Shown here: positions 1 through 64,000 of the stretch, in pieces
Numbering within the stretch: the first letter of the stretch is position 1
Layout: every line of letters starts with the position of its first letter
Assembly (NCBI GenBank): GCA_034670145.1
Contig: JAXMOA010000021.1
Location: 6,240 to 70,239, forward strand
DNA length: 64,000 nucleotides
Direction of reading: 5' to 3'
Origin: Marinibacterium sp.
Lineage (GTDB): Bacteria > Pseudomonadota > Alphaproteobacteria > Rhodobacterales > Rhodobacteraceae
Notes under the pieces: generated by a model
The model's database searches: none
What the model was told of the DNA's origin: nothing
The model's input: only the letters and a program-made list of their open reading frames with translations
Made by a program: the position numbers and the translations under genes

Positions 1-960
1 GCGCCGGGCCATTCCGATCTGCACATGCTCCAACACCTCTTTGTCCTCCTTGAATGCCATGACAGCGCCTTCAAACATCCGTTCTGAAATTGCCACGTCA
101 TCCGCATACATATTGCGATGCTGGAACCAGAAGTACCGAGAGTGCCCCTCATTCACAGGCGTAATGAAGTTGTAGGAGATATTCACAAATGCGTTGGGCG
201 ACAAAGGTGCTCCCGCGCCGCCCTCACCTACGGGCGCATAGACCGACATGTTTATCGCGGTAGAAGGCAGCCGGCATTCATAGTGCTGTTTGCGGTCGCA
301 GTTTGGGCCAAACCCCAGAATCGGCTGGTAGTAAGGCGCCGGCGGCTCGTCCATGATCCAGCGCGACACAACCACTCCATCGTCCAGCTCTTCCAGATCC
401 AAAGGCCTGTTATCTGTCCCCGCTCCGGCAAATGATGTCAGATGGACCCAAGCCACATGGCTGGGATCCAACAGGTTGTCCACAATGTACAGATAGTGAC
501 AAGCCATCTCCATCGAACCGCGTGCGGTCTTGCCCCAAACCGGGTTGTCAAAATTCGGAATTGAAATGATGTCATCCGGGTCGGCTTGGGCCGGCTCCCC
601 CATCCACAGCCACAAGAAACCCCATCGGTCTTCGGCCGGATAAGAATGTACAACCGCCCGACGTGGCGGATTGTCCAGCTGCGTCGGCGCAATCACACAA
701 TCACCAGAACAATCAAACGTCAGCCCATGATAGCCGCACACCACATTGTCGCCCTCGATGCTGCCCCGTGACAACGGCAGCTTGCGATGCGGGCAGGCAT
801 CCTCCAAAGCAACAGGGCGCCCCTTGGTGTCGCGATAAATAACGATCGCCTCACCCAGCATCTCAACCGCGATCAATGAGCGCGCAAAGTCTTCGCTCCG
901 GCCCGCGACATACCAGCAGTTGCGGATGTACCCATCAGTCCCAATCAGATCTGGTCGCAT
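1..960 (-). CDS. Rieske [2Fe-2S] non-heme-iron oxygenase (VanA/phthalate-family-like); C-terminal end runs off the window
   Basis: Absent from the ORF track because it has no in-window stop. Manual reverse translation from the ATG (958-960) stays open to base 1: MRPDLIGTDGYIRNCWYVAG...DACPHRKLPLSRG...VVCGYHGLTF (CxH...CxxH Rieske motif), later DNLLDPSHVAWVH. Confidence 0.85.
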   Translation of the reverse strand, partial: MRPDLIGTDGYIRNCWYVAGRSEDFARSLIAVEMLGEAIVIYRDTKGRPVALEDACPHRKLPLSRGSIEGDNVVCGYHGLTFDCSGDCVIAPTQLDNPPRRAVVHSYPAEDRWGFLWLWMGEPAQADPDDIISIPNFDNPVWGKTARGSMEMACHYLYIVDNLLDPSHVAWVHLTSFAGAGTDNRPLDLEELDDGVVVSRWIMDEPPAPYYQPILGFGPNCDRKQHYECRLPSTAINMSVYAPVGEGGAGAPLSPNAFVNISYNFITPVNEGHSRYFWFQHRNMYADDVAISERMFEGAVMAFKEDKEVLEHVQIGMARR

Positions 961-969
961 CGCAGGCTC

Positions 970-1317
970 CTACTTCAAGAAAACATCAAACGCTTTCAAG
1001 GCTTTGGCACTATAGGCATAGGATGGCCCTCCGCCCATGTAAGTGGCCATCGCCAACGCCTCACACAGTTGCTCGCGCGTTGCGCCCAACCGGACCAAAG
1101 CGCGCACGTGAAACCCGATGCAGCTGTCACACCGGGTCGCAATTGCAATGCCAAGCGCCATGAATTCCTTGGTCAATTCATCCAGCGCCCCGTTGATCTT
1201 GGCCGCCTTGCCCATCATCCCGAAACCTTTGACCGTTTCCGGCACTTCCTTGGAGAAAGTGGCTATGTCGGCCTCGATCTCAGCCATGAAATTCGTCCAA
1301 TCCATTCGATCCTCCAT
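970..1317 (-). CDS. carboxymuconolactone decarboxylase (AhpD-like) family protein
   Basis: 115-aa ORF with the CMD-family core (...LGIAIATRCDSCIGFHVRALVRLGAT...). Its start overlaps the permease stop (TAATG at 1315-1319). Confidence 0.8.
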   Translation of the reverse strand: MEDRMDWTNFMAEIEADIATFSKEVPETVKGFGMMGKAAKINGALDELTKEFMALGIAIATRCDSCIGFHVRALVRLGATREQLCEALAMATYMGGGPSYAYSAKALKAFDVFLK

Positions 1318-2102
1318 TACCCGCGTTCGTCCGATCCCATGCGCCGTTCCAGCCAGCGTACACCAGCACTGATGATCAGAACCAACACCAGATATTCCAA
1401 GACCAACAGCGAATAGATTTCCAAGGGGCGGTACTCTGTCACCACCAGTTCATTGGCCCGCCGCGTCAGCTCTTGCATTCCAATGACGCTGGCAAAGGCG
1501 CTCATCTTGACGATGTAGATGAATTGATTTGCAAGCGGCGGCAGAATGCGTCGGATCGCCTGGGGCAGGATCACATAGCGCATCGTCTGCACATAATTCA
1601 GACCGATGGTCTGTGCCGCCTCGGTCTGCCCTTTGGCAATAGACTGAATGCCCGCGCGATAAATCTCGGCCGTAAACGCGCTGTCAGACAGGGCCAGCGT
1701 GATAATCGCACCCCAAAACGGATCAATAGGCACGTTCATGCCAAATTCGCGGAACACGATGGGCAATCCGTAGAACACCCAAAACAACATGGGCAACAAC
1801 GGGATAGAGCGCACCAGTTCCACATACACCCGGTTGACCAAACGCCAGCCTCGGCTTTTGGCCAGTCCGGGCAAGGCGACGATCAACCCCAGGACAATGG
1901 AAATCACCGCTGCGATCACCGAAATCAGAATGGTGTCGCCCATGCCCGATATCAGGAAGCGGACATTGATCCAGCCCGACTCTGTCATGGGATTGATCAC
2001 ATACCAGCCCCAGGTCGAAGAACTGGAACAGCCGCTCAGAACCAACAGAGGTATCAACAACAAAATGGCGCGTCTCATGACCATGCTCTTTTCAGTGCTC
2101 AA
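1317..2102 (-). CDS. polar amino-acid ABC transporter permease
   Basis: 261-aa multi-TM ORF with a His/Glu/Gln/Arg-type permease loop ([23 protein letters not shown]). Overlaps the upstream ATPase gene by 11 nt. Confidence 0.9.
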
Positions 2103-2832
2103 GGATCTGGCTTAGAAATTGTTGGCAACGCGCGGATCGCGGCGCATCAAAGAACGTCTCTGGCGGGCCGGTTTCCACGACCTGGCCTTCGTCCATGAAA
2201 ATCATGTTGTCTGCGACCTTGCGTGCAAAACCCATTTCGTGGGTCACCACAATCATGGTCATGCCTTCGTCGGCCAGCGCCACCATCACATCCAACACCT
2301 CAGAAATCATTTCCGGATCCAACGCCGACGTGGGTTCATCAAACAACAACACTTTGGGCTCCATGCACAAAGACCGGGCAATCGCCACGCGCTGTTGCTG
2401 TCCACCAGATAACTGGCCCGGTCGTTTGTGAGCCTGATCGGGGATGTGAACCCTGTTCAGATAATGCATCGCCCGCGACACGGCCTCTGCCTTTGCCATA
2501 CCGCGCGCCTTGATCGGACCCAATGTCAGGTTTTCCAACACTGTGAGATGAGGAAACAGATTGAACTGCTGAAACACCATGCCGACATCAGAGCGGATCG
2601 CAGCAACCGATTTCGGATCATTGGTCAGCTCTACACCATCCACGCGGATCACACCCTTCTGATGCTCCTCCAGCCGGTTGATACAACGCACCACGGTTGA
2701 CTTGCCTGACCCGGACGGCCCGCAAATGACAACCCGCTCTCCGGTTTTCACCGACAGGTTGATATCCTTGAGGACATGGAACGTGCCAAACCATTTGTTC
2801 ACATCCACCATTTCGATCGCTGTTTCGCTCAC
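2092..2832 (-). CDS. polar amino-acid ABC transporter ATP-binding protein (GlnQ/HisP-like)
   Basis: Walker [10 protein letters not shown], signature [13 protein letters not shown], Walker [12 protein letters not shown]. Confidence 0.95.
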
Positions 2833-2970
2833 GTACTACGCTCCATCAACGTACTTTTTCCTGTCAGGAAATTTTTTTCTTGATGCTAACGTCGCTCTTG
2901 TCGTTAAATCAAGCCGCAATCACACTCGATCTTGACGGCAATCGCAGAATAACCAACGGGAGAACCAATC

Positions 2971-3741
2971 ATGAAACGCGCGCTCAAAGCCGCAGCAGCG
3001 GTCGCAATCGGCGTGGTCTTGGCCGGCGCAGCTCAGGCTCAATCGGCCCTGAACGAAATCCTGGACCAAGGTGTACTGAAGGTCGGAACAACCGGGGACT
3101 GGAACCCGATGTCCATCCGCGACCCCGCGACCAACAGCTACAAAGGCTACGACATCGACATCATGGCCGAACTCGCCAAAGACCTGGGCGTCGAGGTTGA
3201 ATTTGTTCCAACGGATTGGAAAACACTGGTCAACGGTGTCGTCGCGGGCAAATACCACATCACGGGCTCCGCCTCTATTTCGCCAGCGCGCATGAAGGTT
3301 GCCGGCTTTTCCGAAAGCTATATTGCGGTCGAGCTGTTTCCATTCACGACCAAAGACAAAGCAGACCGCTTTGATGGCTATGAATCCATCAACCAACCCG
3401 GCGTGAAAGTTGCGACAACGCTTGGCACCACTTTTGAAAAGCGTGTCCGCGAATGGTTCCCGAATGCCGACATCAAAGTGGTCGAGGCCCCCGCCCGTGG
3501 TTTCCAGGAAGTGCTGGCAGGGCGCGCAGATGTCTTCATCACCTCCAACATCGAAGGATCCACGCTGGAAGCCAAATTTCCAGTTGTGCGCGTCGCGGGC
3601 ACGGGGCCACGGTCTCCGTCTCCGATTGCCATGTTGCTGCCCCAGACAGATCAGGTCTGGATCAACTACGTGAACAACTGGGTCAAAGTGAAAAAGGCCC
3701 AAGGCTTCTTCGAAGCAAACGGAGCAAAATGGGGCCTCTGA
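2971..3741 (+). CDS. amino-acid ABC transporter substrate-binding protein (family 3)
   Basis: Signal peptide MKRALKAAAAVAIGVVLAGAAQAQS followed by a family-3 SBP-like sequence. Divergent from the ATPase/permease operon. Confidence 0.85.
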   Translation: MKRALKAAAAVAIGVVLAGAAQAQSALNEILDQGVLKVGTTGDWNPMSIRDPATNSYKGYDIDIMAELAKDLGVEVEFVPTDWKTLVNGVVAGKYHITGSASISPARMKVAGFSESYIAVELFPFTTKDKADRFDGYESINQPGVKVATTLGTTFEKRVREWFPNADIKVVEAPARGFQEVLAGRADVFITSNIEGSTLEAKFPVVRVAGTGPRSPSPIAMLLPQTDQVWINYVNNWVKVKKAQGFFEANGAKWGL

Positions 3742-3764
3742 AACAAGGCCTCAATCGACAAGAT

Positions 3765-3790
3765 GCCCGGCCCTCAAAGCCGGGCGTTTT
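3765..3790 (+). terminator. candidate intrinsic terminator after the SBP gene
   Basis: GCCCGGC (3765-3771), 7-nt loop, GCCGGGC (3779-3785), then G-TTTT. Lies between convergent genes. Confidence 0.6.
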
Positions 3791-3797
3791 GTCCAAC

Positions 3798-4406
3798 TCA
3801 ATTCTGACCAGACATCGCCCGGGAAATCACAGTCACAAAGGTCACCTCGTCCGTCACCAACTCCACTGGCCCATGCGCGGCGCTCGATTCAAAACTGAGA
3901 CTGTCCCCAGGCCGCATGTGATATGATCCATCACCGCAGCGATACACCATTTCACCATCAGTCAAATGAATGAACTCGATCCCTTGATGCTGGTACAACG
4001 GGCGCGGTGCCAAAGGGGCGGTCAGAGTCACGCAGAAACTCTCGAACTGAACATGGCGCGCATCCGCACGACCGATCAGTTTATAGCGGTGCCCAAACCC
4101 GCTGCCCATTCTCTGAACAGTCACACCTTCTCCGGCGGCCACAAACGACACGTCTGTTTGCTCTACCGTTCCGGCAAAGAAATTGATCAACGGAACACCG
4201 ATGCCCTGCGCCAAAGCCTCCAGCGTCGTCAAAGACGCCGATACTTGTCCGCGCTCAATCTTGGATATCATGGCCGTCGACACATTTGCCCGCGCCGACA
4301 GTTCCGCCAACGTCAGCCCAGCCAGGCCGCGATGCATCTTGACTGCCGCGCCCACGATTTGATCCAGCGACGGATCACCTGCTTCGAAATTCAGTGAATC
4401 TCCCAT
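3798..4406 (-). CDS. XRE-family transcriptional regulator with C-terminal cupin domain
   Basis: N-terminal HTH LTLAELSARANVSTAMISKIERGQ. The C-terminal about 100 aa are cupin-like. Confidence 0.85.
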   Translation of the reverse strand: MGDSLNFEAGDPSLDQIVGAAVKMHRGLAGLTLAELSARANVSTAMISKIERGQVSASLTTLEALAQGIGVPLINFFAGTVEQTDVSFVAAGEGVTVQRMGSGFGHRYKLIGRADARHVQFESFCVTLTAPLAPRPLYQHQGIEFIHLTDGEMVYRCGDGSYHMRPGDSLSFESSAAHGPVELVTDEVTFVTVISRAMSGQN

Positions 4407-4485
4407 CTGTGTAGACTACCCAAAAGCAAAAGCACACGACACCCCGCGGGCTTCATAATTTGCCCTAAATCCAAGGAACACGACA

Positions 4486-5229
4486 ATGCGGCTGGACCAT
4501 ATGACCTGGTATGATGTCGAGGCCCGGATAGAGGCAGGCGCGGCAATACTGCTGCCTGTTGGATCAACCGAACAACACGGGCCCATGGGGCGCATCGGCA
4601 CCGATACCCTTTGCGCTGACGCTGTCGCCACCCAAGCCGCCGATATCTGCGGCGCATTGGTCGCACCGCCACTGGCCTATACACCTGCCCCATTCAACAC
4701 CGCATTCCCCGGAACGGTTACTGTCTCCAATGATGTTTTCCGTGCTTATGCAGCCCAGGTGATCAGCGGACTGATTGCCCAGGGTTTCACCGGTGTCTTC
4801 ATTGTCAATGGGCACGGCGCCAACCTCGAACCGCTCAACCAGATTGCCGCCACCATGGCCCCGGACCATATCCGAATTCGCAGTTGGTGGGATCCTGCGC
4901 CAGTCAACCAATTGCGCAAATCTTTGTACGGCGATTGGGAAGGCATGCATGCAACCCCGTCCGAAATTGCCATGACCCAGGCTCTTCTGGGCGCCTTGCC
5001 AGCAGGAGCCGCCGCCACCCCGCCCCGCAGACTTAGCCCAGACTACATCACAGCGCACAGCGGCGACCGACATGGGCCACCGGACGAACACCGCGCCGAC
5101 TTCCCGGACGGTCGTGTCGGCTCCCACTCCGCATTGGCCAATCCGTCGGATGGAGCAGACCTGCTCTCCTGCGCTGCCAAGGCCATTGCGCAAGAGTTCC
5201 AATCCTTTCAGGACCAATCACAACCCTAA
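4486..5229 (+). CDS. creatininase (creatinine amidohydrolase) family protein
   Basis: 247-aa ORF with the family-typical LLPVGSTEQHGP and FIVNGHGAN segments. Confidence 0.8.
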   Translation: MRLDHMTWYDVEARIEAGAAILLPVGSTEQHGPMGRIGTDTLCADAVATQAADICGALVAPPLAYTPAPFNTAFPGTVTVSNDVFRAYAAQVISGLIAQGFTGVFIVNGHGANLEPLNQIAATMAPDHIRIRSWWDPAPVNQLRKSLYGDWEGMHATPSEIAMTQALLGALPAGAAATPPRRLSPDYITAHSGDRHGPPDEHRADFPDGRVGSHSALANPSDGADLLSCAAKAIAQEFQSFQDQSQP

Positions 5230-5631
5230 GCCAAACCTTTGACCCAAACGGCGATGACGCCAAACCGGCTGGCTCTGGATTGGCCCCCTCCAGCAGGCCA
5301 AAACGCTTCGCCGCATTTGGATACATCACAACCTTGCGACCGATTTGTCCCGCATCGCACACCCGCCAATAGCGCAGCAAACCGCGCACGCCGCTACGGC
5401 ACAACACGCGCGACATTCCCGATTCACATCATTCCTCAAGAAAATAAGCCATTTTTCGTGCATCTAGGACAATATCGACCGGGTTATCATCTAAACAGAT
5501 GATGACCAAGACCGCCCCAAAACCTAGTTTTCCAACGTACAATCACCAGTTCGTGGATGTGCGCCTGTTCAGAATTGCCCTCGCAAGAAGAGCCCCAGGC
5601 CAGCATCCCATACCGCGAGAAAGAGTAAAAC

Positions 5632-6606
5632 ATGGCAAAGACGTTAGACAAACTCAGCAAGGAAGCAAAGAAACTTGACAAGGGTGTCCATGACCTGCGG
5701 AGCGTGTTGCAGTCACTGGATATGCAGAATGAGACACTGCGGAAACACATGCACGAAACTGCGGTGATCGCCGGACTAGCCGCCGTAGACCTAAAAGCCA
5801 AAGGTCATACCGGCCAGAAAATGTCCGATTTCAAATCTGACAAATCGGTGGCCAGCGCTATGAAGATCTTAAGCGAACGAACGAAGCTGGCAAACAAAGA
5901 AAATGCCAAGCTTCTGGCCAGTCGCAAGACCCTGATCCAAACACACGAAGATCTGACGAGGATTGCAAAAGAGCTTGGCGAAGAAATTACAAAAAGAAAA
6001 AAGAAGTCTTCCCGAAAGCTCTTCAAAATTCAATCTGACAGTTTGCCTGGTTTGGAGGCTCTCAAAAAATCGGTGGACGAAAGTGTCAAAACGGCAATCA
6101 CCCTCTTTAACGACTACACGGCTTTGATTAAAAATAAACCCTTCGAATACGAAACCTATTTGAATAAGGTATTTTCCGATACGCTGAGCGACCCGACAAA
6201 AGATAAAAACAAATTTGATATTTCACATACATTTGTTCAAAACAAGAGAACTCAAAACGTGTATCTTAAAAAAACAGCGAAACTTCTGATTGAAACCAAA
6301 AAGCTTTGCGATACAGCAGTAAAGAAGGCAAAAGCCCAAGAAAGCCACAGCGCTGAAATGGATGCAGCAGCAAATTGCTATCGTGAGATCCTCAAAATGA
6401 AGAAACTGTTGGCCAAAGTGAAGGAGAGCGCAACAAAAGAGGTTAACCAGGGCAAGAAAAATGGGATCAAGGAACAAGAGAAACGGGGTTTGTTGGCAAT
6501 CGCATCAATGGACAAGATCCTTGCTGTAGAGCAAGGAATCAAAAAAACCTTGGCCAAGGCGACACAGCAAACCTTTATCGAAAAGCAGAAAGCATCGGTT
6601 ACTTGA
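5632..6606 (+). CDS. hypothetical lysine-rich, predicted all-helical/coiled-coil protein
   Basis: 324-aa ORF with 58 Lys by my count (18 %), heptad-like charged pattern, no signal peptide or TM. Lies in a visibly AT-rich patch. I recognise no family. Confidence 0.6.
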   Translation: MAKTLDKLSKEAKKLDKGVHDLRSVLQSLDMQNETLRKHMHETAVIAGLAAVDLKAKGHTGQKMSDFKSDKSVASAMKILSERTKLANKENAKLLASRKTLIQTHEDLTRIAKELGEEITKRKKKSSRKLFKIQSDSLPGLEALKKSVDESVKTAITLFNDYTALIKNKPFEYETYLNKVFSDTLSDPTKDKNKFDISHTFVQNKRTQNVYLKKTAKLLIETKKLCDTAVKKAKAQESHSAEMDAAANCYREILKMKKLLAKVKESATKEVNQGKKNGIKEQEKRGLLAIASMDKILAVEQGIKKTLAKATQQTFIEKQKASVT

Positions 6607-6700
6607 CAAGTAAGAGTGCAATCAGTTGCATGGTGCAATACAGTTTCTGACATCTGCCTGATCGCCTCGGGGTTTTGGTACACGGCATTGGTTCAACATC

Positions 6701-8443
6701 ATGAGCGACAAAGAACAAGACATCGTCAAAGAGCTGTATGCGCTTGTCGCTGAACCTCATCGATACGATGCGTTCATGTATGATCTGAGCCAGCGCCTTG
6801 AGAGCCTGAAGGAAGATCACGACGAAACAGATCATGCAGCTTTGCTCACACATATCGACCATGCCTCATCGCTGGTCGATATTGTGACCCCTTGGCGATA
6901 TGCGATTGATGATGATCTGCGTGAGATTTTGGACCGAAAGATCCACGCTGCAATGGCCATCAATACGGCGGGCGAAATTATTGACGCCAATTCCAGTGCC
7001 AAATACCTATACGACCTGCAGTCTGGTCAATATGCCAATGAATTGCCTTTGTCCGGCCCCTCTGAAACGGGATTTCCTGATATCGTTCGTCAGGCTTTCC
7101 CAGACCACTACAAAAGAAACAACCCGAACAATATTTTCAGGTTTACAGACACCCGAAGCGGCAAGCCGGTTCTCGTCACCACAGAAACCTATGAAAGCAT
7201 GGCCACCCAAGCCCAGGTCGTCATTGTCCAAACCAGTGATTTTGCCTGGCCCGCATATTTGGGGCCCATTCTGAAGGATCTATTCAGCCTGACCCAGGCC
7301 GAGATTGATATCCTTCAACTGGTCGTAGAAGGGTTTAAAGTATCTGAAATTCGCACGCGCCGCGGAGCCAGCGAAGCAACGGTTCGCAGTCAGCTTTCAG
7401 CCATATTTCAAAAAACCGGCGTCGGCTCGCAGGTAGAATGCATTCGCATGGTCATGGGGCTGTCGATGCTACATGATGCCAACCAGGGCCGTGCCATCGC
7501 CAGTGAACTGGAGGCGAGCCAAGGCCCCAGCTACTTTCCACGCTCGCATCAACGCAGGGTCCTGACCCTGGAGAATAAGCGCACGATCGAATACTCCGTA
7601 TTCGGTGCCAAGGACGGCGACGTCTTGCTGTTCTATCACTGTCAGGTCTTTGGCGACTCATGGTTCCAGGGCGCCGTCGATGCTGCACACCGCGCCGGCC
7701 TGCAAATCATTGCCCCACTACGCCCGGGTTTCGGTCAGACCACCGTCTACTCAGGCAAATATAGCGATCCACACATTTTTGCGGCGGATATCGAAGCTCT
7801 GCTGGATCATTTGAATGTCAACCGCGCCTCAATCCTGAGTGTCAGCAGCGGGCTGGTCCACGCTTTGGCCGCCGTCCATCGAATGCCTGGGCGGTTCACA
7901 GGCATCAGCGCGACCCATCCAATCTTGCCGGTGCTCACGACCGAGGATCTGGAAGGAACAAATGGCTATAACTACCTCATCCCTCACGCACGATTACGGT
8001 TCCCTCCGGCGTTGAAACTGATGTGTCGCGCTGGCTTTGCCTTTGTGCAAACAGCGGGTGTTGCTGCTTTCCTGCGCGCCTTGCTTCGTTCCGCTCCAAA
8101 AGACGTGGAATGGGCGATGCGTCCAGATGTCTTCCCGGTTCTGGAGTGGGGAACGGGTATCCATGCCAATCAGGGATATGTCGGAAACCTGGGCGATATC
8201 AGCTATTCAGAGAACTGGTTGACGCCTTTGACAGAATGCTCGGTCCCCATTCGTCTGGTGATCGGTGAACATGACCGAAACGTCCCCTGGGCCGCCGCGA
8301 AACGGCATGCAAAAGAGCAAGACCACATCAGCCTTCATATCTTACAAGACAGCGGATATCTGGTCCATCATCAGCAAGGCCGACAACTGGTCCGCTGGGC
8401 CGCTGCGGAGCTAGCGGACGAGCCTATAGCCTTCGAAGGTTAA
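6701..8443 (+). CDS. LuxR-type HTH protein with N-terminal PAS-like region and C-terminal alpha/beta-hydrolase domain
   Basis: Central LuxR/GerE HTH (aa 197-252: LTQAEIDILQLVVEGFKVSEIRTRRGASEATVRSQLSAIFQKTGV). The C-terminal about 290 aa are alpha/beta-hydrolase-like with nucleophile-elbow variant SVSSG (aa 380-384). Confidence 0.75.
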   Translation: MSDKEQDIVKELYALVAEPHRYDAFMYDLSQRLESLKEDHDETDHAALLTHIDHASSLVDIVTPWRYAIDDDLREILDRKIHAAMAINTAGEIIDANSSAKYLYDLQSGQYANELPLSGPSETGFPDIVRQAFPDHYKRNNPNNIFRFTDTRSGKPVLVTTETYESMATQAQVVIVQTSDFAWPAYLGPILKDLFSLTQAEIDILQLVVEGFKVSEIRTRRGASEATVRSQLSAIFQKTGVGSQVECIRMVMGLSMLHDANQGRAIASELEASQGPSYFPRSHQRRVLTLENKRTIEYSVFGAKDGDVLLFYHCQVFGDSWFQGAVDAAHRAGLQIIAPLRPGFGQTTVYSGKYSDPHIFAADIEALLDHLNVNRASILSVSSGLVHALAAVHRMPGRFTGISATHPILPVLTTEDLEGTNGYNYLIPHARLRFPPALKLMCRAGFAFVQTAGVAAFLRALLRSAPKDVEWAMRPDVFPVLEWGTGIHANQGYVGNLGDISYSENWLTPLTECSVPIRLVIGEHDRNVPWAAAKRHAKEQDHISLHILQDSGYLVHHQQGRQLVRWAAAELADEPIAFEG

Positions 8444-8504
8444 ATGCTCCCCATAAGCCTTGCCATCGGACACAGAGGCATGACCACCAACACCCCATCT
8501 GACT

Positions 8505-10376
8505 TCAAAGGTTCGCGGCCAGACGTTCGAGCACGGCCAAACGTTCGACATCGCGTGCGCCCCCCTTGTCGGCCGAGGCTGCCATCAACCCATACACCCG
8601 CAACGCAGTCGACACCTCTCGCTGGCGGGTCGCCGGCTTCCAGGCTTTGTCACCGCGAGCCGTCATCTCAGCACGTCGTCGCTCCAGTTCCACTTCGTCC
8701 ACATCCAAGTGTACGCGGCGGTTGGGAATATCAAACTCAATAACATCGCCGTCCTGCACCAATGCAATCATCCCCCCCGAGGCCGCTTCGGGTGAAACAT
8801 GCCCGACCGACAATCCCGACGTTGCCCCGGAAAACCGGCCATCCGTGATCAACGCGGCCTTGTCGCCCAGTCCCTTGGCCTTCATCACGCCGGTTGGCGT
8901 CAGCATCTCTCGCATTCCAGGGCCACCGCGGGGCCCTTCGTAACGGATGACCACCACATGACCCGCCTCCACCGTACCGTCCTGAATCTTCTGTAACGCC
9001 TCTTCCATGCTTTCGCTCACGATTGCCGTGCCACGAAACGACCACAACACATCCGGCACGCCCGCTGATTTCACCACACAACTGTCCGGCGCAAGATTGC
9101 CACGCAATACAGCCAGCCCACCATCTTCAGTAAACGCATGCGCCGCGTTGCGGATCACACCAGTTTCACGATCCGTATCCAGCGAGTTGAACCGACTGGA
9201 CTGCGAAAAGGCCCGGATTGACCGGATGCCACCAGGCCCGGCCGAGAAAAGCTTGCGCGCAACTGTATTTTCAGGATCGGAGATGTCCCATTCCCCGGCA
9301 TATTCAGAAACGGGTTTTCCCAAGGCGGTCGGATTGTCAGCATGATAAAGCCCCGCCTTCAACAACTCGTTGACCACCGCCATTACGCCCCCCGCCCGGT
9401 GCATGTCTTCGATGAAAACTTCATGCGCCGATGGCGACACCTTGCACAGGCAAGGCGTGTCGCGGCTGATCCGATCGAAATCATCAATGGTGAAATCAAT
9501 GCCAGATTCTTGCGCCACGGCCAAAAGGTGCAGAATTGTATTGGTCGATCCACCGATCGCCATGGTCATGCGTACTGCGTTTTCCAAACCCTCACGGGTG
9601 CAGATCGAGCGGGGCAGCACGCTGTCATCGCCATCACGGTAATAGGCCAGCGACATTTCGACAATGCGATGTGCCGCCTGACGGAACAGATCCTCCCGGT
9701 CGGTGTGCGTGGCGACGATCGTGCCATTCCCCGGCAGGGCCATCCCCAAGGCTTCGGTCAGGCAATTCATCGAGTTCGCCGTACCCATCAGCGCACAGGA
9801 CCCGCAGGTGGGACAGGCGCTTTCCTCTACAGCGTCAATCTCTTCCTGTGTGGCATCCGCAGCCCCTGCAACATAGATCGTATCAATGGCATCGATACGC
9901 CGGGCTTCTCCGCGGTAGTCGAACTTGCCGCTTTCCATTGGCCCACCCGAGACAAAGATCGTCGGGATGTTCAGCCTGTTCGCCGCCATCAACATTGCTG
10001 GCGTGATCTTGTCACAATTGCTCAAACAGATCATCGCATCAATGGCATGTGCATTGGCCATATACTCACAAGCATCCGCGATCAGTTCACGCGAGGGCAG
10101 AGAGTACATCATACCTTCATGGCCCATTGCGATGCCGTCATCGACCGCGATGGTGTTGAATTCCTTTGGCACGCCGCCTGCGGCACGTATCTCTTTGGCG
10201 ACAAGCCGCCCCAGCGCCTGCAGATGTACATGCCCCGGAACCATCTCGGTAAAGGAATTGGCAATGCCGATGATCGGGCGGCCGAATTCCTCGGACTGGG
10301 TTCCCGTCGCCCGCCACAAGGCGCGCGCGCCTGTATTCATAGCTCCAAGCGTAACCTTGTCAGACCGTAGTTTCAT
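8505..10376 (-). CDS. ilvD: dihydroxy-acid dehydratase
   Basis: 623 aa. N-terminus is colinear with E. coli IlvD as I remember it ([64 protein letters not shown]). Confidence 0.92.
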
Positions 10377-10423
10377 TTCATACGCTCCGTGAACGGATTA
10401 ACTACAACCAGTCGCAACACAGC

Positions 10424-13400
10424 TCATGCCGCCACCGTCTGTTTCGCCAGAATTTTGCCCCGCAGTTCAGCACGCTGGGCCTCCACCGCCTTCGCATGTC
10501 GTTCACGTACGTGACCGTACCCGCGAATATGTTCGGGCAAATCCAGCAATTTGGTCAAATCGGCCGCGTGATGCGCAGACCAGTTGTCCAGCGCAAAGTC
10601 GATGTCGGCCTTGTATTCTTCGAGTAGTTTGCGGGCCAAAACAGCCTCGGAATTATTGCGAAACGGATCCGCGACAGTGCCACGCAAAAAACGCATCCGG
10701 TTCAACAGGCCGAAAAAGCGCATCGCAGTCTTGCCCTTGACCGCGCCCTTGACCATCTTGCCCGTCTTTTCGTCCTTGCCACCATAAGGCCAGGCGCCGA
10801 AATAAAAGGTCAGATCCATTTCGCCATCAAAGGTTTCGCGCAGAGACGCCTGAAAGGATGGTTTGGAGTAAAGCCGCGCCACTTCCCATTCGTCTTTCAC
10901 AGCCATCAACTTGTATAGCCCTCGCGCAACCGCCTTGACGGCCTCGCTGCTCAACCCGGCGTTCCGGGTCCGCTCAACGGTGTCGGTATAGATCCGGGCA
11001 AAACCAGCGTCCTTGTAAGACGTCAACTCAGCGGCGCGTTTGGAGACAAGCTCCTCCAGCGATGGCGCCCTTACCGCGCTCAGATCAATGGGGGCATTCC
11101 CCCCGGCAAGGCGCCTTGCGGCCTCTGGATCTTCCATAGCCAGCCGACCCAGATCAAAGGCCTGCTTGTTCTTGTCGATCGCCACACCATTCAGCTCAAT
11201 CGCGCGGTGAATTGCCGCCAACGACAATGGTATGCCACCTTGCTGCCAGGCCGCGCCCAGCAAAACCACATTGGCAAAAACCCTGTCACCCATGATCCGC
11301 TCTGCCAGGTCCTGCGCGTCCATCGCCCGCGCATCATCCCCCAGAATCCGGGTCAGCCGTTCCATCTGTTCTGCACCGGAAAGCTGCCAGTCGGGGTTTT
11401 GGGAAAACTCCGAAGTCGGCACAACTGTTGTATCTGTCACCGCAACCGACTTTCCCGGGATCAGCTTGAGCAGCGCCTCATCCCCGGCCGCCACGACCAG
11501 ATCGCAACCGATCAACGCGTCGGCCTCGTTGGTGGCAATCCGCGTGGCGCGCATCTGCTCGGGGCTTGCGGCGATCTTGATATGCGAATGCACGGCGCCA
11601 TACTTCTGGGCCAACCCGGTGATATCAAGGTTCGAGGCGAAATACCCGTCCGCATGAGCGGCCACAGCCAAAGTCTGACCAATGGTCACCACCCCCGCGC
11701 CGCCGATGCCCGAGACAAGAATTGACCATGACCCGTCGATAGGCCGCAATGTCGGGTCAGGCAGATGCGACACATCAATCGACACAGCGTCGCGTTGCAC
11801 CTTGCGTGGGCTTGCCCCCGTAACCGTTACAAATGAAGGGCAAAACCCTTCAACGCAGGAAAAATCCTTGTTGCAGGATGATTGGTTGATCTTGCGCTTG
11901 CGGCCAAATTCGGTCTCCAGCGGTTCAATCGCCATACAGCCCGAAACGGTAGAACAATCACCGCATCCTTCGCAAACCTCCGGGTTGATAAATGCGCGTT
12001 TGTCCGGATCGACCCATTTTCCACGTTTGCGCAACCTGCGGCGTTCCGTGGCACATGGCTGATCATAGATGATGACCGAAACGCCCGGCTGCTCGCGCAT
12101 TTGGGTCTGCACCAGCTCCAATTCGGTTCGCGGATGCAGCGTAACACCAACCCCCAGCGCCTTGCCCTCGTAGGTCTCAGGTTCGTCCGCGACCAGCGCG
12201 ATACGCTCGACCCCCTCTGCCCTGAGCTGTTCGATCATCTGCAACGGATTGATCTCGCCGTCATGAGGCTGACCACCCGTCATCGAAACAAAGCCGTTGT
12301 GCAACAGTTTGTAGGTCATCGGTGCGCCTGCGGCGACCGCCGCGCGGATCGCCATCATACCAGAGTGGAAATAGGTGCCGTCACCCATATTGGCAAAAAC
12401 ATGGGCCTCCTCCGTGAATGGGAACTGACCCAGCCACATCGCCCCTTCGCCACCCATGTGACTGACAGAATTGGTCTTCAACGGGTCCCGCATCATTGCC
12501 ATCGTGTGGCAGCCAATACCGGCAAGGGCACGGCTCCCATCCACCACCTGGGTCGAGCGTCCGTGCGGACAGCCCGCACAGAACGACGGAGCCCGGACCG
12601 CCCCTGATCCAAGCGCAGGCGGCGCCTCCGGTCTGTTAGGCGTCGCGATCCCGCAATCCGGATCCGTTTCCCGTGCGACCCGCACCAGGACATCACTAAT
12701 CAGGCCCGGATTGATTTCGCCAAAGTTCGGAAAGGCACAGCCCTCGGCGTCAGGCGCATAGGCCTGCCCATCGAATGTTTTGCCCACAATGCGAGGGGTA
12801 AAACCCGAACCGTACAAAATGCTGCGGATCTGATCTTCCAGCAGCGGCCGCTTTTCCTCGACCACCAGGATTGTCTCCAATCCATCGGCAAATTCCGTGA
12901 TCGCCTTGGCATCCAGAGGCCAGACCATCCCGACCTTCAACCGGCGCACCTCCAGGTTCGCAATCCTGCCATTGCGATATCCCAGTCCGTCCAGCGCCTG
13001 ATTAAGGTCCTGCCAGGCCTTGCCCGCCGCAACGATACCAATCCGGGCCTCGGCAGAACCGTCAATCTGGTTCAGCCCATTTGCCCCCGCATACTCCAAC
13101 ACCTTTTTCAGCTTCACATCCCACAACAAGCGCTCTTGTTCAGGGATCGGTGTAAACGGCTTGATCGACGTGTCCGGCCCAGAGTTTTCCGGCAAAACGA
13201 TCTCTGGGCTGTCTGGCGCGACATAAACCGAACCACCCCCTTCGACCACATCGGTCACCAGCTTCATTCCCACAAGGACAGAGCTATAGCGGCTCATCGC
13301 GATGCCATGCAGCCCCATGTCCAGCACATCCTGGGCATTGGCTGGCGCCAGCAATGGCATGCCCAGCGACGCAAAATTGAGATCCGAGTAGCAAGCCAAA

Positions 13401-13882
13401 GTAGAAGACTTGGCCCCGTGGTCATCCCCGACCAGCAACAACGTTCCACCCTTGGGATTGGTCCCAGCCAGGTTTGCATGGCGCAACGGGTCCATCGATC
13501 GGTCCATGCCCGGTGCCTTGCCATACCAGATCGAAAACACACCATCGACCTTGGCCCCCGGAAACAGCCCCACCTGCTGTGCGCCCCATGTGGCTGTCGC
13601 GGCAAGGTCTTCGTTCACGCCTGGCTGAAAATACACATTGTGCGCCTTCAACTCGGCCTCAGCCTGCCAAAGATTCATATCATAAGTGCCGACCGGCGAC
13701 CCACGATACCCAGAAATGTAACCGCCTGTGTTCAAGCCCGCCGCCGCATCCCGCTTGCGTTGCTGAAGCGGCAAGCGCACCAGGGCCTGCATCCCAGTCA
13801 TATAGACCCAGCCTTCTTCCTGATGAAGCCGGTCTTCCAAGGTCATTTCAAGGCGCTTGGTCGGCAGGTGTTCAGTCATCAA
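10424..13882 (-). CDS. indolepyruvate/2-oxoacid:ferredoxin oxidoreductase family protein (fused alpha-beta, about 1150 aa type)
   Basis: 1152-aa ORF with a TPP-enzyme-like N-terminal half, 4Fe-4S Cys clusters (CEGCGDC...; C..DFSCVEGFCPS) and a C-terminal IOR-beta-like region. Confidence 0.85.
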   Translation of the reverse strand: MMTEHLPTKRLEMTLEDRLHQEEGWVYMTGMQALVRLPLQQRKRDAAAGLNTGGYISGYRGSPVGTYDMNLWQAEAELKAHNVYFQPGVNEDLAATATWGAQQVGLFPGAKVDGVFSIWYGKAPGMDRSMDPLRHANLAGTNPKGGTLLLVGDDHGAKSSTLACYSDLNFASLGMPLLAPANAQDVLDMGLHGIAMSRYSSVLVGMKLVTDVVEGGGSVYVAPDSPEIVLPENSGPDTSIKPFTPIPEQERLLWDVKLKKVLEYAGANGLNQIDGSAEARIGIVAAGKAWQDLNQALDGLGYRNGRIANLEVRRLKVGMVWPLDAKAITEFADGLETILVVEEKRPLLEDQIRSILYGSGFTPRIVGKTFDGQAYAPDAEGCAFPNFGEINPGLISDVLVRVARETDPDCGIATPNRPEAPPALGSGAVRAPSFCAGCPHGRSTQVVDGSRALAGIGCHTMAMMRDPLKTNSVSHMGGEGAMWLGQFPFTEEAHVFANMGDGTYFHSGMMAIRAAVAAGAPMTYKLLHNGFVSMTGGQPHDGEINPLQMIEQLRAEGVERIALVADEPETYEGKALGVGVTLHPRTELELVQTQMREQPGVSVIIYDQPCATERRRLRKRGKWVDPDKRAFINPEVCEGCGDCSTVSGCMAIEPLETEFGRKRKINQSSCNKDFSCVEGFCPSFVTVTGASPRKVQRDAVSIDVSHLPDPTLRPIDGSWSILVSGIGGAGVVTIGQTLAVAAHADGYFASNLDITGLAQKYGAVHSHIKIAASPEQMRATRIATNEADALIGCDLVVAAGDEALLKLIPGKSVAVTDTTVVPTSEFSQNPDWQLSGAEQMERLTRILGDDARAMDAQDLAERIMGDRVFANVVLLGAAWQQGGIPLSLAAIHRAIELNGVAIDKNKQAFDLGRLAMEDPEAARRLAGGNAPIDLSAVRAPSLEELVSKRAAELTSYKDAGFARIYTDTVERTRNAGLSSEAVKAVARGLYKLMAVKDEWEVARLYSKPSFQASLRETFDGEMDLTFYFGAWPYGGKDEKTGKMVKGAVKGKTAMRFFGLLNRMRFLRGTVADPFRNNSEAVLARKLLEEYKADIDFALDNWSAHHAADLTKLLDLPEHIRGYGHVRERHAKAVEAQRAELRGKILAKQTVAA

Positions 13883-14140
13883 AATTCTCCTTGGTCCGGC
13901 CAGAGCGGGCCAGCAGCACTACAGGGACATCGGGGGGCGAAACGCGGATCAACAGCATGGTCCACAACGCACAGATTGGACCACCTTCGCCTTTGGGGTG
14001 CGCTCGGCATAGCACCCAGCGCGCCAGCAACGGCCTGTGTGTTGAAGATTGTCATTCTGTCTCTTCCCTGCCCCAACGGGCACCCTCGGAACCAGCATGA
14101 AACAATTCATTCATTCGCAAAAGTATATTTTTTGATATAT

Positions 14141-14156
14141 TTCATTTTCAAATGAA
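14141..14156. promoter_or_regulatory. AT-rich dyad, candidate LysR-type operator
   Basis: TTCATTT-tc-AAATGAA (7-bp perfect arms) in the AT-rich intergenic region between the IOR gene and the divergent LysR gene. Related half-sites (aattcatt) recur nearby. Confidence 0.4.
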
Positions 14157-14246
14157 TTACTTATTGAAATCAATTCATTTTTCCGGAAACCTCCCATCAA
14201 CCAACGATGATGACGTGGCGTCAAACCCGAAACGGCAGATCCAGAC

Positions 14247-15179
14247 ATGTTGAACCTGACTCAACTGCATCACTTCAAACTGGTCGCCCAAGAGGGCAGT
14301 TTTGCCCGCGCTGCCGATATCGCGAATATCACGCAGCCCGCGCTCAGCAACTCCATCCGCAGCCTTGAAAAACGGCTTGGTTTCCAGTTGTTCGAAAGAT
14401 CGCAGCGCCCCATCAAGCTGACCAATGACGCCAAGAACATCCTGCCACATGTGGATGCTGTATTGTTCGAGGTCCGAAATCTGGACCAGGCTCTGAGCAA
14501 CCTTGCATCAGGTCAGGGCGGACATATCCGGGTCGGAACAACGGCTGTCTATTCGACCTCAATGGGCGGCTCGATTATTGCAGAATGGCACAATGCCCAC
14601 CCAAACGTGAATCTCGATCTCGTCGTTCAGGAAACGGTCGACCTGATCGAAGGTCTGCGTGATGAAAGCTTTGACCTCATTGTCGGGGACTCACGCGACC
14701 TGCAAACAGATAGCGACGATCTGGAGCTGATCGAACTGCCCGCGCAATCAGGGGGTGCCTTCTGTCGCGCAGACCATCCCATCCTCCAGATCCGCCATCC
14801 ACAGCCCGCTGATCTGGCAAGATATCATTTTGCAGGCACCCATTTTCCAGCAGAAGTCACCAAAGCCTTTGCGCGGTTCATCGGTCGCGACACCCTGGGT
14901 TCAGAGCCGATCATGTCCATAAACAGCCACAACATCGCCGCCTTGCGCGAAGCGGTTGCCGAAAATGACCTAATCCTGTTGACCACCCCCGGATCCGTGC
15001 GCAGCGCATTGGAGCTCGGGACGCTCAAACAGATCCCGATCGAGTTGCAGATAGAGGGCGTCTGGTCCATCGTTACCCGGCGCGGCAGAGTACAACATCG
15101 TGCAGTCCAACACCTGATCGCAAAGATCATTGAAATCAGCCAACGCGACAGCGATCACCATCAAACGCCTCAGGCTTAA
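14247..15179 (+). CDS. LysR-family transcriptional regulator
   Basis: N-terminal wHTH LTQLHHFKLVAQEGSFARAADIANITQPALSNSIRSLEKRLG plus a LysR substrate-binding region. Confidence 0.9.
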   Translation: MLNLTQLHHFKLVAQEGSFARAADIANITQPALSNSIRSLEKRLGFQLFERSQRPIKLTNDAKNILPHVDAVLFEVRNLDQALSNLASGQGGHIRVGTTAVYSTSMGGSIIAEWHNAHPNVNLDLVVQETVDLIEGLRDESFDLIVGDSRDLQTDSDDLELIELPAQSGGAFCRADHPILQIRHPQPADLARYHFAGTHFPAEVTKAFARFIGRDTLGSEPIMSINSHNIAALREAVAENDLILLTTPGSVRSALELGTLKQIPIELQIEGVWSIVTRRGRVQHRAVQHLIAKIIEISQRDSDHHQTPQA

Positions 15180-15204
15180 CAAACATTGAAAGATACTGTT
15201 CCCG

Positions 15205-16128
15205 CTAAGGAGCCGGGTGTTTTTGCCGCTCTATGGTCAGCCGGCGCACCGCACCGTCCCGCAAAAAGGCAACCTCATCCAGCACAGCCTGCGGATTGAG
15301 AAACACATTGGGTTCGCCCGTTTTGCGCGCCGCGTGCAGCTGACGGTTCTCTTCCAGGTTGGCTGAAAATCCATGCATCGTCAGGTGAACCATCACAGGG
15401 TCATCCGGATCTTTGACCAATCCCGCGATGCGGTCCACACTGTCGATAAAGGCCTCGACCTGATCCGGGCCTTCAATCGCGTTCAGGCCCAAACCCCCAA
15501 CCGTGATCGCCCGATGACGCCCCCCAAGGTCGAAGACATCATAAAGATAAGACGCCGTGCCCCAAGTGTGACCCGGCGTTTCGATGGCCGTAAAGCGGGC
15601 ATCGCCGCAAATGATTGAATCCCGGTCCGCCAGCACAATTTCGGTTTCAACCATTTCATACGCATTGGGCGTACCGCGCCACTTTTCGACATCCGCTCCG
15701 GTTTCGTCCCAACCCTTCTGCGTCATCGCAAATTTGGCATTTGGCAATAATGGCTTTAGCCGCGCGGCGCCGCCGACATGATCAAAATGCCCGTGGGTCA
15801 TCAAGACGTAGTGAATATCGGCCAGTTCTATTCCCGTAGCGCGGATATTCTCGATCAACTGATCCACATGCGGACCGTAAAGCGTGTCGATCAACACCGC
15901 CCCTTCCGAGGTTTCAACCAACCAGGCCGAAACCCAACACACGCCAACGAAATGCACATTGTCAAATGGCTTCCACGGCGCAATGAACTGTGCGTCCGGA
16001 TCGTCCAGCCACTTTGCCAAATCCCGGGGCATCATACCCGACTTGCCGAATTCAACAAATTTCTGAAGGATTTCCGCCGAACAGCAGCCCGCAATAGGGT
16101 GTTGGTCGGTATGAGAGGATTCTGACAT
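15205..16128 (-). CDS. MBL-fold metallo-hydrolase
   Basis: HxHxDH motif (THGHFDHVGG) plus downstream His/Asp ligands. Confidence 0.85.
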   Translation of the reverse strand: MSESSHTDQHPIAGCCSAEILQKFVEFGKSGMMPRDLAKWLDDPDAQFIAPWKPFDNVHFVGVCWVSAWLVETSEGAVLIDTLYGPHVDQLIENIRATGIELADIHYVLMTHGHFDHVGGAARLKPLLPNAKFAMTQKGWDETGADVEKWRGTPNAYEMVETEIVLADRDSIICGDARFTAIETPGHTWGTASYLYDVFDLGGRHRAITVGGLGLNAIEGPDQVEAFIDSVDRIAGLVKDPDDPVMVHLTMHGFSANLEENRQLHAARKTGEPNVFLNPQAVLDEVAFLRDGAVRRLTIERQKHPAP

Positions 16129-16286
16129 GACGGCGCGTCTTCTTTTGTTGAGGTTTCGATCCGGTACTTCAATGGCCTATGAGGGGCCTCCAGGGCGAAC
16201 TCCGCTTCCTTCATCCTGCCTCTGCGATGCCGCTGTTTCAAGCCGACGAGGCCTCCTCCCACACATCAGAGGCGCAGCACCCAACG

Positions 16287-17039
16287 CTACTGTCGCAAAG
16301 CAGGCAGCCCGACACCCGTCGCTTCAAAACCACCATCCGCCGCAATAATCTGACCAGTGATGTAACTGGCCTTGTCCGAACACAGAAAGGCAATGGTTTC
16401 TCCCAGCTCGGCCTCGGTTCCATACCGGTTCAGAGGAATCGCATCATGATAGGCATCAATGATGTCCTGAGAATGCACTGCCATTGCCAGCTTGGTGCGC
16501 ACCGGCCCGGGGCAAACACAATTCACCCGAATACCGGCCTCCCCCAACTCCGCAGCTTGTTGTTTGGTCAAATGGATCAAGGCGGCCTTTGACGTGCCAT
16601 AGGCGACGCGCAAGGTCGAGGCGCGCAGGCCAGAAATTGACGCGATATTCACAATGCAGCCCCTAGTCTGTTTCAACGCCGGCGTGACCGCCTGCGAAAC
16701 CAGAAACGTACCATCCAGATTGGAGGCCATGGTTTCGCGCCATTCTTCGAAACTGGTCGTCTCAATTGGGCCGAACGCAGCAACCCCAGCGTTGTTGACC
16801 ACCGCATCGATCTGCCCAAAAGCCGCCAAAACAGCCTTTGTCATCTCGTCAACCTGATGAGGGTTCGAGATGTCGCATTCAAATGCCTGCGCGTTTTCAA
16901 GGTCTTCGGCTGCCGTGTGCAACGCCTCCACATCACGGTCAACCATGGCAACCTGCCAACCTGCATCAATCAAGATTTTTGTCGTGGCAAGTCCGATGCC
17001 GCGCGCGGCACCCGTCACAATAGCAATTTTATCATTCAT
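16287..17039 (-). CDS. SDR-family oxidoreductase
   Basis: TGAARGIG cofactor motif and YGTSK catalytic motif. I prefer the internal ATG at 17039 (MNDKIAIVTG...) over the ORF-track start at 17108. Confidence 0.85.
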   Translation of the reverse strand: MNDKIAIVTGAARGIGLATTKILIDAGWQVAMVDRDVEALHTAAEDLENAQAFECDISNPHQVDEMTKAVLAAFGQIDAVVNNAGVAAFGPIETTSFEEWRETMASNLDGTFLVSQAVTPALKQTRGCIVNIASISGLRASTLRVAYGTSKAALIHLTKQQAAELGEAGIRVNCVCPGPVRTKLAMAVHSQDIIDAYHDAIPLNRYGTEAELGETIAFLCSDKASYITGQIIAADGGFEATGVGLPALRQ

Positions 17040-17268
17040 AGGCCGGACGCTACCGGCTTCTCTGATCCGCTTCAACTCCGATCCTTGGCCCAGAACAGAC
17101 ATGCGCAAAATGAATCAGGCGCAGCCATTGCCATGCGTATCGGCCAGCTCATCTTCATGTTCGCCTGTTTCAGTTTTCCATGCAGACAGCGCGCGGCGGG
17201 GGCTGACATAAACGGCAACCCCCAGGTTTGATGAAAATCGTTTTGGAACCAGACGTCCGCCGCAGGCC

Positions 17269-18975
17269 CTAAGTTTCTCCCAAAAGATCCATGCGGGGCA
17301 TCAGATCCAGCAGGTGGCGCGAATAGTCATGCTTGGGCGCACTGAACAATCTTTCGGTCTCGGATACCTCACAGATGCTGCCATGGCGCATCACAGCGAT
17401 CCGATCACACATCTGCCGCACAACCGGCAGGTCATGGCTGATGAACAGCATCGTCAGACCCAGCTCCTGTTGCAGATCCTTCAACAGGTTGAGGATCGTC
17501 GCCTGCACCGAAACATCCAGCGCCGAGGTCGGTTCATCACAAATCAGAATGCGCGGCCGCGATGCCAGCGCGCGGGCAATCGAGATGCGTTGGCGTTGGC
17601 CGCCAGAAAACTCATGCGGATAACGCAGCGCCGCTTTGGCCCCCAAACCCACATGATCCAACAGTTCCCCAACAATCTGGCGGGTCTCGGCCTCCGTCTT
17701 GGTCAGCCGATAAAACCGTATCGGTTCAGCCACAATATCCAGCACCCGCATCCGCGCGTTCAGCGATGAATAAGGATCCTGAAAAATCATCTGCACCGCG
17801 CGCCGTGCCGCCCGCGCCGCCGCACTCTTGGGACGAGAGCTGACATCCTCGCCATTGACCCGCACAGTTCCGGAATCCTGCCGATACAACCCCGTGATCA
17901 AACGCGCCACAGTCGATTTCCCCGAGCCGGACTCTCCAACCAGCCCGAAAGTTTCCCCCTCGGACACCACAAACGAAACATTGTCGACGGCCTTCAGCAT
18001 CTTGCGATTCTGCTTCAAAACCGCCTTTTGTAGCACAAATGAAAGGTTCAGATTTTCGACTTCAACAGCCGGTCCTGTCTTGCGTTCACGCAGCGACTGT
18101 CCCAACCAATGCGTCTGAATATCGATCCTTTTAAACGGCGTTGTCCCACCTTCAATGTAGTCCACCGAAGAAAACCGATCCAACTTGCGATCCGCACGGG
18201 GAACCGCCGCAATCAGTGACTTGGTGTATTCATGTTCTGGTGCGCCCAGGATCTGCGCAACATCGCCGGTTTCCACCACCTCGCCACGATACATCACAGC
18301 AACACGATCCGCGATATTTGCAATCACACCAATATCATGGGTGACGATGATCACACCCAGATCGCGCTCACGGCAGAGCCGTTTGATCAGATCGAGTATC
18401 TGCGCCTGAATAGACACATCCAGCGCAGTGGTAGGCTCATCCGCGATGATCAGGTCAGGGTCTCCAGCCAACGCCAGTGCAATCACCACCCGTTGGCGCA
18501 TCCCCCCCGAAAACTGGTGCGGATAAGCCGAAAGCCGCGCCTTTGCTTCGGTGATGCCCACCTGCTCCAGCAGTTCAATGGCCCGTTTCTCGGCCTCGGA
18601 TCCGCTCAGATCATTGGTCTTTTCAATCGTCTCTATCAACTGTCCGCCAATGGTCATCAACGGATTCAGCGACGTCTGGGGATCCTGAAAGATCATCCCG
18701 ATCCGGTCGCCGCGCACGCGACGCATTTCGGCTTCGCTGCGCCCACGCAGTTCTTCGCCTTCAAACAGGATTGACCCGGCACTCACCCGCCCCGGAGCGA
18801 CCAAAAGATCTATAATCGCGTTCCCGATGGTTGACTTGCCCGCACCGGACTCCCCCACCAAACCCAGAACCTCACCCGGGCTCACCGTTAGATTGACACC
18901 ACGGGCCGCACGTACAGTACCGCGGCGGGTCGGAAACTCGACATCAAGGTCGGTTATCTTGAGAAGCTCAGTCAT
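17269..18975 (-). CDS. peptide/nickel-type ABC transporter, fused double ATP-binding protein (DppD-DppF-like)
   Basis: Two Walker A motifs ([18 protein letters not shown]) and two signature motifs ([16 protein letters not shown]). Overlaps the upstream permease by 4 nt. Confidence 0.92.
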
Positions 18976-19913
18976 CGCAGCTTTGGATTTAGGGCGTCAC
19001 GCATCCAGTCCCCCAGAAGATTGACGGCAAAGACAAGAACCACCAGTGCGATGGCCGGGAAAAAGGTGATCCACCAGAGTCCCGAAAACAGATACTCATT
19101 CCCCACCCGGATGAGCGTGCCTAGCGATGGGGTCGTCGGAGGTATGCCCTGCCCCAGAAACGACAGCGTCGCCTCGGCGATGATCGCCAACGCAAGCCCG
19201 ATCGTTGCGATCACCAGAACCGGGCGCAGCGTGTTGGGCAGAACATGGCGCACCATGATGAGCCAGGCAGGCAAGCCGATGATCCGTGCGGCCTGCACAT
19301 ATTCCTTGTTCGCCTCAACCATGGTCGCCCCTCTGGCAACGCGTGCAAACTGTGGCCAATCCGTCAGACCGATGGCGATAATGACAACATAGACGGCAAA
19401 TTCCTGGCGCAACTCCAGCGGCAAGAAAGCGCGCCCAATTCCATTGATCAAGATGGCCAGCAAAATCCCCGGGATCGTCAGTTGAACATCCGCAATACGC
19501 ATGATCACCGCATCTGTAACGCCGCCGACGTAACCCGAAATCACCCCCAGCGTCACACCCAACACCATACCCAGACAAACCGCCGCCAAGCCGACCAGGA
19601 TCGACAGACGCCCGCCATACAGAATTGTGGACAGCATATCGCGGCCCTGATTGTCAGTCCCCAGCAGATACTGCGGCTGGCCGCCCTCAACCCAGGCTGG
19701 CGGCAACTTGCCATCCCATAGCGAAATCTGGCTGGGATCAAACGGATCGAACGGCGCAATCAGTGGCGCGAAAACACAGGCAAGAATCGAGATCACAGTA
19801 ATCGCCGCAGCGATCATGGCCCCGGGTGAATGCAGGAACGACCATACAATATCGTTGTCCTTGAACCGCTCCCAGCGGGTCAAAGGACGGTCCTGAACGT
19901 GGTCTTGAGTCAT
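18972..19913 (-). CDS. peptide-type ABC transporter permease (DppC/OppC-like)
   Basis: 313-aa multi-TM ORF with operon position typical of DppC. Confidence 0.88.
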   Translation of the reverse strand: MTQDHVQDRPLTRWERFKDNDIVWSFLHSPGAMIAAAITVISILACVFAPLIAPFDPFDPSQISLWDGKLPPAWVEGGQPQYLLGTDNQGRDMLSTILYGGRLSILVGLAAVCLGMVLGVTLGVISGYVGGVTDAVIMRIADVQLTIPGILLAILINGIGRAFLPLELRQEFAVYVVIIAIGLTDWPQFARVARGATMVEANKEYVQAARIIGLPAWLIMVRHVLPNTLRPVLVIATIGLALAIIAEATLSFLGQGIPPTTPSLGTLIRVGNEYLFSGLWWITFFPAIALVVLVFAVNLLGDWMRDALNPKLR

Positions 19914-19918
19914 CCAGA

Positions 19919-20899
19919 TTAATCCCCCAGCCGGATACGCGGATCGACGACAAAATAGAGAATATCGACAACGAGGTTGATCAGAACGAACAACAAAGCG
20001 ACAAAAACCAGATAGGCCGCCATGATCGGTACATCGACAAAATCAACCGCTTGAATGAACATCAGCCCGGTTCCCGGCCACTGAAACACCGTTTCGGTGA
20101 TGACCGAAAAGGCAATCAGCCCGCCAATATTGAGGCCAATGATCGTGATCACCGGAACCAGCGTGTTGCGCAGCGCATGACGAAAATTGATCGCCCGTTC
20201 GGACAGCCCGCGCGCTCTGGCAAACTTGATAAAATCCGTTTGCATGACCTCTAGCATCTCTGCCCGCACAAGCCGCAATATCAACGTCAGCTGGAAGAGC
20301 GACAGCGTGATAGCCGGCAGGATAATGGCGCGCCAGCCATCCACCGTCAGCAACGATGTTTTCCACCAGCCCAGATCAACCGTACCGCTGCGCCCCGAAG
20401 ACGGCAGCCAACGCATATAGACGGCGAAAATATAGATCAGGCCAATCCCGATAATGAACGTCGGCAGGCTGACCCCTACCAGCGAAACGGACAAGATAAC
20501 GCGGCTCACCCATGATTTTCGCCTGATACCGGTGTAGACACCCAACCCGATCCCAACCACTAGAGCGATAATCGCGCTGACAAAAACCAGTTCCAGCGTC
20601 GCCGGCAGACGCTCCATGATCAACTGGTCAACGGGCCGCTTGATCCGGTAGCTCAGCCCGAAATCACCTTGCAGCATATTGCCCAGAAATCGCGTGTATT
20701 GCGTCAAAATCGGGTCATCCAGGCCCAGCTGTTCGCGGATTTCGATGCGTTGTTCGCGCGTGGCGTCCTGACCAACCATATTGTTGACCGGATCCCCGAC
20801 AAAATTGAACAACGAAAAGCTGACAGCCGACACGATGGCCATCACCAGCACGGACTGTGCCAGTCGCTTGAGGATGAAGAAAAACATATTGGGGGCCAA
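19919..20899 (-). CDS. peptide-type ABC transporter permease (DppB/OppB-like)
   Basis: N-terminus ...FILKRLAQSVLVMAIVSAVSFSLF... is typical of DppB/OppB. Start may be the ATG at 20887. Confidence 0.88.
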   Translation of the reverse strand: MAPNMFFFILKRLAQSVLVMAIVSAVSFSLFNFVGDPVNNMVGQDATREQRIEIREQLGLDDPILTQYTRFLGNMLQGDFGLSYRIKRPVDQLIMERLPATLELVFVSAIIALVVGIGLGVYTGIRRKSWVSRVILSVSLVGVSLPTFIIGIGLIYIFAVYMRWLPSSGRSGTVDLGWWKTSLLTVDGWRAIILPAITLSLFQLTLILRLVRAEMLEVMQTDFIKFARARGLSERAINFRHALRNTLVPVITIIGLNIGGLIAFSVITETVFQWPGTGLMFIQAVDFVDVPIMAAYLVFVALLFVLINLVVDILYFVVDPRIRLGD

Positions 20900-20939
20900 T
20901 CTATGCCAGGGCGGGATAAACCCCGCCCTGGCTGTTTGC

Positions 20940-22499
20940 TTATTTCATCACTGCGAAACGCGGACGGAATGCGTCATCCGCCGCAATCGGGATATCAACC
21001 TTGTCCGACAGACCCCAGGCCAGAACCTGGTGATGGATCGGCACATAAGGCATGTCTGCCTTGATGATCGTCCAAGCCTCATCAATCATGGCTGTCCGCT
21101 TGTCGATATCGATTTCAGTTGTGATCGCCTTGGTGATCTCATTCACCCGAGCATTGTTATACCCGGTTGCATTCCACGACCCTTCGCCGTCCAGCAGATA
21201 CGAGAACACATAGTGGCTATCCAGCGTCGGCACGCCCCAACCCAGCATATAGAAATCGGTTTCACGTTTCTGGATCTTGGGGAAGTGTTGCGCCTTTGGG
21301 ATCGCATCCAGGTTCACCTTGACGCCAATCTTGGCCAACATCGCCACAGCCGCCTGACAGATCTTTTCGTCATTGTTGTAGCGGTTGTTTGGACAATCCA
21401 GCTGGATCGAGAATCCATCAGGATATCCTGCCTCGGCCAACAGAGCCTTGGCCTTAGCCGCATCGAAACCATAAGATGGATCATTTTCCGGGGTGTTACC
21501 CAGAACGCCTGGTGGGGTGATCATGCTGGTCGGAAAGGACAGCCCCTCCATCACAACCCGCTGGATCGCATCCTTGTCGATCGCAAGGTTGAACGCTTCG
21601 CGCACTTTGACATCTTTGAACGGGTTACCCTCAGCGTCAGACGAGCGCAGCTTGTCTATGCCCTGATCCATCCCGAAAAAGATCGACCGGATCTGCGCGA
21701 CGGTCTTCACGCTCAGCCCATCAGATGCTTCGATACGGCTGACATCCTGCAACGGCGGGTCCAACACAAAATCAACTTCGCCGGACAACAGAGCCGCAAC
21801 CCGCGTGGCCGCATTCGTGATCGGACGATATTCGATCTTGTCCACGTTGCCGGGGAACATGCCTTCGCCCCACCAATCGGGGTTACGCGCCAGAACGGTC
21901 ATTTCGTCCGGTGCCCGGCTGACCAGTGTGAATGGACCAGTGCCGTTGGAATTACGCACCGCGTAGGTTTCTTCCTTGGCTTTGAAATCCTGTGGCGCAA
22001 CAACGTTGTTCGCCTCTGACCAACCCTTGTCCATCATATAAATCGACGTCAGCTGGTTTGGCAGGATTGGGTTCGGACCTTCGGTGACCAGTTTGACCGT
22101 GTAGTCATCGATGATTTCAACCGATGCAACGCTTTTGGCCTGTTCCTTGTAGTCCGAAGCCTCATGCTTGGCGCGTTCAAACGAAAACGCCACATCTTCG
22201 GCGGTAAAATCCGCCCCATCGTGGAATTTCACGCCCTTGCGCAGTTTGAATGTCCAACCATCCGGGCCGGGCTCCCAGCTTTCGGCCAGTTCAGGCTGAA
22301 GCGTCAGGTCCGCATCGCGGGTAACCAGCGACTCATAAATCTGGCCATTCATCGCAATGGTCGGGCCCTCGTTCTGCGAATGAGGGTCCATGGTCAGCGC
22401 ATCACCTTGGCTGGTCCAACGCAAAACGTTCTCTGCCAGCGCAGGGCTTGACACTGTCAAAGCCATGGCCGAAACGGCGAGCAATTTTGTAAATTGCAT
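20940..22499 (-). CDS. ABC transporter substrate-binding protein, family 5 (peptide/nickel)
   Basis: Signal peptide MQFTKLLAVSAMALTVSSPALA. 519 aa, and first gene of the four-gene operon. Confidence 0.88.
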   Translation of the reverse strand: MQFTKLLAVSAMALTVSSPALAENVLRWTSQGDALTMDPHSQNEGPTIAMNGQIYESLVTRDADLTLQPELAESWEPGPDGWTFKLRKGVKFHDGADFTAEDVAFSFERAKHEASDYKEQAKSVASVEIIDDYTVKLVTEGPNPILPNQLTSIYMMDKGWSEANNVVAPQDFKAKEETYAVRNSNGTGPFTLVSRAPDEMTVLARNPDWWGEGMFPGNVDKIEYRPITNAATRVAALLSGEVDFVLDPPLQDVSRIEASDGLSVKTVAQIRSIFFGMDQGIDKLRSSDAEGNPFKDVKVREAFNLAIDKDAIQRVVMEGLSFPTSMITPPGVLGNTPENDPSYGFDAAKAKALLAEAGYPDGFSIQLDCPNNRYNNDEKICQAAVAMLAKIGVKVNLDAIPKAQHFPKIQKRETDFYMLGWGVPTLDSHYVFSYLLDGEGSWNATGYNNARVNEITKAITTEIDIDKRTAMIDEAWTIIKADMPYVPIHHQVLAWGLSDKVDIPIAADDAFRPRFAVMK

Positions 22500-22776
22500 G
22501 ATTTACTCCTTGTTATGTCTGAGCGTCTCTCGAAAACGACATCGCGCTCTTGCTGATGACCATACAGCACAACAGGGCCTCGTAAAGAGCGCAAGGCAAA
22601 GCACCGACATATTCGCGATATGACTTAGGCGGAATGATTGTTTTGCAGGCAAAACACACAAACCGCCTACAGCGCCCCCAAACCACCAGATCCGTCGCAA
22701 CCGGCCCAGCACAACGCCTGATTCAAATAGGCCATTCGGAAAACTTCCGAAATCACCCGCAAAAGGGTCAGATTTC

Positions 22777-24432
22777 TCACGCCAAACGGCTGCTCAAAAG
22801 ATCTCCGGACTTGAGCAGAATAGGCTGGCCAACCATAGAAAACGCCGTATTGATCTGCTTCAGCGCCCGCAACGTTTCCTGATGGATATTGCTCGTCTCA
22901 ATACTCTCCGCCAACCCCTCCCGCAGACGCCCGATGTGGCTGCGCTGCAGCCTTTGCTCAACGTTGCGCACTTGCTCTTTGGCAGCGATCAACTCGCGCG
23001 CCTCAGCCGGGTTCTGGTTCATCATCACATTCAGGGCGAGTTGAACATTGCTTTGAACCCGGTCCGAGAAATCACGAATTTCTCTCCGACCCTGAGGCGA
23101 GAAATGAAGCTTTTGCAGATCCATACGTTTGGCCAATTCCAGCATGGTCCGCGCAATGGCATCAGACGCCGAATCCAGGCTGGTGGAAATAGAGGCGAGT
23201 TCCATTGAACGGCTGCTCAAATCCTCGTCCATCCCTTTTTGACCCAGGCGCGCGAGGTAGAGTTTGATGTCCAGATGGGTCTGTTTGATGGCCTTGTCTT
23301 GTTCGATGATCTGACTGGCGGTGGTCGCATTCCACTGGTCGTACAATGGGTCAACCGCAATCAGCATCCGTTCAATCTTCTGCCCCATACCCAGCAACTC
23401 TCGCGCCGCGCAATCTATCGCACGTTGGGGCCGATCCAACTGCGCCGGATCCAGCGCGCTGGCGACATCCAGCGGAGCAGTTGTGTCGGGTTTTTCACTC
23501 ATGAACCGGGACAGAATTGCCATTGTCGGCCCAACAATCGGAAGAGCCACAAGCGCCAGCAGCAGGTTGAAGGCCAGGTGAAGGTTGATGGTTTGTCGTG
23601 TCGGCGTTGCACCCAAATGGGTCAAAAGCTCTGGCATGGCCGCAACCACCAGACCTGCCAGCGCGGCGCCACCGCCCCGCAGGATCAAGTTTGCCATCAC
23701 CATCTGACGCACAGCCAAGGGCGCCGAATAGGTCAACAGGAAAGCAATCAGCCCCCCACCCAGATTGGCTCCCAGGATCATTGTCGCCGCAGCAGGAACC
23801 GGCAGAATGGACTGCCCCGCCAAGGTGACAAACAACAACACAGCCGCAACACTGGAATGAACGCCCCAGGCAAACAACGCGCCAATAGCAAAGGCCGTCA
23901 GCAAATCACGGCCCAGATAGGCCATGACCGCTTGCGTGCCGGGATTGGATATCATCGGTTCGGTAGCCGCGCGGATCATGTCCAGCGACACAAAAATCAA
24001 CGCAAGTCCAATCATGATACGTCCGACCTGCCGCGCTTTGCTGCCCTCGCCTCGCAGAAAAACCGTCACGCCAATGACCAGCAGCAATGGGATCAAAATC
24101 GGCTGACGCACCATCAACAGCTGCGTCACCACCGCCGAGCCCACATCCGCACCCAACAATATCGCCAGCCCGGTTGCCGTCGCCAGACCACCCTTGGCGA
24201 CAAAATTGGCGACCAGAACGGCCACAGCGGTCGAGCTTTGAAACAGCACAGCCGCCCCCATCCCGGTCCCCGCGGCCAGCAGACGGTTCTTCGCGGAATG
24301 TCGCAGCCAGATGCGCATCGGCGCTGCAAATCCCCGCTCGACCCCAGTGCGCACCAAACGCACAGCCCATATCAACAGGGCAGCGGCCCCAGCGATGTGA
24401 ATGACAATCTGGAGGAGGTGCGGTTCGTTCAA
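22777..24432 (-). CDS. Na/Pi cotransporter family protein with C-terminal PhoU-like domain
   Basis: 551 aa. The N-terminal about 330 aa are polytopic (duplicated Na/Pi-cotransporter repeat). The C-terminal helical region is PhoU-like. Confidence 0.8.
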   Translation of the reverse strand: MNEPHLLQIVIHIAGAAALLIWAVRLVRTGVERGFAAPMRIWLRHSAKNRLLAAGTGMGAAVLFQSSTAVAVLVANFVAKGGLATATGLAILLGADVGSAVVTQLLMVRQPILIPLLLVIGVTVFLRGEGSKARQVGRIMIGLALIFVSLDMIRAATEPMISNPGTQAVMAYLGRDLLTAFAIGALFAWGVHSSVAAVLLFVTLAGQSILPVPAAATMILGANLGGGLIAFLLTYSAPLAVRQMVMANLILRGGGAALAGLVVAAMPELLTHLGATPTRQTINLHLAFNLLLALVALPIVGPTMAILSRFMSEKPDTTAPLDVASALDPAQLDRPQRAIDCAARELLGMGQKIERMLIAVDPLYDQWNATTASQIIEQDKAIKQTHLDIKLYLARLGQKGMDEDLSSRSMELASISTSLDSASDAIARTMLELAKRMDLQKLHFSPQGRREIRDFSDRVQSNVQLALNVMMNQNPAEARELIAAKEQVRNVEQRLQRSHIGRLREGLAESIETSNIHQETLRALKQINTAFSMVGQPILLKSGDLLSSRLA

Positions 24433-24480
24433 TGGCGTGCTTTCTGTGGTTAGGCGGACTAAGACGTTAGGCGAGAGACG

Positions 24481-25272
24481 TCAGAAGGGAAAGGGACCCG
24501 CACCCGAAACGGGACCGATTCGGATCGTTTCAAACCCATCATTCCAACGATGCAGCAGACAACCATCCTGCTGCGCCATAAACCCAACCGGGGCATCCGA
24601 ACGACGATCATAAGCAAAAGTACTGCATGGCGACGGCGCCGAGATGGCAATCTGCCCGGCGACATCCACGACCATCATTTGGTGAATGTGTCCAAAGACC
24701 AACCGCAACGCGCCTGAATACCCCGCCACGATGTCGCGCAGGTCCTCCCGATTGGTCAGACCGATATCGTCCATAAAACCGATGCCACAAGCAAAAGGCG
24801 GATGGTGCAACGCCAAAAGAACTGGCGCGCCATCCGCATCCGTCAATGCATCCTGCAAGAACCGCAACCCATCAGCAGAAAGCGTCCCCTGCCCGCTCCC
24901 TTCAACCAGCGTATCCAACCCGATCAACCGGAGGCCTCCTACCCGGCGACTCCAGTTCAGATCACCGCGTTCAGGAAGCTGCCCAGCAAAGGCTTGGCGC
25001 ATGGGATCGCGGGCATCATGGTTTCCCGGGATGACATAGGTCGCCAGTCCCAAAGGCGCGACGAGCGACTTGAACCTTGCGTAGCTCTCGTCACTGCCGT
25101 CGTCACTGATGTCTCCGCTGACAAGAACCGCATCAACCGGCCCAATCTGGTCGCGGATAGAACTGATCCGACCAACCAGCTGGGCCAATGCCTCTGCCGT
25201 GTCCAGCTGCCCTGACACAAGCGCACCCTCAGCGACGATATGGGTGTCCGTGATCTGCAAAATTGCGGTCAT
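24481..25272 (-). CDS. metallophosphoesterase (GpdQ/CpdA-like phosphodiesterase)
   Basis: Motifs QITDTH, SGDISDDG, GNHD, GHIH. Overlaps the preceding permease gene by 4 nt. Confidence 0.85.
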   Translation of the reverse strand: MTAILQITDTHIVAEGALVSGQLDTAEALAQLVGRISSIRDQIGPVDAVLVSGDISDDGSDESYARFKSLVAPLGLATYVIPGNHDARDPMRQAFAGQLPERGDLNWSRRVGGLRLIGLDTLVEGSGQGTLSADGLRFLQDALTDADGAPVLLALHHPPFACGIGFMDDIGLTNREDLRDIVAGYSGALRLVFGHIHQMMVVDVAGQIAISAPSPCSTFAYDRRSDAPVGFMAQQDGCLLHRWNDGFETIRIGPVSGAGPFPF

Positions 25273-26078
25273 TTGATCCCTGCGCGCAGGAAGGCCTGAA
25301 CAAATTGGCGCTGGAAAATCAAAAACGCAATCAACAGCGGCGCAACCGACATCAGGGTCGCGGCAGAAATGATGCTGATATCAACCCCATTCTCCGGCGC
25401 ACCAAAGATCGACAACCCGACCGTCAACGGACGCGTCTCGGGCGAGTTGGTGACAATCAGCGGCCACAGAAAATTATTCCAATGGGTCGAAACAGACACC
25501 AACGCGTAGGCCAGATATGTGGGTTTGGCCAAGGGCACATAGACCCGCCACAAGATCCCCAACAGACCACAGCCTTCGATACGCGCAGCTTCGTGCAGCT
25601 CAATCGGAACACCTTTGAACGCCTGGCGCATCAAGAATATGCCAAAGGCGCTGGCCATATAAGGCATCCCGACACCCAGGATGGAATCAAACAACCCCAG
25701 ACGGGAAACCATGGCATAGTTTTCCACGATCAGGACTTCCGGCAGAATGAACAACTGCATGAGGACCAGTATGAAAACCAGATCCTTTCCCGGAAACTGC
25801 AACTGCGCAAAGGCGAACCCCGCGAGGGTGGTCAAGACAAACTGACCAATCAGGATCACCGTCACCAACATGAAGGTGTTGACGAAATATTTGACCCAAG
25901 GCGCCCCATTCCAGGCCACGCGGAAATTATCCAGCGTCCAGGGGGAAAAGAGGTTGAGGTTGACGGCATCCGATGTCGAATGCGTCGCAGCCCAAAAAGC
26001 GAACAACAGCGGCGCGATCCAGATAAAGGCCAGCAGGATCGCACCAAAACTGTCCATGAACTTGGTCAGGTTCTTCAT
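25269..26078 (-). CDS. carbohydrate/glycerol-phosphate-type ABC permease (MalG/UgpE-like)
   Basis: Multi-TM. I place the start at ATG 26078 (MKNLTKFMDS...), giving an ATGA overlap with the upstream gene. The ORF-track start at 26204 adds an implausible Cys/Gly-rich extension. Confidence 0.85.
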   Translation of the reverse strand: MKNLTKFMDSFGAILLAFIWIAPLLFAFWAATHSTSDAVNLNLFSPWTLDNFRVAWNGAPWVKYFVNTFMLVTVILIGQFVLTTLAGFAFAQLQFPGKDLVFILVLMQLFILPEVLIVENYAMVSRLGLFDSILGVGMPYMASAFGIFLMRQAFKGVPIELHEAARIEGCGLLGILWRVYVPLAKPTYLAYALVSVSTHWNNFLWPLIVTNSPETRPLTVGLSIFGAPENGVDISIISAATLMSVAPLLIAFLIFQRQFVQAFLRAGIK

Positions 26079-26968
26079 TGGTAATGCGTCCTCTTGTCCA
26101 GGTAAAAGAACTGCACCGCTGCCACGAGCCCCAGCACCGCGATCACCATAATGGTCATCGCCGCCGCACTGGGCGCATCGAAAAAGGCAAATGCCATTTC
26201 CCAAATGTAATAAAGGATCAACTTGGACGCATCCGACGGCCCGCCCTTGGTCAGAATGAACAGATGATCAATTAGCTTGACCGAATTGATCATGGCGTTG
26301 ACGGCGATGAACAATGTGGTTGGCATCAGCAATGGCAATACGATCCGGCGGGTATAGGTCCAGCGGCTGGCCCCTTCGATATCGGCGGCCTCTTTGAGGT
26401 CCTCTGGAATCGTCTGCAAAGCGGCGAGATAGAAGATCATGAAAAACCCCGCCTCCTTCCAGATTGTCACAATTATGATGGCCCACAGCGCGGTTTCTGG
26501 CTGACCCAACCAATTGACCGATGGTAGGCCGAACAGGCTGCCGATCTGATCCAGAACTCCCAGACCCGGTGTGTAAAAGAACAGCCAAAGGTTGGCCGCA
26601 GCAATCATCGGCAAAACGGTCGGCGTAAAATAGGCGGTCCGCACAAAGCCACGCGCCGAGATTTTCGAATTGGCCCAAAGCGCCATCGACAAGGCAATGA
26701 ATATCGACACCGGGATCGTCACACCCGCATACAAAAGGTTGTTCTTGACCACGATCCAAAAGGTCGGGTCGGCGAACAGATCCGTATAATTCTCTGTGCC
26801 AACAAACTCCGCAGGGCGACGACGGGTCCCACGCGAAAACGCGCTAGACCAAAGGGTTGCGATCGACGGATAAAATGCAAACAGAGTCAGAAGCACAGCA
26901 GCAGGCGACAGCAACAGCCAGCCATAAATGGCCTGCCTGCGACGTTCTAGGTTGATATGAGACGACAT
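26075..26968 (-). CDS. carbohydrate/glycerol-phosphate-type ABC permease (MalF/UgpA-like)
   Basis: Multi-TM. Likely start at 26968 (MSSHINLERRRQAIYGWLLLSPA...). Confidence 0.85.
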   Translation of the reverse strand: MSSHINLERRRQAIYGWLLLSPAAVLLTLFAFYPSIATLWSSAFSRGTRRRPAEFVGTENYTDLFADPTFWIVVKNNLLYAGVTIPVSIFIALSMALWANSKISARGFVRTAYFTPTVLPMIAAANLWLFFYTPGLGVLDQIGSLFGLPSVNWLGQPETALWAIIIVTIWKEAGFFMIFYLAALQTIPEDLKEAADIEGASRWTYTRRIVLPLLMPTTLFIAVNAMINSVKLIDHLFILTKGGPSDASKLILYYIWEMAFAFFDAPSAAAMTIMVIAVLGLVAAVQFFYLDKRTHYQ

Positions 26969-27029
26969 GCTGGCTCCGCTTGGCTGGTTCAGGTGGGCCG
27001 ACGCATAATGCATCGGCCCAGGCTGAGGT

Positions 27030-28310
27030 TTACTGGTAGTCCCGCAGCAAACGCACCGCCGCAGCTTGCGCCTCGGCCAAAGCATCAGCCGGCTCTTTCG
27101 CACCGGTCAAAGCGGACTGGATCGCATTGTTCAGGCCATCACGAACACGCGCCGTCTCAAACGTCGAGAATTCGGCAACAGCATTCTCCAGCTGATTGCG
27201 CGCCACCAGGGCCGGTGGAAACTCAGCCGTATAAGCCTTAAGCGCTTCGGTCTCATATGCGGCGGGCGAGACGCCCATATAACCGGTGCCGATGGACCAT
27301 GCCGCAGCCTGTTCAGGCGAGGTCATGAATTGCATCAGCTTGAGCGCTGCCGCCCGTTCTTCTTCGGTGGTGTCCTTGAACATATAGAAGTTACCGCCAC
27401 CGGTTGGCGAACCCTTGCGAACATTGGCTGGCAATTCCGCGACACCAAAATCAAAACTGGCACCTTTTTTCACCGCCGTCAGGTTACCGGTCGAGTGCCA
27501 CATCATCGCTGTCTGACCTTCCAGGAACGCCTGGCGCAATGTGCCCCATTCAACCGTGCCTGTTGGCATGATGCCATGCTCGGTCGACAGCGACTTCCAG
27601 AATTCCAGTGTTTCAACAACCGTCGGATCGTCAAAATATGTGGTCAGCCCATCGCCGGACATCACCTCTTTGCCGTTTTGAATCGCCAGCGCCTGGAACA
27701 TCCAATACGGATACCCGGTCGACGGGATCATCAGGCCATAGGTGTCACCTTTGGTCAAAGCCTTGCCCATCTCGATCATCTCGTCCCAGGTGGTCGGCGG
27801 CGCCTCGGGATCCAGCCCCGCAGCACGGAACAAATCCTTGTTGTAATAGGCAACAATGGTCGAACGCTGGAACGGAATGCCCCATGTCTTGCCCTCGATT
27901 TTCCCGTTCGCCATCAAGGCCGGATAGAAACTGTCCAGCCATGCCTTGTCGGCATCAGTCGTGGCCACGTCCTCGAACGGCAGGATCAGCTCCTGCTCGA
28001 TCAGGTCGTAGGCATCAATCGAGAACATCACAGCCAGTTGCGCCGGCTCACCCGAGGCAAGCGCCGACAGCGCGCGCACACGTGTGTCATCGTAGTTGCC
28101 CGAATAGATCGCATTCACCTTGATGTCAGGGTTTGCGGCCTCAAAATCGGCAACAATGCCATCCACCACTTCGGTCAGCGCCCCACCGACCGCAATCGGG
28201 TAGTACATGGTCAATTCTGTCTCGGCACTGGCAGGTGCAGCCAGACCAACAGCCATCGCAGTGGCCAGCCCCAGCCCCTTGGGCAATAATAGTTTCACGT
28301 CTCTCTCCAT
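27030..28310 (-). CDS. ABC transporter substrate-binding protein, family 1
   Basis: Likely start at 28310 (MERDVKLLLPKGLGLATAMAVGLAAPASA signal peptide). Confidence 0.85.
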   Translation of the reverse strand: MERDVKLLLPKGLGLATAMAVGLAAPASAETELTMYYPIAVGGALTEVVDGIVADFEAANPDIKVNAIYSGNYDDTRVRALSALASGEPAQLAVMFSIDAYDLIEQELILPFEDVATTDADKAWLDSFYPALMANGKIEGKTWGIPFQRSTIVAYYNKDLFRAAGLDPEAPPTTWDEMIEMGKALTKGDTYGLMIPSTGYPYWMFQALAIQNGKEVMSGDGLTTYFDDPTVVETLEFWKSLSTEHGIMPTGTVEWGTLRQAFLEGQTAMMWHSTGNLTAVKKGASFDFGVAELPANVRKGSPTGGGNFYMFKDTTEEERAAALKLMQFMTSPEQAAAWSIGTGYMGVSPAAYETEALKAYTAEFPPALVARNQLENAVAEFSTFETARVRDGLNNAIQSALTGAKEPADALAEAQAAAVRLLRDYQ

Positions 28311-28350
28311 TCGTTGTTTGGTCGTAAAAAGTCCCAGCCGGGTAGCAACC

Positions 28351-29367
28351 CTACCCGGCCAAACGTTGGCCTGCTGCGTCAAAGACATGCAGATTTTCGT
28401 CCAGGAAAGTGATGTCGATCTCGTTGCCTTCCGGCATCATCGACAGGCCTGGTTTCAACACGCACAGCCCTGCGGCCCCCGCGTGATCAAGACCGATCAG
28501 CGTTTCTGCCCCCAGGAATTCACTTTCATTGACAGTGCAACTCATTCGCCCTTCGCCCTTGGGGACGATGCTGATGTTTTCGGCGCGAATGCCGATGGTC
28601 TTGTCCGTGCCAAAACCACTCAGAACCGTAGAGTCGATCAACGCCATCGGGGGCGCTCCCACGAACTCCGCGACAAAGGTATTGCTTGGTCTGCCATACA
28701 GATCCTCTGGCGCCCCGACCTGCTGGATGTGCCCATCCTTCATCAGCACAACCGTATCGGCCATGCTCATCGCTTCGGTCTGGTCGTGCGTGACGTAAAC
28801 GACCGTAATACCCAGATCTCTTTGCAGTTTCTTGATATCCTTGCGAACGGCATTGCGCAGCTTCGCGTCCAGGTTGGACAAAGGTTCATCCATCAGGCAC
28901 AGGCGTTGCCCTGCAACAATCGCCCGGGCCAGAGCGACACGTTGGCGTTGCCCGCCAGAAAGTTCACCGGGCTTGCGATCTTCAAGACCCAGCAGCCCGG
29001 TAATTTCCAGCGCGCGGTGCAATTTCTTCTGACGCTCAGCCTTTGCTACCCGCCGGACCTTCAGGCCGAACACCACGTTCTCAGCCACAGAAAGATGCGG
29101 GAAAAGCGCATAAGACTGAAACACCATCGACAGGTTCCGATCCGATGCGGCGCTTGTCGTGACATCCTTGTTGTCGATCAGGATCTTGCCCTCATCCGGC
29201 AATTCCAACCCGGCCAACAACCGCAACGTGGTAGATTTCCCGCACCCGGACGGGCCCAGCAACGCCGTAAAGCTGCCTTCCGTAATGTCGAGCGTGATAC
29301 CCTCTACACCAAGCTGACCATTCCAGCGTTTTGCCACGCCGTCGAGTTTCACAAACGGAGTCGTCAT
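28351..29367 (-). CDS. ABC transporter ATP-binding protein (MalK/UgpC-like)
   Basis: Walker A GPSGCGKST, signature LSGGQRQRVALAR, and a C-terminal MalK-type regulatory domain. Confidence 0.92.
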   Translation of the reverse strand: MTTPFVKLDGVAKRWNGQLGVEGITLDITEGSFTALLGPSGCGKSTTLRLLAGLELPDEGKILIDNKDVTTSAASDRNLSMVFQSYALFPHLSVAENVVFGLKVRRVAKAERQKKLHRALEITGLLGLEDRKPGELSGGQRQRVALARAIVAGQRLCLMDEPLSNLDAKLRNAVRKDIKKLQRDLGITVVYVTHDQTEAMSMADTVVLMKDGHIQQVGAPEDLYGRPSNTFVAEFVGAPPMALIDSTVLSGFGTDKTIGIRAENISIVPKGEGRMSCTVNESEFLGAETLIGLDHAGAAGLCVLKPGLSMMPEGNEIDITFLDENLHVFDAAGQRLAG

Positions 29368-30143
29368 GTTACATTCCCTTCGGCCACCAGTAGCCGGTCG
29401 TTGATCTTGGTCAGCAGGCCTTCAAACCGGTCGCCTGGTCGTCGGTCGATAATGATCTGGTCAATGTCGGCGATATTGCCCCCCAAAGCAGGCGCCTGAC
29501 GTCCAAATTTCGAACCGTCGATCACAAGCAGCGACTGTCCCGCGTTTTCACAAATCTTTTGTGTCGCCCGGACTTCAGTTGTGTGAAATTCCAAAAGACC
29601 CCCATCGTCGGCGATGCCCGCGGCCCCGAAAACAGCAAAATCCGCCCGAAAGCGCCCAAAGAAATCCAGAACCTCGTTGCCCATGATATCCCGATCCGGC
29701 AAACGCACTTCGCCTCCGGGCAGGATGATCCGGTTGGAAACATCCTCGCTCAACGCCATCGCCGCACTCAGATTGTTGGTAATAACCGTCAGACCTTTGT
29801 GGGAACGCAACGCCTGGGCGACACTCAACGGGGTCGAACCGATGGAAATGAACAGCGTAGAGCCATCAGGTATCAGCTTTGCCGCCGCCTCCCCTATCGC
29901 ACGCTTGCCCATAAGGTTGGTGCCCGCCCGTTGATCAAATGGCGTATTCAGAAACTCTTCGCTCAGCTCAATCCGGCCATGGACGCGGTGCAGCATGTCG
30001 CTTTCACACAACGCATCCACATCGCGGCGAATGGTCTGCATGGACATATCAAAACGCTCCGCCAAAGAGCCAACAGTCACCGCGCCTCGCTCAAAGACCA
30101 GAGCCGAGATCGCCTTGCGCCGTCTGTGCTTCTTTGATGACAT
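29364..30143 (-). CDS. DeoR/GlpR-family transcriptional regulator
   Basis: I place the start at ATG 30143 (MSSKKHRRRKAISALVFERGAVTVGSLAERFDMSMQTIRRDVDAL...), preceded by GGGGGTGGG. Its stop overlaps the ATPase start by 4 nt. Confidence 0.85.
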   Translation of the reverse strand: MSSKKHRRRKAISALVFERGAVTVGSLAERFDMSMQTIRRDVDALCESDMLHRVHGRIELSEEFLNTPFDQRAGTNLMGKRAIGEAAAKLIPDGSTLFISIGSTPLSVAQALRSHKGLTVITNNLSAAMALSEDVSNRIILPGGEVRLPDRDIMGNEVLDFFGRFRADFAVFGAAGIADDGGLLEFHTTEVRATQKICENAGQSLLVIDGSKFGRQAPALGGNIADIDQIIIDRRPGDRFEGLLTKINDRLLVAEGNVT

Positions 30144-30184
30144 CCCACCCCCGAACCTGCGTCCTGCGCAACGGTAGGTGGGAT

Positions 30185-30307
30185 AAAACAACAAAACAAC
30201 ATTTATTTTGTCACTTTGCACCAAAATTGAGCAATAAACAAACGTAAACCCCCAATTTTCCACCCAATTTTGACTCCATTTTCTCAAATTTGGCATTTTG
30301 TTGTTTT
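30185..30307. promoter_or_regulatory. 12-bp perfect inverted repeat pair bracketing the DeoR / HAD divergent promoter region
   Basis: AAAACAACAAAA (30185-30196) and TTTTGTTGTTTT (30296-30307) are 99 bp apart in an AT-rich intergenic region. There is also a direct ccaatttt x2. Confidence 0.4.
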
Positions 30308-30377
30308 CGCTTTCACTCCGGCCACATTCCTTTAAACTGTGCGCCAAGGGACCCAGCTCCAAATGAAACGGGGAAGA

Positions 30378-31262
30378 ATGCTGACGACACAGTCGATCTT
30401 TGATCGCTATCAAGAGGTCCGCGCGCGGCTTCCACATGTAACGGCCCGCGATGACACGCTCGAAATCGGGTCATTGCTGGACATAGCTGATCAGGTCGAA
30501 GCCTTTGTTTTCGATGCATTTGGCGTCTTGAATGTGGGCGACACGATGATCCCCGGCGCAGATACAAGGCTAGACCAATTGCGCGCACGTGGCTGCGCCA
30601 TTCGCATTCTGACCAATGCGGCCAGTTATGACCGCAACGGCGCCATCGCCAAATTCCAGCATCTGGGACTGCGGATCGAGGACGACGAAATCATCACCAG
30701 CCGAGAGGCCGCCCTTCAAAGCCTCGGACAGGGCCACTGGGGCGTGATCGCCGCTGCCTCCGATCCGCTGGGCGATCTCCCCCAAAACGTGACCCGCCTC
30801 CGGGACACGGCCCAGGACTATGACGGTGTGGATCAATTCCTGTTCCTCTCTACCGCAGACTGGACCACCTCGCGACAGAACATGTTGCAAGCCTCCATGC
30901 AGCGCCACCCGCGCCCGCTGCGGATCGCAAACGCAGACCTCGCCGCCCCTCGCGACAATGGTTTTTCCGTCGAACCGGGGCATTTTGGCCATCAAATGGC
31001 CGACCAGTTCCCCAACCACGTTCAGTTCTTCGGAAAACCCTTCCCAGAGGTCTATGATCTTGTCGAAGCGTCGCTGCCACAGATGCCTTTGAACCGGATT
31101 GCGATGTGCGGCGACACGCTGCACACGGATATCCTGGGTGCCGCCGCCCGAGGATGGCGCACCGTTCTGGTGACACAGGATGGTCTGTTTGCAGGCCATG
31201 ACACACAGCCCTTCTCAAAACAGTCCCACCTCTTTGCAGATTGGCGCCTGAAGCGGATCTGA
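30378..31262 (+). CDS. HAD-superfamily hydrolase (subfamily IIA-like)
   Basis: Motif I FVFDAFGVL and C-terminal MCGDTLHTDILGA. Likely start at 30378 after GGGGAAG. Confidence 0.75.
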   Translation: MLTTQSIFDRYQEVRARLPHVTARDDTLEIGSLLDIADQVEAFVFDAFGVLNVGDTMIPGADTRLDQLRARGCAIRILTNAASYDRNGAIAKFQHLGLRIEDDEIITSREAALQSLGQGHWGVIAAASDPLGDLPQNVTRLRDTAQDYDGVDQFLFLSTADWTTSRQNMLQASMQRHPRPLRIANADLAAPRDNGFSVEPGHFGHQMADQFPNHVQFFGKPFPEVYDLVEASLPQMPLNRIAMCGDTLHTDILGAAARGWRTVLVTQDGLFAGHDTQPFSKQSHLFADWRLKRI

Positions 31263-31496
31263 CCTGCCGTGCCTGTGCACCGGATGCGTTTGGGACAACC
31301 GTGTTTCGATTTGGCAACAAATTGGCGTTGCACGTTTCGGGCGATTGAACGACTCAAACAACTGAATTATCCAACACACTCCAATCGGTCCAACGGACCC
31401 AAATCGCGACCTCGAACCAGGAAAGGGTCAAACATGCATCTTTGTCGCCACACCCTTTCGGGGCTGATCGAGACCTAGGCTGAATTCAGCACAGGT

Positions 31497-32690
31497 TTGA
31501 TCCAATTCGCTGGCGCACAGTCGGCGCATCTCCATACGATTATTGGGTACGACCAAATGGGCAATTCTGTCTTGGGTGGTCGCACGCCTGCCATATCCGG
31601 CGGCGGCACCATCACCAAATTCTACACATCCTCCAGCTGGATCGAAGGACGCGCGGAACAACAACTCCAGGAAATCGCCGGCCTGCCCGGTGTGCAAAAA
31701 ACGGCGGCATTCCCTGACCTGCATGCCGGAAGCTTCGGACCGGTTGGTTGCGCCGTTCTCGCAGATCGGATTTTTCCGCAGCTGATCGGCTCTGACATCG
31801 GCTGCGGCATGTCCCTGTTCCAGCTGGATCTGCCCCACCGCAGACTAAAGCTGGAAAAAACGCTGCGCCGCATGCGGGCCTTGGGCGAACCGACATCACA
31901 GGATCACCGTGGGCGCCTCGAGGACGCAGGCCTGCAACCTGACCTTTTCGCCAACTCTCTGGGCACAGTCGGCGGCGGCAATCACTTTTGCGAGGTGCAA
32001 ACCCTGGCTCAGGCCGAGGACCGTCTCGGCTTTGACCGGTCACGCCTGTATCTGCTGGTCCATTCCGGATCACGCGGGTTTGGAAGCGCCATTCTGGGCG
32101 CCATCCCGCAACATGCCTTCACCGGCCTGCCAGCAGATGGCGACCTGGCACAGCACTATCTGCTAGATCATGACCGGGCTGTTCGCTGGGCCAGCCTCAA
32201 CCGCCAAATCATTGCCGAACGCGCAGCCGAGGCTATGCGAACCGACCTGACCCTGTTGGTGGATTCCCCTCACAACCTGCTGGCACAGCACGGCAGCGCC
32301 TGGCTGCATCGCAAAGGCGCTGCCGCTGCGGACCAGGCGCTTGTTCCACTTGCCGGGTCCCGCGCCACGGCCAGCTACCTGATGTCGCCAACCGGCCACC
32401 CAGATGCCCTGAACAGCCTGGCCCATGGTGCCGGACGGCGATATGACAGGTCTTCCATGCATGGCCGCCTGCGCGCCAAACGATCTGATATCGAAGCCAT
32501 GCAGCGTACTCCGTTTGGCGGGCGCATCCTGTGTGAAGATCGCGATCTTCTGATCGAAGAGGCGCCCCTGGCCTACAAATCCTCAAAGGCCGTCGCCAAG
32601 GACCTGACGCAAACCGGCGCTGCCGAATGTGTGGCAGAATTCCATCCGCTCCTGACCTTCAAAAAGACACGCAAAGAGAGGCAGACATGA
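31497..32690 (+). CDS. rtcB: RtcB-family RNA ligase, release-factor-H-coupled type
   Basis: RtcB motifs DLHAG, GGGNHF, HSGSRGFG, AHGAGR. Stop overlaps the prfH start (ATGA 32687-32690). True start is uncertain (31497 or 31557). Confidence 0.85.
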   Translation: MIQFAGAQSAHLHTIIGYDQMGNSVLGGRTPAISGGGTITKFYTSSSWIEGRAEQQLQEIAGLPGVQKTAAFPDLHAGSFGPVGCAVLADRIFPQLIGSDIGCGMSLFQLDLPHRRLKLEKTLRRMRALGEPTSQDHRGRLEDAGLQPDLFANSLGTVGGGNHFCEVQTLAQAEDRLGFDRSRLYLLVHSGSRGFGSAILGAIPQHAFTGLPADGDLAQHYLLDHDRAVRWASLNRQIIAERAAEAMRTDLTLLVDSPHNLLAQHGSAWLHRKGAAAADQALVPLAGSRATASYLMSPTGHPDALNSLAHGAGRRYDRSSMHGRLRAKRSDIEAMQRTPFGGRILCEDRDLLIEEAPLAYKSSKAVAKDLTQTGAAECVAEFHPLLTFKKTRKERQT

Positions 32691-33328
32691 CCGCAACTGA
32701 CCATATCTCGCTCTTTGTCACCAGCGGCAATGGCCCTGCGGAATGTCAGCAGGCCGTTGCCAAAGTGCTGGACGCCATGCGCCAAGCTGCTGAAATCTCC
32801 GCCCTGGATTTTGACTCCAGCGGATCAGCGACCAGACATGGGTTCAAATCCGCCGTCATCGTGATCAGCGGCACCAACGCGCAGGCCTTTGCCAATACCT
32901 GGCGCGGCACTATCCAATGGCGCGCCAAAAGCAGTCTGCGCGCACATCACAAGCGCGCCAATTGGTTCATCGGCATTTTTGACCTTCCCCAGCCTGTGCA
33001 GATGCCCGCGCCGATCCGCGAAACTGATGTTGCCTATGAATCCTTCCGCGCAGGCGGTCCCGGCGGGCAACATCAAAACACCACAGACAGCGCCGTGCGC
33101 GCCACTCATCGGCCCACCGGCCTATCGGCCACCGCTCGCGAAGAACGCTCCCAGCATCGCAATAAATCGCTGGCGCTAAAACGTTTGCATCAGCTGATCA
33201 CAGCCGAGGTCGCAGCAAATGAAGAAGCCCTGAAAGCCCAGCGAAACCACCTGCATCATGCGCTGGAACGCGGCAATCCTGTGCGTTGCTTCAAGGGGCC
33301 AAATTTCCTCGAAGAAAGGCGGGGGTAA
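32687..33328 (+). CDS. prfH: peptide chain release factor H
   Basis: Start at ATG 32687 (MTATDHISLFVTSGNGPAEC...). GGQ motif in FRAGGPGGQHQNTTDSAVRATH. Short RF lacking a codon-recognition domain, which is typical of PrfH. Confidence 0.85.
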   Translation: MTATDHISLFVTSGNGPAECQQAVAKVLDAMRQAAEISALDFDSSGSATRHGFKSAVIVISGTNAQAFANTWRGTIQWRAKSSLRAHHKRANWFIGIFDLPQPVQMPAPIRETDVAYESFRAGGPGGQHQNTTDSAVRATHRPTGLSATAREERSQHRNKSLALKRLHQLITAEVAANEEALKAQRNHLHHALERGNPVRCFKGPNFLEERRG

Positions 33329-33421
33329 AATGGACCTGACACAATGGCCAGAAGCCTCTTCATCCCCGGTCTGACGGCGAATAATCGCGGCCAAACCTGT
33401 CAACAAGCCTGCACCTCGGAA

Positions 33422-33444
33422 GGGGCAGAACACCGTTCTGCCCC
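33422..33444. terminator. 10-bp GC-rich hairpin between convergent prfH and otnI
   Basis: GGGGCAGAAC-acc-GTTCTGCCCC. No clear T-tract on either strand. Confidence 0.35.
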
Positions 33445-33472
33445 GCGCCGGACAACGGCAGCGCCAGACCAG

Positions 33473-34243
33473 TCAGTGGGCCAACAACGTCGACATCCAC
33501 GACAACGACGCATCGGTATCCCCCTGCGGTTTGTACTCAGCCCCCAGCGGCACGTGCCACCCCATGGCCTCAATCTCTGCAAACACGGCGCGATAGTCGG
33601 TGTCGCCATGATCCGGCGCGCCCCTGTCCGGGGTCGAGGCAAACTGGATATGCCCCACCATCGGCAATACCGCTTTCAGCCGCTCAATCACCGCACCCTC
33701 GGTCCGGCCGACATGATAGCAATCGAACATCAGCTTCAGGTTCCCGGCTCCAACAGCCTCAATAATCTCGACGGCCTGCGCGGTATCCGCCAGAAAATAG
33801 CCCGGCGCATCATAGGCGTTCAGGGGCTCGATCAAGAGTATTACATCCTTTTGCGCCGCCCTGCCGCTGGCGTACTTCAGATTTTCAATGAACGTCATCC
33901 GCGCCTCGGGGCCCTCTGCGAACCCGGCCATAACATGAACCTTGCCTGCCTTGATCGCAGCGGCATAATCAATTGCCTCGTCAATCGCTGCGCGCGCCTC
34001 TTGCTCTCGTCCCGGGATCGCGGACAGGCCATTGTCACCCGCGGCGACATCCCCCCGCCGCGTATTGAGGCCCAGCATGTCCAAACCCGTGTCTGCCAGC
34101 GCCACACGCATGTCATCCACCGGGACATCATAAGGCCAATGGCACTCAACCGCGTCGAACCCAGCCGCTTTCGCAGCCCGAATGGCGTCGGGCAAAGGGC
34201 GATCCGTCCACAGGAAACCAAGGTTGGCAGAAAATCGGGTCAT
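33473..34243 (-). CDS. otnI: hydroxypyruvate-isomerase-family protein (2-oxo-tetronate isomerase-like)
   Basis: TIM-barrel Hyi family (MTRFSANLGFLWTDRPLPDAIRAAKAAGFDAVE...). ATG 34243 overlaps the upstream stop (ATGA). Confidence 0.75.
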   Translation of the reverse strand: MTRFSANLGFLWTDRPLPDAIRAAKAAGFDAVECHWPYDVPVDDMRVALADTGLDMLGLNTRRGDVAAGDNGLSAIPGREQEARAAIDEAIDYAAAIKAGKVHVMAGFAEGPEARMTFIENLKYASGRAAQKDVILLIEPLNAYDAPGYFLADTAQAVEIIEAVGAGNLKLMFDCYHVGRTEGAVIERLKAVLPMVGHIQFASTPDRGAPDHGDTDYRAVFAEIEAMGWHVPLGAEYKPQGDTDASLSWMSTLLAH

Positions 34244-34887
34244 AGGTCCCACTCCACGTCAAATTTCGTGACGACCGCCTGAACCTGATCATGCGTCAAA
34301 GCGTTTACATTAACCCCCCTTAACAGCATGGCCAGTCGGGCGGTTTGTTCCAGCTCTTCAATCGCATTGCAGGCCGCCTCCACCGTCTTTCCCGCCACAA
34401 CCGGGCCGTGATTGGCCAGCATGACAGCGCTGCGTTTGCCCGCCAATCCGCGCACAGCCTCCCCCATGGCCGGATCGCCCGGCAAGAAAAAGGGCAACAG
34501 CTTGACCTTGCCCAGCTGCATGATCGCATAGGGTGTCAGCGGCGGCAGAAAGTCATCAACGTCAGCCTCTGGCATCATCGACCAGGCGACAGAGTGACAG
34601 GAATGCAGATGAACAACCGCCCCCGCCGTGCTGCGCGTATCGTAAAACGCCGTGTGCAAGGGCATTTCCTTGGTCGGCTTGTCACCAGAGATCAGATTGC
34701 CATCGCCGTCAAACCGGCTGAGCCGCCCCGGATCAAAACGACCAAAACTGGTGCCCGTCGGAGAAACCAACAGGCCACCGTCTTCGGTCCGGGCCGAGAT
34801 GTTGCCAGTGCTGCCATGGGTCAGGCCCCGCTCAAACAACGATTGCGCCAACAGGCAGATCTGTTCGCGAAGCTTGGTCTCGGTCAT
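34240..34887 (-). CDS. otnC: class II aldolase/adducin-family protein (3-oxo-tetronate 4-phosphate decarboxylase-like)
   Basis: 215 aa with class II aldolase fold motifs (GNISAR..., HLHSCHSVAWS). 4-nt overlaps on both sides. Confidence 0.75.
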   Translation of the reverse strand: MTETKLREQICLLAQSLFERGLTHGSTGNISARTEDGGLLVSPTGTSFGRFDPGRLSRFDGDGNLISGDKPTKEMPLHTAFYDTRSTAGAVVHLHSCHSVAWSMMPEADVDDFLPPLTPYAIMQLGKVKLLPFFLPGDPAMGEAVRGLAGKRSAVMLANHGPVVAGKTVEAACNAIEELEQTARLAMLLRGVNVNALTHDQVQAVVTKFDVEWDL

Positions 34888-36125
34888 GCATCACCTGCCA
34901 AAAGCCTATCAGCCTTTTCAAAGAAATCCTCAGCCCCAAAGTTACCCGATTTCAGCGCAACGACCAAATCAGGGCGGGCGCGCAGGGCCGGAACGCCCGG
35001 ATCAATCTCTGGCCCGATTTCGAGTGTTTTCAACCCCAGCCCCTCAACCACTGCCCCCGAGGTTTCTCCCCCGGCGGTAATCACGCGGGTGGCGCCCAAT
35101 TGCACAACACGCCTGGCCACCTCAGCAAAGAAACCTTCCAGTGCCAGGGACGATACAGAGAGGCCAAATTGCTCCTGCACCTTCTCCACCTCTACCGGAT
35201 CGGCCGAACTATAGGCCAGCGGCACCCCCTCTGCCGTCATCAGCCAATCCGCGACGTCTGCTGGTGCCACGCGGTTTTCGATGACATCTGCGGCGACAAT
35301 CTCGCGCGCAGGATGGCGCTGTGCATGCCAGGCCACCTGCGCACGCGTCGCCACCGAACATGAGCCCGATAGCGCAACCGCCTTGCCTCCCTGCCCGGCC
35401 CATGAGGCATCAGCCTCCTTGCACCCAAAATTGGCAGGCAGGCCCAGCGCCACGCCGGATCCCCCCGTGATCAACGGCAGGCCCTTGGCCGCTTTGCCAA
35501 TCTCACGCAGGTCCTCGTCGCGTATCGCATCCACAACGATGTGACGCAAACCCACCTGGTCTTGTTCCTCCAAAGCCTGCGCAATCCGCCTGGCCCCGGC
35601 AAATACATCCACCGCCGCCACATGCCCGACCCCAAACCGCGTCTGCTGGGCCAGCCACCGGCGAATATCCGCATCCGTCATCGGCGTCAGCGGGTGGTTC
35701 TGCATGCCCGATTCGTTCAACAGACGATCGCTCACAAACAGATGCCCCTGATAGATCGAACGCCCGGTCCCCGGAAAAGCCGGACAAACGATCACCTTAT
35801 GCGCATCCAGCGCTTCCGCCAGCGCATCCGCCACCGGCCCGATATTGCCCTGCGCGGTCGAGTCGAAGGTCGAACAATACTTGAAGAAAAACTGCTCGCA
35901 TCCCTGCCGCTTTAGCCAGTCCAAAGCCGCCAGTGACTGGCGAACCGCCTCGGCCGAGTCAATGGAACGCGACTTCAACGCGACAACACCGGCCTCCACA
36001 TCCGGATCGGCCGCGCCTTCCGGCACCCCGGTGTATTGCACCGTGCGCATGCCGCCCTTGGCCAATGTGTTGGCCAGGTCACTCGACCCGGTAAAATCGT
36101 CTCCAATACATCCCAGCAACATCAT
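34884..36125 (-). CDS. otnK: four-carbon acid-sugar kinase (DUF1537 family; 3-oxo-tetronate kinase-like)
   Basis: N-terminus MMLLGCIGDDFTGSSDLANTLAKGG is typical of DUF1537 kinases. 413 aa. Confidence 0.78.
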   Translation of the reverse strand: MMLLGCIGDDFTGSSDLANTLAKGGMRTVQYTGVPEGAADPDVEAGVVALKSRSIDSAEAVRQSLAALDWLKRQGCEQFFFKYCSTFDSTAQGNIGPVADALAEALDAHKVIVCPAFPGTGRSIYQGHLFVSDRLLNESGMQNHPLTPMTDADIRRWLAQQTRFGVGHVAAVDVFAGARRIAQALEEQDQVGLRHIVVDAIRDEDLREIGKAAKGLPLITGGSGVALGLPANFGCKEADASWAGQGGKAVALSGSCSVATRAQVAWHAQRHPAREIVAADVIENRVAPADVADWLMTAEGVPLAYSSADPVEVEKVQEQFGLSVSSLALEGFFAEVARRVVQLGATRVITAGGETSGAVVEGLGLKTLEIGPEIDPGVPALRARPDLVVALKSGNFGAEDFFEKADRLLAGDA

Positions 36126-37024
36126 GCATCTCCTGGCAAAGTTAGACCCGCATTTCGGGCATAGACTTTGGCGACTGCGGCGTCATCCTCTCCGCCCAGC
36201 CCCATCCCGGCAGCCGCCAGATATTGCTGCATCGCCGCCGCGGTGATCGGCGCGCTGAAACGCGCGGATTTCGCGATGTCCAGCACAATGCCCAGATCCT
36301 TGGGCCAGATGTTCACCTGGCTGTGCGGCGTGTAATCACCCGCCACAATATGCGGCGCACGGTTTTCCAACATCCAGCTTGTGCCGGCACATTGGCTGAT
36401 CACATCAACAAAGGTCTCTGGGGCAACGCCCTGGGTCATCCCAAAGGTCATCGCCTCGGCCATCGCGGCAATATGCACCCCGGCCAAGAGCTGGTTAACA
36501 GCCTTCATCGCAGACCCGGCCCCAGCCGCCTTGCCCAATTCAAATACAGTCTCGGCCGCCGCATCCAGGACGGGGCGGGCAGCCTCAAACGCGTCTGCCG
36601 TGCCAGAGGCCATGATCGACAACTGACCAGATGCGGCCTTGACTGAGCCCCCCGAAATCGGAGCGTCCAGATAATGCACCCCCTTTGCATTGCAACGCGC
36701 CTCCATCTCCTTGGCAAACTCGGGCGGAACGGTTGCACAGGCGATCACCACAGCCCCTGCGCGCAAATCCGCAACCACCCCCTCATCGCCAAACAGAACC
36801 TGCTCTGTCTGGGCCGCGTTCAGAACGACGATCACGGCAGCATCCAATGACCCCGCAATCTCCGCCAGCGCACCCGGCGCCCCACCTTCTGCACAAAACC
36901 GCTCTCTCTGCGCCGCAACGACATCAAAGCCATAGGTCACATGCCCCGCCCGCAGGCAGGACTGCGCGATCCCATAGCCCATCGACCCAAGGCCAATGAC
37001 CGCCGTTTTGATTGTTTCAGCCAT
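36122..37024 (-). CDS. NAD-dependent 3-hydroxyisobutyrate-dehydrogenase-family enzyme (L-threonate or D-erythronate 2-dehydrogenase-like)
   Basis: Rossmann N-terminus TAVIGLGSMGYGIA. First gene of the four-gene operon. Confidence 0.75.
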   Translation of the reverse strand: MAETIKTAVIGLGSMGYGIAQSCLRAGHVTYGFDVVAAQRERFCAEGGAPGALAEIAGSLDAAVIVVLNAAQTEQVLFGDEGVVADLRAGAVVIACATVPPEFAKEMEARCNAKGVHYLDAPISGGSVKAASGQLSIMASGTADAFEAARPVLDAAAETVFELGKAAGAGSAMKAVNQLLAGVHIAAMAEAMTFGMTQGVAPETFVDVISQCAGTSWMLENRAPHIVAGDYTPHSQVNIWPKDLGIVLDIAKSARFSAPITAAAMQQYLAAAGMGLGGEDDAAVAKVYARNAGLTLPGDA

Positions 37025-37049
37025 ATCGCAGACCTCCCCAGAGTGTTTC

Positions 37050-37091
37050 TTGACAACTGATACCGATACCGGTACCGATACCAGCTGTCAA
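37050..37091. promoter_or_regulatory. symmetric 42-bp element, candidate LacI-family operator
   Basis: TTGACAACTG ... CAGCTGTCAA (9/10 inverted repeat) flanks four tandem hexamers GATACC-GATACC-GGTACC-GATACC centred on the palindrome TACCGGTA. Lies between the divergent dehydrogenase and LacI genes. Confidence 0.5.
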
Positions 37092-37132
37092 TTGCCACGC
37101 CACCCGACCGGCCGAATTGCCTCAGAACAGAT

Positions 37133-38182
37133 GTGGCGCTACGCAGGACACAAAGCAAAACGAGGGCCCGGCACATTTTGGACGAAAAGAACCGAGTCAC
37201 TCTGGCTGATGTCGCCAACACAGCTGGTGTCAGTAAAATGACCGCATCCCGGGCGCTGCGCGGGGCCCGTGACGTGTCTCCAAAAAACGTTGAAAAGGTC
37301 CGGCAAGCGGCAAAAGATATCGGCTATGTCGGAAACCACCTGGCCTCTTCCTTGTCGGGCCAACGATCCGACCTGATCGGCGTGATCGTTCCCAGCATGG
37401 CGAATATTGTATTCGCAGAGGTCCTGGCAGGCATTGCCGACGGCATCGAAGGCAGCGGCCTGCAACCTGTCTTTGGCGTCACCGACTACGACACGGAAAA
37501 GGAATACCTGGCCGTTCGCAACATGCTGTCCTGGTCCCCCGCCGGCCTGATTGTCACCGGGCTCGACCAACGCGAAGACACCCGCCGGCTGCTCGAAAAC
37601 GCCGGTGTACCCATCGTCCAGATCATGGATGTGGACGGACCCCCAGTGGATGCCTGCGTCGGACTATCCCACTCCTCTGCTGGCCAAGCCATGGCCGAGG
37701 CGCTTTTGCAGTCGGGGCGCAAACGCTTCGGCTATATTGGCTGCGACCTGAACAGAGACGTCCGGGCACAGAAAAGACTGCAAGGTTTCGAAACCGCCCT
37801 GGCGAAACACGGTCTTGCCCTTTGCGCCACGCAGATCAGCGAAGGGGCTTCGACAACCACAATCGGACGCGACCAGACCGCCCAGATCCTCTCGGACACC
37901 CCTGACCTGGATTGCATCTATTATTCCAACGACGATCTGGCCGCCGGGGGCGCCTTCCACTGCATTTCTCACGGGATAACCGTTCCAGAACAGCTCACCC
38001 TTGCCGGTTTCAACGGGCTCGACATCGTCAAAAGCCTGCCGGTCGCGGTCGCCACCTCCCACACCCCCCGCAGAGAGATCGGAAAGACCGCAATCGAATT
38101 CATCACCGGCATAGCAGCAGGCCACAAAGAACCAGCAAACCGCATTGTCGCCTACACACCCCGCATCTCCTTCGGCGCCTAA
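37133..38182 (+). CDS. LacI-family transcriptional regulator
   Basis: HTH VTLADVANTAGVSKMTASRALRG plus a periplasmic-binding-protein-like core. Start may be the TTG at 37178. Confidence 0.88.
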   Translation: MALRRTQSKTRARHILDEKNRVTLADVANTAGVSKMTASRALRGARDVSPKNVEKVRQAAKDIGYVGNHLASSLSGQRSDLIGVIVPSMANIVFAEVLAGIADGIEGSGLQPVFGVTDYDTEKEYLAVRNMLSWSPAGLIVTGLDQREDTRRLLENAGVPIVQIMDVDGPPVDACVGLSHSSAGQAMAEALLQSGRKRFGYIGCDLNRDVRAQKRLQGFETALAKHGLALCATQISEGASTTTIGRDQTAQILSDTPDLDCIYYSNDDLAAGGAFHCISHGITVPEQLTLAGFNGLDIVKSLPVAVATSHTPRREIGKTAIEFITGIAAGHKEPANRIVAYTPRISFGA

Positions 38183-38423
38183 GCCACCCCGCGTCCACTC
38201 CCTCTTTTCCCCAACTTTGAAAAACGAGCGCGATGGTCAAGGTGAAAACTGGCTGACTTCGGACAGCGTCATTTCTTGATGACCCAGTCAACAAGCCTTC
38301 TGAGCAAAGAGTCCGCTCCAAAATCTGTCAAATTTGATGCGAGATGCGTTCTTACCTGACAAAAGTTGCATCTCTAACCGGACAAGTCGCGATTCATACC
38401 GGACGATACAATAGGTAAGTGTG

Positions 38424-38498
38424 TGGCTGGGGTGGTAGGATTCGAACCTACGGTACACGCTACCAAAAAGCGTTGCCTTACCACTTGGCTACACCCCA
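38424..38498 (-). tRNA. tRNA-Gln (anticodon UUG), CCA encoded
   Basis: Reverse complement reads TGGGGTGTAGCCAAGTGGTAAGGCAACGCTTTTTGGTAGCGTGTACCGTAGGTTCGAATCCTACCACCCCAGCCA. The cloverleaf folds by hand (acceptor TGGGGTG/CACCCCA, anticodon stem ACGCT/AGCGT, loop TTTTGGT, T-arm GTAGG-TTCGAAT-CCTAC). Closely resembles E. coli tRNA-Gln. Confidence 0.9.
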
Positions 38499-38510
38499 AC
38501 GGTGAGCGGC

Positions 38511-38539
38511 TGAATACTGCGCTTGGCTGCGGGGTTCAA
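38511..38539 (-). promoter_or_regulatory. candidate sigma-70-type promoter of tRNA-Gln
   Basis: On the minus strand: TTGAAC, 17 nt, TATTCA, ending 12 nt upstream of the mature tRNA 5' end. Confidence 0.4.
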
Positions 38540-38674
38540 GACGTTTGTAGCAATTTGTTTGCATCTTTTTTCACGCCCCCCAAAACGATCCATGCGCCCG
38601 CTCTGCCCTGACGTTTCTACTGCATGCCGAACGATCCCCTGCTAGCATTTTTGCACGATCAGGGAGGATCACAC

Positions 38675-39592
38675 ATGGATTCACTGCGCACACCCGACGA
38701 CCGATTCGAAGGCCTTGCAGATTTCGACTTCGCCCCCAACTACCTGACCATCGACGACACCCAAGGTGGCACACTGCGCGTCCATTACCTCGACGAAGGG
38801 CCCGGCGCCGCCGACCCGGTGCTGCTGATGCACGGCGAACCCACCTGGTGCTACCTGTACCGTCACATGATCCCCGCCTTCACCCAGGCCGGCCACCGCG
38901 TCATCGCACCCGATCTGGTGGGGTTCGGACGCTCTGACAAACCGACCCAACGTCAGGACTATACCTATCAACGGCATGTCGACTGGATGACATCGGTCCT
39001 GCAGCAACTGGATCTGACCGGCATCACACTGGTCTGTCAGGATTGGGGTGGGCTGATCGGACTGCGGCTCTGGGCCGAAATGCCCGACCGCTTTGCCCGG
39101 GTCGTCATTGCCAACACCGCCCTGCCAACCGGCGATCACCCAATGAACCCGGCATTCATGTCCTGGCGCGACTTCAGCCAAACCGCCGATCCCTTCCCAA
39201 CAGGCAAGATCGTCTATGGCGGGACCGCCAAGAAGATCTCCCAGGCCGAGGTCGACGCCTATAACGCCCCCTTCCCCGATGACCGCTACCTGGCCGGGGC
39301 CCGCCAATTCCCCATGCTGGTGCCAATCACCCCCGACGATCCGGCCACAGGACCCAATCGGGCAGCCTGGCAAGTGCTCACCACGCTCGACACACCAGTG
39401 CTGACGGCCTTTGGCGCCGAAGACAAGGTTATGGCCGGCGTTGAAAAGATCTTTCAGAAACAGCTGCCCGGCGCACAGGGACAACCCCATGTCATCCTGC
39501 CCGAAGCCGGGCATTTCCTACAGGAGGACGTGGGACCAGAGCTTGCCGCGCTGACAAATGATTTCATCGCACGCACCCGCTCAAATCCCTGA
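38675..39592 (+). CDS. haloalkane dehalogenase (HLD-I/DhlA-like alpha/beta hydrolase)
   Basis: HGEPTWCYLYRHMIP and nucleophile elbow CQDWGG. ATG 38675 is preceded by GGGAGGA. Confidence 0.8.
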   Translation: MDSLRTPDDRFEGLADFDFAPNYLTIDDTQGGTLRVHYLDEGPGAADPVLLMHGEPTWCYLYRHMIPAFTQAGHRVIAPDLVGFGRSDKPTQRQDYTYQRHVDWMTSVLQQLDLTGITLVCQDWGGLIGLRLWAEMPDRFARVVIANTALPTGDHPMNPAFMSWRDFSQTADPFPTGKIVYGGTAKKISQAEVDAYNAPFPDDRYLAGARQFPMLVPITPDDPATGPNRAAWQVLTTLDTPVLTAFGAEDKVMAGVEKIFQKQLPGAQGQPHVILPEAGHFLQEDVGPELAALTNDFIARTRSNP

Positions 39593-39751
39593 AAAACCGA
39601 TTCGCAAAATCGGGCGCGGTGAAATCCTTGCCGCGCCCACACTCGGCTCACAGCACAATGCGCAAAACCTGACTCACTTGGGAATTACCCGAAATCAAAG
39701 ATTTCAACGCACCCGATTTTGCGAAGTGTTTCAAGTATTTCGCAATTTGCC

Positions 39752-40258
39752 TTAGTCGCGCAGCTCGTCCGGCGCCACACCCCAAATGTTTTCCTTGCGC
39801 GCCCAGCCGCGATACCCACCGGCCGAAAGCTGGCACCAGTCGATGCTGCAATCTCCCAAGCGTGCCACCACACCCAACTCCAGCGCCGCCACAACGGGGG
39901 TCTGCATTTCGGGGCGGGTGTGCAAACCCAGCATGTCCTTTTCAACAATCACCGTGCGCACACCAGACAACAAGGCATAGTGCACCCACCCGCCAGCACC
40001 GTCCCGGTCCATCACCCGACGCCAGTGACCATGCTCGCCCGTCACTTGCAGCGGCATATGACGCCGCTTGAACACCCAATCGATTCGATGCGTCAACGAA
40101 GGGCCCCGGCGCACATTGCCCTCACTGGCCTTCAACGACACAAACCGGGGCACCGGCAAATTTGTCACCGGACCAATTCCCTTGGTCGCCTGCGCCACGG
40201 CCATACCACCATTCCCGACTGACATTCCACCAAGAACACAGCCACAAATAACAGCCAT
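39752..40258 (-). CDS. secreted SH3-like (DUF1058-type) domain protein
   Basis: C-terminal part LPVPRFVSLKASEGNVRRGPSLTHRIDWVF...GWVHYALLSG...WCQL..GGYRGWARKENIWGV, preceded by a signal-like MAVICGCVLGGMSVGNGGMAVAQA. The long N-terminal extension of ORF 39752..40672 is antisense to the next gene and looks non-coding. Confidence 0.7.
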   Translation of the reverse strand: MAVICGCVLGGMSVGNGGMAVAQATKGIGPVTNLPVPRFVSLKASEGNVRRGPSLTHRIDWVFKRRHMPLQVTGEHGHWRRVMDRDGAGGWVHYALLSGVRTVIVEKDMLGLHTRPEMQTPVVAALELGVVARLGDCSIDWCQLSAGGYRGWARKENIWGVAPDELRD

Positions 40259-40453
40259 CAAGGCCGCCTTGCCGCGCCAAACGCGGCTTTTGTCTAAATC
40301 CAACCCAAACACGACCTGCCCGCTCGTTTTCTGTTGTTCTTCTGCTTTGACCAAGGCCTGCACGCTTTTGCGCGCTGGGGTTCTTGTGCCCCGCCTCATC
40401 CTGCGCCACCATGCCATGGCGCATACGCGTTTGAAAAGCAAAGGGAGGGCAGC

Positions 40454-41441
40454 TGTGCCACGAGAGAGGCTGAGTGTTGTCGTGACGCGACGGTTGCCAG
40501 AAACCGTCGAGACCCGACTGAGCGAATTGTTCGACGTCCAGTTGAGGGATGCAGACCGGCCAATGACACGTGCCGAATTGTCCGAGGCCGTGCGTACAGC
40601 AGACGTCCTGGTGCCAACCGTCACCGATACAATTGACGCCGCCCTACTGGCCCAGGCCGGAGATCGGCTCAAACTGATTGCAAACTATGGCGCTGGCGTG
40701 GATCACATCGACGTCGCCACCGCCCGCCAACGCGGCATCCTAGTCAGCAACACCCAAGGCGTGCTGACAGATGACACCGCCGACATGACCATGGCCCTGA
40801 TTCTCGCCGTCACCCGGCGAATCCCCGAAGGGCTCAGCATCATGCAAAAGGGCGAATGGGACGGCTGGGCGCCGACCGCTTTCCTCGGCGGGCGGGTCGC
40901 GGGTCGTCGCCTGGGCATCCTCGGCATGGGCCGCATCGGCCAGGCCGTCGCCCGCCGCGCCGCCGCCTTTGGCATGCAGGTGCACTATCACAACCGCAAA
41001 CGCCTGCGCCCCGAGGTCGAAGACGAATTCGAAGCCACCTATTGGGAAAGCCTGGACCAGATGGTCGCCCGCATGGATGTGATCAGCATCAATTGCCCGT
41101 CCACACCCTCCACATTCCACCTGCTCAACGCACGACGTCTGAAGCTGCTCAAACCCACCGCCGTGATCGTCAACACGTCACGCGGCGAGGTGATCGACGA
41201 AAACGCCCTGACCCGCATGTTGCGAGCCGGGGAAATCTCGGGCGCGGGGCTGGATGTCTACGAACACGGCACCGACGTGAACCCGCGCCTGCGCGAGCTG
41301 ACCAACGTGGTGCTGCTGCCTCATATGGGCTCCGCCACGGTCGAAGGCCGTCAGGAGATGGGCGAAAAGGTCATCATCAACATCAAGACCTTCGAAGACG
41401 GGCACCGCCCGCCAGATCAGGTCGTTCCCTCCATGTTGTAA
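40454..41441 (+). CDS. D-isomer-specific 2-hydroxyacid dehydrogenase (glyoxylate/hydroxypyruvate reductase-like)
   Basis: GILGMGRIGQAVARR NAD motif. GTG 40454 is preceded by AGGGAGGG (alternative ATG at 40415). About 329 aa fits the family. Confidence 0.85.
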
Positions 41442-41514
41442 CCCGGATTGCGCAGGTCACAGGCCTTATCCCAATGGCCTCATCCTGCCCGGTCCTCGCC
41501 AGAAAGAGCCGTAA

Positions 41515-43380
41515 ATGCGTCCGCCAGACCAGTGCCTCGCCCACCCCCGTGCCTTGCTGCGCATCTTGCGCTCTGTGCTGCGTGCCGCCCCTCTCGCTGC
41601 CCTTCTGGCGACCCCGGGTTTCGCCCAGCAGACGACCGACGCCATCAGCCCCGAGGCCGCCACACCCTCGCCTGCACAAGACCAAACAGAACCGGCCCAG
41701 ACAGCAAATCCGCAATCCCCAGCCGTCATCGCCGCCCTCGCGGCCAAGGAAAACGGAACCCCCGTCACCGCCACCACATGGATGATCAGCGCCGCCAATC
41801 CGCTCGCCGCCCAGGCCGGCGCTGACATCCTGCGCAAAGGTGGCAGCGCCGCAGACGCCATGATCGCCGCACAGGCCATGCTTGGCCTGGTCGAACCACA
41901 GTCTTCGGGCCTCGGCGGCGGCGCCTTTCTGATCTGGTACGATGCAGCCTCGGGCACATTGACCACCCTGGACGGCCGCGAAACCGCCCCCCTTGCAGCC
42001 ACCCCCCGCCTGTTTCAAACCCCGGACGGAGAGCCACTAGGCTTCTTTGACGCGGTTGTTGGCGGCCTGTCCGTCGGCACCCCGGGCACCCCGGCCCTGC
42101 TGGAAGAGGCGCATCGGTGCTGGGGCACAACCCCTTGGCCCACCCTGTTTACCGCCGCAATTGACACCGCAGACCAGGGCTTTGTCGTATCGCCCCGTCT
42201 CGCCGCTCTGGTCGGAAATGACGCCGAACGCCTCGCCGTTCACCCCGAAACTGCGGCCTATTTCCTGCCCAACGGCACCCCGCTCAGCGCCGGCGATCTG
42301 CTGCAAAACCCGGCCTACGCCAACAGCCTGCGAACCCTCGCCAGCCAGGGAGCCCGCGCTTTCTACAGCGGCACCATCGCCGCCGACATCGTCCAGGCCG
42401 TCAGGTCCGCACCCACGCCCGGCACCCTCTCTCCTGCTGACCTTGCCCTCTATCAGGTCAAAGAGCGCCCACCCGTCTGCGCCCCTTTCCGCAGCTTTCA
42501 GGTCTGCGGCATGGGCCCGCCCTCCTCCGGCGCACTCAGCGTGGGCCAGATCCTGGGCCTGCTGAACAGCTTCCCTGTTGGCGCCCCGGACGACCCTGAA
42601 ACATGGCGCCGCTTTGGCGACGCCAGCCGCCTCGCCTTTGCCGATCGGGGCCGCTACATCGCCGACAGCGATTTTGTCCCGGTCCCGACCAAAGGCTTGC
42701 TGGACCCAACCTACCTGGCCGAACGCGCCCAGTTGCTTGTCGAAGGCACCGCACTGGAAACCACCCCACCCGGCACCCCGGCCTGGGACCACGTCGGGCT
42801 TTGGGCCGATGATGAAAGCATCGAGCTGCCCTCAACCTCGCACCTCTCCATCGTTGATGCCCAAGGCAATGTGCTGTCCATGACCACCACAATCGAAAAT
42901 GCTTTCGGCGCCCGCCTGATGACAAACGGCTTCCTGCTCAACAACGAACTGACCGATTTTTCCTTCCGCTCGCACCGCGACGGACGCCCGATCGCCAACC
43001 GGGTCGCACCGGGCAAACGCCCGCGCTCTTCCATGGCGCCAACAATTGTCCTGCAAGACGGAGCGCCAGTGCTCGCCATCGGCTCTCCCGGCGGCAGCCG
43101 CATCATTCCCTATGTCGCGAAAACTATCCTCGCCTGGGCAGATTGGGGGCTCGACATTCAACAGGCCATCGCCCTGCCCCACGCGCTCAACCGTTTCGGC
43201 ACCTTCGATCTGGAGGCCGACACAACCGCCCAAACCCTGCAAACCCCGCTTCAGGACATGGGCTACGACGTCTCCCTGCGCGACCTGAACTCGGGCCTGC
43301 ACGGGATCGAAATCTCCACCACCCTCCAGGGTGGCGCCGACCCACGCCGCGAGGGTATCGCCCTGGGGAACACGAACTAG
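41515..43380 (+). CDS. ggt: gamma-glutamyltransferase
   Basis: Signal peptide, then GGT family blocks (GGSAADA, GLGGGAF, autoprocessing-site context PSTSHLSIVD, GSPGGSRII). Confidence 0.9.
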   Translation: MRPPDQCLAHPRALLRILRSVLRAAPLAALLATPGFAQQTTDAISPEAATPSPAQDQTEPAQTANPQSPAVIAALAAKENGTPVTATTWMISAANPLAAQAGADILRKGGSAADAMIAAQAMLGLVEPQSSGLGGGAFLIWYDAASGTLTTLDGRETAPLAATPRLFQTPDGEPLGFFDAVVGGLSVGTPGTPALLEEAHRCWGTTPWPTLFTAAIDTADQGFVVSPRLAALVGNDAERLAVHPETAAYFLPNGTPLSAGDLLQNPAYANSLRTLASQGARAFYSGTIAADIVQAVRSAPTPGTLSPADLALYQVKERPPVCAPFRSFQVCGMGPPSSGALSVGQILGLLNSFPVGAPDDPETWRRFGDASRLAFADRGRYIADSDFVPVPTKGLLDPTYLAERAQLLVEGTALETTPPGTPAWDHVGLWADDESIELPSTSHLSIVDAQGNVLSMTTTIENAFGARLMTNGFLLNNELTDFSFRSHRDGRPIANRVAPGKRPRSSMAPTIVLQDGAPVLAIGSPGGSRIIPYVAKTILAWADWGLDIQQAIALPHALNRFGTFDLEADTTAQTLQTPLQDMGYDVSLRDLNSGLHGIEISTTLQGGADPRREGIALGNTN

Positions 43381-43489
43381 ACCGCGAAATCACAGCGCCG
43401 GAACACCCCAAAACCCCGCCGGACACCGACAGGGGTGCAACCGCAATCAACCTGCGCTATAGCCAAGGCTCAAACCGAGAGGAGCCCCC

Positions 43490-44890
43490 ATGATCCAAGC
43501 ACCAACACTTCCCCGGAATGAAACCGGAATCGAGGCCGCACTCGGGATTCTGAAGCAACGCTTTGGCGAAAAGTTCCAGACTGGCCAATCCATACGCGAA
43601 CAGCATGGCCACACCACCACCTGGATCGAAAACCAGCCCCCCGACGCCGTTGTCTGGCCACAAAACACGGCCGAAGTCTCCGAGATCGTGAAAATCTGCG
43701 CCGCCCACCGCGTCCCCGTGATCGGCTATGGCACCGGCACCTCTCTCGAAGGCCACCTGAACGCCCCCGCCGGCGGCATCTCTGTCGACTTCTCGGATAT
43801 GAACCAGATCCTCGAGGTCCAGGCCGAAGACCTCACCGCCGTGATTCAACCCGGCGTCACCCGCGAACAACTCAACACCTATCTGCGCGACAAGGGCCTG
43901 TTTTTCCCTATCGACCCGGGCGCCAATGCCTCTCTGGGGGGCATGGCCTCGACCCGCGCCAGCGGCACCAACGCCGTGCGCTATGGCACAATGAAGGACA
44001 ACATCCTGTCCCTCGAGGCCGTCATGCCCAACGGCGAAACAATCCGCACCGCCCGGCGCGCCAAGAAAACCTCCGCAGGCTATGACCTGACCCGCCTGAT
44101 GATCGGATCCGAAGGCACACTCGGCCTGCTCACCGAACTCACCGTCCGCCTGTATGGCATCCCCGAAGCGATGAGCTCCGCGCGCTGCTCCTTCACCTCG
44201 ATCGACGCCGCCAGCCAGGCCGTCATGGCCACCATCCAGTACGGAATCCCCGTCGCCCGGATGGAGCTGTTGGACGTCCTCTCTGTCCGCGCAGTCAACG
44301 CCTATTCCAAACTCGACCTTCCCGAAACTCCACTGCTGCTGCTCGAATTCCACGGCTCTGAAACCGGTGTCGCGGAACAGGCAGAGCTGTTTGGTCAAAT
44401 TGCAGAGGAATTCGAGGGATCCGGGTTCGAATGGACCACCTCAAACGAAGAACGCAACAAGCTCTGGAAAGCCCGACACGACCTCTATTGGGCCGTCCTG
44501 CAATGGCGTCCGGGCGCACAATCGCTGGCGACGGATGTCTGCGTGCCAATCTCTCGACTGGCCGAATGCACCGCCGCCGCCGCCGCCAAGGCCGATGAAC
44601 TGGGCCTGATCGCCCCCCTGGTCGGTCACGTCGGAGACGGCAATTTCCACGTCTCCCCTCTGGTCGATATGGACAATGAAGCCGAGGTCGCCGCCTCCAA
44701 GGAATTTGTCAGCTGGTTGGCCAAACTGGCCATCTCGATGGATGGCACCTGCACTGGTGAACATGGGATCGGACAAGGCAAAATGTCCTACCTCACCGCC
44801 GAATTGGGCGAGGCAACGGTCGATGTGATGCGCGCCATCAAATCCGCAATCGACCCGCAGGGCATCATGAACCCGGGCAAGATTTTCTGA
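43490..44890 (+). CDS. FAD-binding oxidoreductase (GlcD / D-lactate dehydrogenase-like)
   Basis: FAD_binding_4-type N-terminus (VPVIGYGTGTSLEGH) and C-terminal GTCTGEHGIG. RBS GAGAGGAG. Confidence 0.85.
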   Translation: MIQAPTLPRNETGIEAALGILKQRFGEKFQTGQSIREQHGHTTTWIENQPPDAVVWPQNTAEVSEIVKICAAHRVPVIGYGTGTSLEGHLNAPAGGISVDFSDMNQILEVQAEDLTAVIQPGVTREQLNTYLRDKGLFFPIDPGANASLGGMASTRASGTNAVRYGTMKDNILSLEAVMPNGETIRTARRAKKTSAGYDLTRLMIGSEGTLGLLTELTVRLYGIPEAMSSARCSFTSIDAASQAVMATIQYGIPVARMELLDVLSVRAVNAYSKLDLPETPLLLLEFHGSETGVAEQAELFGQIAEEFEGSGFEWTTSNEERNKLWKARHDLYWAVLQWRPGAQSLATDVCVPISRLAECTAAAAAKADELGLIAPLVGHVGDGNFHVSPLVDMDNEAEVAASKEFVSWLAKLAISMDGTCTGEHGIGQGKMSYLTAELGEATVDVMRAIKSAIDPQGIMNPGKIF

Positions 44891-44946
44891 CCTCACCAAC
44901 CCCAAATCACCAAACCATACACCCCTGACACCCGGACCCAGCCTCA

Positions 44947-45396
44947 ATGACCAATCCCCGCCGCATCGTGTTGTCCAGTGACCATGCCGGAATCGCCCTG
45001 CGCCAGACCATTGCCGATCACATCAATGCCCTGGGATGGGAGGCGGTCGATATCGGCCCCACCTCCCCCGAGAGCACACATTACCCGACCCACGGTCAGG
45101 CCGCCGCCCGTCACGTCGCCTCGGGCGATTGCGCCTTCGGCATCATCCTGTGCGGGACCGGTCAGGGCATCATGATGGCCGCAAACAAGGTGCCGGGCAT
45201 CCGTTGCGGCACCTGCGTCGATACCTTCTCGGCCCGCATGATCCGCCAGCACAATAACGCCAACATGCTGTCAATCGGCGTGCGCGTCGTCGGCGAAGGC
45301 CTGGCACTCGACATCGTCGATGCCTTCCTCAACGCAGAATTCGAAGGCGGCCGCCACGCCACCCGCGTCGACATGATCGAACCAAAGGCGGATTGA
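44947..45396 (+). CDS. rpiB: ribose-5-phosphate isomerase B
   Basis: 149 aa in the RpiB/LacAB family (SSDHAGIALR, ILCGTGQGIMMAANK). Confidence 0.9.
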   Translation: MTNPRRIVLSSDHAGIALRQTIADHINALGWEAVDIGPTSPESTHYPTHGQAAARHVASGDCAFGIILCGTGQGIMMAANKVPGIRCGTCVDTFSARMIRQHNNANMLSIGVRVVGEGLALDIVDAFLNAEFEGGRHATRVDMIEPKAD

Positions 45397-45437
45397 GCGC
45401 CACACCTAAGCCCCTTCAGCACCTGCCTGCCGCGACA

Positions 45438-47603
45438 TCACAGATCCAGGACAAGTTTCTTTGTCCTGGAGCGTGAACAGCACACGGAAATCTGCCGATT
45501 TGCAGCCTTTTCCAGATCGGTCTGCACCAGATCACGGTGATCAGGCATGCCCTCGACCACCCCGGTCAAACAGGTGCCGCACACGCCTGACTGGCAGGAC
45601 ACTTGCACATGGATGCCATTGTCCTCCAATTTCTGCGCAATGGTCTCGCCCGGCTGCACCTCAAAACTTTTGCCAGAGCTTCGGGCAACGACGGTAAATG
45701 GCGCCCCATCCGTGTTCACCTCTGCCCCAAAGCGTTCCAGATGGATACAGGCCGCATCCCAACCCGCGCGTTCCGCTGCATGCACGACAAAATCCATGAA
45801 ACCATTCGGCCCACAAACATAAAGGTGCTGATCCGCCGCCGCCCTCGCCAACACCCCGTCGATATCCAACTGCTGGTCCTTTGGCCCGCTATCCACATGA
45901 ATCTGAACCCTGCCGCCAAACCGGGCCAACTCCCCGGCAAAGGCCAGACGATCAGCGCTGCGCCCGCAATAATGCATCTCCCAGGACGCCCCCGCCGCTT
46001 CCAGCGCATAGGCCATACTCAGCATCGGCGTGACCCCGATCCCGCCCGCAAACAGAACCGTATGCGCCGCATCCCACTGCACCGGGAAATTGTTGCGAGG
46101 CCGCCCGACCCTGATCTGCCGACTCAGCTCAAAATCCGCGTGGATCGCCGTTGACCCACCCCGAGATTTGGGATCCAGCAATATGCCCAACCGATAGCTG
46201 GAGCCATCCGCCGGATCACCCGTCAATGAATACTGACGGATCAGGCCGGACTTGACATAGACATCCACATGCGCGCCGGCGTCATGTTCAGGCAAGGGGC
46301 TGCCATCAACGGATGCCAGCTTCAAAGAGATAATATCCGTCGCCACATCTTCGCGCTGCGTCACCACCACATCAAGCCACGGAGCCGCCGCAGGCTCGGC
46401 CAGCGCCGCGTGCGTGTCAGGCCGGACGTCAGCGGCCAGATGCACTTTGACTGGCATGACCGAATAGGCGCGAATCGTGTTGTTCATGGCCACAACCGGT
46501 TCGCCCAGCAATTCAAACCGCGTCACCCGGCGGCACAGCGCCTCCAGCAACAGGATGATCTCTCGACGCGCCAGATGCATCCCCATGCACATGTGCACCC
46601 CCTGACCAAAGCCGAGATGGTCATGCACATCGCGTGTGACATCAAACCGATCGGGATCCGCAAATTTGCGTTCGTCCCGGTTGGCCGAAGCATAGATCAC
46701 AATCACCCGCTTGCCCGCCGGTATCACATGACCGGCAATTTCACTGTCTTCGATGACATACCGCGTAAAGGCGCGGATAGGGGTGGCCATCCGCACCGCC
46801 TCATCCACCGCATTCGGAATCAGCCCCGGATCGGCGCGGATCAGATCCCATTGCGCGGGGTGATCCGCCAGAAACTTGATGATCTGACCGGTCGCAGAGA
46901 TCGTCGTATCCAGCGACGGGTTGATATAATCCCTCATCAACTGCGCGCAGGTCTCAAAGGAAATGCCACGCTCTGCACCAACCTCGAAAATCCGCTTGGC
47001 CCATCCGCCTTCGTTCAGCTTTTCGGGGCGGCCATATTCCTGCAAAAAGTCCCGCAGATCCACCAGATCTTCAAAGGCTTGCGCCGTCCGCGCATTCCGC
47101 GTTCCAAACAGGTTGAACGTAGCCGAAGCCCATTTCAACATCTGATCGGACTCCACCGGCAAACCCACCAGTTCGGCAACAATGGTAACAGGCAGATACT
47201 GCGCAAAATCAGAAATCGCATCAAATTCGCCCCGGGCGCAAAGCACATCAATCAACCCATTGGCCGACTGCGCAAGCACAGGCTCAATGGCCTTCAGCGC
47301 ACCAGGCAACAGCGGCTCCGAGGTGACCGAACGTGTCCTGTCATGCTCTGGCGGATCCGAATTCAACGTAGAGCCCACCAGAATATCATTCACCTCCGGT
47401 ATCGGAGAAACGCCACGCGAACTGACAAACCGCAGCGGTTGGCGCAACACTTCGCTCACCTCTGCATAGCGCGGCAGCGCATAAAGGTCGTGCTGGGGCA
47501 AATACACCACCGGACCCAGTTCCCGCATCTGCGCATAGACCGGGTAAGGGTCCAGAATAACGGCGTCAGAGTAAAAATCGATGTCCAGCGACGGAATGCT
47601 CAT
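45438..47603 (-). CDS. self-sufficient cytochrome P450 fused to a phthalate-oxygenase-reductase-like (flavin/NADH/[2Fe-2S]) domain (CYP116B-like architecture)
   Basis: Heme-thiolate loop FGQGVHMCMGMHLARRE in the N-terminal about 400 aa. C-terminal FNR-like region and plant-type ferredoxin CQSGVCGTC...C. Confidence 0.85.
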   Translation of the reverse strand: MSIPSLDIDFYSDAVILDPYPVYAQMRELGPVVYLPQHDLYALPRYAEVSEVLRQPLRFVSSRGVSPIPEVNDILVGSTLNSDPPEHDRTRSVTSEPLLPGALKAIEPVLAQSANGLIDVLCARGEFDAISDFAQYLPVTIVAELVGLPVESDQMLKWASATFNLFGTRNARTAQAFEDLVDLRDFLQEYGRPEKLNEGGWAKRIFEVGAERGISFETCAQLMRDYINPSLDTTISATGQIIKFLADHPAQWDLIRADPGLIPNAVDEAVRMATPIRAFTRYVIEDSEIAGHVIPAGKRVIVIYASANRDERKFADPDRFDVTRDVHDHLGFGQGVHMCMGMHLARREIILLLEALCRRVTRFELLGEPVVAMNNTIRAYSVMPVKVHLAADVRPDTHAALAEPAAAPWLDVVVTQREDVATDIISLKLASVDGSPLPEHDAGAHVDVYVKSGLIRQYSLTGDPADGSSYRLGILLDPKSRGGSTAIHADFELSRQIRVGRPRNNFPVQWDAAHTVLFAGGIGVTPMLSMAYALEAAGASWEMHYCGRSADRLAFAGELARFGGRVQIHVDSGPKDQQLDIDGVLARAAADQHLYVCGPNGFMDFVVHAAERAGWDAACIHLERFGAEVNTDGAPFTVVARSSGKSFEVQPGETIAQKLEDNGIHVQVSCQSGVCGTCLTGVVEGMPDHRDLVQTDLEKAANRQISVCCSRSRTKKLVLDL

Positions 47604-48409
47604 CCGCCCTCCTCGGGATCCAACCGCAAGCTTTGCAGATCCATTGCATCGCTCTGATTGAACGCCCCCATACCGCCATCAATGGCAATATCCGCGCCCT
47701 TGATCCAATTGGACGCAGGCGACAGCAGAAAGGCCGCGATCTCTGCAACCTCTTCCGGCGCACCAGGACGCCCGGCCCGCACGACATTCTTTGCCATCAT
47801 GGCCCCAAACGCCCGCTGAAAATCCTCCAGAATGCCCGTGGATACCCCGCCAGGACTCAGGGAATTGATGCGCAGCCCTCGGCCAACCATCGCCTCTGCT
47901 TCTGCAACAGTCCAAAGAATGACCGCTTCCTTGGTCAGGTTGTAACACCGCGTTGCATCAATGTTTTCCGCCGCAACAAAACCTGCCAGCTGATCCCGGC
48001 GCCGCAGGCCGGCCAGCCGTTTGACCTGATCCGCACCCTCGCGCCATCCATGCCCCGCACGGCTGGCCAAATTCACGATGGAGCCACCCGCGCCCAGATG
48101 CGGCAGCATCGCATGGGTGAAATCCCGTGTGCCCAGGAAATTGACCTGCAAAATGGCCTCTTCCAGCCCCTCACGCGGCGGCAGACCCGCGTTGTTGCAC
48201 AATCCATCCAGCGGCGTGTCCACAGCGGCGGCGGCCTTGGCGATGCTATCCGCATCATTCAAATCCAGCGCGATAAAGCGGTCCAGATTGTCCCGCGTTT
48301 CGCGAATATCAAACCCAATGACACGATGTCCCTGCATCTTCAGAATACGGGCCAGATTCGCACCAATACCACTTGCCACCCCCGTAACCGCATACGTCCG
48401 TTCCTGCAT
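47600..48409 (-). CDS. SDR-family oxidoreductase
   Basis: TGVASGIG cofactor motif. Stop overlaps the P450 start by 4 nt. Confidence 0.85.
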   Translation of the reverse strand: MQERTYAVTGVASGIGANLARILKMQGHRVIGFDIRETRDNLDRFIALDLNDADSIAKAAAAVDTPLDGLCNNAGLPPREGLEEAILQVNFLGTRDFTHAMLPHLGAGGSIVNLASRAGHGWREGADQVKRLAGLRRRDQLAGFVAAENIDATRCYNLTKEAVILWTVAEAEAMVGRGLRINSLSPGGVSTGILEDFQRAFGAMMAKNVVRAGRPGAPEEVAEIAAFLLSPASNWIKGADIAIDGGMGAFNQSDAMDLQSLRLDPEEGG

Positions 48410-48503
48410 GATGACCTCCCATTCCGTTTGTCACAGCTTAATTCCCAGGTTGCGATCATGAATAGCCTTGAAAATACGCTACCGATAAGTTTTCCTGATC
48501 ATT

Positions 48504-49397
48504 ATGAAGCCGCAACACATCCAGGTCCTCGTCGCCATCGCAGAGCATGGCAGCCTGCGTGCCGCATCAAAACACCTCAACAAATCCCAACCCGCCCTCA
48601 CCCAATCCCTGCGACAAGCCGAAACTGACCTCGGCGTCTCCCTGTTTCTCAGGACGTCGCGCGGGGTAGAGCTCACCCAGGTCGGTGAACATGTGCTTGC
48701 ACGGGCCCGCACAATTTCTTCCGAGATCGCACGTCTGAACGAAGAAGTCGCTCAATTGCGCGGAGAGCAGATCGGTTCCGTCAATGTTTGCCTGTCCCCA
48801 CTGGCCGCCACCCGCATCATGCCACGCGCCCTGACCTTGTTTCGAAAAAGTCACCCCAAAATACAGGTTCGTCTTTCAAGTGGCATGTTTCCTGGGGCGC
48901 TGAAACCGCTGCGCGAAGGGCGTGTGGATATTCTGATCGGCCCCACCCCGCCCGCCGAAATGGCCCGCGAAATCACCGTGGACCCGCTGATCGAGACACC
49001 AATCGACGTCGTAACCGCCGCCACCTCCCCCTTGCGCCATGCGCGATCCCTGGCCGATCTGGTCGACGCGCAATGGATCATGATCGGCGCTCCCACCGGA
49101 CCCGGTGATATTTTCACGCAGCCGTTTATCGAACACAACCTGCCCCCGCCCCAGGCGCTCACCTCTTCGGAATCCTATTTTGGCGCCATGTCCCTTGTGG
49201 AAAGCTTGGGGGCGGTGTGCACATTTCCATCCCTTTTGATGCAAGACGTCGAAAAGACCTGGCAGATCACACCGATCCCAATCCGTGAAAAGATTGCCCC
49301 GTTGACCATTTCCCTGATGACACGCGCTCGCCACCCTCTGACCCCGGCCGCAGACGCGCTCGCCATGTGTATCAGGCGGCGTGTCGCTTCACTGTAA
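48504..49397 (+). CDS. LysR-family transcriptional regulator
   Basis: wHTH IQVLVAIAEHGSLRAASKHLNKSQPALTQSLRQAE. Divergent from the SDR-P450 operon. Confidence 0.9.
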   Translation: MKPQHIQVLVAIAEHGSLRAASKHLNKSQPALTQSLRQAETDLGVSLFLRTSRGVELTQVGEHVLARARTISSEIARLNEEVAQLRGEQIGSVNVCLSPLAATRIMPRALTLFRKSHPKIQVRLSSGMFPGALKPLREGRVDILIGPTPPAEMAREITVDPLIETPIDVVTAATSPLRHARSLADLVDAQWIMIGAPTGPGDIFTQPFIEHNLPPPQALTSSESYFGAMSLVESLGAVCTFPSLLMQDVEKTWQITPIPIREKIAPLTISLMTRARHPLTPAADALAMCIRRRVASL

Positions 49398-49463
49398 GCG
49401 GGGCTTCACAGCGCCATAGGCACATCGAGCTCGCAGGGCCGGTCAAACACCCTGTCCTTTCCG

Positions 49464-50639
49464 TCACTCCGGGATATCAACCAGCTTCCCACGTGGGATT
49501 TCGCAGGCCTGATCATACATCGGAAGCTCAACCAGTTCCGCCCGATACATTGCCCCATCCTTGCATTGCACCTCGATCTCGGTTCCCGGCCCATGTTCTG
49601 TGCCATTCATCAGGGCAATCCCAATTCCATGTTTCAGATAGGGCGAGCGCGCCCCGGCCGTCACCACCCCGGCAGACACCGCACCAACAGCAACAGCGCC
49701 CGAAATCAACGGCTCCCCACCCGGACATTTGATTCCGTAAGAGCGTCGGCCCTTATCCGCCCCCGCCAAAGCCGCCTTGCCAATGAAATCAGATTTGTCC
49801 GCATCCACAAATCGCCCCAACCCAACCGCATAAGGTGTTGTGGTTGAATTGAAATCTGATCCAGCGTTCAAAATCCCCGCCTCGATGCGACGGATATTCA
49901 TGGCATCCAACCCGAAAAGGTCCATGCCAAACCCGGCCCCCGCCTCTTTCAGATGCGCCCAAAGCGCATCAGGGTCATGGTGCGGCTCTGTATAAAACTC
50001 CCACCCCAACTCATTGGTGTACCCCGTGCGCGTGATGACAACATCCTGCCCGCCCAGGTTCACCCGCGTGCAGGCGAAATAAGTGAATTTCTCCGGCAGC
50101 CCGCCAGCAGCCGCCTCAAGAATCTTCAGCGCATTCGGTCCCTGAATCTGGCTGACAAAGACATCCGGATCAACAATCTCGACATCCATCCCAACGGCAT
50201 GGGCCCGCGCCCAACTATAAAAATCCCCATCTGCCTGCGCATACCAAAACCGATCCTGCGCCAATCGCAGCAAGATACCGTCAACCAGCAAACCACCGTC
50301 TTCGTAACAGGCCAGCCCATATCCACAGCGGCCGGTTTTCACCTTGGTTATGTCCTTGGTGAAAAGCTTGTCCAGCAATGCTTCTGCATCTGGCCCCCTG
50401 AATTCCAGCACATACTCACCCGTATGCAAGACCGCCGCTTGCTGGCGCAGCCGCCAATAGCCGTCCTCGGTGCTATGATCATCAAAACAAACCGCCATCA
50501 AACGACGGTTGTAGACACAATAATGGGCCCCCTTGGGACGCTCGTGTTCGTGATAAGGATGCCGGGTGATCGAATAATCCCATCCCGCCCCGGGAATATC
50601 CGACACCACACTACGTGTTTTTCCATCACCCGAACGCAT
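49464..50639 (-). CDS. aminomethyltransferase (GcvT) family protein, tetrahydrofolate-dependent demethylase-like
   Basis: 391 aa with GcvT-fold blocks (FRGPDAEALLDKLFTKD, TRTGYTNELGWEFY, GLDAMNIRRIEAG). Confidence 0.75.
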   Translation of the reverse strand: MRSGDGKTRSVVSDIPGAGWDYSITRHPYHEHERPKGAHYCVYNRRLMAVCFDDHSTEDGYWRLRQQAAVLHTGEYVLEFRGPDAEALLDKLFTKDITKVKTGRCGYGLACYEDGGLLVDGILLRLAQDRFWYAQADGDFYSWARAHAVGMDVEIVDPDVFVSQIQGPNALKILEAAAGGLPEKFTYFACTRVNLGGQDVVITRTGYTNELGWEFYTEPHHDPDALWAHLKEAGAGFGMDLFGLDAMNIRRIEAGILNAGSDFNSTTTPYAVGLGRFVDADKSDFIGKAALAGADKGRRSYGIKCPGGEPLISGAVAVGAVSAGVVTAGARSPYLKHGIGIALMNGTEHGPGTEIEVQCKDGAMYRAELVELPMYDQACEIPRGKLVDIPE

Positions 50640-50814
50640 TTTCGATCTCCCAATCCAATCATGACAACATGCGCACGAGGGGGGGGAGTTAAGAATTCAT
50701 AACCCACCCAACTGCACAAAACCGTGCGCACAATTGCCTTTGCTCCAAAATACGCAGGATTGTGACGCGCCGGAAATCATTTGATCTTCGCTCAAAAGTT
50801 AGAAAAACTAAATC

Positions 50815-51768
50815 ATGCCCAACTGGTTGCCGTCCCTGAATGCCCTGCGCGCACTGGAAGCCCTGTCCAGATGCAACAGCTATCGCGCCGCAGCCGAGGA
50901 ATTGCGGGTCACCCCCGCCGCCATCAAACAACTGGTGACCAAGCTCGAAGAGTCCTTGGGTAAAAAACTGGTAGAGCGACAAGGCCGCGGCATCGCCCTG
51001 ACCGAAGCGGCCAAAATCGCAACACCCGATCTGAACCTTGGCATGCGTCACCTGACAGATGCGGTGCATAAAATGCGCAGCCCCATCGAAACCGAGCGGC
51101 TCATCATTTCGGTCGAGGCATCGCTGGCCACAACCTGGCTGGTGCCCCGGCTCGAAAACTTTCGAGCGGTCAACCCAAACATCAATGTGCTCATCGATTC
51201 TTCCCAAAGGATCGTGGATCTGACCCGCTCGGACGTGGACATCGCCATCAGATACGGGGTCACCAATCCCGCTGGTCTGGTCGTGCTGCGCCTGTTTGAC
51301 GATCTGGTGCATCCAGCGTGCAGCCCTTCAATGGCCAGGCAATTGCCAGCACTGTCATCCCTGGATCAACTGGCCGACGTCCCCCTGATCCACTGGGACA
51401 TGTCCCGACTTCCCTGGGCAAAAGAGACGGTAAAATGGTTTGATTGGTCCGAATGGGCAAAAAGGGCTGGATTGCCGGCATTGGACACCACACGCGGCTT
51501 GCGGTTCAACGACTATGGGTTGGCCATACAGGCCGCCATTTCAGGTCAGGGGTTTGTCTTGGCCAGCTGGCCAATTCTCCAGGATCAACTGGATGCCGGG
51601 CTGCTCGTCAAACCATTCCAAAACAGCGCTCTGAAAACAGGGATCGGCTATGATCTCGTAACCACCCAACAGGCCCGGACCAGACCGGCGGTTGCGACGT
51701 TCTGCAACTGGATCCAACAACACGCAGCCACGACCCAGACCAGGTCACACAGCCCCCCGTTGGCTTGA
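50815..51768 (+). CDS. LysR-family transcriptional regulator (GcvA-like)
   Basis: N-terminus LPSLNALRALEALSRCNSYRAAAEELRVTPAAIKQLVTKLEE. Confidence 0.88.
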   Translation: MPNWLPSLNALRALEALSRCNSYRAAAEELRVTPAAIKQLVTKLEESLGKKLVERQGRGIALTEAAKIATPDLNLGMRHLTDAVHKMRSPIETERLIISVEASLATTWLVPRLENFRAVNPNINVLIDSSQRIVDLTRSDVDIAIRYGVTNPAGLVVLRLFDDLVHPACSPSMARQLPALSSLDQLADVPLIHWDMSRLPWAKETVKWFDWSEWAKRAGLPALDTTRGLRFNDYGLAIQAAISGQGFVLASWPILQDQLDAGLLVKPFQNSALKTGIGYDLVTTQQARTRPAVATFCNWIQQHAATTQTRSHSPPLA

Positions 51769-51841
51769 TGACAGGCGGCGCATTGCCATCCTGCCCACCC
51801 CCACCGATCCGCAGGTTTCGATCAAAGCCTGAAACGCAGGC

Positions 51842-52495
51842 TTGACCAACACAGTTGTTCCCCAGATGACAGGACAGACACAAATCGAGGGAAAGACCGT
51901 GAAAACAACCATTTTGGGCGGAGTTCTGTTTCTGATACCAGTCGCGTTTGTTGCCATCGTTTTGGACAAAGCATTTCAGGTAAGCATGTTGATGGCGCAA
52001 CCGCTCGACGGTCTGATCCCATTGGACAGGCTCGCCGGTATCGCAATGGCCAACATCATTGCCATTTTGCTGATCATTTTGATTTGCCTGGCCGCCGGGC
52101 TTGCCGCCCAGACCGCATTATTCTCCAAACGGGTGGGACGCGTGGACAATATCCTGATCGACATGATGCCAGGATATGCCGTCGCCAAGGGGATCCTCGG
52201 TGGAGTCACCGGCAAGGAAAACGGCCCGGACCTGCTCAAACCGGTTCTGGTCAGGTTCGACGACTATGATCAAATCGCCTTCGCGGTCGAACAGATGGAT
52301 GATCGGTATGTCATCTTCCTGCCCGGATCGCCCTCGGCCTGGTCCGGCACCTCCGTTATCGTCGACGCAGACCGGGTAACGGCGCTGGATCTGCCGCCAC
52401 ATCAGGCCGTCAGCCTGCTGCGTGTCATGGGGCGCGGGATGTCTAAGATTGAGCTCCCCGATGCCCGTCCCGCCACTTTGAAACAAAGCAACTGA
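51842..52495 (+). CDS. DUF502-family membrane protein
   Basis: Two TM segments and a DUF502-like core. Start uncertain (TTG 51842, ATG 51866). Confidence 0.65.
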   Translation: MTNTVVPQMTGQTQIEGKTVKTTILGGVLFLIPVAFVAIVLDKAFQVSMLMAQPLDGLIPLDRLAGIAMANIIAILLIILICLAAGLAAQTALFSKRVGRVDNILIDMMPGYAVAKGILGGVTGKENGPDLLKPVLVRFDDYDQIAFAVEQMDDRYVIFLPGSPSAWSGTSVIVDADRVTALDLPPHQAVSLLRVMGRGMSKIELPDARPATLKQSN

Positions 52496-52778
52496 GTGGG
52501 GGCCCATCGCGGCTCTGCCATCATCAAACATGCGCGGGCAAGGCACAGCCACCCGGCCATATGCCGCCCGCAAAGGATCCAGGCACCTGCACGCTATTCG
52601 AACCCTTGTAAAACATGATCACTACAAGCGGCTGAGGAGGCCAGCGAAAACCTCTGGCCTCAACGATTTGCAGCCAAACGCACGAAAACGACAGCTTTGA
52701 AACCAAAGAGGTGATATCACTCCACAACGGACCGGCACGTCGGTCACGCTCCTCCAACAGTTTGCAAAGGTGTACCGA

Positions 52779-53330
52779 ATGATCGAAGTCTATTCGATGC
52801 CAAACGCGTTCACCGCTGGAGAATGTGACAGGATTATCGCGACAACGGCCAAACGGCGCGCCAAAGAAGCCCTGTTGGTCGGTCAACAGCGCAATCACAA
52901 CCTGCGCCAGGCCGAACTGGTTTGGCTCGATGATGTTGATGGCATGGGCTGGGTAATGGACCGGCTGATCGAACTGGTGAGCAATTCCAACAAGGATCTG
53001 TTTGACTTCGATCTGCGCGAATTTGCAGAAAGCCCCCAGATCGCCTGTTACCAATCCTCCAACGCCGGTCATTTCGCATGGCATTCAGATATCGGTGACG
53101 GGGTCGCCGCAGGCCGACGAAAATTGACATTGGTCCTGCAATTGAGCCGACCCGCCATGTACGAGGGCGGCAATCTGGAAATGATGCCAAATGCCCATAT
53201 CGTCACCGCCAACCGGGCGCAGGGCTGCGCCAGTATCTTTCCCAGCTTTTCACTTCATCAGGTCACCCCGGTGACCAGCGGCGTGCGCCATTCGTTGACC
53301 GTTTGGGCCCATGGCCCTGCCTTTCGCTAA
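52779..53330 (+). CDS. 2OG-Fe(II) oxygenase, prolyl-4-hydroxylase-like small type
   Basis: HxD (WHSDIGDG), distal His and Arg (LHQVTPVTSGVRHSLTVW), RKLTLVLQLS block. ATG 52779 is preferred over GTG 52770. Confidence 0.75.
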   Translation: MIEVYSMPNAFTAGECDRIIATTAKRRAKEALLVGQQRNHNLRQAELVWLDDVDGMGWVMDRLIELVSNSNKDLFDFDLREFAESPQIACYQSSNAGHFAWHSDIGDGVAAGRRKLTLVLQLSRPAMYEGGNLEMMPNAHIVTANRAQGCASIFPSFSLHQVTPVTSGVRHSLTVWAHGPAFR

Positions 53331-53394
53331 ACCAAAATCTCGCGCGGGCCAAAGAGCGGCCTTCCCCGCTGGCATCCAATCCAGGAAAACAGAC

Positions 53395-53676
53395 ATGACA
53401 GAAGAAAATGAAACCGGCGCAATCGTGCATTACATCTGCCAGACATATGTTGAGCAGAAAGGCACCCGAGGCAAACCATCGGGTCTCAAAATCGGAAAAC
53501 AACTCCAATACACAACCGCCAGAGAGGCCGAAAACCGTGCAGAACGCGAACTGCGGTCCGAAGGTTGCATCGGCGTCGACGCCTATATGATTGTAGAAGA
53601 TCCAGCCTCCGGAGAAGTCGGCGATCCAACCTTTCTTGTCCGATTGGGAAACGTCCCTGACGATGATGCGTCCTGA
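53395..53676 (+). CDS. hypothetical small protein (93 aa)
   Basis: ATG 53395 (MTEENETGAIVHYICQTYVEQKG...). Composition is protein-like and it is co-directional with its neighbours. I recognise no family. Confidence 0.45.
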   Translation: MTEENETGAIVHYICQTYVEQKGTRGKPSGLKIGKQLQYTTAREAENRAERELRSEGCIGVDAYMIVEDPASGEVGDPTFLVRLGNVPDDDAS

Positions 53677-53884
53677 GCTCACTTCAGCGACACCATCCGC
53701 GCTCAATTGCTGCTAAGCCGCGCGAATGGTTTATGCTACCGGCCTTTCCCCTCTTGGGGTCACATACACAAAATTGCGGAACTGGCGCCGTATTGTGACC
53801 CGACAAGGCAGTTGCTGTTGCCAGTCAGGTCTTTTGTACGCAGTCTACAAGGGCCAACCAGATTGGCGCATAGGGAGAGAGACC

Positions 53885-54664
53885 ATGAAAAACAGTGTAC
53901 TTGTCGGCGCGCTTTCACTCACCAATTTTTGTCTTTTCACCACCTCTGCCTTGGCGAACTGGACCTACAATGGACCGCCCTATCCAAATGCCTCTATTCA
54001 AACCAACGACATGACCCTGGCGGTGCAATGCGACAGGATCAGGTTCGCTCCTGCAGGGTATGAGGATTCGCAGGACATTGTGCAAAAGAACGGCCTTACC
54101 TTTCGGTTTCTGGCAAACGGTTCGCAGGAGGCAGCGTCTTTCCAGCTGGGACGCGAAAACGCGTTCGTCCAGATCGTCGACAACTATCCCGTGGAGATCC
54201 AGTTCAGCGATCAGGCAGATTATGCGTTCGTCCTCGACCAGATTGCTGCAAACGCCACCTTGAACCTCTCGATGGTCGATCAAGACGTCAGCTACGGTAT
54301 TTTTGACCTCAAGGGATCGAGTGCAGCCATCCAATCACTCCGGGCCGAATGTGGTGCATCAGCCCAAACTTCCGTGCCGATGGAAGCGCCAGAGGGCGTG
54401 GTTTATTGTGGTGGCGATGGCATCAAACGGCAAATCGAGTTCGTGATCCTCGATGATGCCACCGATGAGTGGGATGCGCGAGTCACCGCGAACGGCGAAA
54501 CACAGCGGGCAATGACCTCCTACAGCTATTTCGGCAACTCCGAACCGGTAAAGGATTTCGTGGTTGCCTTGCTGGCCGAGGATCGATCCGAGTTTCTGAT
54601 CTTCCGCAGCAAGAATGAAAACTGGCTGGAATTCGGAGATTACAGGTACGACCAATGCAACTGA
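53885..54664 (+). CDS. hypothetical secreted protein (259 aa)
   Basis: ATG 53885 gives signal peptide MKNSVLVGALSLTNFCLFTTSALA|NW. I recognise no family. Confidence 0.6.
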   Translation: MKNSVLVGALSLTNFCLFTTSALANWTYNGPPYPNASIQTNDMTLAVQCDRIRFAPAGYEDSQDIVQKNGLTFRFLANGSQEAASFQLGRENAFVQIVDNYPVEIQFSDQADYAFVLDQIAANATLNLSMVDQDVSYGIFDLKGSSAAIQSLRAECGASAQTSVPMEAPEGVVYCGGDGIKRQIEFVILDDATDEWDARVTANGETQRAMTSYSYFGNSEPVKDFVVALLAEDRSEFLIFRSKNENWLEFGDYRYDQCN

Positions 54665-55182
54665 CAAAAACACCCAGCCATAAATCCCAGCCCAATCAAA
54701 GCCTCACCCTCCTGTGCAGCCTGCTGTTTGCCACGGCGGCAACCCTGTCGTCCCCGGCCCTTGCTTCGCAGATATCCGAGCTACCGGCGCCGCTGCAACA
54801 AAAGGTGGATCAGGGCCAACAGGCCTGCTCTGACTTCGAAAACGGCACGTTCACGTTGGAGTGGGGCGCTGTGACCCGTGTGGACCTCGACGGAGATCTG
54901 CGACCAGACTGGGCCCTGAACGAGGCGTTCTTCACCTGCTCGTCAGCCGCGTCCCTCTATTGTGGCACGGGCGGATGCATGTCGCATTTCCTGGTGGGCG
55001 ACACGCTCTCCTCTGTACTCAACCGAGGTTGGGATGTCGTGGATCTTGGCCCCAACCGAGTGCTTCTGACGGACGTCCACGGATCGCAATGTGGCGGCAT
55101 CAACCCAACGCCCTGCGTCACGACCAGCACCTGGGACACTCAGACCGCCCAATGGCGCAGCGCCGTGACCGCGTGGGAATGA
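54655..55182 (+). CDS. hypothetical secreted Cys-containing protein (175 aa)
   Basis: Signal peptide ...LLCSLLFATAATLSSPALA|SQ. Mature part carries several Cys (CSDFENG, FTCSS, YCGTGGC, CGGINPTPC). Start overlaps the upstream stop by 10 nt. Confidence 0.6.
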   Translation: MQLTKTPSHKSQPNQSLTLLCSLLFATAATLSSPALASQISELPAPLQQKVDQGQQACSDFENGTFTLEWGAVTRVDLDGDLRPDWALNEAFFTCSSAASLYCGTGGCMSHFLVGDTLSSVLNRGWDVVDLGPNRVLLTDVHGSQCGGINPTPCVTTSTWDTQTAQWRSAVTAWE

Positions 55183-55384
55183 AACGCTGAATGCCCCCTG
55201 CGCACATCCCCCCAACGCGACCGGGCTGCCCCCCAATGAAGTGGTTCACCTCCATAGTTGGGCAAGCGCGCCAATCGCCTTTGGAATGCTGTCTATTGTT
55301 GCAGTTTGGTTCACGTAAGGATTGTGATACAAACGTCAAAACCTATCTATTTTTAAGGCGACTCTGTAGAAACAAGGAGGCGTA

Positions 55385-58300
55385 TTGGTAATGTCAGGTT
55401 CGACGTATTATTTCTATTGGACAAACGGCGACGACACGTACTGGGGCTACACCTATGACGCGGACGAGTCGCAGGGTTTGTCTTTGGACTATCAAGTCGA
55501 CGTCACCGACGAACATGGGGCCGCTGCGTATTTCTATGTGACGGACGTGGTCAGTGGCGATGCAGAGAACCTGGGGACGGACGCAGACGATCGGACCGCT
55601 CTGACCCAGTATTATGACTCTCTGACCGGCAACTACGATGTTCCTTCTTTGTATGCCGTCAGAGGCTGGTCCATCCCGGCGAGTTCCTCTGTCGGTGGCA
55701 TGCTGGCGACCTCTGACACTGTGAATTTAGGAGTTTCCGGCAATGAGGAGGGGCGTTTTGGCTACAACACCTCCACCGGCTATTATGAAGAGGCCAATGG
55801 TCAGCCTGACGCAACCACCTACCATTTCTACTGGACCAATGGTGACGATCACTTTTACGGGTATATCTACGATGCAGATGGGTCCCAGGGCCTGTATGTC
55901 GGTTACACATATGAACTGAATGACGAAAACGGCCTGCCCAGCTCATACAGGGTTTTCGACAGCGAAGCAGGCAATGTTTACGAGCTGTCCGACGATGCCG
56001 GACGTTTCACCAATTACTATGACGCAGAGTCGGACACGACGGTCACCTCTTTCAGGTACTCTGGGGCCAGGGTGGATCCATATGACTACTTCAATTCCAG
56101 TGGTTCCGAAACAGGTACCATGGAATCCAGCACGGCCTATGCTTGGCGGACGTTGGGCGAATTTGGTGAGGTGCTTACTGTAGGCCTGTTTGGGGCCGGC
56201 TATGAGGCGGATGATCCAAGTCTGGGCGATGTCCAGCACTACACGCATTATTTCTACTGGTACAACGGCACCGATTCATTTCGCGGCTACACCTATGACC
56301 AAAATGAATCCCAGGGGCTTTACGAAGGATACCGCTTTACCTCTACGGATGAAACCGGCGCTTCGGGTTACTATTACGTTTATGAAAGCGTGCTGGGCAA
56401 TGCAGAGGGGCTGTTGGACGATTACGTTGCCTTCACCTTCTATTACGACGGTGAAATCGAACAATATGATTACGACCCCTATTACACCACGCTCAATGGC
56501 TATGCGGGCACGGCCGGCATGCTCGCAGCGCTGGACTATGTGGATTTTGGCGATGGCGACCTGCTGGACGGAGAGTTCGGCTATTACGGCTATTACGAAG
56601 CTGAGGCGTCCAACGGCTTAACCTATGCCTATTTCTGGTCGAACGGGTACGATATGTACTACGGGTATACGTTCGATGATGACGGGTCACAGGGCCTGTC
56701 GGTTGGCTATACCTATTCGTCCACGGATGAAAACGGGCTGTGGGGCTATTACTATGTCTACAGCACCACCTTCAACAACACCTACAATCTGGACGAAGAC
56801 GGGGCCTTTCATCTGTTCTATTATGACGGTGAAACCGGGGCTTATGATTATGATCCGCTGCTGAGCACCGAAGACGGGCAGGCGGCCGGGTCAGGCATGC
56901 TGGGGTCGTTCGATTATGTGGATTTCGGCAATGGCGGTTATGCGGGTGGCGATTATGGGTACTACGGATATTTCGAGGCCGATGATCAGAACCTGTCTGG
57001 CACCACCTATGCCTACTACTGGTACAACGGGTTTGATTGCTACTACGGGTACACCTTTGATTCTGATGGCTCGCAGGGCCTTTATGATGGCTATCTGCAT
57101 TACACGACCGATGAAAACGGCCTGAGCGGGTATTACTACGTTTACAGCTCGACCGATCAGAACAGCCATCTGCTGACCGAAGACGCGGCCTTTCACGACT
57201 ATTATTACGACTATGCCACCGACACCTACGACTGGGACCCGTATTATTCGGACGGGGCCGGTTACGCCTATGGCACGGGTATGCTGGGGTCTTATGACCG
57301 GGTTGATTTTGACAACGGCGACTATACCGAGGGGACCTATGGTGACTACGGCTATTACGAGGCCGAGAATGTCGAAGAAGGGTTCACATTTTATTACTAC
57401 TGGACCAACGGCTATGACAGCTATCGCGGCTACACATTCGACCTGGACGGCTCGCAAGGGCTGTATGAGGGGTATCAGTATGATGCGACGGATGAGAACG
57501 ACTATGCCGGGTTCTACTATGTGGACGCGGCCGAGCATGGGGACGTTGAGGGGCTGGGCGGCGATGACCTGGTCGCGCATCAGTACTATTATGACTATGA
57601 AACAGGGCTGTTTGACCTTGATCCGGTACTGACCACAACCGATGGACATGCGGCCGGGTATGGCATGCTGGACTCATACGACTACGTCGAATTTGACGAT
57701 GGGGATTACATCACCGGTCTCTACGGCGCCCATGGCTATTACGAAGCGGACGAATACGGGGCCACTTATTACTACTATTGGATCGATGGCGACGGGCAAG
57801 ACTACTACTACGGCTACACCTTTGACGGAGATGGCTCACAGGGGCTGTACGCCGGGTATGTCTGGTCTGTGGATGACAGCCAATACGCCGACGATGACCA
57901 TAGCGGGTATTACTATGTCTACGAGGCAGTCTACGGGAACCCAAATGGTCTGCTCGAAGACTATGCCGTTCATCAAAGCTACTATGACTACGAATCCAAT
58001 CAGTATGACTATGACCCGGAATATACGACGCTCTACGGCGAGGCCTATGGGTCAGGCATGATCCAATCCTATGACCGGGTGGATTTTGACGATGGAGATT
58101 ATACGGGCGGCGACTACGGAAATTATGGCGGCGAGGCTGAAAATGAAACCGGGCCCGGTACAACCTATTCCTATATCTGGTCCAACGGGTATGACTATTA
58201 CTATGGCCACGTCTATGACTACTATGGCGACAGTTCCGGACTGTATGTGGGCTACACTGTCGATGCGATAGAGGAAAACGGTCTCGACTCATACTATTAC

Positions 58301-58558
58301 GTCTACAGCGCCACGGGTGGGAGCCCCTATCAGCTGGATCATAACCAGGCCGTTCACACCCATTATTACGACTATGAGACAGGTCAGATTGACTATGAGC
58401 CCTACCATAGCACGGTCTTGGGATATGCCCTTGGGGCCGGGATGACGGGTTCTTATGATTACGTCGACTTTGGTAGCGGCGACCATGATACTTCGGGCTA
58501 CGACACTCTCTACGGCTATGATTATTATCAGGGCATCATATATGAGGCGGACGCCTAG
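55385..58558 (+). CDS. hypothetical 1,057-aa lysine-free, Tyr/Asp/Gly-rich protein made of eight tandem about 130-aa repeats
   Basis: Strong AAGGAGG at 55374-55380 (TTG 55385 or ATG 55391). The eight-repeat structure is conserved at protein level through synonymous codon differences. Candidate terminator lies about 150 nt downstream. Confidence 0.8.
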   Translation: MVMSGSTYYFYWTNGDDTYWGYTYDADESQGLSLDYQVDVTDEHGAAAYFYVTDVVSGDAENLGTDADDRTALTQYYDSLTGNYDVPSLYAVRGWSIPASSSVGGMLATSDTVNLGVSGNEEGRFGYNTSTGYYEEANGQPDATTYHFYWTNGDDHFYGYIYDADGSQGLYVGYTYELNDENGLPSSYRVFDSEAGNVYELSDDAGRFTNYYDAESDTTVTSFRYSGARVDPYDYFNSSGSETGTMESSTAYAWRTLGEFGEVLTVGLFGAGYEADDPSLGDVQHYTHYFYWYNGTDSFRGYTYDQNESQGLYEGYRFTSTDETGASGYYYVYESVLGNAEGLLDDYVAFTFYYDGEIEQYDYDPYYTTLNGYAGTAGMLAALDYVDFGDGDLLDGEFGYYGYYEAEASNGLTYAYFWSNGYDMYYGYTFDDDGSQGLSVGYTYSSTDENGLWGYYYVYSTTFNNTYNLDEDGAFHLFYYDGETGAYDYDPLLSTEDGQAAGSGMLGSFDYVDFGNGGYAGGDYGYYGYFEADDQNLSGTTYAYYWYNGFDCYYGYTFDSDGSQGLYDGYLHYTTDENGLSGYYYVYSSTDQNSHLLTEDAAFHDYYYDYATDTYDWDPYYSDGAGYAYGTGMLGSYDRVDFDNGDYTEGTYGDYGYYEAENVEEGFTFYYYWTNGYDSYRGYTFDLDGSQGLYEGYQYDATDENDYAGFYYVDAAEHGDVEGLGGDDLVAHQYYYDYETGLFDLDPVLTTTDGHAAGYGMLDSYDYVEFDDGDYITGLYGAHGYYEADEYGATYYYYWIDGDGQDYYYGYTFDGDGSQGLYAGYVWSVDDSQYADDDHSGYYYVYEAVYGNPNGLLEDYAVHQSYYDYESNQYDYDPEYTTLYGEAYGSGMIQSYDRVDFDDGDYTGGDYGNYGGEAENETGPGTTYSYIWSNGYDYYYGHVYDYYGDSSGLYVGYTVDAIEENGLDSYYYVYSATGGSPYQLDHNQAVHTHYYDYETGQIDYEPYHSTVLGYALGAGMTGSYDYVDFGSGDHDTSGYDTLYGYDYYQGIIYEADA
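55403..58555 (+). repeat. eight in-frame tandem coding repeats (378-426 bp each)
   Basis: Repeat units start at 55403, 55817, 56243, 56621, 57005, 57386, 57764 and 58163, each beginning T-[YHF]-x-[FY]-[YFI]-W. Unit lengths of 138, 142, 126, 128, 127, 126, 133 and 131 aa, plus a 6-aa leader, sum to 1,057. Confidence 0.9.
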
Positions 58559-58707
58559 CGTCCGGATTCATGGCCAACAGATGACGATTGCCTAAAAAGC
58601 GATCGCTGAAAGGAAGACCTTGGGGCAGCGCGCATATCGGGTTGCCACAGACCGCTAATCCTAGAGTCTGCCAAACATGATTTCGATCCGTTTGCGCGGT
58701 TTTCGGC

Positions 58708-58738
58708 CGGGGGTTCATGCATGAACCACCCCGGTTTT
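58708..58738 (+). terminator. candidate intrinsic terminator of the repeat-protein gene
   Basis: Core GGTTCA-tgca-TGAACC extended by G/C pairs with one bulge (ccggggGTTCATGCATGAACcaccccgg), followed by TTTT (58735-58738). Confidence 0.5.
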
Positions 58739-59181
58739 GCCAAAGACTGCTAAGTACGTATTTCTCCTCCACTTCGATCTTTGTGATGTAGCCTGGAGGC
58801 ACAGGCAGGCGCTCCTGGTTGAGCCAATCGCCCGATTGCAAGGTTTCCCATTCGACCTTGATCCTCCCCCACCGAATTGGTCCGCGCCCTTGGTTAGGCA
58901 ACGGAGGATCGGCAGAGCAATTGCCGGTTCCCACGCTCAAGCTCCCCGAGACGCGCCCGTTCCGCTGTCGTCACGTCATCACGCTTAAACATGCCCACGC
59001 TTTGGACACCAGATGCAGACGGCGAGGTTCACTTCGAATACATATTGCGAGCGCCAGATCAGCGCGATGCATCCTCGGAAATCGAAATTCCAGAAAGAAT
59101 TATACAGCAATGGACGAAAAGAAGGGACACTAGACCGCACCAAGACAGATACCAAAGTGCGCCACGCTTTCAAAAAAACCG

Positions 59182-60207
59182 TTAGCTTCTTCTGGCAATT
59201 GTATTCGCGATGATCGAGAGAAGAAGGCCAAGAGTGAAATATCCCAAGACAACTTCGCTGATAACAAGAATTTCTCCGTAAACGTTTTCGGCTGTGACGT
59301 CACCATATCCCAGCGTCGTGTATGTCACCAACGAGACGTAGAAAGGCGTAAACCAGCTCTGCGCAGAGTTGGAGTAATCCATCATCCCCCACCCTAGACG
59401 CATATCGAATAAGTAAATAACTCCGTAAAAAGTTGCGAGAATTAAGGCGTAAATGCCAACCTTTAGAAGACTTCGGCCATGATCAAAAAGCCCCCAGACC
59501 CTGAAAAGGACGGCCTCAAGTGACTTTGAAAAGCCCTTGGGCATCTCTGAAATCGAGGTTTCAAGTGTGTCTATATAATCTTGATCCTTTGCGTCGCGCA
59601 CAAAAAGCGCATTTCCATAAACAGAATCCAAACCCCGAATGCCCTGGTAACACCCACTCATGTCTTTAAAGCCGCCGTAGACAATTCCTGTCACATTCGC
59701 TCCTTCCAATCGAGCGGTCCGGAGGTACGCTCCGGCCACATTCGCGCGCTCCAGGCAGGCCTCACGAAGGTCGGCTTTCGCCAAGTTTGCGTTGCGCAGA
59801 TCCGCTCCGGTCAGGTCCACGCCAACAAGGTCAGCTCCTCGCAAATCCGCATATGTCAGGTCAGCCTCCGTCAAGTCCGCGCCCTTGAGGTTTACTCCTG
59901 TCATCGTGGCTGAGGTGAGTTTCGCCTTATACAGTCCGGCCAGCGACGCATTTGCGCCCGAAAGATCGGCCTTGGCCATATTGGCGTGTTTCAAGTTCGC
60001 AGATGACAAGTCTGCCTCGAAGAAATCGGCATCGGCAAGGTCATATCCGGACAGGTTTTGACCTGATAGGTCGGTGCCAGAAAGATCCGCACCAGCAAGA
60101 ACAAACGATGTGTCAGGATTCTGCGCCAAGAAACTCTCCCAGTCTGCAGAACCGCTTTTGAGGGCGCAAAGCGCCGCTTCAGTATCTAGATTGGGTTTGT
60201 TGGCCAT
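59182..60207 (-). CDS. pentapeptide-repeat domain fused to a 2-TM K+-channel pore domain
   Basis: aa about 36-175 are A(D/N)LxX pentapeptide repeats (ADLSGTDLSGQNLSGYDLADADFFEADLSSANL...). The C-terminus has TM1, pore helix and selectivity filter TTLGYGD (aa 297-303, nt 59299-59319), then TM2. Confidence 0.85.
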   Translation of the reverse strand: MANKPNLDTEAALCALKSGSADWESFLAQNPDTSFVLAGADLSGTDLSGQNLSGYDLADADFFEADLSSANLKHANMAKADLSGANASLAGLYKAKLTSATMTGVNLKGADLTEADLTYADLRGADLVGVDLTGADLRNANLAKADLREACLERANVAGAYLRTARLEGANVTGIVYGGFKDMSGCYQGIRGLDSVYGNALFVRDAKDQDYIDTLETSISEMPKGFSKSLEAVLFRVWGLFDHGRSLLKVGIYALILATFYGVIYLFDMRLGWGMMDYSNSAQSWFTPFYVSLVTYTTLGYGDVTAENVYGEILVISEVVLGYFTLGLLLSIIANTIARRS

Positions 60208-60233
60208 GCATACTTCATCCAGATTTCCGGGCT

Positions 60234-63200
60234 CTATTTCTGAACCAGCGAGAGAATTTTTTCCAATACACCCTCCACATCATCGCCAGACTTTTGAACG
60301 ACGTCGTGAACATTGCTTTGGAGACGTTGGCGATCTTCTGTGTTGAGCTCCATCGCCGTGACGATGACTATCGGGCTTTTGGCGGAGGGATGATCGCTTG
60401 ATCTAAGCTGCTCAAGAAATTCAAAGCCGTCCATGACCGGCATCATGAGATCAAGCAGGATAACTTCGAATTTTTGGGTTTGCGTCTTCTCCAGCGCAAT
60501 CTTTCCGTTCTCTGCCTCCTGGACATGCCAGTTCTCATTTTCGAGTGTGCGCACCATGGTTGCCCGTGCGGCCGGGTCGTCTTCGACCACCAGCGCCAGC
60601 CTGGTTTCGTTCGAGGCAAACTTTTTGACCAGGCCTGACAGTTTGGTCCGGTCAACGGGTTTTTGCAGCGATTCAACAGCGCCAAGCGAATAGCTCATTG
60701 CCTTGTTGCCAACCATCGAAACCATGACAACCGGGATATCCTTCAGGTTGGCGTCTGCTTTCAACCGGCGCAGGACGGTCCACCCGTCCATTCCAGGCAT
60801 CATGACGTCCAATGTGATCAGTGCGGGGTTGTGGCTGGCCGCGAGGGCCAGCCCCTCGACGCCGTTCTTGGCCAGAAGCACCGAACAGCCTTCGGCCTCC
60901 AGACGCCTTTTGAGAAGTTCCCGAGCCGAGGCCTCATCATCAATCACAAGAACTGTCTTTTGTTTGGGTGGCCCGTCGGGTGGCCGTGACAAACCGAAAT
61001 CGTCATCAGAGACGGATGCATGACCATCGAGCGCAGCCCCACTGACCCGCGCCTCGTCTTCAAGACCGGCATGCAGCTTCTCAACGTTCTTCGGAAGCGT
61101 AACGATGAAACGAGACCCCTGCCCGACCGTGCTTTCAACTCTGATTTCACCGCCCATCATTTCGCTAAACCGTTTCACGAGAGCCAGGCCAAGCCCCGTG
61201 CCGCCGTAATCGCGTGTTGTGGACTCATCTGCTTGAGAGAACTCAGAGAAGATATGTTCAATCTTGTCCTCAGGAATACCAATGCCTGTATCCGCAACGG
61301 TGAACCGTACAGCAGGGATGCTACCGATAGCGTCGGTCTTTGCAGAAACGGTTATCACGCCTTCTTTCGTGAACTTTGCGGCATTGGAAATCAGATTAAA
61401 AAGAATTTGCCGGACTTTCGTTACATCGCTGTGCACCGTGTCCAAGTCCTGATCAATATCGAGCACGAGTTCGTTCGCGTTCTTTTCGATCAGGCTTAAG
61501 GCTGTATCCGCCACATCTTTGGCGACGTCCTGTATTGCGAAGTCTTCCAGAAAAAGATCCATTTTTCCAGCTTCAATCTTGGAGAGATCCAGGACGTCGT
61601 TGATCAAAGACAGAAGGTGTTTTCCCGCGGCAGTGATCTTGTTCAAGTCCCCGAGCATTTCATCGAGACCGTCGTCTTCGGCGTCCTCAGCGAGCATCTC
61701 CGAGTAGCCAATGATCGCATTCATGGGGGTGCGCAGTTCATGGCTCATGTTCGCAAGAAAGGCACTCTTCGCTTCATTCGCCCGCTCGGCCTGTTGGCGC
61801 GCTTCCTCGGCTTGCCGCTCAAGCTCCAGCCGTTCCGTTATGTCCTCAACAAGTCCGATGTAAAAAATTTCATTGCCCACTTGAACTTCTTCGACGCGTG
61901 CCTCCAGTTTGAATACTGTTCCATCTTTCCGCATGGCGTTGACGATACGGCTTTGACCCACGACGTGTGAAGGCGCGCCATGCATTCGGCTTTCAAGATA
62001 TAGATCATGCTCAAGAGCAATCTCTTTTTCCATCAGGATTTTTATGTTCTTTCCTAGGACTTCGGAAGAATAGTAGCCAAAAATACCCTCAGCAGCCGAG
62101 CTGAATGTCTCAATCGTCCCCTTCTCGTTGATTGAAAGGATGCCGACCGGGCTCGCCTCGATAATTTTTGATATCCGCTGTTCACTGAACTCCAACTCAC
62201 CTTGGATCTCTTTCAGGTTTTCATTCTGCTCGAGAAGGGCAGCTTCGTTATGCTTGATCTTCGTGATGTCGGTGGCCACCCCGACAAGCCCGCCTCCGCT
62301 GATTGGCGTTGTCCGTATCTCAATCGTTCGGCCATCCAAGGTGTTGAGAACAACGCTGGACGAATGACCTTCGGATAGAGTTTCCAGCCGTGTGCGAACC
62401 AGGTGTTCCATGTCTCCGGTACCGTATTCTCCGTTCTCGGCGTGCCAACGAATGACATCTTCTTCCGGTTGGCCGGGTTCCACGAACCGCGAGGGCATCC
62501 CAAGCATTTCAGTGTAGCGCTGGTTGGCCAGGACATAGTTCATGTCGCCATCAAGCATGTAGATACCGTTCGACATTTTCGACAGTGCAAGCTCCAGCTG
62601 CGCTGAAGCATCGTTGAGCTCTGCGGTGCGGGCCAAAACAGTCTCTTCCAAGGTCAGTTTCTGGCTTTCAACTTCCTTCAGAGATCGGACCATGGATACA
62701 CGCAACGCCTCGAAATTCTGGGCTAAATCACCAATCTCGTCACGCGTCTGGACCTCAACCGGTGTATTCAACTCGCCCGAGGTGAGTTTTGCTGCACTGC
62801 CAGAAAGCAATCGCAGCGGTCGGGTTAGCGAGATCGAGAACAGATATGATGCATAAATTGCGATTGCCAAAACGATCGACGCGACCATGATCAGACGGTC
62901 AATCAGCTTGTCCGCATCTCTCAGGGCTTCGTCGCGATCAATTTCGCTCATAATGACCCAATCGAGCCCTGCCAAATCCAGTGGACGATAGGATGAAAGG
63001 ACTTCGACATCCCTGTAGTCGGGAAAGATCTCTGTTCCTGTCCGTCCGTCCAGAGCGGCCCGCGTCCCTGCGGTATTGACCTCTTGCAGACCGATGGAGC
63101 TGTTGGTTCGTTCAATTTGGTCTATGATTGAAGGCGCAAGACCGACATCCGCAACCATCTCGAAATACCTTTCCCGATCCTCGATCAGGAACCTCGACTG

Positions 63201-64000
63201 GTTGCGCAAGAGCATATCGCGGCCGACAAGATATGTTTCGCCACTTTGCCCCAGGCCGACATCGCTCCACGCCTCATTTGATGTCATGATCGCATTGATC
63301 CCGCTAAGCGGAAGTTGGACTGCAAGAACACCAATTATGGCTGATCCGTCATAGACGGGCAAAGCCGCAAAGGCCGCCGGTGCGCTGAAAGAGGGAATAT
63401 ACGGCTCAAAGTCAGCAAAAATGACCTCCCCCGGACTTGCGCTCATCGCCAAAGTGACTGCGCTTGCGAGGTTGGTATCGGCAAACGGCCCGTTGAAAAG
63501 GCTCGTTCCAAAATCAATCTCGCGCTCCACAGAATACACGATCCGGCCATCGTGAGGTTCAACAAGAAAGGCGTCATAAAAACCGAAGCGTTTCCTGAAC
63601 TCACTCATGTATTGATCGACGTCCGAGAACGCTGATCCAAATATCCCCTCAAATTGCACATCATTCAGCGTGCGTGGATTCGAAATGTAACGATTTTGCA
63701 GGAAAACTGTCAGAGGGTCCTGTGGCACAAGCAGATCAATGAAAGCTTCGTCTGCCTGCGACCCGACTGACGCCTCGTACCGGGGTAAGAACTGCTCCAA
63801 GTAATATTGGGTAAGTTGCTGTCGAGAGCCCAAAGCTTCGGGGGCGCTGGCCGTTCGGATATCGACGAGGCCCCGCCTGAGCTGCTGAAGAAGATCTTTC
63901 AAAGACCCACTCTCGGACGCAAATGTCATCTCATCGCGCACTTGCGAAAAATAACTCTCTATTTGCTGAGCCTTCAGTTCACGCACGGCGGTCAATCTTT
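60234..64000 (-). CDS. hybrid sensor histidine kinase (Cache-like sensor, HAMP, 2x PAS, HisKA, HATPase, 2x receiver); N-terminus outside the window
   Basis: H-box SHELRTPMNAI, G-boxes DTGIGI / GGTGLGL, two receiver domains (LITLDVMMPGMDG, VILLDLMMPVMDG). The extracytoplasmic domain lacks a preceding TM1 in-window, so the ATG at 63995 is probably internal. Confidence 0.88.
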   Translation of the reverse strand, partial: RLTAVRELKAQQIESYFSQVRDEMTFASESGSLKDLLQQLRRGLVDIRTASAPEALGSRQQLTQYYLEQFLPRYEASVGSQADEAFIDLLVPQDPLTVFLQNRYISNPRTLNDVQFEGIFGSAFSDVDQYMSEFRKRFGFYDAFLVEPHDGRIVYSVEREIDFGTSLFNGPFADTNLASAVTLAMSASPGEVIFADFEPYIPSFSAPAAFAALPVYDGSAIIGVLAVQLPLSGINAIMTSNEAWSDVGLGQSGETYLVGRDMLLRNQSRFLIEDRERYFEMVADVGLAPSIIDQIERTNSSIGLQEVNTAGTRAALDGRTGTEIFPDYRDVEVLSSYRPLDLAGLDWVIMSEIDRDEALRDADKLIDRLIMVASIVLAIAIYASYLFSISLTRPLRLLSGSAAKLTSGELNTPVEVQTRDEIGDLAQNFEALRVSMVRSLKEVESQKLTLEETVLARTAELNDASAQLELALSKMSNGIYMLDGDMNYVLANQRYTEMLGMPSRFVEPGQPEEDVIRWHAENGEYGTGDMEHLVRTRLETLSEGHSSSVVLNTLDGRTIEIRTTPISGGGLVGVATDITKIKHNEAALLEQNENLKEIQGELEFSEQRISKIIEASPVGILSINEKGTIETFSSAAEGIFGYYSSEVLGKNIKILMEKEIALEHDLYLESRMHGAPSHVVGQSRIVNAMRKDGTVFKLEARVEEVQVGNEIFYIGLVEDITERLELERQAEEARQQAERANEAKSAFLANMSHELRTPMNAIIGYSEMLAEDAEDDGLDEMLGDLNKITAAGKHLLSLINDVLDLSKIEAGKMDLFLEDFAIQDVAKDVADTALSLIEKNANELVLDIDQDLDTVHSDVTKVRQILFNLISNAAKFTKEGVITVSAKTDAIGSIPAVRFTVADTGIGIPEDKIEHIFSEFSQADESTTRDYGGTGLGLALVKRFSEMMGGEIRVESTVGQGSRFIVTLPKNVEKLHAGLEDEARVSGAALDGHASVSDDDFGLSRPPDGPPKQKTVLVIDDEASARELLKRRLEAEGCSVLLAKNGVEGLALAASHNPALITLDVMMPGMDGWTVLRRLKADANLKDIPVVMVSMVGNKAMSYSLGAVESLQKPVDRTKLSGLVKKFASNETRLALVVEDDPAARATMVRTLENENWHVQEAENGKIALEKTQTQKFEVILLDLMMPVMDGFEFLEQLRSSDHPSAKSPIVIVTAMELNTEDRQRLQSNVHDVVQKSGDDVEGVLEKILSLVQK

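Follow-up and report, generated by a model that had tools for sequence, protein, structure and literature searches.

The RTX family is marked by tandem Ca2+-binding nonapeptides of the form GGxGxDxUx (PF00353, HemolysinCabind), and large substrates of type I secretion are usually recognized by such RTX repeats. RTX exoproteins of the serralysin/AprA type, which use PrtD/HlyD/TolC systems, are very acidic, poor in Cys and free of signal peptides, and their repeat array reaches the C-terminus. Giant adhesins such as LapA, MpIBP and SiiE-like proteins are linked to type I secretion and consist of acidic, beta-rich tandem beads of about 100–130 aa, which are Ig-like (BIg) or cadherin-like domains. 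We know of no reliable sequence consensus for type I secretion signals, which lie uncleaved in the last 50–60 residues and are bound by the ABC transporter.

The repeats of the Ehrlichia TRP proteins are short and disordered. In one report, TRP47, TRP120 and TRP32 are described as acidic tandem-repeat substrates of type I secretion that are not of the RTX type (PMC3417381). In Xanthomonas oryzae, the gene for the 60-aa, leader-containing peptide RaxX, which is Tyr-sulfated and leaves the cell through a type I system, lies next to that for the sulfotransferase RaxST and the RaxA-RaxB exporter genes (PMC6637879, PMC4646787), and bacterial operons with a hydroxylase and a sulfotransferase have been predicted to act on secreted repeat proteins (PMC2938197). 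Type-I-secreted proteins predominate in Roseobacter exoproteomes, according to two studies (PMC3933643, PMC2953401).

Here we describe a Tyr-rich, Lys-free repeat protein encoded in a 64-kb stretch of DNA from Marinibacterium sp., referred to as the window, that had been singled out in an earlier note. We consider it probable that this is a stand-alone extracellular protein of a Roseobacter-group member of the Rhodobacteraceae, secreted by a type I system and composed of copies of a new domain for binding or adhesion.

Gene and Protein Composition

The gene lies in an open frame at positions 55385–58558 of the forward strand, with 1057 codons and a TAG stop (58556–58558). A direct reading identifies the strong Shine-Dalgarno sequence AAGGAGG, as noted earlier, at 55374–55380 (+), 4 nt before a TTG (55385) and 10 nt before an ATG (55391). 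The ATG is the likely start because of its 10-nt distance to the Shine-Dalgarno sequence and because the resulting N-terminus, MSGSTYYFYW, is identical to that of the homolog P0001, which shows 79% identity. The frame described in the earlier note is thus open, but its length of 1,057 aa and its 6-aa leader, which follow from the TTG, are likely to be 1055 aa and 4 aa, with a coding sequence at 55391–58558 (+).

Within the 200-nt upstream intergenic region, the 14-mer ACAAACGTCAAAAC (55329–55342, +) occurs once in the window and is found in identical form upstream of the homologous gene in locus L049 (520–533). We estimate the chance of such sharing between two 300-nt regions at about 6e-4, and the 14-mer may be a shared cis element. 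Also upstream of the repeat gene is a gene for a YbiX/PKHD-like 2OG-Fe(II) oxygenase, and a neighboring IlvD-like gene is 86–90% identical to those of Ruegeria, Thalassovita, Shimia and Halocynthiibacter, in keeping with a Roseobacter-group origin of the DNA.

The protein contains 193 Tyr (18%), 149 Gly, 133 Asp, 13 Arg, a single Cys and no Lys; our recount of Lys, Arg and Cys, and of the 23 Tyr among the 128 residues of repeat 4, gave the numbers reported before. The remaining ORFs of the window have on average 3.4% Lys and 2.0% Tyr, and given this mean for Lys, the probability of finding none in 1055 residues is about 1e-16. The computed pI of 4.05 and net charge of about −180, for a mass of about 119.5 kDa, bear out the extreme acidity that had been anticipated.

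The earlier note also listed a signal peptide, a transmembrane segment, RTX nonapeptides and a lipobox as absent, in agreement with our data. Neither a lipobox nor a signal peptide is visible on inspection of the N-terminus, which has no hydrophobic core; the maximum Kyte-Doolittle mean over 19 residues is 0.76, so that no hydrophobic segment is seen in the protein; and regular-expression searches for GG.G.D and GG.G.[DN] gave no matches. The acidity, the low Cys content and the lack of a visible N-terminal signal peptide are traits expected of type I substrates.

Repeat Organization and Selection

A profile built from repeats 3–8 recovers exactly eight domains of 126–142 aa, and the eight starts proposed from the first reading are all in frame. 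Repeat 1 (55403–55816; 138 aa) and repeat 2 (55817–56242; 142 aa, with an insertion) yield 79 and 71 bits, respectively, lower than the other copies, in line with the divergence observed earlier in their second halves; the good match of repeat 2 is restricted to profile positions 1–75. The other copies, on the same forward strand, are repeat 3 (56243–56620; 126 aa, 175 bits), repeat 4 (56621–57004; 128 aa, 179 bits), repeat 5 (57005–57385; 127 aa, 178 bits), which carries the sole Cys, repeat 6 (57386–57763; 126 aa, 169 bits), repeat 7 (57764–58162; 133 aa, 159 bits) and repeat 8 (58163–58555; 131 aa, 148 bits). The MAFFT consensus is the one that had been read by eye, and the acidic motifs GNGD, DENG, YYDxE and EAD are conserved across the family. 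The match to repeat 8 extends to the last residue; this repeat forms the C-terminus of the protein (..QGIIYEADA) and may hold a C-terminal secretion signal that is not cleaved. In relatives, the module usually reaches the very C-terminus, and about 20 proteins of the family have an array that stops 0–6 residues past the EAD motif (..YEAD).

Synonymous sites are saturated between the repeats (pS 0.66–0.89), whereas pN is only 0.27–0.38, and Tandem Repeats Finder identified nothing at the DNA level. These patterns show that the repeats are old and have been kept at the protein level by purifying selection, as had been argued from the different synonymous codons for DGSQGL(Y/S), which we find exactly as quoted.

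Domain Novelty and Predicted Structure

Searches with the whole protein or a single repeat against Pfam and NCBIfam retrieved no families at E-values up to 1. No PDB sequence matched the protein or a single repeat either, and a profile of 42 repeats gave no matches to PDB sequences at E-values up to 10. AlphaFold2 predicts repeat 4 alone to be a mostly beta domain (pLDDT 94.5, pTM 0.87). The best Foldseek match of this model in the PDB has an E-value of 1.1, with TM-scores of 0.21 or less for the top matches, and the best match in BFVD has an E-value of 0.31. The repeat thus appears, on the basis of its sequence and predicted fold, to be an undescribed domain of about 125 residues with no structural relative in PDB or BFVD by Foldseek, which upholds the earlier statement that no family could be recognized. 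The family is extremely rare, with 31 clusters among 1.84 billion representatives; its members are neither common nor characterized.

No characterized domain of the Rhs/YD, propeller, cadherin or RTX type was matched. The features of the RTX family are missing: PF00353 is absent at E-values up to 1, as are GGxGxD motifs, and the window has no secretion genes. The HExxHxxGxxH zinc site, Peptidase_M10 and Peptidase_M10_C of serralysins (M10B) are absent from the window protein, and neither a Pfam match nor a significant Foldseek match in the PDB connects it to Ig-like (BIg) or cadherin-like repeats. Rhs/YD proteins, a resemblance raised in the earlier note, are likewise Tyr-Asp-rich, repetitive and bacterial, but their period is about 20 aa rather than about 125 aa; no RHS_repeat or YD-repeat match was obtained, and neither a shell-forming architecture nor a toxin tip is present.

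The window protein resembles the serralysins in its acidity, low Cys content, missing signal peptide and array that reaches the C-terminus, but it has no nonapeptides, no protease domain and no nearby secretion genes, and its repeat is modeled as a globular domain of 125 aa rather than a beta-roll. It shares with the giant adhesins the acidic beads in tandem and a probable role in adhesion or matrix formation, and distant family members contain cadherin-like and He_PIG domains. The window protein itself, however, has no RTX block and no N-terminal retention module, and its content of Tyr and Lys sets it apart from these adhesins. As in the Ehrlichia TRPs, strongly acidic tandem repeats occur without RTX motifs, and a type I route is putative here, but the modeled repeat is a confidently folded domain and the two groups have no sequence relationship.

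Repeats 4 and 5 were also modeled together, which gave a pLDDT of 92.4 but a pTM of only 0.57. This combination suggests that the two are confidently predicted domains with no fixed mutual orientation, i.e., independent beads. It also bears on whether the protein forms an S-layer or another self-assembling surface lattice that is exported by a type I system, like RsaA of Caulobacter or, as cited in PMC2938197, SapA of Campylobacter. A length of about 1000 aa, high acidity, near-absence of Cys and lack of a signal peptide are traits that resemble those of type-I-secreted S-layer proteins. The inter-domain geometry in the two-repeat model is not fixed, however, copy numbers vary from 5 to 10 across close relatives, the module is also appended to enzymes and RTX motifs are absent, so that we regard a lattice as very improbable.

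Homologs and Their Domain Partners

The closest homologs consist of repeats only, in 5–10 copies, and have no signal peptide. In two relatives, P0004 and P0006, a PPC domain, an M10 protease domain (HEIGHALGLGH) and Peptidase_M10_C (PF08548) precede 5 or 2 C-terminal repeats. PF08548 is also present in P0014, and PF00413 in P0016. The family is connected to the serralysins by P0004, P0006 and P0014, which are serralysin-like M10 proteases and contain both Peptidase_M10_C and RTX regions. More distant members combine the module with RTX repeats, Peptidase_M10(_C), Cadherin_3, CBM96, NIDO, C-type lectin, GH17, ConA-like (GH43_C2) or He_PIG/Calx-beta domains. These partners are exclusively of an extracellular type. 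Some of the distant members have Sec signal peptides, and the module itself therefore does not dictate the secretion route. Where it is appended C-terminally to secreted proteases, glycosidases and lectin-like proteins, the module most plausibly targets the enzyme to a substrate or to a surface.

The same architectures are relevant to whether the repeat is a new lectin-like module in which exposed Tyr stack on sugar rings, so that the eight-copy chain would bind polysaccharides of algae or bacteria as a multivalent lectin. The fusions to GH17, CBM96, ConA-like GH43_C2, C-type lectin and NIDO domains are consistent with this, as is the position as a C-terminal appendage on secreted enzymes, which is typical of binding modules. 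The repeat is rich in aromatic residues, and the runs of consecutive aromatics in predicted strands (YAYFW, YYGYTF, GYYYVY) suggest sheets that are aromatic on both faces. On the other hand, the repeat resembles no known carbohydrate-binding module in sequence or fold, the nearest fusions are to proteases and not to glycosidases, and no polysaccharide-utilization genes adjoin the repeat gene in the window. We consider a lectin array to be unlikely, though less so than the other alternatives discussed in this study.

Gene Neighborhoods and Type I Secretion

Neighbor scans and tblastn agree with the earlier observation that no type I secretion genes (ABC transporter, adaptor or TolC-like) are located in the window, and such genes are also absent from L004 and from the visible part of L001. 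The gene order could be read for five loci, two of which (L046 and L048) link the repeat gene to genes for a PrtD-type ABC transporter and an HlyD adaptor. The P0006 gene, in L046, adjoins a transporter gene with 634 bits to TIGR01842, which is above the cut-off, and an adaptor gene with 347 bits to TIGR01843. In L048, the homolog is located directly downstream of the gene pair; the adaptor scores above the cut-off (311 bits, TIGR01843), while the transporter reaches 398 bits, below the curated TIGR01842 cut-off of 510. The recovered part of this homolog shows repeats only, and its 3′ end is lost at the contig end, so that it may have an RTX block downstream. The suggestion that the window protein is a type I substrate thus gains indirect support from two of its relatives and none from its own neighbors. 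Elsewhere in the neighborhoods, L001 contains hemP, and L004 has genes for DUF2218, a siderophore-interacting protein and a ferric reductase.

A protein that stays in the cytoplasm or has no function, for example a storage or aggregation-prone protein or the product of a decaying gene, would agree with the window's lack of secretion genes and with the fact that no secretion signal can be demonstrated. Against this, purifying selection is strong across all repeats, the 3.2-kb frame is intact and preceded by a good Shine-Dalgarno sequence, the fold is predicted with confidence and the multidomain relatives are all extracellular in architecture; we regard this as the least probable of the explanations. 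It is also improbable, if marginally less so than a lattice, that the protein is an exoprotein for the binding or storage of Fe(III) or Ca2+, with tyrosinate and carboxylate as ligands, and is expressed along with iron-responsive genes. The extreme content of Asp, Glu and Tyr, the family-wide acidic motifs and iron-related neighbors in three loci (the window, L001 and L004) point in this direction. Against it, neighbors vary by locus, the upstream regions share no recognizable iron box, no known metal-binding motif was matched and acidity is commonplace among secreted proteins of marine bacteria.

A gene for a protein with TPR and Sulfotransfer_3 (PF13469) domains and an S8 peptidase gene adjoin the repeat gene in L001 and L048, in different arrangements. 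The two loci are from different organisms, and their sulfotransferases and S8 peptidases are 43 and 49% identical, respectively. In L048, these genes are located directly beside those for the ABC transporter and adaptor. The longest alignments of the sulfotransferase domain to PDB sequences are to protein-tyrosine sulfotransferases 1 (E-value 0.002) and 2 (E-value 0.04), a weak resemblance.

It is conceivable that the TPR-sulfotransferase acts like a TPST and O-sulfates many acid-flanked Tyr in the cytoplasm before type I export, in parallel to RaxST, RaxX and RaxAB, yielding a hyper-anionic extracellular matrix or decoy protein. The retention of the sulfotransferase and peptidase genes beside the repeat gene in two homolog loci recalls the raxX-raxSTAB arrangement, which is matched in L048 by the transporter and adaptor genes. 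An Asp or Glu is located within 5 residues of 164 of the 193 Tyr, and is adjacent to 71. However, RaxX is a short peptide exported by RaxB, a transporter with a C39 peptidase domain, whereas the putative substrates here have 600–1300 residues, the transporter in L048 is of the PrtD type and the sulfotransferases have a TPR N-terminus. Other substrates are possible for TPR-sulfotransferases, and 15 of the 23 Tyr in the modeled repeat 4 are within predicted beta strands, many of them probably structural. Sulfotransferase and S8 homologs were found neither in the window (tblastn, Pfam and NCBIfam neighbor scans) nor in L004 or L046, and sulfation of the window protein is hypothetical. The earlier proposal of a substrate for Tyr modification thus gains a candidate enzyme in two homolog loci but none in the window, and we judge sulfation to be rather unlikely, more so than a lectin function.

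Discussion

The reading that we favor, a secreted chain of binding or adhesion domains, could operate as follows. The polypeptide, which starts without an N-terminal signal peptide, would leave the cell in unfolded form through a type I secretion system of the PrtD/HlyD type, whose genes would lie outside the window, and the exporter would recognize the C-terminal repeat or tail. Against this, RTX repeats are missing from the window protein and the linkage to secretion genes is known from two relatives only; export by this route is a prediction for the window protein. Outside the cell, all eight modules would fold independently into compact, mostly beta domains, possibly in a Ca2+-dependent manner. 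About one-third of the residues in the predicted strands are Tyr, and aromatic side chains should therefore be found in the core as well as on an exposed face. Short acidic linkers (..YEADDxxxGT) would make the whole a flexible chain of beads on a string, which may serve in multivalent binding, in adhesion or as a matrix element.

A more far-reaching idea, which we hold to be doubtful and less likely than sulfation as such, is that the new fold scaffolds a class of type-I-secreted, polyanionic matrix proteins of marine bacteria that are heavily Tyr-O-sulfated and possibly hydroxylated. If true, exoproteomics would have missed this class, because the proteins have almost no tryptic cleavage sites. 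Its members would be made by a dedicated cassette of a TPR-sulfotransferase, an S8 peptidase, an ABC transporter and an adaptor, and they would correspond, in bacteria, to the sulfated extracellular-matrix proteins that eukaryotes make.

Gene structure and composition

The open reading frame of the tyrosine-rich repeat protein was confirmed at window positions 55385 to 58558 on the forward strand, although not the start at TTG 55385 proposed in an earlier note. Translation most likely starts at ATG 55391, yielding a product of 1055 amino acids, since the AAGGAGG motif at 55374 to 55380 is located 10 nt ahead of this codon and just 4 nt ahead of the TTG, and since the closest homolog, P0001 (79% identical), begins with MSGSTYYFYW. 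A recount of the residues gave the same numbers as before (0 Lys, 13 Arg, 1 Cys), along with 193 Tyr (18%), 149 Gly and 133 Asp in a protein of about 119.5 kDa. The suggestion that it must be extremely acidic was borne out by a computed pI of 4.05 and a net charge of about -180. Elsewhere in the window, open reading frames contain on average 3.4% Lys and 2.0% Tyr, and at this lysine frequency the probability of 1055 residues without lysine is about 1e-16.

The gene looks monocistronic, as it has non-coding DNA on both sides, about 200 nt upstream of it and some 620 nt downstream. An open reading frame of 134 amino acids without family match (58536 to 58940, reverse strand) falls within the seemingly non-coding downstream stretch, overlaps the 3' end of the gene in antisense orientation and is probably spurious. 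Promoter and terminator scans gave signals at chance level. An exact 14-mer, ACAAACGTCAAAAC, was identified upstream of the gene (55329 to 55342) and also upstream of the homolog at locus L049 (520 to 533). It occurs once in the window, its sharing by two 300-nt regions has a chance probability of about 6e-4 by our own estimate, and it may represent a shared regulatory site. In a comparison of upstream motifs across six homolog loci, no common iron box was found and the 14-mer was the single shared motif, at L049 only.

Genomic neighborhood

The neighbors are ordinary chromosomal genes: GcvT, a LysR regulator and a same-strand 2OG-Fe(II) oxygenase cluster upstream, and a pentapeptide-repeat/ion-channel fusion and a hybrid histidine kinase downstream. 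Homologs in Ruegeria, Thalassovita, Shimia, Halocynthiibacter and Seohaeicola share 86-90% identity with an IlvD-like gene of the window, which places the window in the Roseobacter group of the Rhodobacteraceae. Horizontal transfer of the tyrosine-rich gene was not supported, its GC3 of 0.64 being similar to that of the neighbors; its lower total GC content is explained by the Tyr and Asp codons.

The oxygenase cluster (52770 to 55182, forward strand) consists of four genes, which encode a YbiX/PKHD-like 2OG-Fe(II) oxygenase, and three proteins with no assigned family: one of 121 aa, one of about 260 amino acids with a signal peptide when read from an internal Met of the frame at 53726 to 54664, and one of 175 aa with a signal peptide. 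We considered it as a modification operon and rejected this idea, as the cluster is not kept beside the homologs at loci L001, L004, L046 and L048.

A few other genes in the window deserve mention. The product encoded directly downstream of the tyrosine-rich gene (59182 to 60207, reverse strand) has an uncommon architecture in which pentapeptide repeats are fused to an Ion_trans_2 ion-channel domain. Other fusions combine cytochrome P450, DmmA-like and 2Fe-2S ferredoxin domains (45438 to 47603, reverse strand, 721 aa), and a LuxR-type HTH with an alpha/beta hydrolase domain (6701 to 8443, forward strand, 580 aa). A coiled-coil-like 324-aa open reading frame at 5632 to 6606 on the forward strand, with 17.9% Lys, no Pfam match and a GC content of 0.43 as compared to 0.57 for the window, may be a foreign gene.

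Age and predicted structure of the repeats

All eight repeat starts noted earlier are in frame, and a profile built from repeats 3 to 8 recovered exactly eight domains in the protein. Repeats 1 and 2 obtained lower profile scores because of their diverged second halves, in agreement with the first reading of the sequence, as was the count of 23 Tyr among the 128 residues of repeat 4. The codon strings quoted for the synonymous variants of DGSQGL(Y/S) were exact. Pairwise comparison of the repeats shows saturation at synonymous sites (pS 0.66-0.89), whereas pN is just 0.27-0.38. The repeats are thus ancient and maintained via protein-level selection, as had been suggested, and the failure of Tandem Repeats Finder to detect a DNA-level repeat in the gene fits with this age.

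Repeat 4 was modeled with AlphaFold2 from an alignment of 42 repeats, and each of the five models scored at least 92. The model (pLDDT 94.5, pTM 0.87) is predicted to contain six main beta strands forming three hairpins, after which comes a less regular region made up of short strands and two short helices. In this model, 15 of the 23 Tyr are located in strands, where they make up one third of the residues, and strand runs such as YAYFW, YYGYTF and GYYYVY place aromatic side chains on both sheet faces. Residues D11, D19 and D21 and the DENG, YYDxE and EAD motifs are invariant, and these acidic positions might form a cation site. A model of two repeats retained a pLDDT of 92.4 while the pTM dropped to 0.57, which suggests that the confidently predicted domains have no fixed mutual orientation and are arranged like beads in a chain, joined by short acidic linkers.

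An undescribed and rare extracellular family

No family had been recognized from the sequence alone, and none was found here. Searches of Pfam and NCBIfam with the whole protein and with one repeat gave no matches at E-values up to 1, and searches of PDB sequences with the protein and the 42-repeat profile gave none at E-values up to 10. Foldseek comparisons of the repeat model detected no structural neighbor in PDB (best E-value 1.1, TM at most 0.21 among the top matches) or in BFVD (best E-value 0.31). The Rhs/YD, propeller, cadherin and RTX identities, named in advance as refuting outcomes, were returned by none of the searches. The protein also lacks RTX nonapeptides and hydrophobic segments, consistent with what was first noted, and our literature searches revealed no description of this repeat-domain family.

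Members of this family are extremely rare. Word-indexed searching of 5.8 billion clusters identified six proteins, and a second search of this kind, made with the repeat profile, contributed a single further fragment. When 1.84 billion representatives were searched exhaustively with an HMMER profile, 31 matched at E-values of 0.001 or below, 15 of them at 1e-10 or below. A pattern scan based on a seven-repeat alignment against 185,579 GTDB species representatives gave 75 pattern matches, which is about the chance expectation by our own estimate, and none was confirmed. This negative result looks real for the close subfamily, because the identical procedure confirmed one locus in the JGI metagenomes. 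A tblastn search of a plasmid collection found no match to the family, and a megablast search with 20 kb of the window returned trivial matches only. Looking up the exact sequences of the tyrosine-rich protein, P0001 and P0004 retrieved no contigs.

The close subfamily (P0001, P0002, P0003, P0005 and some fragments) consists of proteins with 5-10 repeats and no other domain, in which a repeat begins directly at the N-terminus, with 0-0.3% Lys and 17-22% Tyr. At locus L001, the C-terminus of another repeat protein (positions 1-88, ending in YYEADDA and a stop) is located directly upstream of the P0002 gene (900-4733), which indicates tandem paralogs in some genomes. The serralysin-like fusions P0004 and P0006 contain a PPC domain, an M10 zinc protease (HEIGHALGLGH) and a serralysin C-terminal domain, followed by five and two repeats, respectively. 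Distant members share a core of GDyYxG, DENG, YYDxE, G..ylGS and yEAD, and several carry Sec signal peptides. Their partner domains include RTX repeats with a cadherin-like domain, Peptidase_M10_C or matrixin, CBM96, NIDO, C-type lectin, GH17, a ConA-like domain and He_PIG/Calx-beta. Judged from these domain assignments, all partners of the module are extracellular. In about 20 proteins, the array reaches the end of the protein, stopping 0-6 residues past EAD.

The repeat domain represents an undescribed extracellular family, with neither a family entry nor a detectable structural neighbor. The broad type, acidic repeat exoproteins that are probably type I secreted, is already known; it is the domain itself that is new. 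A rival to the function proposed below, suggested by the fusions to glycosidase and lectin domains and by the aromatic sheet faces, is that the repeat could be a new carbohydrate-binding module. It is unlikely that the protein is spurious or cytoplasmic, given the selection on the repeats, the confidence of the predicted fold and the extracellular architectures of its relatives.

Lysine avoidance

Distant members contain up to 7% Lys, which makes lysine avoidance a characteristic of the marine alphaproteobacterial subfamily and not of the domain. P0004 and P0006 are nearly lysine-free over their full length (0.2% and 0.1%), the PPC and M10 catalytic domains included, so that the bias belongs to the exported proteins of this group in these organisms rather than to the repeat alone. 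Its cause is a matter of speculation: the proteins could gain protection against trypsin-like proteases, or amine chemistry could be avoided. As the tyrosine-rich protein yields just six usable tryptic peptides (7-35 residues), covering 132 of its 1055 residues, trypsin-based exoproteomics of Roseobacter-group bacteria would hardly pick it up.

Loci of relatives and proposed function

The best-supported reading is that the tyrosine-rich protein is secreted, in view of the absence of a signal peptide, the extreme acidity and the restriction of the module elsewhere to extracellular architectures, including serralysin/RTX proteins; we infer both the secretion of this particular protein and its ligand. 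Secretion is further suggested by an array that reaches the C-terminus, which is the site of type I secretion signals, and by the genes for type I secretion that adjoin two of the relatives. At L046, the P0006 gene adjoins genes for a PrtD-type type I secretion ABC protein (TIGR01842, 634 bits, cut-off 510) and an HlyD-family adaptor (TIGR01843, 347 bits, cut-off 209), in the classical alkaline-protease arrangement. The homolog at the metagenomic locus L048 is located directly 3' of a PrtD-type ABC gene, for which this family was the top match at 398 bits, below the cut-off of 510, accompanied by an HlyD adaptor (311 bits). The recovered part of this homolog consists of repeats only, and the gene runs past the contig end, so that its C-terminus is not covered.

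No type I secretion homologs were found within the 64-kb window, as previously stated, and export would be mediated by a PrtD/HlyD-type system encoded elsewhere in the genome. Each module would then fold outside the cell, and the eight-module chain could have a multivalent binding or adhesive role. Type I systems with large substrates that are non-RTX or repeat proteins have precedents (PMC3417381), and type I substrates dominate Roseobacter exoproteomes (PMC3933643, PMC2953401).

The rival explanations, among them an S-layer protein, differ from this proposal chiefly in molecular function. Iron-related neighbors at three loci suggest a metal binder, such as the DUF2218, siderophore-interacting protein and ferric reductase genes at L004, the locus of P0005, where secretion genes and a sulfotransferase are both absent; however, these neighbors differ at each of the three loci.

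A sulfotransferase linkage at two homolog loci, from two organisms with different arrangements, suggests instead a tyrosine-sulfated polyanion. A TPR+Sulfotransfer_3 gene and a convergent gene for an S8 peptidase with a signal peptide are found both at L048 (1559-4548), where the pair precedes the ABC and HlyD genes, and at L001 (5390-8379), where the pair comes after the P0002 repeat gene and its products are 43% and 49% identical to their L048 counterparts. The longest PDB alignments of the L001 sulfotransferase domain were to protein-tyrosine sulfotransferases 1 and 2, at weak E-values of 0.002 and 0.04. No sulfotransferase or S8 homologs were found in the 64-kb window. An FGE-sulfatase-domain gene beside P0006 was dropped as a sulfur-related partner, since it is grouped with Cu-oxidase and pseudoazurin-type genes and looks like a nirK/nirV-type pair. 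To our knowledge, bacterial protein tyrosine sulfation has so far been demonstrated essentially in Xanthomonas only. The tyrosines of the repeat protein are flanked by acidic residues, and precedents are provided by the RaxST/RaxX/RaxAB system, with its sulfated peptide, sulfotransferase and type I export (PMC6637879, PMC4646787), and by hydroxylase/sulfotransferase operons that are predicted to act on secreted repeat proteins (PMC2938197). That the new fold is a scaffold of massively tyrosine-sulfated, type-I-secreted matrix proteins is in our judgment rather improbable, and would be of high interest if true.

The repeat family is well suited to experimental structure determination and to a new Pfam entry. 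Connected as it is with type I secretion, with serralysin-like proteases and, in certain genomes, with a tyrosine-sulfotransferase-like enzyme, it offers a concrete test case for RTX-free type I substrates and for bacterial protein tyrosine sulfation. A protein with 18% Tyr, no Lys and a charge of about -180 also raises questions about folding, aggregation, oxidation and the ligands in seawater of a tyrosine-lined surface.
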